Below, piece by piece: positions 1-25,591 of a DNA stretch of 25,591 nucleotides. How positions within the stretch are numbered: position 1 is the first letter of the stretch; every line of letters starts with the position of its first letter. The stretch is from the IMG/VR virus record IMGVR_UViG_3300011334_000532, positions 1-25,591 of that record. One strand, given 5' to 3'. A program made the position numbers and the translations under genes. The notes below the pieces were generated by a model. It had not been told where the DNA came from and searched no databases. It saw nothing but the letters and a program-made list of their open reading frames with translations. This stretch comes from a virus. Taxonomy: Duplodnaviria; Caudoviricetes.

Positions 1-20
1 ATGTCGTAATAGTGACACCA

Positions 21-60
21 TTGAGCGTGAATTCAACGAAATAGCCATTTTCACGCTCAA
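21..60. repeat. 11-bp perfect inverted repeat (TTGAGCGTGAA / TTCACGCTCAA) with an 18-bp spacer
   Basis: Arms at 21-31 and 50-60 are exact reverse complements; the site lies in non-coding DNA beyond the minus-strand terminator. Confidence 0.7.
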
Positions 61-159
61 AGTTGGTGTTTTGAGATGCGTTGAAACTCTTGAAAGTTCT
101 CTCTTTTGTTCTCTCGGAGGTAATTTTGAGGTAACAGATTCGATGTATTTCCGCATCGG

Positions 160-205
160 AAAACACGAAAGCGCCTCACCATTGGGGGGACCAACGGTGA
201 GGCGC
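160..205 (-). terminator. Intrinsic terminator closing the minus-strand operon
   Basis: GC-rich stem GCGCCTCACC (171-180) / GGTGAGGCGC (196-205), followed on the minus strand by TTTCGTGTTTT; about 30 bp after the dNMP kinase stop. Confidence 0.85.
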
Positions 206-233
206 CAAAGCGGAAGCCCTGAAGGGAGGGCCT

Positions 234-782
234 CTAGCCAGTCGCAGAAGCGACGTGGAATCGATGTACGAAAAGAGCTGTTTCGATCTGTGCTTGCAGA
301 TCTTCGATGGATCCTGAATTGTCTAGCCAGGCATCGAATGGCCAGTGATCCATTGCAGACTCTGAGCTGTGAGGATTGATGGCTTTGACCTCGGGCCGAT
401 TGATTCGCCAGACCTGTCCATCGAGATCTTTGATTGCTTGAGCCTCATTGGGGAATCTAACGTCAGCGAAGATGACGAGATCTCCTGGGTTGAGATCCTT
501 GGTTGCAATCTTGACCCAGATGTCTTCATGGATCATGTCACGACCGACCTCAGTGCCTAAGACTTGAAGTAGTCGCCGAATCTCAGGAAAGACAGTTTTG
601 GCGGTATCCCAGCCATGGATCTCGACAGCTTCCTGGACATTCATTGCAGATGAAATCAAGGGGTTGAGACGAAGCAGAGCTTCTCGCATTGGATCGGCGA
701 ATGCCCGGCGCTGATAATCTGGCAACAGTGAGGCGACTGTATCTTTGCCGCTTCTTGCGTATCCACTGAGACCGATGATCAA
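234..782 (-). CDS. Deoxynucleoside monophosphate kinase
   Basis: N-terminal P-loop IIGLSGYARSGKDT, AFADPMR, RRLLQVLGTEVGR, DVRFPNE and HSSE, all typical of phage dNMP kinases; ATGA overlap with the upstream gene. Confidence 0.9.
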   Translation of the reverse strand: MIIGLSGYARSGKDTVASLLPDYQRRAFADPMREALLRLNPLISSAMNVQEAVEIHGWDTAKTVFPEIRRLLQVLGTEVGRDMIHEDIWVKIATKDLNPGDLVIFADVRFPNEAQAIKDLDGQVWRINRPEVKAINPHSSESAMDHWPFDAWLDNSGSIEDLQAQIETALFVHRFHVASATG

Positions 783-1969
783 CGTGCTTCACCTGCCAGG
801 ACTGCAAGATCGCGGCGTGGGTCGTAATCATCGCCCATGATAAAGCTGACAACCCCGGTCGGTGATTCAAGACCTTGTCGCCCTCGAAACCAAGGGGATC
901 CGCCGTCCATGGCTGGGACGTGGATCCATAATCTCGGGCCAACTTGGTTGGCTTTGAAATGGTGATAGTGAGCGCTCAGGAGAACGTCTGCATCTCCGAT
1001 CGGAGTGCGACCTGTTGCTTGACCTTGCCACCATTTTGCGAGATCGCGAGCTTGATGGCCGTGAGCCATTCCTAAGACTTGACCCTGGAGATTGATTGCA
1101 AGAGTGCCGAAGTCTTTTTCTGGATAGCGGAATTCAACGTGAGCAAGTGCGTCATTTTCTGCGCAAGCATCTTGAACAGCTGCAACGATTTCAATCTGCC
1201 AGGAATCGCCAGGCTCTGAGATGACGATGCGATGAGCTTCATCATGGTTGCCAGGTATGACAGGGATGATGAGCTGCTCTGTCATTGGCGCGAAAGCTTT
1301 GACCCAAGTCATGAGAAGTCTGCGACCAAGTCGGACTTGCTGAGTAACTGTCAGATCTGATCTGCCGAGGACTTTGCCATGCTGGCTCGTTGATCCTTCA
1401 ATGCAATCTCCGAGCTGAGGCAAGATGATCGATCCGATTGGACGACCGATCTTGGTGAATTCTTTGTGGCGATTGACTGCTTCATCGAGTGCAGAGAGGA
1501 CGCGTCGAGTTGTGCCCTCGGATCCATCTCCGGCATCTTTGCCGTATTGAGTATCGCCGATCGCATAGATCGCGCTCAGGTCTCCGGTTGTAGCTTTGAT
1601 TCCTTTTGATGGGCGCCACTTCTTGATCTCGTCAATGAGCTGTTCAAGATCTGCCGTTGATTGTGTTGCAGATCCGCCAGCTGGAGCGATTGAGATCCGA
1701 GCAGATTCAAGCCAGTCGCCGTCGTACTTTTGCCAGCGTGATCGCCGGACCGAGGTGACTTTCCACTCTTCCGGGCTGAGATCGAATTCTTTGAGGAGAT
1801 CTATTGCATCGGGCAGGTTGCCAACTTCTCGAGCCTTTGGGATGAAGTAGCCGCCATCGGCGTCAACTTCTAGGCGAGGACGCCAGGCGTCAGGGGTGTT
1901 GCTGTTGCGAAGATCGGAGCCAACTTTGCCGAGATCGACAAGAGCCTGGGCGCTTTGTTTCAAGTTCAT
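779..1969 (-). CDS. Calcineurin-like metallophosphoesterase (often annotated as an exonuclease in actinophages)
   Basis: Ordered metal-binding motifs GDTQ, LGDCIE, GNHDE, AHGH, AHYHH. Confidence 0.85.
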   Translation of the reverse strand: MNLKQSAQALVDLGKVGSDLRNSNTPDAWRPRLEVDADGGYFIPKAREVGNLPDAIDLLKEFDLSPEEWKVTSVRRSRWQKYDGDWLESARISIAPAGGSATQSTADLEQLIDEIKKWRPSKGIKATTGDLSAIYAIGDTQYGKDAGDGSEGTTRRVLSALDEAVNRHKEFTKIGRPIGSIILPQLGDCIEGSTSQHGKVLGRSDLTVTQQVRLGRRLLMTWVKAFAPMTEQLIIPVIPGNHDEAHRIVISEPGDSWQIEIVAAVQDACAENDALAHVEFRYPEKDFGTLAINLQGQVLGMAHGHQARDLAKWWQGQATGRTPIGDADVLLSAHYHHFKANQVGPRLWIHVPAMDGGSPWFRGRQGLESPTGVVSFIMGDDYDPRRDLAVLAGEAR

Positions 1970-1972
1970 GGC

Positions 1973-2242
1973 TTAGCCCTTCGGGCATCGGCAGCCAGCG
2001 CCGTTGGCGCGCTTTCGATGTTTTGCGATTGTCTGGTACTTGATCTCGTAGTTGTGCTCGTTGAGAAGCTTTGCGATTGCTACTGTTGAAATTCCAGAAT
2101 GATCGACGAGGTTGATCAGTGCTTGCTTGTCTTCACCCTCCAGCTCGCTCAGGATCACAGCTATCTTGCAGGGATAACCTGAGCGGAGCGGAGGATTGGC
2201 AACGAGTGCCGAGATTGAAGACTGCAATGAACTTTTCGCCAT
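1973..2242 (-). CDS. Small putative Zn-binding/HTH protein
   Basis: C..I near the N-terminus, helix-turn-helix-like STVAIAKLL...YQTIAKHR, C-terminal CRC; abuts the phosphoesterase gene. Confidence 0.65.
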   Translation of the reverse strand: MAKSSLQSSISALVANPPLRSGYPCKIAVILSELEGEDKQALINLVDHSGISTVAIAKLLNEHNYEIKYQTIAKHRKRANGAGCRCPKG

Positions 2243-2302
2243 GTTGATAACGCCCTTTCCGTTACTGAAAAGGGTAGAGCGAATCGTCGACTTTTTTGTG
2301 TC

Positions 2303-2527
2303 CTATTCGACTGCTTCAGATGGATCGGTAAATAGTGCCTCATCTGTTTTGATGTTTTCGATACGTTGCGCATATTCACCAAGACCAAGAGATGAAAGCA
2401 CGAATGCAACAGCTGCTTCAGTTGGTACCTCCGGCATGATTGCAGAGATGATGAGAGCTACTGCCGAAGATACGAATGCAGCTACGCGAACAGGATTTTG
2501 ATGTGCGAATTGCTTGATGGCTTTCAT
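2303..2527 (-). CDS. Holin-like small membrane protein (74 aa)
   Basis: Start re-called at ATG 2527 (MKAIKQ...) after AAAGG; two hydrophobic segments and an acidic tail; directly follows the endolysin. Confidence 0.7.
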   Translation of the reverse strand: MKAIKQFAHQNPVRVAAFVSSAVALIISAIMPEVPTEAAVAFVLSSLGLGEYAQRIENIKTDEALFTDPSEAVE

Positions 2528-2546
2528 GGTTGCCTTTCGGTTGAAG

Positions 2547-3002
2547 TTACTTGCCGAGAACGTTGAGCTTGAGAATTGAGAGGGGAAACTTTGCGCCGTC
2601 GTTGTCGCCCTTTGTATTGAAGGAGACGTGAAGGTGATGGTTGTGCGCGTTTTGTCCAGTGTATTCACGCCATGACCAGGCACCCTTTTCAGATGCAATC
2701 TGTGCCTGGAAAATGATGTAGGAGATGCGTGAAGATGCGCCGAGTTGTTTTGCGTGAAGTCTGAGCTCTTCGGCTAATTGCTCAGCTAGTGCGTGGTCGC
2801 CAGTTCTGACGTCGAGGTCTGCATCGATGTCGATTGCTCTCACGATTCCACCTGCGGTCATGTCTGGATTGTGATCCGACTTTGTGGACTGGTGGGCAAG
2901 ATTGCCAATCCAGCCATCACTTGCCTTGTCACGCTTTGGCCATTTGCGATTCACTTGATTTCTCAAAGTGACTCCGGCTGCGCAGAGTTTATGTGTGGGC
3001 AT
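2547..3002 (-). CDS. Endolysin, Zn-dependent peptidase of M15/Hedgehog-like fold (151 aa, no obvious cell-wall-binding domain)
   Basis: Start re-called at ATG 3002 (MPTHKL...) with a GGAG SD; motifs SDGWIG, SDHNPD...RAIDID and HLHVSF; upstream of the holin. Confidence 0.75.
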   Translation of the reverse strand: MPTHKLCAAGVTLRNQVNRKWPKRDKASDGWIGNLAHQSTKSDHNPDMTAGGIVRAIDIDADLDVRTGDHALAEQLAEELRLHAKQLGASSRISYIIFQAQIASEKGAWSWREYTGQNAHNHHLHVSFNTKGDNDGAKFPLSILKLNVLGK

Positions 3003-3013
3003 TGAATGTCTCC

Positions 3014-3053
3014 AAAGAAAAGCCCCACCAGTCCCGGAGGACGATGGGGAGCT
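3014..3053 (-). terminator. Intrinsic terminator between the tail/membrane genes and the endolysin
   Basis: Minus strand reads AGCTCCCCATC-GTCC-TCCG-GGAC-TGGTGGGGCT-TTTCTTT: an imperfect stem-loop plus U-tract. Confidence 0.7.
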
Positions 3054-3064
3054 AAGTTGATGAT

Positions 3065-3361
3065 CTACTTCGTGACCTGATTGACGATCACTCCTGCGGT
3101 GCCACCTAGGAATGCAGCTGCGCCAGCTGCTCGCCATACTGCTTTCTCAATGACTCGGATCCGAGCTTCATGATCTGCGACTGCTTTGCTCGATTGCTCA
3201 ACTGATACAAGTGCGACGTCGAGCTTTGCATCGATCTTGGATAGTAGCTGACGGACTTCTGAGGCTTCTTCGCGAGTCTCATTGCGGAATTCCTGCATAT
3301 CGCGCCACACCTCTTTCGTTGTTATTTTGAACTCGCGAGCGTCGTCGTACTCAGAGCTCAT
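3065..3361 (-). CDS. Coiled-coil protein with a C-terminal transmembrane helix (lysis-cassette membrane protein)
   Basis: Heptad-rich body, DHEARIRVIEK followed by hydrophobic AVWRAAGAAAFLGGTAGVIV; next to the endolysin. Confidence 0.7.
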   Translation of the reverse strand: MSSEYDDAREFKITTKEVWRDMQEFRNETREEASEVRQLLSKIDAKLDVALVSVEQSSKAVADHEARIRVIEKAVWRAAGAAAFLGGTAGVIVNQVTK

Positions 3362-3480
3362 CGTTCGGTTTTCTTCATTGCTGAAATGGTTGCGTGTAAG
3401 ACTGCAATTTCTTGAGCCTGTACGCCAATGGTTTCTCGCATTGATGCCAGCACGTCTTCGATTTTGATCTCTTTATCCAT
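3358..3480 (-). CDS. 40-aa protein missing from the ORF track (MDKEIKIEDVLASMRETIGVQAQEIAVLHATISAMKKTER)
   Basis: GGAGG 6 nt before ATG 3480; fills the gap exactly; its TGA overlaps the next ATG (ATGA). Confidence 0.75.
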   Translation of the reverse strand: MDKEIKIEDVLASMRETIGVQAQEIAVLHATISAMKKTER

Positions 3481-6400
3481 TTAAAGCCTCCAGAGCTTTG
3501 ACCTTTGTTGACAATTCTTGAATGGCTTTAATCATCGGAGAGATAAATTCTTCATACGCAAGAGACAGATGAGAGTCGGGGTCTTCAAGATTGTCAATGA
3601 TGAAACCTCCGAAGTCTGGAGCGTTCAGCTCATCAAGTGTCTGCTTGACTTCTTGGGCGATAAGTCCCCAATGTCGACGAACACCTGGACGAGAGATTGT
3701 GCTCGTCTTTCCTTCTTCATCCAAAAGAATTTCACCATCTTCATCTCTTACGAATTCATTGCCACCCACGATGAACTTGTATGAGACCGGGCGCAGGGCA
3801 TCAATAAACTCAAGACCTAGGGAGGCGTCTTCAATTTCCTTTTTTGTTCTAATGTCTGAAGTGGAAATTGTCGAGGTCGCTGCCCAAAGTCTTGTCCAAC
3901 GAAAAGCTGATCCACCCAGTTGTCGATCGTTATCGTTGTACGGATAACAGTTTGAGATCCATCCTGCCGTTGTAGTTGATACGAATCCAACAGCATTGAG
4001 CGAGACTCCCTGGCTTGAGTAAGGATTTACTCTGAGGAATGCAAAGTCAGAAGATCCTCCAACTTGTACAAAGTAACTCGAACTCGTTAGAGACAGCGAA
4101 GATGCCGTGATGGTACCGGCAGAAATTTTGTCGGCCGAAAGTGAGCCAGTTGTAATCTTTCCGCCGTCGATAGTTGTGGAAAATGAGTTGATGTCTGCGG
4201 CAGCGCTGCCAGGTGAGAGCTTTGAATTCGCTGTTGTCTGCGCGTTAGTGGCGGCAGTGTTTGCAGCCGTTGCAGTTGTTGAAGCATTGCTCGCGGTTGT
4301 GGAAGCGTTGTTCGCGGTCGTCTGAGCTGTTGAAGCGGCTGAGTTGGCCGCATCAACTGCGGCTTGTGTTGCGTATCCGCCGATCGAAACTGCACCAGTT
4401 GATGCGTTCAAGAAGAAGGTTGCGTTGCCACTGGAGTTGTAGGCACCAAGTCCAGAGCTATCCATCTGCACTCGAGCCGGACCGGCAGAGGTTCGAATTG
4501 TCGATCCTGTTATGGTCTTGCCGTCAATCGCTGTGCCGCTAATCTTCGCAGCTGTAATGGCTCCGGCTTCGATTTTGTCGGCAGTGATTGCGTTAGCCGC
4601 AATCTTTCCAGCATCAATGGCCAGCGCCTGGATTAGTCCACCTGTGATGGTGTTTCCGATGATTGCATCTGAAGCGGTGATCGTCCCAGATGCAATCTTT
4701 GCTCCGCTGATTACTTTACCGATGACGTCGGTTTCGACCAAGGCGGTCCCTTTGGATGTTACCTGTGCTGATGCCGTTGATGCGACTCCGCTCGTCGAGT
4801 ATCCGACGAGTTTGAAGTAGTAATCAACTCCATAAGGAAGAGATGTCAATACAAAAGTGTCTGCGCCGTTTAAGCGTCCCACGATTGTCGAGGCGACTGG
4901 AGTGAAGTTGTTGGTCGTCGATGCGTGGACGTTCACGTATGAAAAATTCGCAGGCATTGATCCGCCGAGATTGCTCAGACCATCCCAAGTGATTGAGACA
5001 GTTCCCAACCGCGAGGAAACTGTTGGGGTGCTCGGCGTTGTGCTGAAAGTTGTTTGAGTCGGTGTGGTCAGATTGAAAATGCCTGAGTCGACAGATTTGT
5101 TGTTAAATGCATCAACAGCGGTAACTTTGAACTGAAAACTTTTGAGAGGCTCAAGTCCGCTCAACGTCGCCGATGGATTAGATACGACTCCAGCAAATTC
5201 CCATTCATCATCTGAAGATCTACGAAGACTGACTTCGTATCCTCCAAGATCGATTAGGGGAGAGCCATCTTCGTTCAATGTTGGTGCAGTCCAGGTCAAT
5301 AGGACTCGAGCTCTTGGGTTTGATCCTTCAAGATATGAGCTCGATGTGCCAGCAAGTGCAGTCGGCGCAGCTGGAGCAATACTATCTGGAGTCATTTCGA
5401 CGACAGGAGTCGAGGTTGGCTGGGATCCGTTGCCGATGTTGACTGATCCTGATGTGATTGCAGCAAGGCGTCGGGTCTGACGAATTTCATTTTCGTAAAT
5501 ACGATCGCCCAAGGTTGCGGTTGCGGTGAGATTTCCGCCGCTCATCGTGATTGTTACCTGGCGAACTCGGACTTTTTCGAGACCTGATCTAGTGGAGGTG
5601 AAGACATAATCGCCAACCGTAAAATCTTTGAGAGGTTGAGGAGCTCCATCTTGCATGGTCAACCCAACTGTCAGCTGACGCTTAGGGGTTGCAACGTTGC
5701 TCAAGTAGTTGTCTGAGAGCTCGTTGATGACAACTGGATCATTAATTCCAGAGGCTGTGAAGCTAGTTTCGAGGCGACCAAAAGTGGCAAGAGTTGAGCT
5801 GTTGCTACGTTCGAGAATTTGACCTTCATCAGCTTCGACAAGTGCGACAGCTGCAAGCTTGTCGACGTTGATCTCTTCTGGAGCTTGGGTGAGGTTGAAG
5901 CCATCGCGCAAAATGATTGGATTGGCCGTGATTGTTAGATCAGAGCCGATGCCATCTGGGCGCGTAGCTTTGAGAGATCTTGCGTTCATCTGGACTTCGA
6001 CAAGACCGAGCTCTGCAAGCTGTCTGATCACTGCAAGAATTGACTGACGAGCTTGGTACTCGGCGTCTGTTGTGTCTGCCCACGTCATCGAATTCGAATC
6101 GGTGGCATTGGTAAAGGTGTAACCGATTCCAGACAAGGCTCCGCGATTCTTTGCATCATCGATCAGAGTTTTGAGAATCGTGCCAGCTGTTGCCGTTTCA
6201 AAGGTGCGCTTTACTTCACCGGATAAGACTCCGCCATCTGGATAAGCCAGAGCTGTATCAAAGCGCCACAAGAGCGAGCGAGCGCTGACCGTGATCGTGC
6301 CAGTTGAGGCAAGGCGATCGCGGTTGATGTTGCTGATGACATAACGTGCATTTGAAAACTCTGTGCCTGTTTCGTTGGTGATTGCGATTTCGCGCATGAC

Positions 6401-6553
6401 GGCGATTTCAGAGGCATTGACTCCGTTGACTGGATATTCGAATTGCAAAGCTCCAAGATCTGAGAATTCAACCGAGATTTGAAATCCAATCGGCTCAGCA
6501 AGGAGTCCAAGATCTGTCGTGCCATCTCGATCATAGAGGCGAAGTGAAATCAC
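3473..6553 (-). CDS. Tail tip/central fibre protein: hub-like N-terminus, FN3 domains, trimeric stalk and C-terminal S74 intramolecular chaperone
   Basis: Follows Dit; FN3 pattern (LTWTAP...YEV...LSGL...FQFKVTAVD); ITADKI repeats; Ala/Thr heptads; TSDIRTKKEI...LRPVSY...GLIAQEV...IKAIQEL. Confidence 0.9.
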   Translation of the reverse strand: MISLRLYDRDGTTDLGLLAEPIGFQISVEFSDLGALQFEYPVNGVNASEIAVMREIAITNETGTEFSNARYVISNINRDRLASTGTITVSARSLLWRFDTALAYPDGGVLSGEVKRTFETATAGTILKTLIDDAKNRGALSGIGYTFTNATDSNSMTWADTTDAEYQARQSILAVIRQLAELGLVEVQMNARSLKATRPDGIGSDLTITANPIILRDGFNLTQAPEEINVDKLAAVALVEADEGQILERSNSSTLATFGRLETSFTASGINDPVVINELSDNYLSNVATPKRQLTVGLTMQDGAPQPLKDFTVGDYVFTSTRSGLEKVRVRQVTITMSGGNLTATATLGDRIYENEIRQTRRLAAITSGSVNIGNGSQPTSTPVVEMTPDSIAPAAPTALAGTSSSYLEGSNPRARVLLTWTAPTLNEDGSPLIDLGGYEVSLRRSSDDEWEFAGVVSNPSATLSGLEPLKSFQFKVTAVDAFNNKSVDSGIFNLTTPTQTTFSTTPSTPTVSSRLGTVSITWDGLSNLGGSMPANFSYVNVHASTTNNFTPVASTIVGRLNGADTFVLTSLPYGVDYYFKLVGYSTSGVASTASAQVTSKGTALVETDVIGKVISGAKIASGTITASDAIIGNTITGGLIQALAIDAGKIAANAITADKIEAGAITAAKISGTAIDGKTITGSTIRTSAGPARVQMDSSGLGAYNSSGNATFFLNASTGAVSIGGYATQAAVDAANSAASTAQTTANNASTTASNASTTATAANTAATNAQTTANSKLSPGSAAADINSFSTTIDGGKITTGSLSADKISAGTITASSLSLTSSSYFVQVGGSSDFAFLRVNPYSSQGVSLNAVGFVSTTTAGWISNCYPYNDNDRQLGGSAFRWTRLWAATSTISTSDIRTKKEIEDASLGLEFIDALRPVSYKFIVGGNEFVRDEDGEILLDEEGKTSTISRPGVRRHWGLIAQEVKQTLDELNAPDFGGFIIDNLEDPDSHLSLAYEEFISPMIKAIQELSTKVKALEALNG

Positions 6554-7359
6554 GCGACGAACCTCCGAGCAGCTGCAATCGAGATCGAAGCGCCAGATGA
6601 AAGCGTGATGCTAGGGATCAGAGATGGACCTGGAGTCAAAGAGAAGAAGCGTGGCCCAGGGTTAAAAGTTGTTGAAGCGATGACGCTAGAGGCTCCCACT
6701 TTTGAGCTGAATGTTGCGCAATCGATCACCCAGGATGATCCGGATGAAACAGTGCCGGTGTATTGGATCCATGCGCCAGAGACTGAATCTGTGACTCTTG
6801 GGTTTGTGGCAGGACCTGCAACGGTGATCACTGCATCTGAAATCGGTGCAGTGATACCCGCAAAGGCTGAGAGTGCGCCTGTCCCATTTGAAGTCGTGAT
6901 TGATGTCGACTTCCAAAGTGGGTCAGGAAATACGAGCTCGACGGTAAAGGTTGCGACAGTGTCGCCATCTAGGTAGTCGGGTTGGATGATTGTGCCAACT
7001 TCCGCAAAATTGCGACGAACTGTGCCGTCTTCAATTTCCTTGTCGATAGTAAGAAGACCAGATCGCTTGCTGAAAGTTGCAAGCAGGGAGTCGATGTTAG
7101 CTCTGAAAGTTATCCCAGCCGTTGACCCTGCCGGGATAGCTCCATCGGCATTGGTGCCCTGTACGAAAAGATCCAGGACGATTCGGCCAGTGCCATAGTC
7201 TTTGGCTTGCCAGATCTCGCCATCCTTTCCGGGGACTCGCAGATTGCTTCCTTGAAGTCCGGGAGTTGATTCCCATCCTGTGCGCGATGTGATTGCGTAG
7301 GCAAAAGAATCTAAGCGGATTCCGTCGATGATTACTGTGCGAGGAGTCAGTGCTGTCAT
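6550..7359 (-). CDS. Distal tail protein (Dit)/minor tail protein
   Basis: Immediately after the tape measure; PGKDGE, FTVELVFPDPLW and ITVAGPATNP patterns. Confidence 0.8.
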   Translation of the reverse strand: MTALTPRTVIIDGIRLDSFAYAITSRTGWESTPGLQGSNLRVPGKDGEIWQAKDYGTGRIVLDLFVQGTNADGAIPAGSTAGITFRANIDSLLATFSKRSGLLTIDKEIEDGTVRRNFAEVGTIIQPDYLDGDTVATFTVELVFPDPLWKSTSITTSNGTGALSAFAGITAPISDAVITVAGPATNPRVTDSVSGAWIQYTGTVSSGSSWVIDCATFSSKVGASSVIASTTFNPGPRFFSLTPGPSLIPSITLSSGASISIAAARRFVA

Positions 7360-7362
7360 CGT

Positions 7363-9726
7363 TTATCCAATCCCTAGAATTGCAAGCTTTGTCAATGTTT
7401 TCGAAGTAGTAACGCTCGAAGGCTCTGCGACTGGGTTGTAGTTGTTGACGGTGACAGTTGAGCCAGTCTTTGAAGTTGCGGTGCCAGTCTTTGCACTTGT
7501 TGTCACTGGTGACTTTGGAGCAACTGGAGCCTTAACTGTGTATTTTGTTGCAGCGGTTAGATCATTGAGCCAGGCAGGTGCTGGAATCTTCCCGATCTTT
7601 GCAAGCTCTTTAGCGAATGCAGCTGCAACGCTGACAATCTGATTTTCGATTGTGGTCAATTCGTCGCCGATCGCCTTGACTACCTTTTCACCATCTGCAA
7701 TGGCTGCGTCATAGATCGAGCCAGAGATTGTCGAACCGATTGCTTCGCCTTGAGCTGCAAGCTCTGCCTGGAGTGAGTTAATTGTCTCGATTCCAACTGA
7801 GCCGGATGCAAGCAGTGACTGGGCTGCTTTCAAGCTTGCTTCTGGTCCGGCAGATACAAGCTGACCGAGTGCGGTGTTGTTCAAGCCAGATGACTTCAGT
7901 GATGCGATGACAGATGAGAATTGCTTTGCAACACTGACCGATTCGGTGAGGTTGCGAACGATTGACGTGAATGATTTTGATTCCGAGATGTTTCCAGTTG
8001 CGACCACTGAATCTGCAACGGTCTTGACGTAGTCGGCCGCTTCCTTCTTCAAGTCTGCGAGTGAGGATTTTGCTTCAGAGTAGACGTCGCGAAGCACGTC
8101 GCGCTTTCCTACTAGAGCCAAAATCTTCTTTTGTGTATCGGCGACAGCACTGATCAATTTCTTTGATCCAGTTGCCTTGACGTCTTCGGCAAGCTTTTCA
8201 AAGGCTGATTTGACTTGCTCAGCTGTGCCTTGGACTGCCTTGATGAAAGCAGATCCGATTCCCTTGGTCAGATCCTTTGTGAGCTGAGCCTTGGTCTTTG
8301 AAACTCCGGAAGCTGCTCCAGCCGCGGCAGCTGCTCCCAGATCTGCACCGGCAAGGTTGAATTCTCCTCCGGCAAGTTTAAGAGCATCAGCTGCGGCCTT
8401 GCCGCCATCTGTTGCAGCCTTTGGAATTTCATCTTTGAGTCCGGCGGTCAGACCTGTAACCATGCCCTTCGCATTTTTTGCCAGGCTATCAAGGCCACCA
8501 GTAAGGGAATCAATTCCAGCCAGAGCCTTCTTCGCAAATCCGCCAACCTTTGGAAGCTTTGAAAGTAGAGTGAGGACCGATTTCATTCCAAGCGTCCAAG
8601 CCTTGACCATTGAAGAGATGAGTCCGATGACGTAGCCGATAACAGTGCCGACAATTTTTGCGACAGCTCTGAAGACGTCATTGACAATCTTGCGGAAAGT
8701 TTCGCTCTTCTTATATGCAGCAACCATCGCAACACCAAGAGCGATCACTGCGCTGACAATCAAAAGCACAACGTTGGCCTTCATTGCTGTATTGAGCAAG
8801 AGCATCGCTGCCTTTGTTGCAAGAATTGCCTTCTTGACCAGGATGAATGTCGCAATCAATCCGCCGAATGTTGCGATGAAGATTTTGACCGGTCCTGGAA
8901 TTGCAAGGAATCCTTGGATCAATAGCCCAGCAAAATTCAGGAGCTGCTTAACAACTGGCAGAAGTGAGGCGCCGATGACTGCTTTCAGATCGGTGAATCG
9001 TGCGCTCACTGATCGAGAGCTGTTGGCAACGCCGTCAGCTGTGCGCTGAAAATCGCCCTGTGCATCTTTTGTCTGATTCATGATGACTTGGTAAGAAGCA
9101 AGAGCTTTGGCTTGAGGGGTGAGGGCTTCAGAAGTTGTCTTGATCAGACCCATCTTGAGAGCTTCTTGCTTGAGCACTGAGTCATTCATGAGAACACCGA
9201 ATCGACGAATCGGCTCGGACTCTCCTCGCAGAGCTGCACCGATTGCGGTGATTGCTTCTTCCGGGGATGAGTCAAAGAATGAGGAGAAGTCAGCTGAAAG
9301 ACCGACAAGCTTGGTTGAGAAGCCAGTCAGATCTTCGCCTGAAAGCCCGGCGCCTTTTCCAACGATTGCGAATGTTGAAGCTGCGTCGAGAGCTTGCTGG
9401 CGAGATTGACCGAGAGCTGTTGCTGAATTTTTCGACCATTCAAGAATTGCTCCTGAAGATCCGCCGAAGATTTGTCCAGTCTTGGAAATTGTTTCATTGA
9501 GACCAGAAGCTGCCGAGATTGCTGACTTTGCAAAGCCGCCGATTGCAGCCGCTGAAGCTGCGGCAGCTAGTGGGCCAGCGATTGACTTGAAGCTATTGCC
9601 GAAAGACTTTCCAGCCGATGCTCCGGCTCCTGACATTCCAGGCGCGACTTGAGATTCCAGTGCAGCTCCGAAGCCCTTTGCCGATGGGATTACTTGGAGC
9701 GTCGCATATCCGACGGAAGTAGCCAT
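7363..9726 (-). CDS. Tape measure protein
   Basis: 787 aa, Ala/Gly-rich and helical with a central hydrophobic stretch; VGYATLQVIPSAKGF start; follows the chaperones; AAGGAG SD. Confidence 0.95.
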   Translation of the reverse strand: MATSVGYATLQVIPSAKGFGAALESQVAPGMSGAGASAGKSFGNSFKSIAGPLAAAASAAAIGGFAKSAISAASGLNETISKTGQIFGGSSGAILEWSKNSATALGQSRQQALDAASTFAIVGKGAGLSGEDLTGFSTKLVGLSADFSSFFDSSPEEAITAIGAALRGESEPIRRFGVLMNDSVLKQEALKMGLIKTTSEALTPQAKALASYQVIMNQTKDAQGDFQRTADGVANSSRSVSARFTDLKAVIGASLLPVVKQLLNFAGLLIQGFLAIPGPVKIFIATFGGLIATFILVKKAILATKAAMLLLNTAMKANVVLLIVSAVIALGVAMVAAYKKSETFRKIVNDVFRAVAKIVGTVIGYVIGLISSMVKAWTLGMKSVLTLLSKLPKVGGFAKKALAGIDSLTGGLDSLAKNAKGMVTGLTAGLKDEIPKAATDGGKAAADALKLAGGEFNLAGADLGAAAAAGAASGVSKTKAQLTKDLTKGIGSAFIKAVQGTAEQVKSAFEKLAEDVKATGSKKLISAVADTQKKILALVGKRDVLRDVYSEAKSSLADLKKEAADYVKTVADSVVATGNISESKSFTSIVRNLTESVSVAKQFSSVIASLKSSGLNNTALGQLVSAGPEASLKAAQSLLASGSVGIETINSLQAELAAQGEAIGSTISGSIYDAAIADGEKVVKAIGDELTTIENQIVSVAAAFAKELAKIGKIPAPAWLNDLTAATKYTVKAPVAPKSPVTTSAKTGTATSKTGSTVTVNNYNPVAEPSSVTTSKTLTKLAILGIG

Positions 9727-9735
9727 GAGGTCTCC

Positions 9736-10104
9736 TTATGAAGTTGATGTGGAATCGGTATTGAGCCGCTGTTGCTGTTGCAAGAGCTTTGATGCAACTT
9801 GCTTGACTCTGGCTTGAGCTGCCTTTTCCTTACCCGAAGGTCGTGCAGGATGAGGCTCCCCAGATGTTGCGTGAAAGAGATCAGCGAGTAAGAAGTCGCT
9901 CATCGTCCAGCCGAGAGGAATGTCATTGGCAATCGCCCAGACCGAAGAGCCTGGGGGAAGGTTATGAATGAGAACTGAATAGCGACGAAGTGAGAGCTCG
10001 CCCAGATATAAATCAGCGAGATCGATGTTGTAGTAGCGCTGAAGATCAGCTTCGACAGCTTCTTCGTGCTCGCGGAGGAATCTGAGGAGCTCTAGGAGTT
10101 TCCC
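9736..10104 (-). CDS. Tail assembly chaperone, -1 frameshift extension (G-T C-terminal part)
   Basis: Open -1 frame from the slippery site: KLLELLRFLREHEEAVEADLQRYYNIDL...EPHPARP...TSTS, ending at TAA 9736-9738; fills the gap to the tape measure. Confidence 0.85.
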   Translation of the reverse strand, partial: GKLLELLRFLREHEEAVEADLQRYYNIDLADLYLGELSLRRYSVLIHNLPPGSSVWAIANDIPLGWTMSDFLLADLFHATSGEPHPARPSGKEKAAQARVKQVASKLLQQQQRLNTDSTSTS

Positions 10105-10364
10105 TGGAGACCCGCTGCCTTCGAGATAGCTTCAAAGAGACGAGTGAGATCTTCGACCTTGCGCTTCTTTGCCTTGAATTGTGTCCACTGCTTATCGCCC
10201 AAAATTGCACGAACGACAGCGACAATCTTTTCGTCTTCGACTGCTTCCAAGACTTCAACGTCCCAGTCAACAGTTGGAGCGACGGAATACTTTTCACCAT
10301 CAAAGGTGAAGTGATGTGCCTTCTTGAGTGCTTCTGCTTTTGCTGCGTTTTCTACTGCCGACAT
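10092..10364 (-). CDS. Tail assembly chaperone (G)
   Basis: Lies between the major tail and tape measure genes; AAAGGA SD; ends in the slippery heptamer. Confidence 0.9.
   Translation of the reverse strand: MSAVENAAKAEALKKAHHFTFDGEKYSVAPTVDWDVEVLEAVEDEKIVAVVRAILGDKQWTQFKAKKRKVEDLTRLFEAISKAAGLQGNS
10098..10104 (-). other. Programmed -1 ribosomal frameshift site G-GGA-AAC
   Basis: XXXYYYZ heptamer in the correct phase (CAG GGA AAC TCC TAG) at the end of the chaperone ORF. Confidence 0.85.
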
Positions 10365-10381
10365 GTGTTTTCCTTTCGCGG

Positions 10382-10438
10382 TGCGCGGTTGTGTGCGGAT
10401 AAGAGAGTGGCAGGGTCGCTCCGCGCAACGACCCTGCC
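10382..10438 (-). promoter_or_regulatory. Stem-loop with potential H-type pseudoknot in the major tail-chaperone intergenic RNA
   Basis: 10-bp stem (10409-10418 / 10429-10438); loop UGCGCGG is complementary to downstream CCGCGCA (10382-10388). Confidence 0.55.
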
Positions 10439-10457
10439 GCCCCTATTCAGATCCTTC

Positions 10458-11009
10458 TTATGAAGAAGCTGAAGTCGTGCCAGAGATTTCGGTGTAAAGG
10501 GTGCCGTCTGTCTCTGGATAGATGGTCACAGTGATTTCATAAACTGTGAGACCTGATTCTGATTCAACTGTCTCGCCGATTTCCTCTACAACAGCGCGCT
10601 TGATCGTGCGGCGCTTTGTTGCGTTTCCATCGCGTGATTCGAATCCGATTGCGAACTCTGTGAGAGTTGGTGTCTTGATGCTTGCAGTTGTAACACCTGA
10701 AGCAGTTGTGCGAGTTGATCCTGGGTTGACGAGACCAAAGACGGTCGCGTTGTTCTCAAGAGCTACGAATTTGATGGTGCGCTTGTGCTTGGACTTTGTC
10801 TTCTTTACTAGAAGGCCGCCCCATGCGTAAATTTCATTTGACTCTTCTTCGCGAGACTCAGCAAAGCCGGCCTCTCCGTCGAGTAGTCCAACAGCTGACC
10901 AAGCGGCTCCCCATGCTGAGGATACGTTTGTGGGACCTGTTGCGTTCGCGGCTGCGATATAGACGTCCGCGTTTTGCCAAAGTGCGGCGTTTGTGGCATC
11001 TCCTGCCAT
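10458..11009 (-). CDS. Major tail (tube) protein
   Basis: Position; W...VGLLDGEAG, IYAWGG, IKFVALE and YEITVTIYP pattern of actinophage tail tube proteins. Confidence 0.9.
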   Translation of the reverse strand: MAGDATNAALWQNADVYIAAANATGPTNVSSAWGAAWSAVGLLDGEAGFAESREEESNEIYAWGGLLVKKTKSKHKRTIKFVALENNATVFGLVNPGSTRTTASGVTTASIKTPTLTEFAIGFESRDGNATKRRTIKRAVVEEIGETVESESGLTVYEITVTIYPETDGTLYTEISGTTSASS

Positions 11010-11023
11010 GTTGTTCTCCTAAC

Positions 11024-11437
11024 TTAGATGGTGGATGGTCGCAAGCGAACTGCGACCGTGAAGCTAGAGAGTGGATCGCCGCTCTCTGGGTCACTGGTAG
11101 GAATTGCTCCTGTCAGTGGGGTAATCACGCGGATTTTTGCGCCGCCCTCATAAGAGAGCAGCAACGCTCGACAGGCTTGCGCAAGCGCGAGCCCTTTTGC
11201 TTCTGTGCTGTGCCAGACCGACACTCGCACTGTTGCCTCTTCATCAACCTGGCGACTCAGAGTTGAGCCATCAAGACGGACGAGGACGTAGGGGAGATTC
11301 GATTTGTCTAGTGATCGATCGAATGGGACTTTGGTGCCGACTGTTACTTGTGCGCCTTCATCGATCATCTCTAGGCGATCGCGTAATGTTTCAACAACTG
11401 CCAGCATTGCATCGGGAAAGACGATGAGCGGCTTCAT
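11024..11437 (-). CDS. Tail terminator
   Basis: Just upstream of the major tail gene; FPD, PYVLVRLDG and VRVSVW pattern. Confidence 0.75.
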   Translation of the reverse strand: MKPLIVFPDAMLAVVETLRDRLEMIDEGAQVTVGTKVPFDRSLDKSNLPYVLVRLDGSTLSRQVDEEATVRVSVWHSTEAKGLALAQACRALLLSYEGGAKIRVITPLTGAIPTSDPESGDPLSSFTVAVRLRPSTI

Positions 11438-11721
11438 TTTTTCTTCCTAACTTGAAGACCCGCACTTGATGCAGCTCGGGTGAGAGTGCCGTATTTCGCT
11501 TGGATGCCCATGCCGACTGGGTGCATGATCAAGACTGCCGAAGCGGCTCGGTCGGTTGTGTAGTTTTCAACTTTGATGTCTGCTTGATGGCGAAGGATTG
11601 GCTCATCTCCGCGAACAGCGTTTCCAATACCTTCAGCAAGGCCGGAGATCTCTTTGCGAATTGGTGCCGACTTGAGTACTTCAACAACACCAGCGCGACG
11701 GATCTTGACGTAGCGACCCAC
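11434..11721 (-). CDS. Neck/tail completion protein
   Basis: Small and basic; TDRA...V and QAKYGTLTRAA; lies between the stopper and terminator genes. Confidence 0.7.
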   Translation of the reverse strand: MGRYVKIRRAGVVEVLKSAPIRKEISGLAEGIGNAVRGDEPILRHQADIKVENYTTDRAASAVLIMHPVGMGIQAKYGTLTRAASSAGLQVRKKK

Positions 11722-12066
11722 TCAACCCTCGAGTCTGCGAAGACGAGCTTTGATGTGAGCTGTGCCGCGAAGTCCGCGAGCTACAACTGGCTCACCATCG
11801 ACGGTGTAGGTGTTGCTCTCAATCTGGACTTGATCACGAGCTGAAATTTGTGTGCCAGCTGGAAGGAATAATCTGAAAAGTGATGCGGAGCTGTTGCGCT
11901 CGACGCTGACGGATTCGCCGCCGATTCCCTGCTCGCGTTGAAGCCATCCGCGAGTTGAATCAATTTCGCTGTCATCGTTGAAAGACAGTGAGGGATTGCC
12001 ATATTCGTCCAAGACTTTTGCTGGGTGAATGATCAACACTTCATCGGGAAGGTTGGTGAAAATCAT
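11722..12066 (-). CDS. Head-to-tail stopper (head closure protein)
   Basis: DEYGNP, LFLPAGTQISARDQV, YTVDGEP; synteny. Confidence 0.8.
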   Translation of the reverse strand: MIFTNLPDEVLIIHPAKVLDEYGNPSLSFNDDSEIDSTRGWLQREQGIGGESVSVERNSSASLFRLFLPAGTQISARDQVQIESNTYTVDGEPVVARGLRGTAHIKARLRRLEG

Positions 12067-12497
12067 GACTCGAGATCACCCATATAGTAATCATGCGCAA
12101 GAATTACTTTGTCGCCGTATGCGCTAGGTGTGCGAGGAGACCAGACGCCATGAGCTCCAGATCCAGAAGCGTTGCGAATGATGCGACGCTCTTCATCTGT
12201 TAGATATACGCCGCCGGTGTTGTCTGTGCGGTAGCTGTAATCGCCGAGCTGCTCAGTTGAGAAGCCGTCAGGATTCTTGAATTCGCGAATTGACGCCTTG
12301 ATGACGATTGTGATCACTTCAGGGGGAGCGATGACGATGCCCTCTTCTGTGATCCAAGCCTTGCCAGCCTCGGCTCTGACTAGAGCTGAAGCATCATCAA
12401 GAGCGGCATTCGCACGCGCAAGATCGGCACCTTGCAAAGACCCGATTTCGAGTCCTAGCCGAGTTTCGATCGCTGCGATTGTTGCAAGTGCTGTCAT
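12063..12497 (-). CDS. Head-to-tail adaptor
   Basis: LATIAAIETRLG, LDDASALVR, NPDG..EQLGDYSY, YLTDEE; follows the capsid gene. Confidence 0.85.
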   Translation of the reverse strand: MTALATIAAIETRLGLEIGSLQGADLARANAALDDASALVRAEAGKAWITEEGIVIAPPEVITIVIKASIREFKNPDGFSTEQLGDYSYRTDNTGGVYLTDEERRIIRNASGSGAHGVWSPRTPSAYGDKVILAHDYYMGDLES

Positions 12498-12539
12498 GAG
12501 ATGTCCTGTCTAGTCAGAGCCGAGATTGGTGTCGGTTAC

Positions 12540-13448
12540 TTATGAACCGTTAGCAGATACCTTGATTGCAGGCACAACAGCTGAGCCGTCTGCTTGCTTT
12601 GTCAATGACATTGTCTCTGTACCGATGAAGGTGCTCAAGATTGAGCGATCAGCGAGAACAGTTGGGTCGTAGTCGCGAACGTAACGAATAGCAAAGCCAT
12701 TCGATGCAACTGACTGACCGAATGTGACGCCTTCTGGTACGCGAGGAGCACGCACTGCAAGAGTGAACGCGTCGCGGTGGTAGAAGTAACCTGCGCCAGC
12801 TGGAAGCATGTTGCTCTCGATAACGTCGAAGCCCATTAGGCGTCCGATTGTTGCTTCGCGAAGAGCGTCCGCTGTACCTGATCCATCAACCTTGCGAAGA
12901 AGGTCTGACTTCAATAGTGCAGCTGCAACGTCTGTGCCGATAGCTGCGACGAGGTTTGTTGTTGGGACTCCCATTTCGCGAAGCTTCTTGCGAGCCTCTG
13001 CGAATGCTGCGATGTAGTCGCTGCCCCATGAGATGCCTGAGCCTGGAAGCGCTGCGATTTCGTCAGCGATTGCCTTCTCAACTGCATAGGCCACAGCTGT
13101 TGTCTGTGGGAGTAGTACCTGGCGACCGAAGTCTTCGATCTCCATGTTTAGGTCTTCGTCTGTTACTGAGACAGCGCTATAAACCTGCTTTGAGATTGTT
13201 ACCGGCTGGACAGCTGGCTCAGTGATTGTGCTGACAGTGATTGCAGAAGATGCACCGTATGCGCGCTCGTTAGCTGTTAGAGCTAGAGGACGCTTTACGT
13301 TGACAACGTTTCCGACTCCACCTGCGAAGTCAGCTTCGAAGTCGCGGTTGACTGTGCGTGCAAGCACCATGTCTGGAAGTAGTAGTCCGAGAGCTGTTGC
13401 GGCGATTTTGCCTGCAACGTTTTCTTGTGTCTTGAATGTGTTTGCCAT
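12540..13448 (-). CDS. Major capsid protein (HK97 fold, P22-coat-like)
   Basis: NRDFEADF.G..G..V.V..P, LREATIGRLMGFDVIESN, FYHRDAF; follows the scaffold gene. Confidence 0.9.
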   Translation of the reverse strand: MANTFKTQENVAGKIAATALGLLLPDMVLARTVNRDFEADFAGGVGNVVNVKRPLALTANERAYGASSAITVSTITEPAVQPVTISKQVYSAVSVTDEDLNMEIEDFGRQVLLPQTTAVAYAVEKAIADEIAALPGSGISWGSDYIAAFAEARKKLREMGVPTTNLVAAIGTDVAAALLKSDLLRKVDGSGTADALREATIGRLMGFDVIESNMLPAGAGYFYHRDAFTLAVRAPRVPEGVTFGQSVASNGFAIRYVRDYDPTVLADRSILSTFIGTETMSLTKQADGSAVVPAIKVSANGS

Positions 13449-13487
13449 GAGGCTTGGTTTCCTTTCAGGAGGACCGTGTGTGTGGGT

Positions 13488-14024
13488 TTAGTAGCGTTCG
13501 CGAATCTTTTTGGCGGTAGCCATCGGATCGAAGGCTTCGCCATCTGTGTCGGGTGCGCCGGTGCCAGAGACGAGCTTTGGTCGCGGCTTTCCAGGTACGT
13601 CATCCGCTGGGCGTTTTGCAGCGCCAGCCCATTCAGATAGGGCCTTTGCTTTCGCTTCGATCTCTTCGCGATCTTTTCCGGTGAGGAGTTCGGCAGGGAC
13701 GCCGTACTCCTTGGAAACTTCTGCGACGAGAAGAGCAGATCGAGTCTCGTTGAGCTCCGATTCGGCACGCTCTGCGCGCTCTTGGAGTCGTTGATACTCA
13801 CTTTTCTCAGCGTCCTCTTTTTCGTGAAGCTTCTTGCGAAGTTCGGCAAGTTCATCCTTGGTCTTCTTCGTCTCCTCGCGGAGATTGGTGACTAGGCGCT
13901 TTGCTCGCTCTTCATCGAAATCACCCTCCCAGCCTGGACTCTTGTCATCGGCTTGGGCGGTTGGCGCTGGGTTGTTGTCGACGTCGGCTGGTGCCGCTGT
14001 CTTGTCTTCAGGCTCGTTGGCCAT
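13488..14024 (-). CDS. Capsid scaffolding protein (178 aa)
   Basis: Start re-called at ATG 14024 (MANEPE...) after AGGAGG; acidic coiled coil, LLTG...EEIEA.A..L; precedes the capsid gene. Confidence 0.9.
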   Translation of the reverse strand: MANEPEDKTAAPADVDNNPAPTAQADDKSPGWEGDFDEERAKRLVTNLREETKKTKDELAELRKKLHEKEDAEKSEYQRLQERAERAESELNETRSALLVAEVSKEYGVPAELLTGKDREEIEAKAKALSEWAGAAKRPADDVPGKPRPKLVSGTGAPDTDGEAFDPMATAKKIRERY

Positions 14025-14027
14025 ATT

Positions 14028-14103
14028 TATCCTCCTGGGATAGACCCGAAGCACCTCGCTTCAGGAAAGCTTTTGGACATGCCGAAAGGCGCCTCGTGGG
14101 CGC
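14028..14103 (-). promoter_or_regulatory. Structured leader of the scaffold mRNA (three pentaloop hairpins, the last containing the SD)
   Basis: Minus strand: GCGCC-CACGA-GGCGC, CCTGAAGC-GAGGT-GCTTCGGG, TATCC-CAGGA-GGATA. Confidence 0.5.
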
Positions 14104-14195
14104 TGGCTTGTCTGGGTTGGGGGCAAAATGAAAATCTTCCGACTTATCCCTGAGGAAACCGTACACCTAAGAAGTGCATTTTTTTGGTCTCGTGG

Positions 14196-14216
14196 TGTCT
14201 TGACAATGTCGTGACA
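14196..14216. promoter_or_regulatory. Tandem palindromic operators TGTC-N2-GACA
   Basis: TGTCTTGACA (14196-14205) and TGTCGTGACA (14207-14216), 11-bp period, overlapping the -35 box and spacer. Confidence 0.6.
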
Positions 14217-14228
14217 GAGGCGTAGCTT
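14200..14228 (+). promoter_or_regulatory. Housekeeping-sigma promoter for the plus-strand cassette
   Basis: TTGACA (14200-14205), 17-bp spacer, TAGCTT (14223-14228); T-tract upstream; about 35 bp before the first ATG. Confidence 0.8.
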
Positions 14229-14264
14229 TAGACATGTAAGGGAAACCGATTGAAGGGAAAGAAG

Positions 14265-14603
14265 ATGGAAATCTTAGAAGGAAAGCATTTCGAATTTATG
14301 CGTGAATGTAACGCTCAAGGGTTGATTTCACAGATCGGAAAAATGAACGTTTTTGCGATCTCTGGTGGTCGCGTCGAGGTTCGCAAGACTGGTGTCACTT
14401 TGCCAGTGAGCAACGGTTATTCGGTCATGATCGATTTAGCTTGGGACGATACCTACACAGTTCGAAGAATGTTCAAGCGTGGGGGAAAGATGTTCATCAA
14501 GGGATCAGTCGAAGGCGTGTATTGCGAAAATATCGGAGAGGTTGCATATCAAGCTTCTTGCTTTAGATCCAACGAAGAGTTCGGAGAGAGGTTATCAGCA
14601 TGA
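14265..14603 (+). CDS. Hypothetical phage protein (112 aa), first gene of the inverted cassette
   Basis: ATG 14265 after purine-rich AAGGGAAAG; globular composition; ATGA-coupled to the next gene. Confidence 0.8.
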   Translation: MEILEGKHFEFMRECNAQGLISQIGKMNVFAISGGRVEVRKTGVTLPVSNGYSVMIDLAWDDTYTVRRMFKRGGKMFIKGSVEGVYCENIGEVAYQASCFRSNEEFGERLSA

Positions 14604-14740
14604 AAACTTTAGTCAGCATCGTTTCAAAGGAATCTCAAGAAGAGTTCGCAAGAGCTGAATTGAGTGCGACAAGAATCAAAGCTTTGATCAAGGCTTACGA
14701 AAAGGCTGGAATTCCAGTAGAGATGAAGGTGGCAGCATGA
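14600..14740 (+). CDS. 46-aa protein missing from the ORF track (MKTLVSIVSKESQEEFARAELSATRIKALIKAYEKAGIPVEMKVAA)
   Basis: GAGG SD; ATGA overlaps at both ends fill the gap exactly. Confidence 0.8.
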   Translation: MKTLVSIVSKESQEEFARAELSATRIKALIKAYEKAGIPVEMKVAA

Positions 14741-14961
14741 TCGAGATGAGAGAATGCGAATTGTGCAATGGCACAACTCGCGGCGATACTTGCTTCAAAG
14801 CTGTTGTTTGTCCAAGCTGTAAAGCAGCCCCAGGAAAATCTTGCATGAGACCTTCCGGGCATAGAGCTTCTGAAATTCACTCCGAGAGAATCAAAGCTGC
14901 TCAAGCTATTGATGACGCAGCTGGATTCAACTGGCGAGAAGCTTACGGAGTAAGCGCATGA
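14737..14961 (+). CDS. Small zinc-finger protein
   Basis: CELC...C...CPSCKAAPGKSC...H..R, resembling actinophage CPxCxAxxGxxC...H..R zinc fingers. Confidence 0.75.
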   Translation: MIEMRECELCNGTTRGDTCFKAVVCPSCKAAPGKSCMRPSGHRASEIHSERIKAAQAIDDAAGFNWREAYGVSA

Positions 14962-15209
14962 TTCCTCAAAGTATGAAAGGAAGTGGAATGAATAAAGTCA
15001 ACGTTTATGAGAGAATGTTGTCGTCGGTTGTTCCCAGTGAATGGGTCAGCCAGGGCAAGGGGAAGAAGCACTGGATTCATATCAGCGGAGTCCAAGTGAA
15101 ATATGATCACAATCGATGGGCTTGGCAAGTAATCGGCGGCGCAAAGTGCGGTTTATTTTTCGAGACCAAGTGGAGTGCTCAGACTGAAGGGACGAGGCAT
15201 CTTGGCTAA
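14958..15209 (+). CDS. Hypothetical protein, Trp-rich (alternative start ATG 14988)
   Basis: ATGA overlap with the upstream gene; fills the cassette. Confidence 0.65.
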   Translation: MIPQSMKGSGMNKVNVYERMLSSVVPSEWVSQGKGKKHWIHISGVQVKYDHNRWAWQVIGGAKCGLFFETKWSAQTEGTRHLG

Positions 15210-15372
15210 TACGAAGCAGCGAGCAATCAGAGTCGATGACGATCTCTGGGAAGCGGCAAAAGAGCGGGCCGAGCTAGAGCAGCGGACCGTCTCCGACATT
15301 GTCAGAATCGCACTGACGCAATATGCAGAGAATCGATATGATGCAATCGAAAGAAGAAGGGTCAAAAAATGA
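15202..15372 (+). CDS. Ribbon-helix-helix (CopG/Arc-like) DNA-binding protein
   Basis: Start re-called at TTG 15202 after GAGG; TKQRAIRV-DDDLWEAAKERAELE-QRTVSDIVRIALTQY is a classic RHH pattern. Confidence 0.85.
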   Translation: MANTKQRAIRVDDDLWEAAKERAELEQRTVSDIVRIALTQYAENRYDAIERRRVKK

Positions 15373-15572
15373 GCACGAAATATTTCACTTGGGATCTTCC
15401 AGAGCCAAAGGCTCTTTTGCGTGTCTCAGATTCTGGTCATGAGCTTTTCGATGGCTCTACCTGGGGCCCAACCGGGTTGGTGCTCGAATATTTCGCCGGT
15501 GAACGTCATGACATTGATCCGATCACCGAGGTTGAAGCGCGATCAGAGTTTGTCTTAGCTTTTAAGAATTAG
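15369..15572 (+). CDS. Candidate immunity protein for the RSH-type toxin domain (IapK-like, 67 aa)
   Basis: Small and acidic; KY...LLR...E.FD...W...D..ITE.EA matches my recollection of Apk2 immunity proteins; adjacent to the toxin locus. Confidence 0.6.
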   Translation: MSTKYFTWDLPEPKALLRVSDSGHELFDGSTWGPTGLVLEYFAGERHDIDPITEVEARSEFVLAFKN

Positions 15573-15856
15573 AAAACAGCATCCTCGGGAAGATTTTGAT
15601 CCCATAGAGCTTCAATATCAGGGAAATTTTCAAAAGTTGCAGATGGATAGAGTCTTGCCAGGATCAGCGCAGTCGCTTCACTAGAGCTGACCTCAGCTGG
15701 GAGAGTTGGTCCAGTTGGCGTGACGAGCACTCCATCATTTTGAAACAGCTCACGCAAAACTTCGACAATAACAGCTCCAGATCCTTCAAGGTAGGGCGAA
15801 GCATTAGACCAGGACACTGTCCAGTCTTGCGCTTTAGCTGTCCAATTAGAGGACAC
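15569..15856 (-). CDS. Small acidic protein coupled to the MuF gene; candidate immunity protein/partner of the zincin domain
   Basis: Start overlaps the end of the MuF gene; VTPTGP motif; acidic C-terminus. Confidence 0.6.
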   Translation of the reverse strand: MSSNWTAKAQDWTVSWSNASPYLEGSGAVIVEVLRELFQNDGVLVTPTGPTLPAEVSSSEATALILARLYPSATFENFPDIEALWDQNLPEDAVF

Positions 15857-18671
15857 TCAACACCCCAATCAAGAAGTCTCGGAAATCGTCGTCCAAGTCT
15901 ACTGCACCGCCACCAAAGTATTTCGATCCGGCCAGAAGTGATTCGATTCCAGTTGTGAAAACTTCCCAGGATCCTTCTGGACTTCCTTCGTAGACTTTTC
16001 CAGTGTAAGGGGTGGTCCAAGCGTCAAAGACTGATTTTTCGGTCCTGCGATAACCGCTTCCAAGCCATTTTTCAGGCTCGAATTGGTCGCCCTTTGGCGT
16101 AGTAATTAAAGCTCGGCGGGAGTGGAATGCCCATTCCATCTCACTGAGACCAGGGACGGTCTTTTCCATTGAGTGGCCTAGTTCGTGGACAGCGACAGCA
16201 AAGTAGCCCTTGTCATCAACGACACCAGTCTCAAAGTGTTGCGACAGTCTGATTTCATTTCCACCGCGATTGTATCCGCGACCTGAAGAGCCGATTGAAA
16301 TTTCATCATATTGCGCGTTCACAGTATCGATCCAGTCGCGAGGAAATGAATCATCTGCGAATTTCATTGCATCGGCTAATTCATCAGAGACAGCTCCGCC
16401 ACGAGCTCCAACGTAAGAAGTGACTCTTCCATCCATTGAACGAACTTCGGATAGAAGCTTGAGGGTCTCTTCTCGTTGAATAGTGCCGAAAAGTTTTGTT
16501 CCCGGCACAATCTCGCCGGAAATCTCTTTGACCTGCTTGACGGTTGTCTTGAGATTCTTTGTCACCAAGAAAATGTCTTTGTCTATTTTTGCCACTGCCG
16601 GATCGATTCGACTGTAAAGATTGGTCTGAATGTCGATCCAACTGAGGCGAGAATCTTCGTCGCTGAAGCTTCTGACTCGTGACTCTGTTTCAAAATTCCT
16701 TCGAATTCTAAGCCGCTCGACGTTTCTCTTTTCCGTTAATTCTTCAAGAGTTTTTTCGAGCTTCTTCTGAGCTTTGATTGCATCATTGATCTCATCGATA
16801 TTTCGACCAAGGGATTCAGCCTCGATTCTTGCAGCGATTCTCAGATCAAGCTCAACTCTGAGAGCTTTTCCTGCCTCGAGAATTTCGTCGAGATGGGCGC
16901 TTGCTTCTGCGCCAACTCTTTGTTTCATTTTTCCTCGTCCGGCACGAATGTAGTCGCCGGCATCAATCTCGCCTCGTCTTAGAAGGTCGAATTTCTTCTG
17001 AGTTCTGAATGAATTTCCCCAGATTTCCCGAGCCTCAGGGACTGTGCCGTACTGATTGACTGTTGGTGTGATTCCGGTTGTCTTTTCGAATTCCTTGAAA
17101 AGTGCCTGCTTGACAATCTCATCATTTTTCGAGGTGGCAATTTTGAGATCTTTTTCCCAACGCTCAACGAAATCTTGCGCCTTCTTTGCTTCGGCAAGCT
17201 CCGTGAGCTCGACCGGAGTCAGATCTCTTCCACCCCTGCGACCGATCCGAGACCGATCCGCCGGAAGTCTCTTCTTAGCATCATCGAATTTTTGTCTCCA
17301 GGGAGCAACTGGCTTCGGCGCAGCTGCGGCACTTCTTGAGCCAACTGTTTCGATGCCTTTAGGGACTGGAATTTTTTTGGCAGCTGCAAAGCTCTGGCGA
17401 TCGTATTCAGCAAGCTTGAGCGGATTCTTCTCTTTACGTGCGAGCTCATAGATTGAGTGAAGTTCGCCCTCTTTTACCTCAAGAGACTTGCCAGTGTGTA
17501 GCTGAAGCTCGAATTGGGTGCCATCGGGAGCGGTGACTTGGATATTGATTCCCTGGTAAGGGTTATCGTCGACATTCCAATAGTTTTTGACCTTGAGTGT
17601 GTGACCTGATTCTTCAAGCTCATCGATGATGGCTTGTGCTCCGGATACGTATTCATCATCTGGCAGCTGCATCGTGTAACGATTGACGTCGAACATTTTT
17701 CCGCCGACTTCTTCAGCGGTGACGAGGCCCTTGCCCTCTTCGACGTCTTTGAGAATTTTTCGGGTGAGAGAATCTTCGCCCTTGAGTCGATATTCAAGAC
17801 CTTTGAGTTCGGCGTTGTTTTTAGCTGCAAGAGTTTCCATCTGATCGGTAAGAGCTGGCTCGATCTTTCGGGCCTTTTCGACCAGGTCACTTGCAACAGC
17901 TCGCGCCGAATTGATCGGCGTTGGTTGGACTTTGATGTCGTAGTAATTTCGCCAGGCTTTGACAGCTGCGTTGTTACCATCTCCACCGGCGAACTTGCCT
18001 GAGATATTTTCATCGTAAGCGCGGCGAAATTCTTCAGCTCGACCAGGCCAGGGAGCACTTGCATCAAAGACAGGGACAGCGGTGCATCCGCAACCATCAT
18101 GAGACTTGAATTTTGAAGTGCCTTCAGATTTGTAAGCCGGTCCTCGAGATGCCAGGAGAGCGCAGAATGCGCAAGGCTTGCCATCTGTAAGTCGAGCCCA
18201 TCCGATCGCGTACCTGTCTCGAGCTACTGACTTCCGAACAGTCTCGCGTCCGCCATCAATGGTGTGACGTTGTGCAGCTTTTGAAACTCCCTTGAGAGCT
18301 GACTGTTTTGCAATCAATGGATCCACGCCAGCCGCAAGATTCTTCTTCATTGCAATCGGTCCGGTGACAAGGAGAGAGGTGAATACCTTGTCGACGTCTG
18401 GGACTGAATCCAAGACCGGAGTGAATAGATCTCCGAGATCGTAATCTTTGCGGATGCCAGAGTAGAAGGCAGATCCAAGAGCTGAGCTCATGGTGCGTCG
18501 AGCTGTGATCGATGAATAGGCAGACTCAAAGAATGGCCCAAAGCTTCTGTCAATATTGTTGACGTCAAGCAGTGGGAAAGCCTTTGCCATGTCCTGGACT
18601 GCGAGAGCTTGAAGCTTTGCCTGAGCTAAGCGATGAGACTCTGCAAGTCTTGCCTGTTCAACGAATCCCAT
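15846..18671 (-). CDS. MuF-type minor head protein fused to an Apk2/Tas1-like RelA/SpoT synthetase domain and a C-terminal HExxH metallopeptidase
   Basis: Directly after the portal. N-terminal WAR...CAFCALLASRG..Y...HDGCGC..VP (MuF); then GLEYRLK..SL.RK, D..RYT, KNYW, YQGIN, FELQLHT, H.IYE (RSH synthetase); coiled coil; AVHELGHSME...EVFTTG.E (zincin). Confidence 0.85.
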   Translation of the reverse strand: MGFVEQARLAESHRLAQAKLQALAVQDMAKAFPLLDVNNIDRSFGPFFESAYSSITARRTMSSALGSAFYSGIRKDYDLGDLFTPVLDSVPDVDKVFTSLLVTGPIAMKKNLAAGVDPLIAKQSALKGVSKAAQRHTIDGGRETVRKSVARDRYAIGWARLTDGKPCAFCALLASRGPAYKSEGTSKFKSHDGCGCTAVPVFDASAPWPGRAEEFRRAYDENISGKFAGGDGNNAAVKAWRNYYDIKVQPTPINSARAVASDLVEKARKIEPALTDQMETLAAKNNAELKGLEYRLKGEDSLTRKILKDVEEGKGLVTAEEVGGKMFDVNRYTMQLPDDEYVSGAQAIIDELEESGHTLKVKNYWNVDDNPYQGINIQVTAPDGTQFELQLHTGKSLEVKEGELHSIYELARKEKNPLKLAEYDRQSFAAAKKIPVPKGIETVGSRSAAAAPKPVAPWRQKFDDAKKRLPADRSRIGRRGGRDLTPVELTELAEAKKAQDFVERWEKDLKIATSKNDEIVKQALFKEFEKTTGITPTVNQYGTVPEAREIWGNSFRTQKKFDLLRRGEIDAGDYIRAGRGKMKQRVGAEASAHLDEILEAGKALRVELDLRIAARIEAESLGRNIDEINDAIKAQKKLEKTLEELTEKRNVERLRIRRNFETESRVRSFSDEDSRLSWIDIQTNLYSRIDPAVAKIDKDIFLVTKNLKTTVKQVKEISGEIVPGTKLFGTIQREETLKLLSEVRSMDGRVTSYVGARGGAVSDELADAMKFADDSFPRDWIDTVNAQYDEISIGSSGRGYNRGGNEIRLSQHFETGVVDDKGYFAVAVHELGHSMEKTVPGLSEMEWAFHSRRALITTPKGDQFEPEKWLGSGYRRTEKSVFDAWTTPYTGKVYEGSPEGSWEVFTTGIESLLAGSKYFGGGAVDLDDDFRDFLIGVLSVL

Positions 18672-18674
18672 GGA

Positions 18675-20027
18675 CTACGCCTGAGGAGTCGTGATTGCCT
18701 GCGGCGTATTCTGTCGCTGTATGTCGCCCAGAAGAGCGCCGAAGACGTCTCCTTGTGTGCGAAGTGTCTTCCAACGTTCGACGTCTTGATCTGTGACCCC
18801 TGGAATTCTTTCCCAAGCTGCTTCAGCTGGGACTCCGAGCATCTGGACCATCTTTCCGAGTGCATCGACAGTCTGAGCAAGAGAACGCGCTTCAGTATCG
18901 CGCCAACGAACTTCTGAAGATTCATCTTGAGCAGAAGCTACGTCTCCGTCAGCTGCGGCAGCTAGGCGAAGCACCTGCTCCCAGCTCTCGCCGAAGATTG
19001 TTTCGTACTCACCAATCTTGCGCTGAGTCGAAGCTTCTGCCGCTGCAAGTGCATCAGCTGAAAGGTTGACCAAGTCGCCGAGAAGTACGTGAGGGGGAGT
19101 CTGTGCAACAGCTGCCATCGAGCGAACTGTTGAAGCATAAGTTTCCAAGTGTCCTGAGACTTCTGTCTGATCGAAATCTCCGAATTTTGCATCTGGTGAA
19201 TCTGTCACCCAAAGACGATCGACAGCTGACTTGAATGGTTCAATCGGCTTGCCATCTTCGGCGACAGGGATCGCAAGACCGGTCGCCCAGCGCTGACGGA
19301 AAGATGCGTATTGAAGCGCGATCATCAATGAGAAGACGCTTTCGTTGACGCGATCCTGAATCGTCATCAGAGGAAAGATGATTCCCTTTGAATTGTCTGA
19401 AAGAGAGCTTCGGAATCGCACGAGTGGAGTGACTCCGAGGTTGTGCGATTCAGTGAGTAAAAGTTGAGGCTTGTCGGAATCTTTTCCGATGCGAAGTGTG
19501 TAGGCGGCTTCATTGTCGTAAAGGCGCCAAAGTTTTCCGGCTCCATCATTGCCAGATTCGACGAGTGCGTAGACAGGCCACTCATCATCTTGATCGGCAT
19601 AGAGAGCATGTGTGCGAGTTGGTGAGAGAGGACGGATCAGCGGTGATCGATCACCTGGTAGGACTAGGACATAGCTTGCGCCATATTCGAGAGCTCCGCG
19701 ATGAGTGATTGTCTGACGTGCATCAAGACCGTTGGCTTGCCAGTATGTCCAGGGAGCGGCGTTGTCGTATGCCTTCGCTGGTCGGTATCCATCAACGAAG
19801 AGTCCCTTTGCAAAGGTGTCGGCGATGAGTGGAAGCCAGTTGGTGATTGATCTCTGAGCGAGGTGTTTGTATTCGCTCTTCGCAGTCTTTGGCATGTAAG
19901 GGAAATCGTGATCTCCAGCCAGGTAGCGCTCGATCTTTCCAATACGGCCATCTCGAGACTTGAGATGCTTTTGATGCTCGATCATTTCAGCTGCGAGACT
20001 CTCAACAGCTGCGGTGGTCATTGCCAC
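18675..20027 (-). CDS. Portal protein (SPP1 gp6-like)
   Basis: Start re-called at GTG 20027 (or ATG 20021) after GAGGAG; YLAGDH, NWLPLI, WQANGLD, NLSADAL, FGESW, VRWRD. Confidence 0.93.
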   Translation of the reverse strand: MAMTTAAVESLAAEMIEHQKHLKSRDGRIGKIERYLAGDHDFPYMPKTAKSEYKHLAQRSITNWLPLIADTFAKGLFVDGYRPAKAYDNAAPWTYWQANGLDARQTITHRGALEYGASYVLVLPGDRSPLIRPLSPTRTHALYADQDDEWPVYALVESGNDGAGKLWRLYDNEAAYTLRIGKDSDKPQLLLTESHNLGVTPLVRFRSSLSDNSKGIIFPLMTIQDRVNESVFSLMIALQYASFRQRWATGLAIPVAEDGKPIEPFKSAVDRLWVTDSPDAKFGDFDQTEVSGHLETYASTVRSMAAVAQTPPHVLLGDLVNLSADALAAAEASTQRKIGEYETIFGESWEQVLRLAAAADGDVASAQDESSEVRWRDTEARSLAQTVDALGKMVQMLGVPAEAAWERIPGVTDQDVERWKTLRTQGDVFGALLGDIQRQNTPQAITTPQA

Positions 20028-20047
20028 TTCGAGCTCCTCTCTAATAG

Positions 20048-21679
20048 TTAGAAGCCAACGAGACGACCAGTTGCGACTCGGCGCTTGCCGATGACGTTTT
20101 CTGCGAGGGCTCTTTGGCGTGCCATTCGTGCCAATACGAACGCAGCCAGTGCGTCGACTTTGTGCGGGGATTCCCGCGATTCTTTTCCGAAAGAGACGCC
20201 CCATCGATTGGGACGTCGGCGTGCATTTTTGATGTGACGACCTAGCTTTAGATCGCCATCGTGAGGAGACTCTCCATCAACGATCGCTCGATTGAGTGCT
20301 TCAACGGCTCTGACTGTGTCGGCTGCGTGGCCGCGCATATCCCAGGCGATTGAATGTTTGATTGTCGCTTTGATCAGTAGCTGCTCGCCGTACTGTTCGC
20401 GCCAGTAGTCGACGTCTGTTTCCCAGTACGCAACGTCGGAGAAGAATCCGATGACGTCGTAAGTTGAAAATGTATGAGCGACGATGTCGCGGACTTGGTC
20501 TTTGGGTACGTGCCAGCCTTGACCTTGCGGACCTGTTGGCTTTTCCCAAAGTCCGAGAAGGAATGGAGCACCATCTGAGAGTCGACATGCAACGAGTGCG
20601 GTCGAGTCATCAGTCAAAGATCCATCGAAGCCGAGAGTGATTGCTTCACCTTCTGTCAAAGGTTCAAGATCTTCGCGGACGTTGGCATCCCATTCAGCCG
20701 GTGAGATCCAGGCATCAGCTGCGGCGACGATTTGATTTAAGTAGAAGCGTCGAGATTCTTCAGGGGGAGTGCCAGGGTCGTAGACCTCATCTGCGATTCG
20801 TTCGAGATCAACCCAGGAAGCATCTCCGTAGCTTGCTTTCAATCCTTGGATCAAAGCCGGACGATCTGCAAGTTCGATGTCAGCTGGCGCTTCTCTTGAA
20901 TCGTAGAGAAGACCTGTTGATTTACTGCGCCCCTCTTGAATCGAGAGGAAATCTTGGTAGGACCTTTCGGCTACCGATTCCTCCCCTGGTGCGTGAGCGT
21001 TGGTTGTTTCGATTGCTCGAGCTGCGCCATCTCTTGACTTTGCGAGGTTGCGTCGAATAACGCGAGCCAGCTTTGCGCCACCATTGGACTCGGACCAGTG
21101 ATGTGTCTCGTCCATGACTGCGAAAGATGGGCGAGCACCTTCAGCGCTGGGAGCTGATGCTGTGATTGGGACAAGGCGACCGCCTCCTGGTGTATAAATT
21201 CGAGTCATGCCGACGTCGAGACCATATTCATCGACGAGAGCTGATCCATCGAGCATCGAGAGCACAACGCTCATCGTGTTTGTCGTCTGGACTTCAGAGA
21301 CACCGGCAAGGTTGATCCATGGCATCGAGTGGGGGATTGCAACTGGTGACTTCTGCTTGCCTTTGCCAGTCCAGCCATCGAATCGACAGGGACCGACAAG
21401 CTCGACAAGACAGATCGCGCCCAAGAATGGCGACTTGCCCCATCCTTTAGATCGGCGAAGCACAGCTCGACGAAAAGCAAAGCGCCCAGCTTCATCGATT
21501 GCGTACCACCAAAGAAGGAAGTCTTCTTGCTCCCTGGTAAAGCTGAAAGGCTCGCCGGCATTGGGTCCATCTGGCTGAAGTAGAAAATTTTCTACCCAGT
21601 CGATGATCTCGTATCCGAGGGAGTATTGAGGAAGTCCCTCTGGACGAGTGATGACCGCACCGTGACGGTCAACGATCAC
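20048..21679 (-). CDS. terL: Terminase large subunit
   Basis: Walker A RRSKGWGKS, Walker B AVMDETH, RRFYLNQ, nuclease LGFDGS..DDSTAL and KVDA. Confidence 0.97.
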   Translation of the reverse strand: MIVDRHGAVITRPEGLPQYSLGYEIIDWVENFLLQPDGPNAGEPFSFTREQEDFLLWWYAIDEAGRFAFRRAVLRRSKGWGKSPFLGAICLVELVGPCRFDGWTGKGKQKSPVAIPHSMPWINLAGVSEVQTTNTMSVVLSMLDGSALVDEYGLDVGMTRIYTPGGGRLVPITASAPSAEGARPSFAVMDETHHWSESNGGAKLARVIRRNLAKSRDGAARAIETTNAHAPGEESVAERSYQDFLSIQEGRSKSTGLLYDSREAPADIELADRPALIQGLKASYGDASWVDLERIADEVYDPGTPPEESRRFYLNQIVAAADAWISPAEWDANVREDLEPLTEGEAITLGFDGSLTDDSTALVACRLSDGAPFLLGLWEKPTGPQGQGWHVPKDQVRDIVAHTFSTYDVIGFFSDVAYWETDVDYWREQYGEQLLIKATIKHSIAWDMRGHAADTVRAVEALNRAIVDGESPHDGDLKLGRHIKNARRRPNRWGVSFGKESRESPHKVDALAAFVLARMARQRALAENVIGKRRVATGRLVGF

Positions 21680-22122
21680 TTCGAAGCTTCTCGCTTTGCA
21701 ATGCGATCGCGTGCCGATGATCCTGGTGCAAGCGATAGGACTTGCGCGCTCTTGGTTTCAGTGCGTTCGACGTTCATGCGAGCTCGTTGACGATCGACGA
21801 TAGTTGCACCGAGGCGCTCCTCGTTGAGACGGATCTCCGAAAGAAGCGTCGCCTTTGGCTCTGCCAGGTAAAGCTCGAAAATGAATGCGACCATTCCAAG
21901 ACGTAGCCAGTCGGTTGCAATGAACGACTTTGCCTGGGGTGAAGTTCTCCAAGTGTCGTACCATTTCAAGACCATGGGTGGAAAGTTTGTTCGACCGGTT
22001 AGGTCTTGAAGCTCTGGCCCAAGCTTTGCACCATCATCGACAAGATCAGTCGTTGCGATCGGATCCGGGATGCGGTGTCTGCGTTGGTCAGCTGGTTTCG
22101 GTGCGGGGCCTCTGCCTGCCAT
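21676..22122 (-). CDS. terS: Terminase small subunit
   Basis: MAGRGPAPK start, WYDTWRTSP...TDW, EIRL....GAT..DR.R; overlaps terL; AAGGAGG SD. Confidence 0.9.
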   Translation of the reverse strand: MAGRGPAPKPADQRRHRIPDPIATTDLVDDGAKLGPELQDLTGRTNFPPMVLKWYDTWRTSPQAKSFIATDWLRLGMVAFIFELYLAEPKATLLSEIRLNEERLGATIVDRQRARMNVERTETKSAQVLSLAPGSSARDRIAKREASK

Positions 22123-22213
22123 GGTCTTGCCTCCTTCTCGCTACTTAGCGACGAGCTCTTGCTCTCTAATATAAAGTAACCAGTTTCAACACGTTGTCAG
22201 GTGAGGGAAGTAA

Positions 22214-22456
22214 CTACGAAAGAAGAAGCTTTGCTTCCTCAGCGCTTATTCCTAAGCGGTCAAGAATAACTTGACGCTGAGTGGCATTTAACTTTTTGGC
22301 TTGCTCTACCATCAAAGCCTCTTCCTCGATTTTGAGACGCAATTCTGCTCGTTGTGCAATTTCAATTTCAGTAAACTGGCGCTGAGTTAGTTCACCAGTT
22401 TCAACGTTATGTTCAAAGACGATATTTTCATTCATTGTCATTTTTTCCTCATTCAT
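22214..22456 (-). CDS. Small fibre-associated/chaperone-like protein
   Basis: HNVETGE...R..TE.EIA and ILDRLGISAEEAKLLL; follows a fibre-type gene. Confidence 0.7.
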   Translation of the reverse strand: MNEEKMTMNENIVFEHNVETGELTQRQFTEIEIAQRAELRLKIEEEALMVEQAKKLNATQRQVILDRLGISAEEAKLLLS

Positions 22457-23091
22457 TATTTAACTCCGTAAAGTGTGTAAGTTCCAGCAGTGAAAAATGG
22501 ACCACCCTGATTTATTGAGATTGAAGTTACGGCATTGTTGCTGAACCATCTGCTTTTCGTGTCCATTACGCCTGTGTAACTGTAATATTCGACTCCACCA
22601 AAACCACTTACGATTTTGTTTGCGGCTGTGTTTGTGTAATCGTGAATGATGAACTCTCTGGCAGTGTTATTAGCCGCCTGGGGTAAGTCGAATTCTCCAT
22701 AAGTCAAAGAAAGATAGGTCGTAGTCCAAGCACGCACTCTAGTTACATTAGCATCGGTTCCACCGTAAGTGTCATTCATTCCGATGTTTATGGTTTGAAA
22801 GTTTACATTTGTAACATCATTAAACTGAAGAGTCAGATTAGACTCTATATAAGCACCTTGTGCATTTTTTATAATCAAACGCAAGTCTTTGTAATTTTGA
22901 GAAATGTTTGTAAGTGAGACAGAACTGCCACTCAGTGTTCCAGTTGCTAGTTGCGTCATCGAGCCACCACCGCCGCCAGAGGGAGCCGGGTAGCCATTGG
23001 GGAAAGTCACTGCGCCGGATATGCCGTCAATGACAACCGATGGAGTCGCGAGGTTGGGATGCTGGCTGTTTCCTGTTTTTAGCGTGCTCAT
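22456..23091 (-). CDS. Putative receptor-binding/fibre-tip beta protein
   Basis: Gly linker, then MTQLATGTLSGSSVSLTNISQNYKDLRLII...TSISI...FTAGTYTLYGVK; Thr/Asn/Tyr-rich. Confidence 0.65.
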   Translation of the reverse strand: MSTLKTGNSQHPNLATPSVVIDGISGAVTFPNGYPAPSGGGGGSMTQLATGTLSGSSVSLTNISQNYKDLRLIIKNAQGAYIESNLTLQFNDVTNVNFQTINIGMNDTYGGTDANVTRVRAWTTTYLSLTYGEFDLPQAANNTAREFIIHDYTNTAANKIVSGFGGVEYYSYTGVMDTKSRWFSNNAVTSISINQGGPFFTAGTYTLYGVK

Positions 23092-23101
23092 GTGTTTTCC
23101 T

Positions 23102-23407
23102 TTATCCGATTAACCAAGTTGAACCACTTGGGATTGTTGAGATTGCACCATTTGAAATTGTTACGGGTCCCACACTGAAAGCGTTATATCCTTCGGGGAT
23201 TGAATAGTGGTTAGAGATTGTCTTGAGATTGAGTGCGGCTGGTTCAATGCTTCTAAAATATGAAAGTGCGGTCCATGTTGAGGAGCCATTACCAATTTTG
23301 ATTTTGCCGCTATCTAACTCAATGCCCATTTCGCCTTGAGCGAGAATTGGATTATTAGCGGTCCAGTTCGCAGATGAATCCCTACGAAATTGAATTTGTA
23401 TACTCAT
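23102..23407 (-). CDS. Protein with an Mtd-N/hyaluronidase-N-like fibre domain (101 aa)
   Basis: Start re-called at ATG 23407; IQFRRD....W...NPILAQGEMGIELDSGKIKIGNG..TW..L.Y; C-terminal SVGPVTI..G...TIPSGSTW. Confidence 0.8.
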   Translation of the reverse strand: MSIQIQFRRDSSANWTANNPILAQGEMGIELDSGKIKIGNGSSTWTALSYFRSIEPAALNLKTISNHYSIPEGYNAFSVGPVTISNGAISTIPSGSTWLIG

Positions 23408-23408
23408 T

Positions 23409-24212
23409 TTAGATGCTCGCTCCGCAATCGATAGTCGGGATTCCTGTGTAAACACTTGACGCATTGCCAGCGTCTAAATTTGCAATTCCAGTACCTGCGG
23501 GACCAGCTTCGCCGGTGTCTCCCTTTGGACCTTGTGCTCCAGGTGCTCCAGGTGCTCCTTGTGCTCCAGATGCACCGGCTTCGCCGGTGTCTCCCTTTGG
23601 ACCTTGTGCCCCAGGTGCTCCCGGTGCACCTTTTGGAATAAATAGATCCCATTCAGCTGAGTTGCCTACTGGGTTGCCGAGTCCGCCGCTTGACTTTGCG
23701 ATGTAGAGATTGTCATCGCTACCTTTTACGACTGCAAGGTTGGCGATGTATCCGTTGCCTGAAATGTATTGGCCGAGGTAGACAATGCCTGGACTTCCAG
23801 TCGCTCCGTCGTTTCCAGATGCACCAGCTTCGCCCTTATCTGCAATCGGTGTCCAAGATGCGTTGATAGCTCCAGGAGTTGGGGGATAGCCAGGATTCAG
23901 CGGATTGCCAGTTCGGACATAGGTGCCGCCCTGGTAGTAGACAGCTGCTCCGTATCCGTAGTCGGCTCCGTTGTTATATTCGCCGACGATTGTGAATGGA
24001 GCTGGACCAGGTGCGCCAGGTGCGCCATCGTTTCCAGGTGCGCCATCATTTCCAGCGTCGCCCTTGTCACCTTTGGGTCCAGGAATTCCAGCTGGGCCAG
24101 TTTCGCCCTGCGGACCGGGAATGCCCGGAGCAGACGCGAGCTCGTCGCGGACAGAGTTGATCTCTGTTGCGATCCGCGTTGCTAATTCATCGACTTTTTG
24201 TGACAGGGTCAT
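23409..24212 (-). CDS. Collagen-like fibre protein
   Basis: Three Gly-X-Y tracts separated by two small aromatic modules (G.Y......Y....V......Y.......P......W); ends in LDAG/IDCG motifs. Confidence 0.85.
   Translation of the reverse strand: MTLSQKVDELATRIATEINSVRDELASAPGIPGPQGETGPAGIPGPKGDKGDAGNDGAPGNDGAPGAPGPAPFTIVGEYNNGADYGYGAAVYYQGGTYVRTGNPLNPGYPPTPGAINASWTPIADKGEAGASGNDGATGSPGIVYLGQYISGNGYIANLAVVKGSDDNLYIAKSSGGLGNPVGNSAEWDLFIPKGAPGAPGAQGPKGDTGEAGASGAQGAPGAPGAQGPKGDTGEAGPAGTGIANLDAGNASSVYTGIPTIDCGASI
23506..23621. repeat. 44-bp direct repeat (1 mismatch, 72-bp period) in the collagen tract
   Basis: GCTTCGCCGGTGTCTCCCTTTGGACCTTGTGC(T/C)CCAGGTGCTCC at 23506-23549 and 23578-23621. Confidence 0.85.
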
Positions 24213-24215
24213 GGA

Positions 24216-24875
24216 TTATGCCAATCCAGCCTCGAAGGTAGTTGCGTAGTTTGTATTTGTATCGCCGACAGCTGTTGCCAAAGCGGTCAAAGCTGTGTTG
24301 CTTGCCTTTGAATCAAGAGCGTCTTGAAGATCGACAACCTGTGAGATCGGATGAGTGTGTCCAAGATCTGACTTGCCTGAAATCAGTCCGGTGATTGTTC
24401 CCGCGAAGTTAGCGTCATCGCCTAGAGCTGCGGCCAATTCGTTGAGTGTGTCAAGAGCGCCAGGAGCTAGTCCGACAACGTCATTGATTGCATCTGCAAT
24501 CTCTGTATTCACCTTGCTTGAAGACCAGACCTTCGTTGTTGAAATAGTTGCATCATCGATCAGAGCTAAGACCTGAGCTGATACGTCAAGAGAGTCGATC
24601 GCGCTCTGGATTGCATTCAGAGTGCCATTGATTGTCGTGATGTTGCCTTCGATTGTTGAAATGTCAGCGTCGTTGGAAGTCTTGTATCCGGTGAGCTCTG
24701 TTGAAAGAGATGTCAGGCCAGACTTGAGCTCGTTGAGCGAAGCTACAAGGTTGCCCTTTGCTGTTGTTGTTAAAGCTGAGAGATCTGCCGTGTTTCCATT
24801 GATCAAGGTACGGACTGCCTTGACTTCTGTCGCTACACGAGTGGCGAGATTTACTACGTTGGTTGATAGTGACAT
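24216..24875 (-). CDS. Coiled-coil fibre protein
   Basis: Likely start ATG 24875 (MSLSTN...); LTTTAKGNLVASLNEL, KVWSSSK, APGALDTLNELAAALGDDANFA and HTHPISQV..LQ..LD fibre motifs. Confidence 0.85.
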   Translation of the reverse strand: MSLSTNVVNLATRVATEVKAVRTLINGNTADLSALTTTAKGNLVASLNELKSGLTSLSTELTGYKTSNDADISTIEGNITTINGTLNAIQSAIDSLDVSAQVLALIDDATISTTKVWSSSKVNTEIADAINDVVGLAPGALDTLNELAAALGDDANFAGTITGLISGKSDLGHTHPISQVVDLQDALDSKASNTALTALATAVGDTNTNYATTFEAGLA

Positions 24876-24876
24876 T

Positions 24877-25128
24877 TCAGATGAGTCCATTCTCGAAGAG
24901 GATTTTTAGTGATGGGAGATCGTCGTAGGCCGGATGCGGAGTTGGGTCTGCGATGTGAGTGTTGACTAGCTGGCTTCCGAACTGGTCAAGCCAATCCTGT
25001 TGGGAGCCAACGAATCCGGCCGCAACCGCGATTTCGTAGGCTGAAGCTCCGGCTGGACCCTGGGGTCCCTCCAGGCCAACAATGATGATTTCAGATTCGA
25101 TGTCTTCTCGAATTACAACTTCGCTCAT
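24877..25128 (-). CDS. Small virion fibre/adaptor protein with a short collagen tract
   Basis: GPQGPAGASAYEIAV..GFVGS...WL and HI....PHP.Y motifs. Confidence 0.75.
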   Translation of the reverse strand: MSEVVIREDIESEIIIVGLEGPQGPAGASAYEIAVAAGFVGSQQDWLDQFGSQLVNTHIADPTPHPAYDDLPSLKILFENGLI

Positions 25129-25478
25129 CGTGTCACGCCTGCATCCACGCGGACCACGCCTTCGATAAGTCGCTTCTTCTTGGATTGAAGGTCGGTCAAG
25201 ACCAGGTCGTAGACGTATTTACCAACTGCCAAAGCTGAAGACTGAGATGAGGTGATCTCGACCTTTACGCGACCGGCTGAGCCCTCGATTGTGAGCCCTC
25301 CACCTGCCGCAGTTGTCAGCGAGATGAGCGCCGTGGCGTCAGCTGGCGTGCGTCGGATCTGCATTGCAGCTGAGTAGCCAGTGAGGTTGACTGCCGCGCC
25401 TGTTGACTTGGTCTCCCAGCGAAAAGCGGTTCGGAATGTTGAGAACTGATCAATGACGAGGTCCGTTGAAGCTGCCAT
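25125..25478 (-). CDS. Ig-like fibre-anchoring protein (BppU-N/LtfC-like beta sandwich)
   Basis: L.IDQ..TF...F.W, NLTGYSAAMQIR, YVYDLVL, RLIEG.V.V..GVTR; AAAGGAGG SD. Confidence 0.75.
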   Translation of the reverse strand: MAASTDLVIDQFSTFRTAFRWETKSTGAAVNLTGYSAAMQIRRTPADATALISLTTAAGGGLTIEGSAGRVKVEITSSQSSALAVGKYVYDLVLTDLQSKKKRLIEGVVRVDAGVTR

Positions 25479-25591
25479 GAGAGCCTCCTTTCAGTGCGGA
25501 GAGTGTGTGAGGGTCGATCTGAGGTGAATATCTGTGCGAAAAAATTGTTTTGCCGAAAAAATTGCCAGACCTATACAAAATCTCTTGAGCT

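Follow-up and report, generated by a model that had tools for sequence, protein, structure and literature searches.

A 941-aa minor head protein that joins a MuF4/VG15 domain, an alarmone synthetase, a helical stalk and a gluzincin is encoded at positions 15846..18671 (minus strand) of the DNA analysed here, a 25,591-nt stretch of a Caudoviricetes record (hereafter the window). We think it somewhat better than an even bet (roughly 0.55) that this MuF4 head protein is a tandem of an Apk2-like synthetase and a zinc protease that is neutralised by partner proteins, packed into the virion, and delivered into the cell as a two-part antibacterial effector. Each of the two enzyme domains likely has its own small neighbour gene as antidote.

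Architecture of the head protein

The gene lies in the head module, immediately downstream of the portal gene (18675..20027, minus strand; PF05133, E 3.6e-41). The first-pass annotation had taken it for a MuF-type head gene, and both the adjoining portal and the N-terminus agree with this, the family being VG15/PF25310 and not PF04233. Residues 9-221, the head-targeting domain (18009..18647, minus strand), match VG15 with an E of 1.5e-32. Phage Angel gp4, which served Jamet 2017 as the seed for MuF4, is also a VG15 protein (E 4.5e-32) and aligns to our head region with a pairwise E of 6e-10. Therefore, the N-terminus can be assigned to the MuF superfamily (MuF4). The single unbroken frame that had been described recurs at full length in an independent contig (L001) and in protein P0001. 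Among the matches listed, P0007 is the one distant double protein, in which synthetase and zincin are again combined.

The alarmone synthetase-like domain was found where it had been proposed (about 17340-17910), at residues 251-447 (17331..17921, minus strand). The nearest relative of solved structure is 8vx3, a bifunctional alarmone synthetase from Streptomyces that matches residues 262-443 (E 1.6e-17), and the domain is 34-36% identical to Apk2-type phage proteins. The catalytic residues are intact (R295/K297, D328-RYT, Y372-GxN, E388-Q-LH and H405). Of the Apk signature RYT, GxN and YH, the first two are present, while the syn4 motif reads LH. It is likely a toxic alarmone maker. The domain is not C-terminal, as 494 residues come after it; it is Apk2-like without fitting the canonical Apk2 layout. 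A Pfam search of the window protein detected neither the synthetase nor the zincin; the same search of P0007 gave a weak RelA_SpoT match (E 0.0026).

The synthetase behaves as a clean internal indel module. It is absent from five of eight close relatives, which consist of MuF, stalk and zincin with no other recognised effector, and the linker and helical stalk (residues 455-715; 16527..17309, minus strand) are common to these synthetase-less proteins. The description of the stalk as a coiled coil is a judgement by eye. No contig loci were found for the sister proteins that lack the synthetase, and a tree comparison did not separate one gain of the domain from several (p-AU 0.30). Homologues differ at the C-terminal extension, which may be an ART, a synthetase only or a zincin only. 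MuF proteins with both a zincin and an ART recur (P0123, P0168 and, by annotation, BboS-125), and others carry Zeta.

The C-terminal domain (residues 718-941; 15849..16520, minus strand) is a predicted zinc protease of the gluzincin type, in line with the HExxH protease-like domain first placed at about 15846-16450. Its HELGH motif lies at 16173-16187 and supplies H829, E830 and H833, with Y894 and E903 downstream. The HExxH motif, the downstream Glu ligand and the Tyr are invariant in 30 of 30 relatives, and HExxH is kept in all of the top 150, in 135 of which the domain is C-terminal. A Foldseek search of the PDB with the zincin model gave no match at E ≤ 0.001 (best E 0.06), and the best VIA Z score, 7.7, is below the tool's mark of 8, although nearly all top matches are zincins. 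With both fold scores short of their marks, it is mainly the conserved residues that identify the domain as a zincin. The best fold matches were PPEP-1/2/3 and ATLF-type gluzincins (Z 7.4-7.7, rmsd 3.8-4.1 over 145-150 residues), which have the same HExxH...Y...E set; however, those proteins are secreted and only 11-13% identical to ours, and the likeness implies no substrate. The family comprises 2,293 clusters at E ≤ 1e-10, and it is found fused to VG15, PF06152 and PF04233 heads. From these fusions, the zincin appears to be an interchangeable tip across head types.

Two small genes and the domains they accompany

Two small ORFs on opposite strands adjoin the 3' end of the head gene, and their stops overlap at TTAG (15569-15572), as had been noted. 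The first encodes a 95-aa protein, a predicted active-site inhibitor of the zincin with a TPTGP motif and a conserved C-terminal tail (15569..15856, minus strand); the second encodes a 67-aa IapK/Tis1-like immunity candidate for the synthetase (15369..15572, plus strand). The latter follows a ribbon-helix-helix (RHH) regulator (15175..15372, plus strand; PF01402), whose stop overlaps the 67-aa start at ATGA. Upstream in the same counter-oriented cassette are small ORFs of about 111, 46, 74 (Zn-finger) and 83 aa (14250..15209, plus strand), and the cassette is flanked by the head and scaffold genes. Compared with contig L001, the 95-aa ORF has 20 synonymous and 8 non-synonymous codon changes and the 67-aa ORF has 19 and 4, respectively; this synonymous excess, a sign of purifying selection, indicates that both look like real genes.

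We examined linkage, among the matches listed, in the neighbourhoods of distinct zincin and synthetase loci whose downstream flank ran to 350 nt or more (15 short-flank loci were dropped). Of the 43 zincin-only loci, 42 were followed within 1.5 kb by a member of the 95-aa family and none by an IapK-like gene; of the 73 synthetase-only loci, 69 were followed by an IapK-like gene and none by a member of the 95-aa family. Both genes were present at the double loci L001 and L003. The models were trained partly on the counted loci, which are related to one another, and 18 of the 43 zincin-only loci have a host ORF truncated at the 5' edge; among loci held out from the 95-aa model, 19/20 were positive. 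Because of these counts, we assign the 95-aa family to the zincin and the IapK-like family to the synthetase. The earlier suggestion that each domain has its own antidote is thus borne out to the extent that one partner family tracks each domain and that the zincin and the 95-aa protein give an acceptable complex model.

That model, of the kind proposed at first pass for each domain with each small protein, scored 0.77 against 0.00 for the best control, and so passed a mark reached by 116/157 solved pairs and 2/215 mismatched pairs. The runs shared 100% of contacts, with a partner pLDDT of at least 87. The modelled interface takes in H829, E830, H833, Y894 and E903. In the prediction, the C-terminal tail of the 95-aa protein (residues 92-95) follows the edge strand of the zincin and enters the zinc site, and the TPTGP loop is placed next to the tail. 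A tail modelled in the active site could equally well belong to a substrate or to an inhibitor. The 95-aa protein has no Pfam, PHROG or NCBIfam family match, and two fold searches with its model gave, respectively, a best Z of 3.2 and nothing at E ≤ 0.001, which does not imply a new fold. Annotated phages searched with the 95-aa and 67-aa ORFs yielded no significant match for either.

By sequence comparison, the 67-aa ORF is a homologue of the small proteins adjoining apk2 genes (IapK/Tis1-like). An IapK-like HMM built without its own lineage recovered it at E 4.7e-7, the next best of 511 window ORFs scoring E 0.67, and a narrower IapK model from close homologues alone gave E 0.035. In hhalign it matched the IapK-like family with 95% probability (E 3.3e-8), versus 0.3% for the 95-aa family. 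It has no direct Pfam Tis1 match, the Tis1 link coming from an Atlas lead, and no significant match among PDB sequences. An RHH gene followed by an IapK-like gene on the opposite strand is also found in a distant synthetase-only phage (L154), while 68/69 IapK-like genes run in late-operon orientation. A convergent ORF in L189 that is IapK-like by eye had no HMM score and was left out of the counts. A promoter scan found 5 weak sites where 1.8 would be expected, and no site lay clearly upstream of the cassette.

Competing explanations

As a double effector, the protein would be packed in a few copies in the head without its inhibitors and would enter with the DNA. By analogy with Apk2/IapK, the synthetase would convert ATP/ADP to (p)ppApp and drain ATP, and the 67-aa protein may occlude its acceptor site. 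The 95-aa gene would be co-translated from the late operon and shield the producing cell. Since the 67-aa gene lies on the opposite strand behind an RHH regulator, it may be expressed independently of late genes, in a lysogen or early after entry. The injected protein would then stall a naive host and spare cells making an IapK-like protein. The window record, 54% complete, has no integrase; G001, a complete close relative that is 89% identical at the nucleotide level over 16.8 kb, encodes a tyrosine integrase and WhiB.

Published work also counts against this reading: the isolated domain of BcTas1 is more toxic than the full-length protein (PMC10083569), and Iyer 2017 (PMC5512222, section 8) favours autoproteolysis for such peptidases. 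The zincin might instead process its own protein to free the synthetase (or ART or Zeta) from MuF, the 95-aa protein keeping it inactive until packaging and the synthetase being the sole toxin. A constant zincin next to a varying internal effector, and its position at the end of many proteins of 2-3 kaa, would fit such a role. However, the five synthetase-less close relatives have no recognised effector to release, the 95-aa partner is retained at zincin-only loci, and, according to PMC3482391, a peptidase that releases a toxin is usually found on its N-terminal side, whereas this zincin is terminal. We give self-processing about one chance in four.

It is rather improbable that the injected synthetase only briefly stalls the cell or its defences until early phage IapK-like protein stops it, serving host takeover and not competition or lysogen immunity. 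In two distant phages the RHH and IapK-like unit is uncoupled from late-operon expression, and no HD hydrolase was found in complete G001; both are consistent with this, but the late-operon orientation of nearly all IapK-like genes argues that separate expression is not generally needed. Least probable is a head-maturation protease acting in assembly with a hitch-hiking addiction module for a synthetase: related genes are annotated 'head/capsid maturation protease', but that annotation falls on the VG15 part, and some relatives have no zincin and end in an ART or synthetase alone.

Relation to known toxins and significance

The locus is typical, in its sequence features, of MuF polymorphic toxins, with a MuF domain, a post-portal position, a variable C-terminus and a small downstream ORF. 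It is closest in part to the Apk2-IapK-Aph1 toxins (PMC10083569, PMC12226406), with which it has in common a post-portal MuF-family head domain, a 34-36% identical synthetase with RYT and GxN, and a small IapK/Tis1-like partner. In contrast to those systems, the synthetase here is internal instead of terminal, and the head domain belongs to MuF4/VG15. The candidate immunity gene follows an RHH gene and is encoded on the opposite strand, the complete close relative has no aph1, and the protein carries a further enzyme domain that has a partner of its own. The metallopeptidase (ATLF) toxins described by Jamet 2017 (PMC5576092) likewise join MuF domains, including MuF4, to a C-terminal zinc metallopeptidase with a small downstream ORF; unlike them, our zincin has no Pfam ATLF match even at E 10 and is alike in fold only. 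In the available part of that paper we found no partner family or inhibitor mode described, and no peptidase is listed in any of its 13 RelA_SpoT rows. Another MuF toxin with two immunity genes is Bxa, accompanied by Bsi and BAH (PMC11699363), but both counter one ART domain, whereas here each gene tracks a different domain.

As judged from its sequence, the 941-aa protein would also qualify as a polyvalent protein, a virion-linked polypeptide with at least two disparate enzymatic domains. The available part of Iyer 2017 (PMC5512222) describes virion-linked multidomain proteins that combine an MPTase with further enzymes, RelA/SpoT and MuF fusions among them; no inhibitors dedicated to single domains were found there, and its supplements may list the present architecture. 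The novelty first suggested for the architecture was overstated, as MuF metallopeptidase toxins and MuF-RelA fusions have been published (PMC5576092, PMC5512222) and two-effector MuF proteins with ART or Zeta recur. Searches of the main text of openly accessible papers found no description of the combination of MuF, synthetase and metallopeptidase itself. What is newest is the pairing of the zincin with a predicted inhibitor, together with the candidate immunity gene in its separate orientation.

These comparisons bring together a large phage metalloprotease family and a candidate inhibitor family for which no Pfam, PHROG, NCBIfam or fold match was obtained here. They also indicate that MuF toxins can gain internal insertions while retaining the old tip and its partner. 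A broader picture is tentative and in our view doubtful: a widespread phage protease-toxin family with a tail-plugging inhibitor, inside which Apk2 has been stacked with its antidote wired to an RHH regulator, giving two-warhead virions and immune lysogens. Partner genes of differing orientation, and likely of differing timing, would offer a built-in means of separating protection of the producer from immunity of the lysogen or early infection. The role of MuF toxins has been called unknown (PMC11699363); if virions do carry two warheads, that role would become directly testable as kin discrimination.

The head protein, its neighbours and a synthetase indel

The window is a 25.6-kb tailed-phage fragment (CheckV 54%) whose minus strand encodes terminase, portal, scaffold, coat and tail proteins. 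The uninterrupted 941-aa frame reported directly after the portal in the first-pass annotation was confirmed (15846-18671, minus strand), as were two small ORFs on opposite strands: a 95-aa ORF (15569-15856), co-oriented with the head gene and overlapping it by 11 nt, and a convergent 67-aa ORF (15369-15572), the two sharing TTAG at their stops. An independent contig (L001/G001) carries the same frame together with the two small genes, 92-96% identical. Every part compared with L001 shows more synonymous than non-synonymous changes (synthetase 54:9, zincin 48:9, 95-aa ORF 20:8, 67-aa ORF 19:4). Because G001 (38 kb, rated complete) carries a tyrosine integrase and WhiB, it points to a temperate phage, presumably of an actinobacterium; no HD hydrolase was found in it. 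Upstream of the terminase, two low-GC (43-45%) minus-strand ORFs of 80 and 211 aa (22214-23091) had no match in Pfam or PHROG and lie in a region unlike that of G001, and Mtd_N, collagen and tail-repeat genes (23102-25478, minus strand) stand away from the main tail cluster.

Residues 9-221 of the head protein are VG15 (PF25310). Since phage Angel gp4, which seeded MuF4 in Jamet 2017 (PMC5576092), is VG15 as well, the earlier MuF label is right in the superfamily sense. The proposed RSH-synthetase-like domain was borne out by a match of residues ~251-447 to the solved SaEAS (8vx3, E 1.6e-17), with all catalytic positions present and 34-36% identity to Apk2-type phage proteins. Two of the three Apk signature motifs named in PMC12226406 match (RYT and GxN), the third being LH, not YH. 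The product may be either alarmone, because SaEAS produces both.

Trees of the head, of the zincin and of the two jointly all support one clade of eight proteins. The synthetase is present in three of them (the window protein, its near-copy P0001, and P0007, which matches the window protein at 46% over full length); in the other five (P0002-P0006) the alignment covers residues 1-~250 and ~440-941, with no sequence in between. From these alignments the synthetase is an internal indel of the head protein, and a tree test did not distinguish one gain from several (p-AU 0.30). The search of related phages recovered the architecture in L001, P0001 and P0007. The combination is rare, because P0007 alone among the best 150 zincin representatives has a synthetase. 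In another double-effector locus, a frameshift that may be natural or an assembly error splits the gene between synthetase and stalk (L003:2200-2335). A phage protein cut by its contig end (L137:2837-5389) has at least two and probably three tandem synthetase domains.

The C-terminal HExxH domain suspected of being a protease (residues 718-941) gave a confident model (pLDDT 87). Its best fold matches are PPEP/ATLF-type gluzincins, but the scores are modest, with Z 7.7 at rmsd 3.8 over 145 residues and a Foldseek E of 0.06. H829, E830, H833, Y894 and E903 are invariant in 30/30 aligned sequences and in 150/150 top profile matches; we presume that the Tyr and Glu act as they do in PPEP/ATLF. The family comprises 2,293 clusters at E <= 1e-10, with the zincin C-terminal in 135 of the best 150 profile matches, and three different MuF-type heads precede it.

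One partner gene for each enzyme domain

The flanks of zincin and synthetase loci were scored within 1.5 kb using HMMs built without the window's lineage (cut-offs 14 and 10 bits). Each distinct locus counted once if its flank reached 350 nt; 15 loci fell short of this and were excluded, and frameshift-split L003 was removed from the zincin-only count. Among the matches listed, the 95-aa family lies downstream of 42/43 zincin-only and 0/73 synthetase-only loci, and an IapK-like gene downstream of 69/73 synthetase-only loci, co-oriented in 68 and convergent in 1, and of 0/43 zincin-only loci; both partners occur in L001 and L003. The counted loci are related to one another, 18 of the 43 zincin-only loci have a host ORF cut at its 5' edge, and model training included 23 of the 43 together with 28 IapK rows; the held-out loci gave 19/20 for the 95-aa family, some being near-copies. 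Against the IapK model, the 67-aa ORF ranked top of 511 window ORFs (E 4.7e-7; next 0.67); by profile comparison it matched IapK at 95% (E 3.3e-8), against 0.3% for the 95-aa family. It thus appears that each enzyme domain has one small partner gene, the 95-aa gene with the zincin and the IapK-like gene with the synthetase.

In Bacillus phage vB_BboS-125 (MH884509), an unannotated ORF (L071:4279-4581) lies directly 3' of a zincin gene annotated as MuF-ART; its weak score of 17 bits against the 95-aa family suggests that the pair extends to Bacillota phages. Longer proteins (200-340 aa) with an N-terminal IapK-like domain lie downstream of synthetase-tipped phage proteins (L075:4689-5315, L169:5625-6290, L181, L175).

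Multimer modelling, called for earlier, was run for the zincin and 95-aa protein and scored 0.77, versus 0.00 for the best control; the mark for this score was reached by 116/157 solved complexes and 2/215 mismatched pairs, counts that are only rough with the alignments used here. Contact agreement between runs was 100%, with partner pLDDT of at least 87. In the model, the C-terminal residues of the 95-aa protein (92-95) are paired to the zincin's RGYN edge strand, where they contact H833 and Y894; its TPTGP loop touches R798/G799, and the interface spans the entire zinc site. The model supports binding of the 95-aa protein to the zincin, and would fit that protein as inhibitor or as substrate alike. 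That the zincin is a gated self-processing enzyme seems to us rather unlikely. The 95-aa protein had no family match in Pfam, PHROG or NCBIfam, and its model no fold match in structure searches. The idea that each domain has its own antidote is supported in part, by the domain-specific linkage and, for the zincin, by the complex model, antidote action itself being predicted.

Between the head and scaffold genes lies a plus-strand cassette whose last member is the 67-aa gene, overlapping the stop codon of a preceding RHH gene. In phage L154, a head protein with the synthetase alone (synthetase 47% identical to the window's) is followed, as in the window, by an RHH (56%) and IapK-like pair on the opposite strand; because of this, the orientation is a property of the synthetase module and no accident of the window genome. 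We infer that the 67-aa gene is probably expressed independently of the late operon. A transient stun, ended by early IapK, is an improbable reading. In a low-GC phage, another convergent small ORF (L189:5587-5865, minus strand) comes after a head gene tipped with the synthetase; it is IapK-like by eye and under the HMM threshold.

A candidate double effector

The architecture was not known to have been described. We found no literature description of the MuF synthetase and zincin combination (the FTP supplements of PMC5512222 may be relevant), of the 95-aa family or of a counter-oriented immunity unit. However, the components are known: PMC5576092 lists MuF-RelA and MuF-metallopeptidase toxins separately, its survey having 13/13 RelA_SpoT rows without a peptidase as well as ATLF rows. 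Polyvalent proteins, as described in PMC5512222, join such enzyme domains. Two-effector MuF proteins also recur among the proteins matched here: ART-zincin in P0123 and P0168 (among 46 scanned) and, by annotation, BboS-125; synthetase-Zeta in L198; and Zeta-zincin in L064 and P0169. The L198 protein (L198:3747-9440; also L193) is an 1897-aa MuF-synthetase-Zeta-Zeta chain, and no IapK-like gene was detected in 1 kb of its flank.

A role in head maturation is very improbable. We favor the 941-aa protein as a double effector, at a probability of about 0.55. The late operon would produce it along with its zincin plug, the 95-aa protein, while the separately made IapK-like protein would block the synthetase. 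MuF4 would place a few copies in the head, MuF proteins numbering 2-3 copies according to PMC12226406. After injection, the freed synthetase would drain ATP via (p)ppApp and the freed zincin would cut host protein, and cells making the antidote would be spared.
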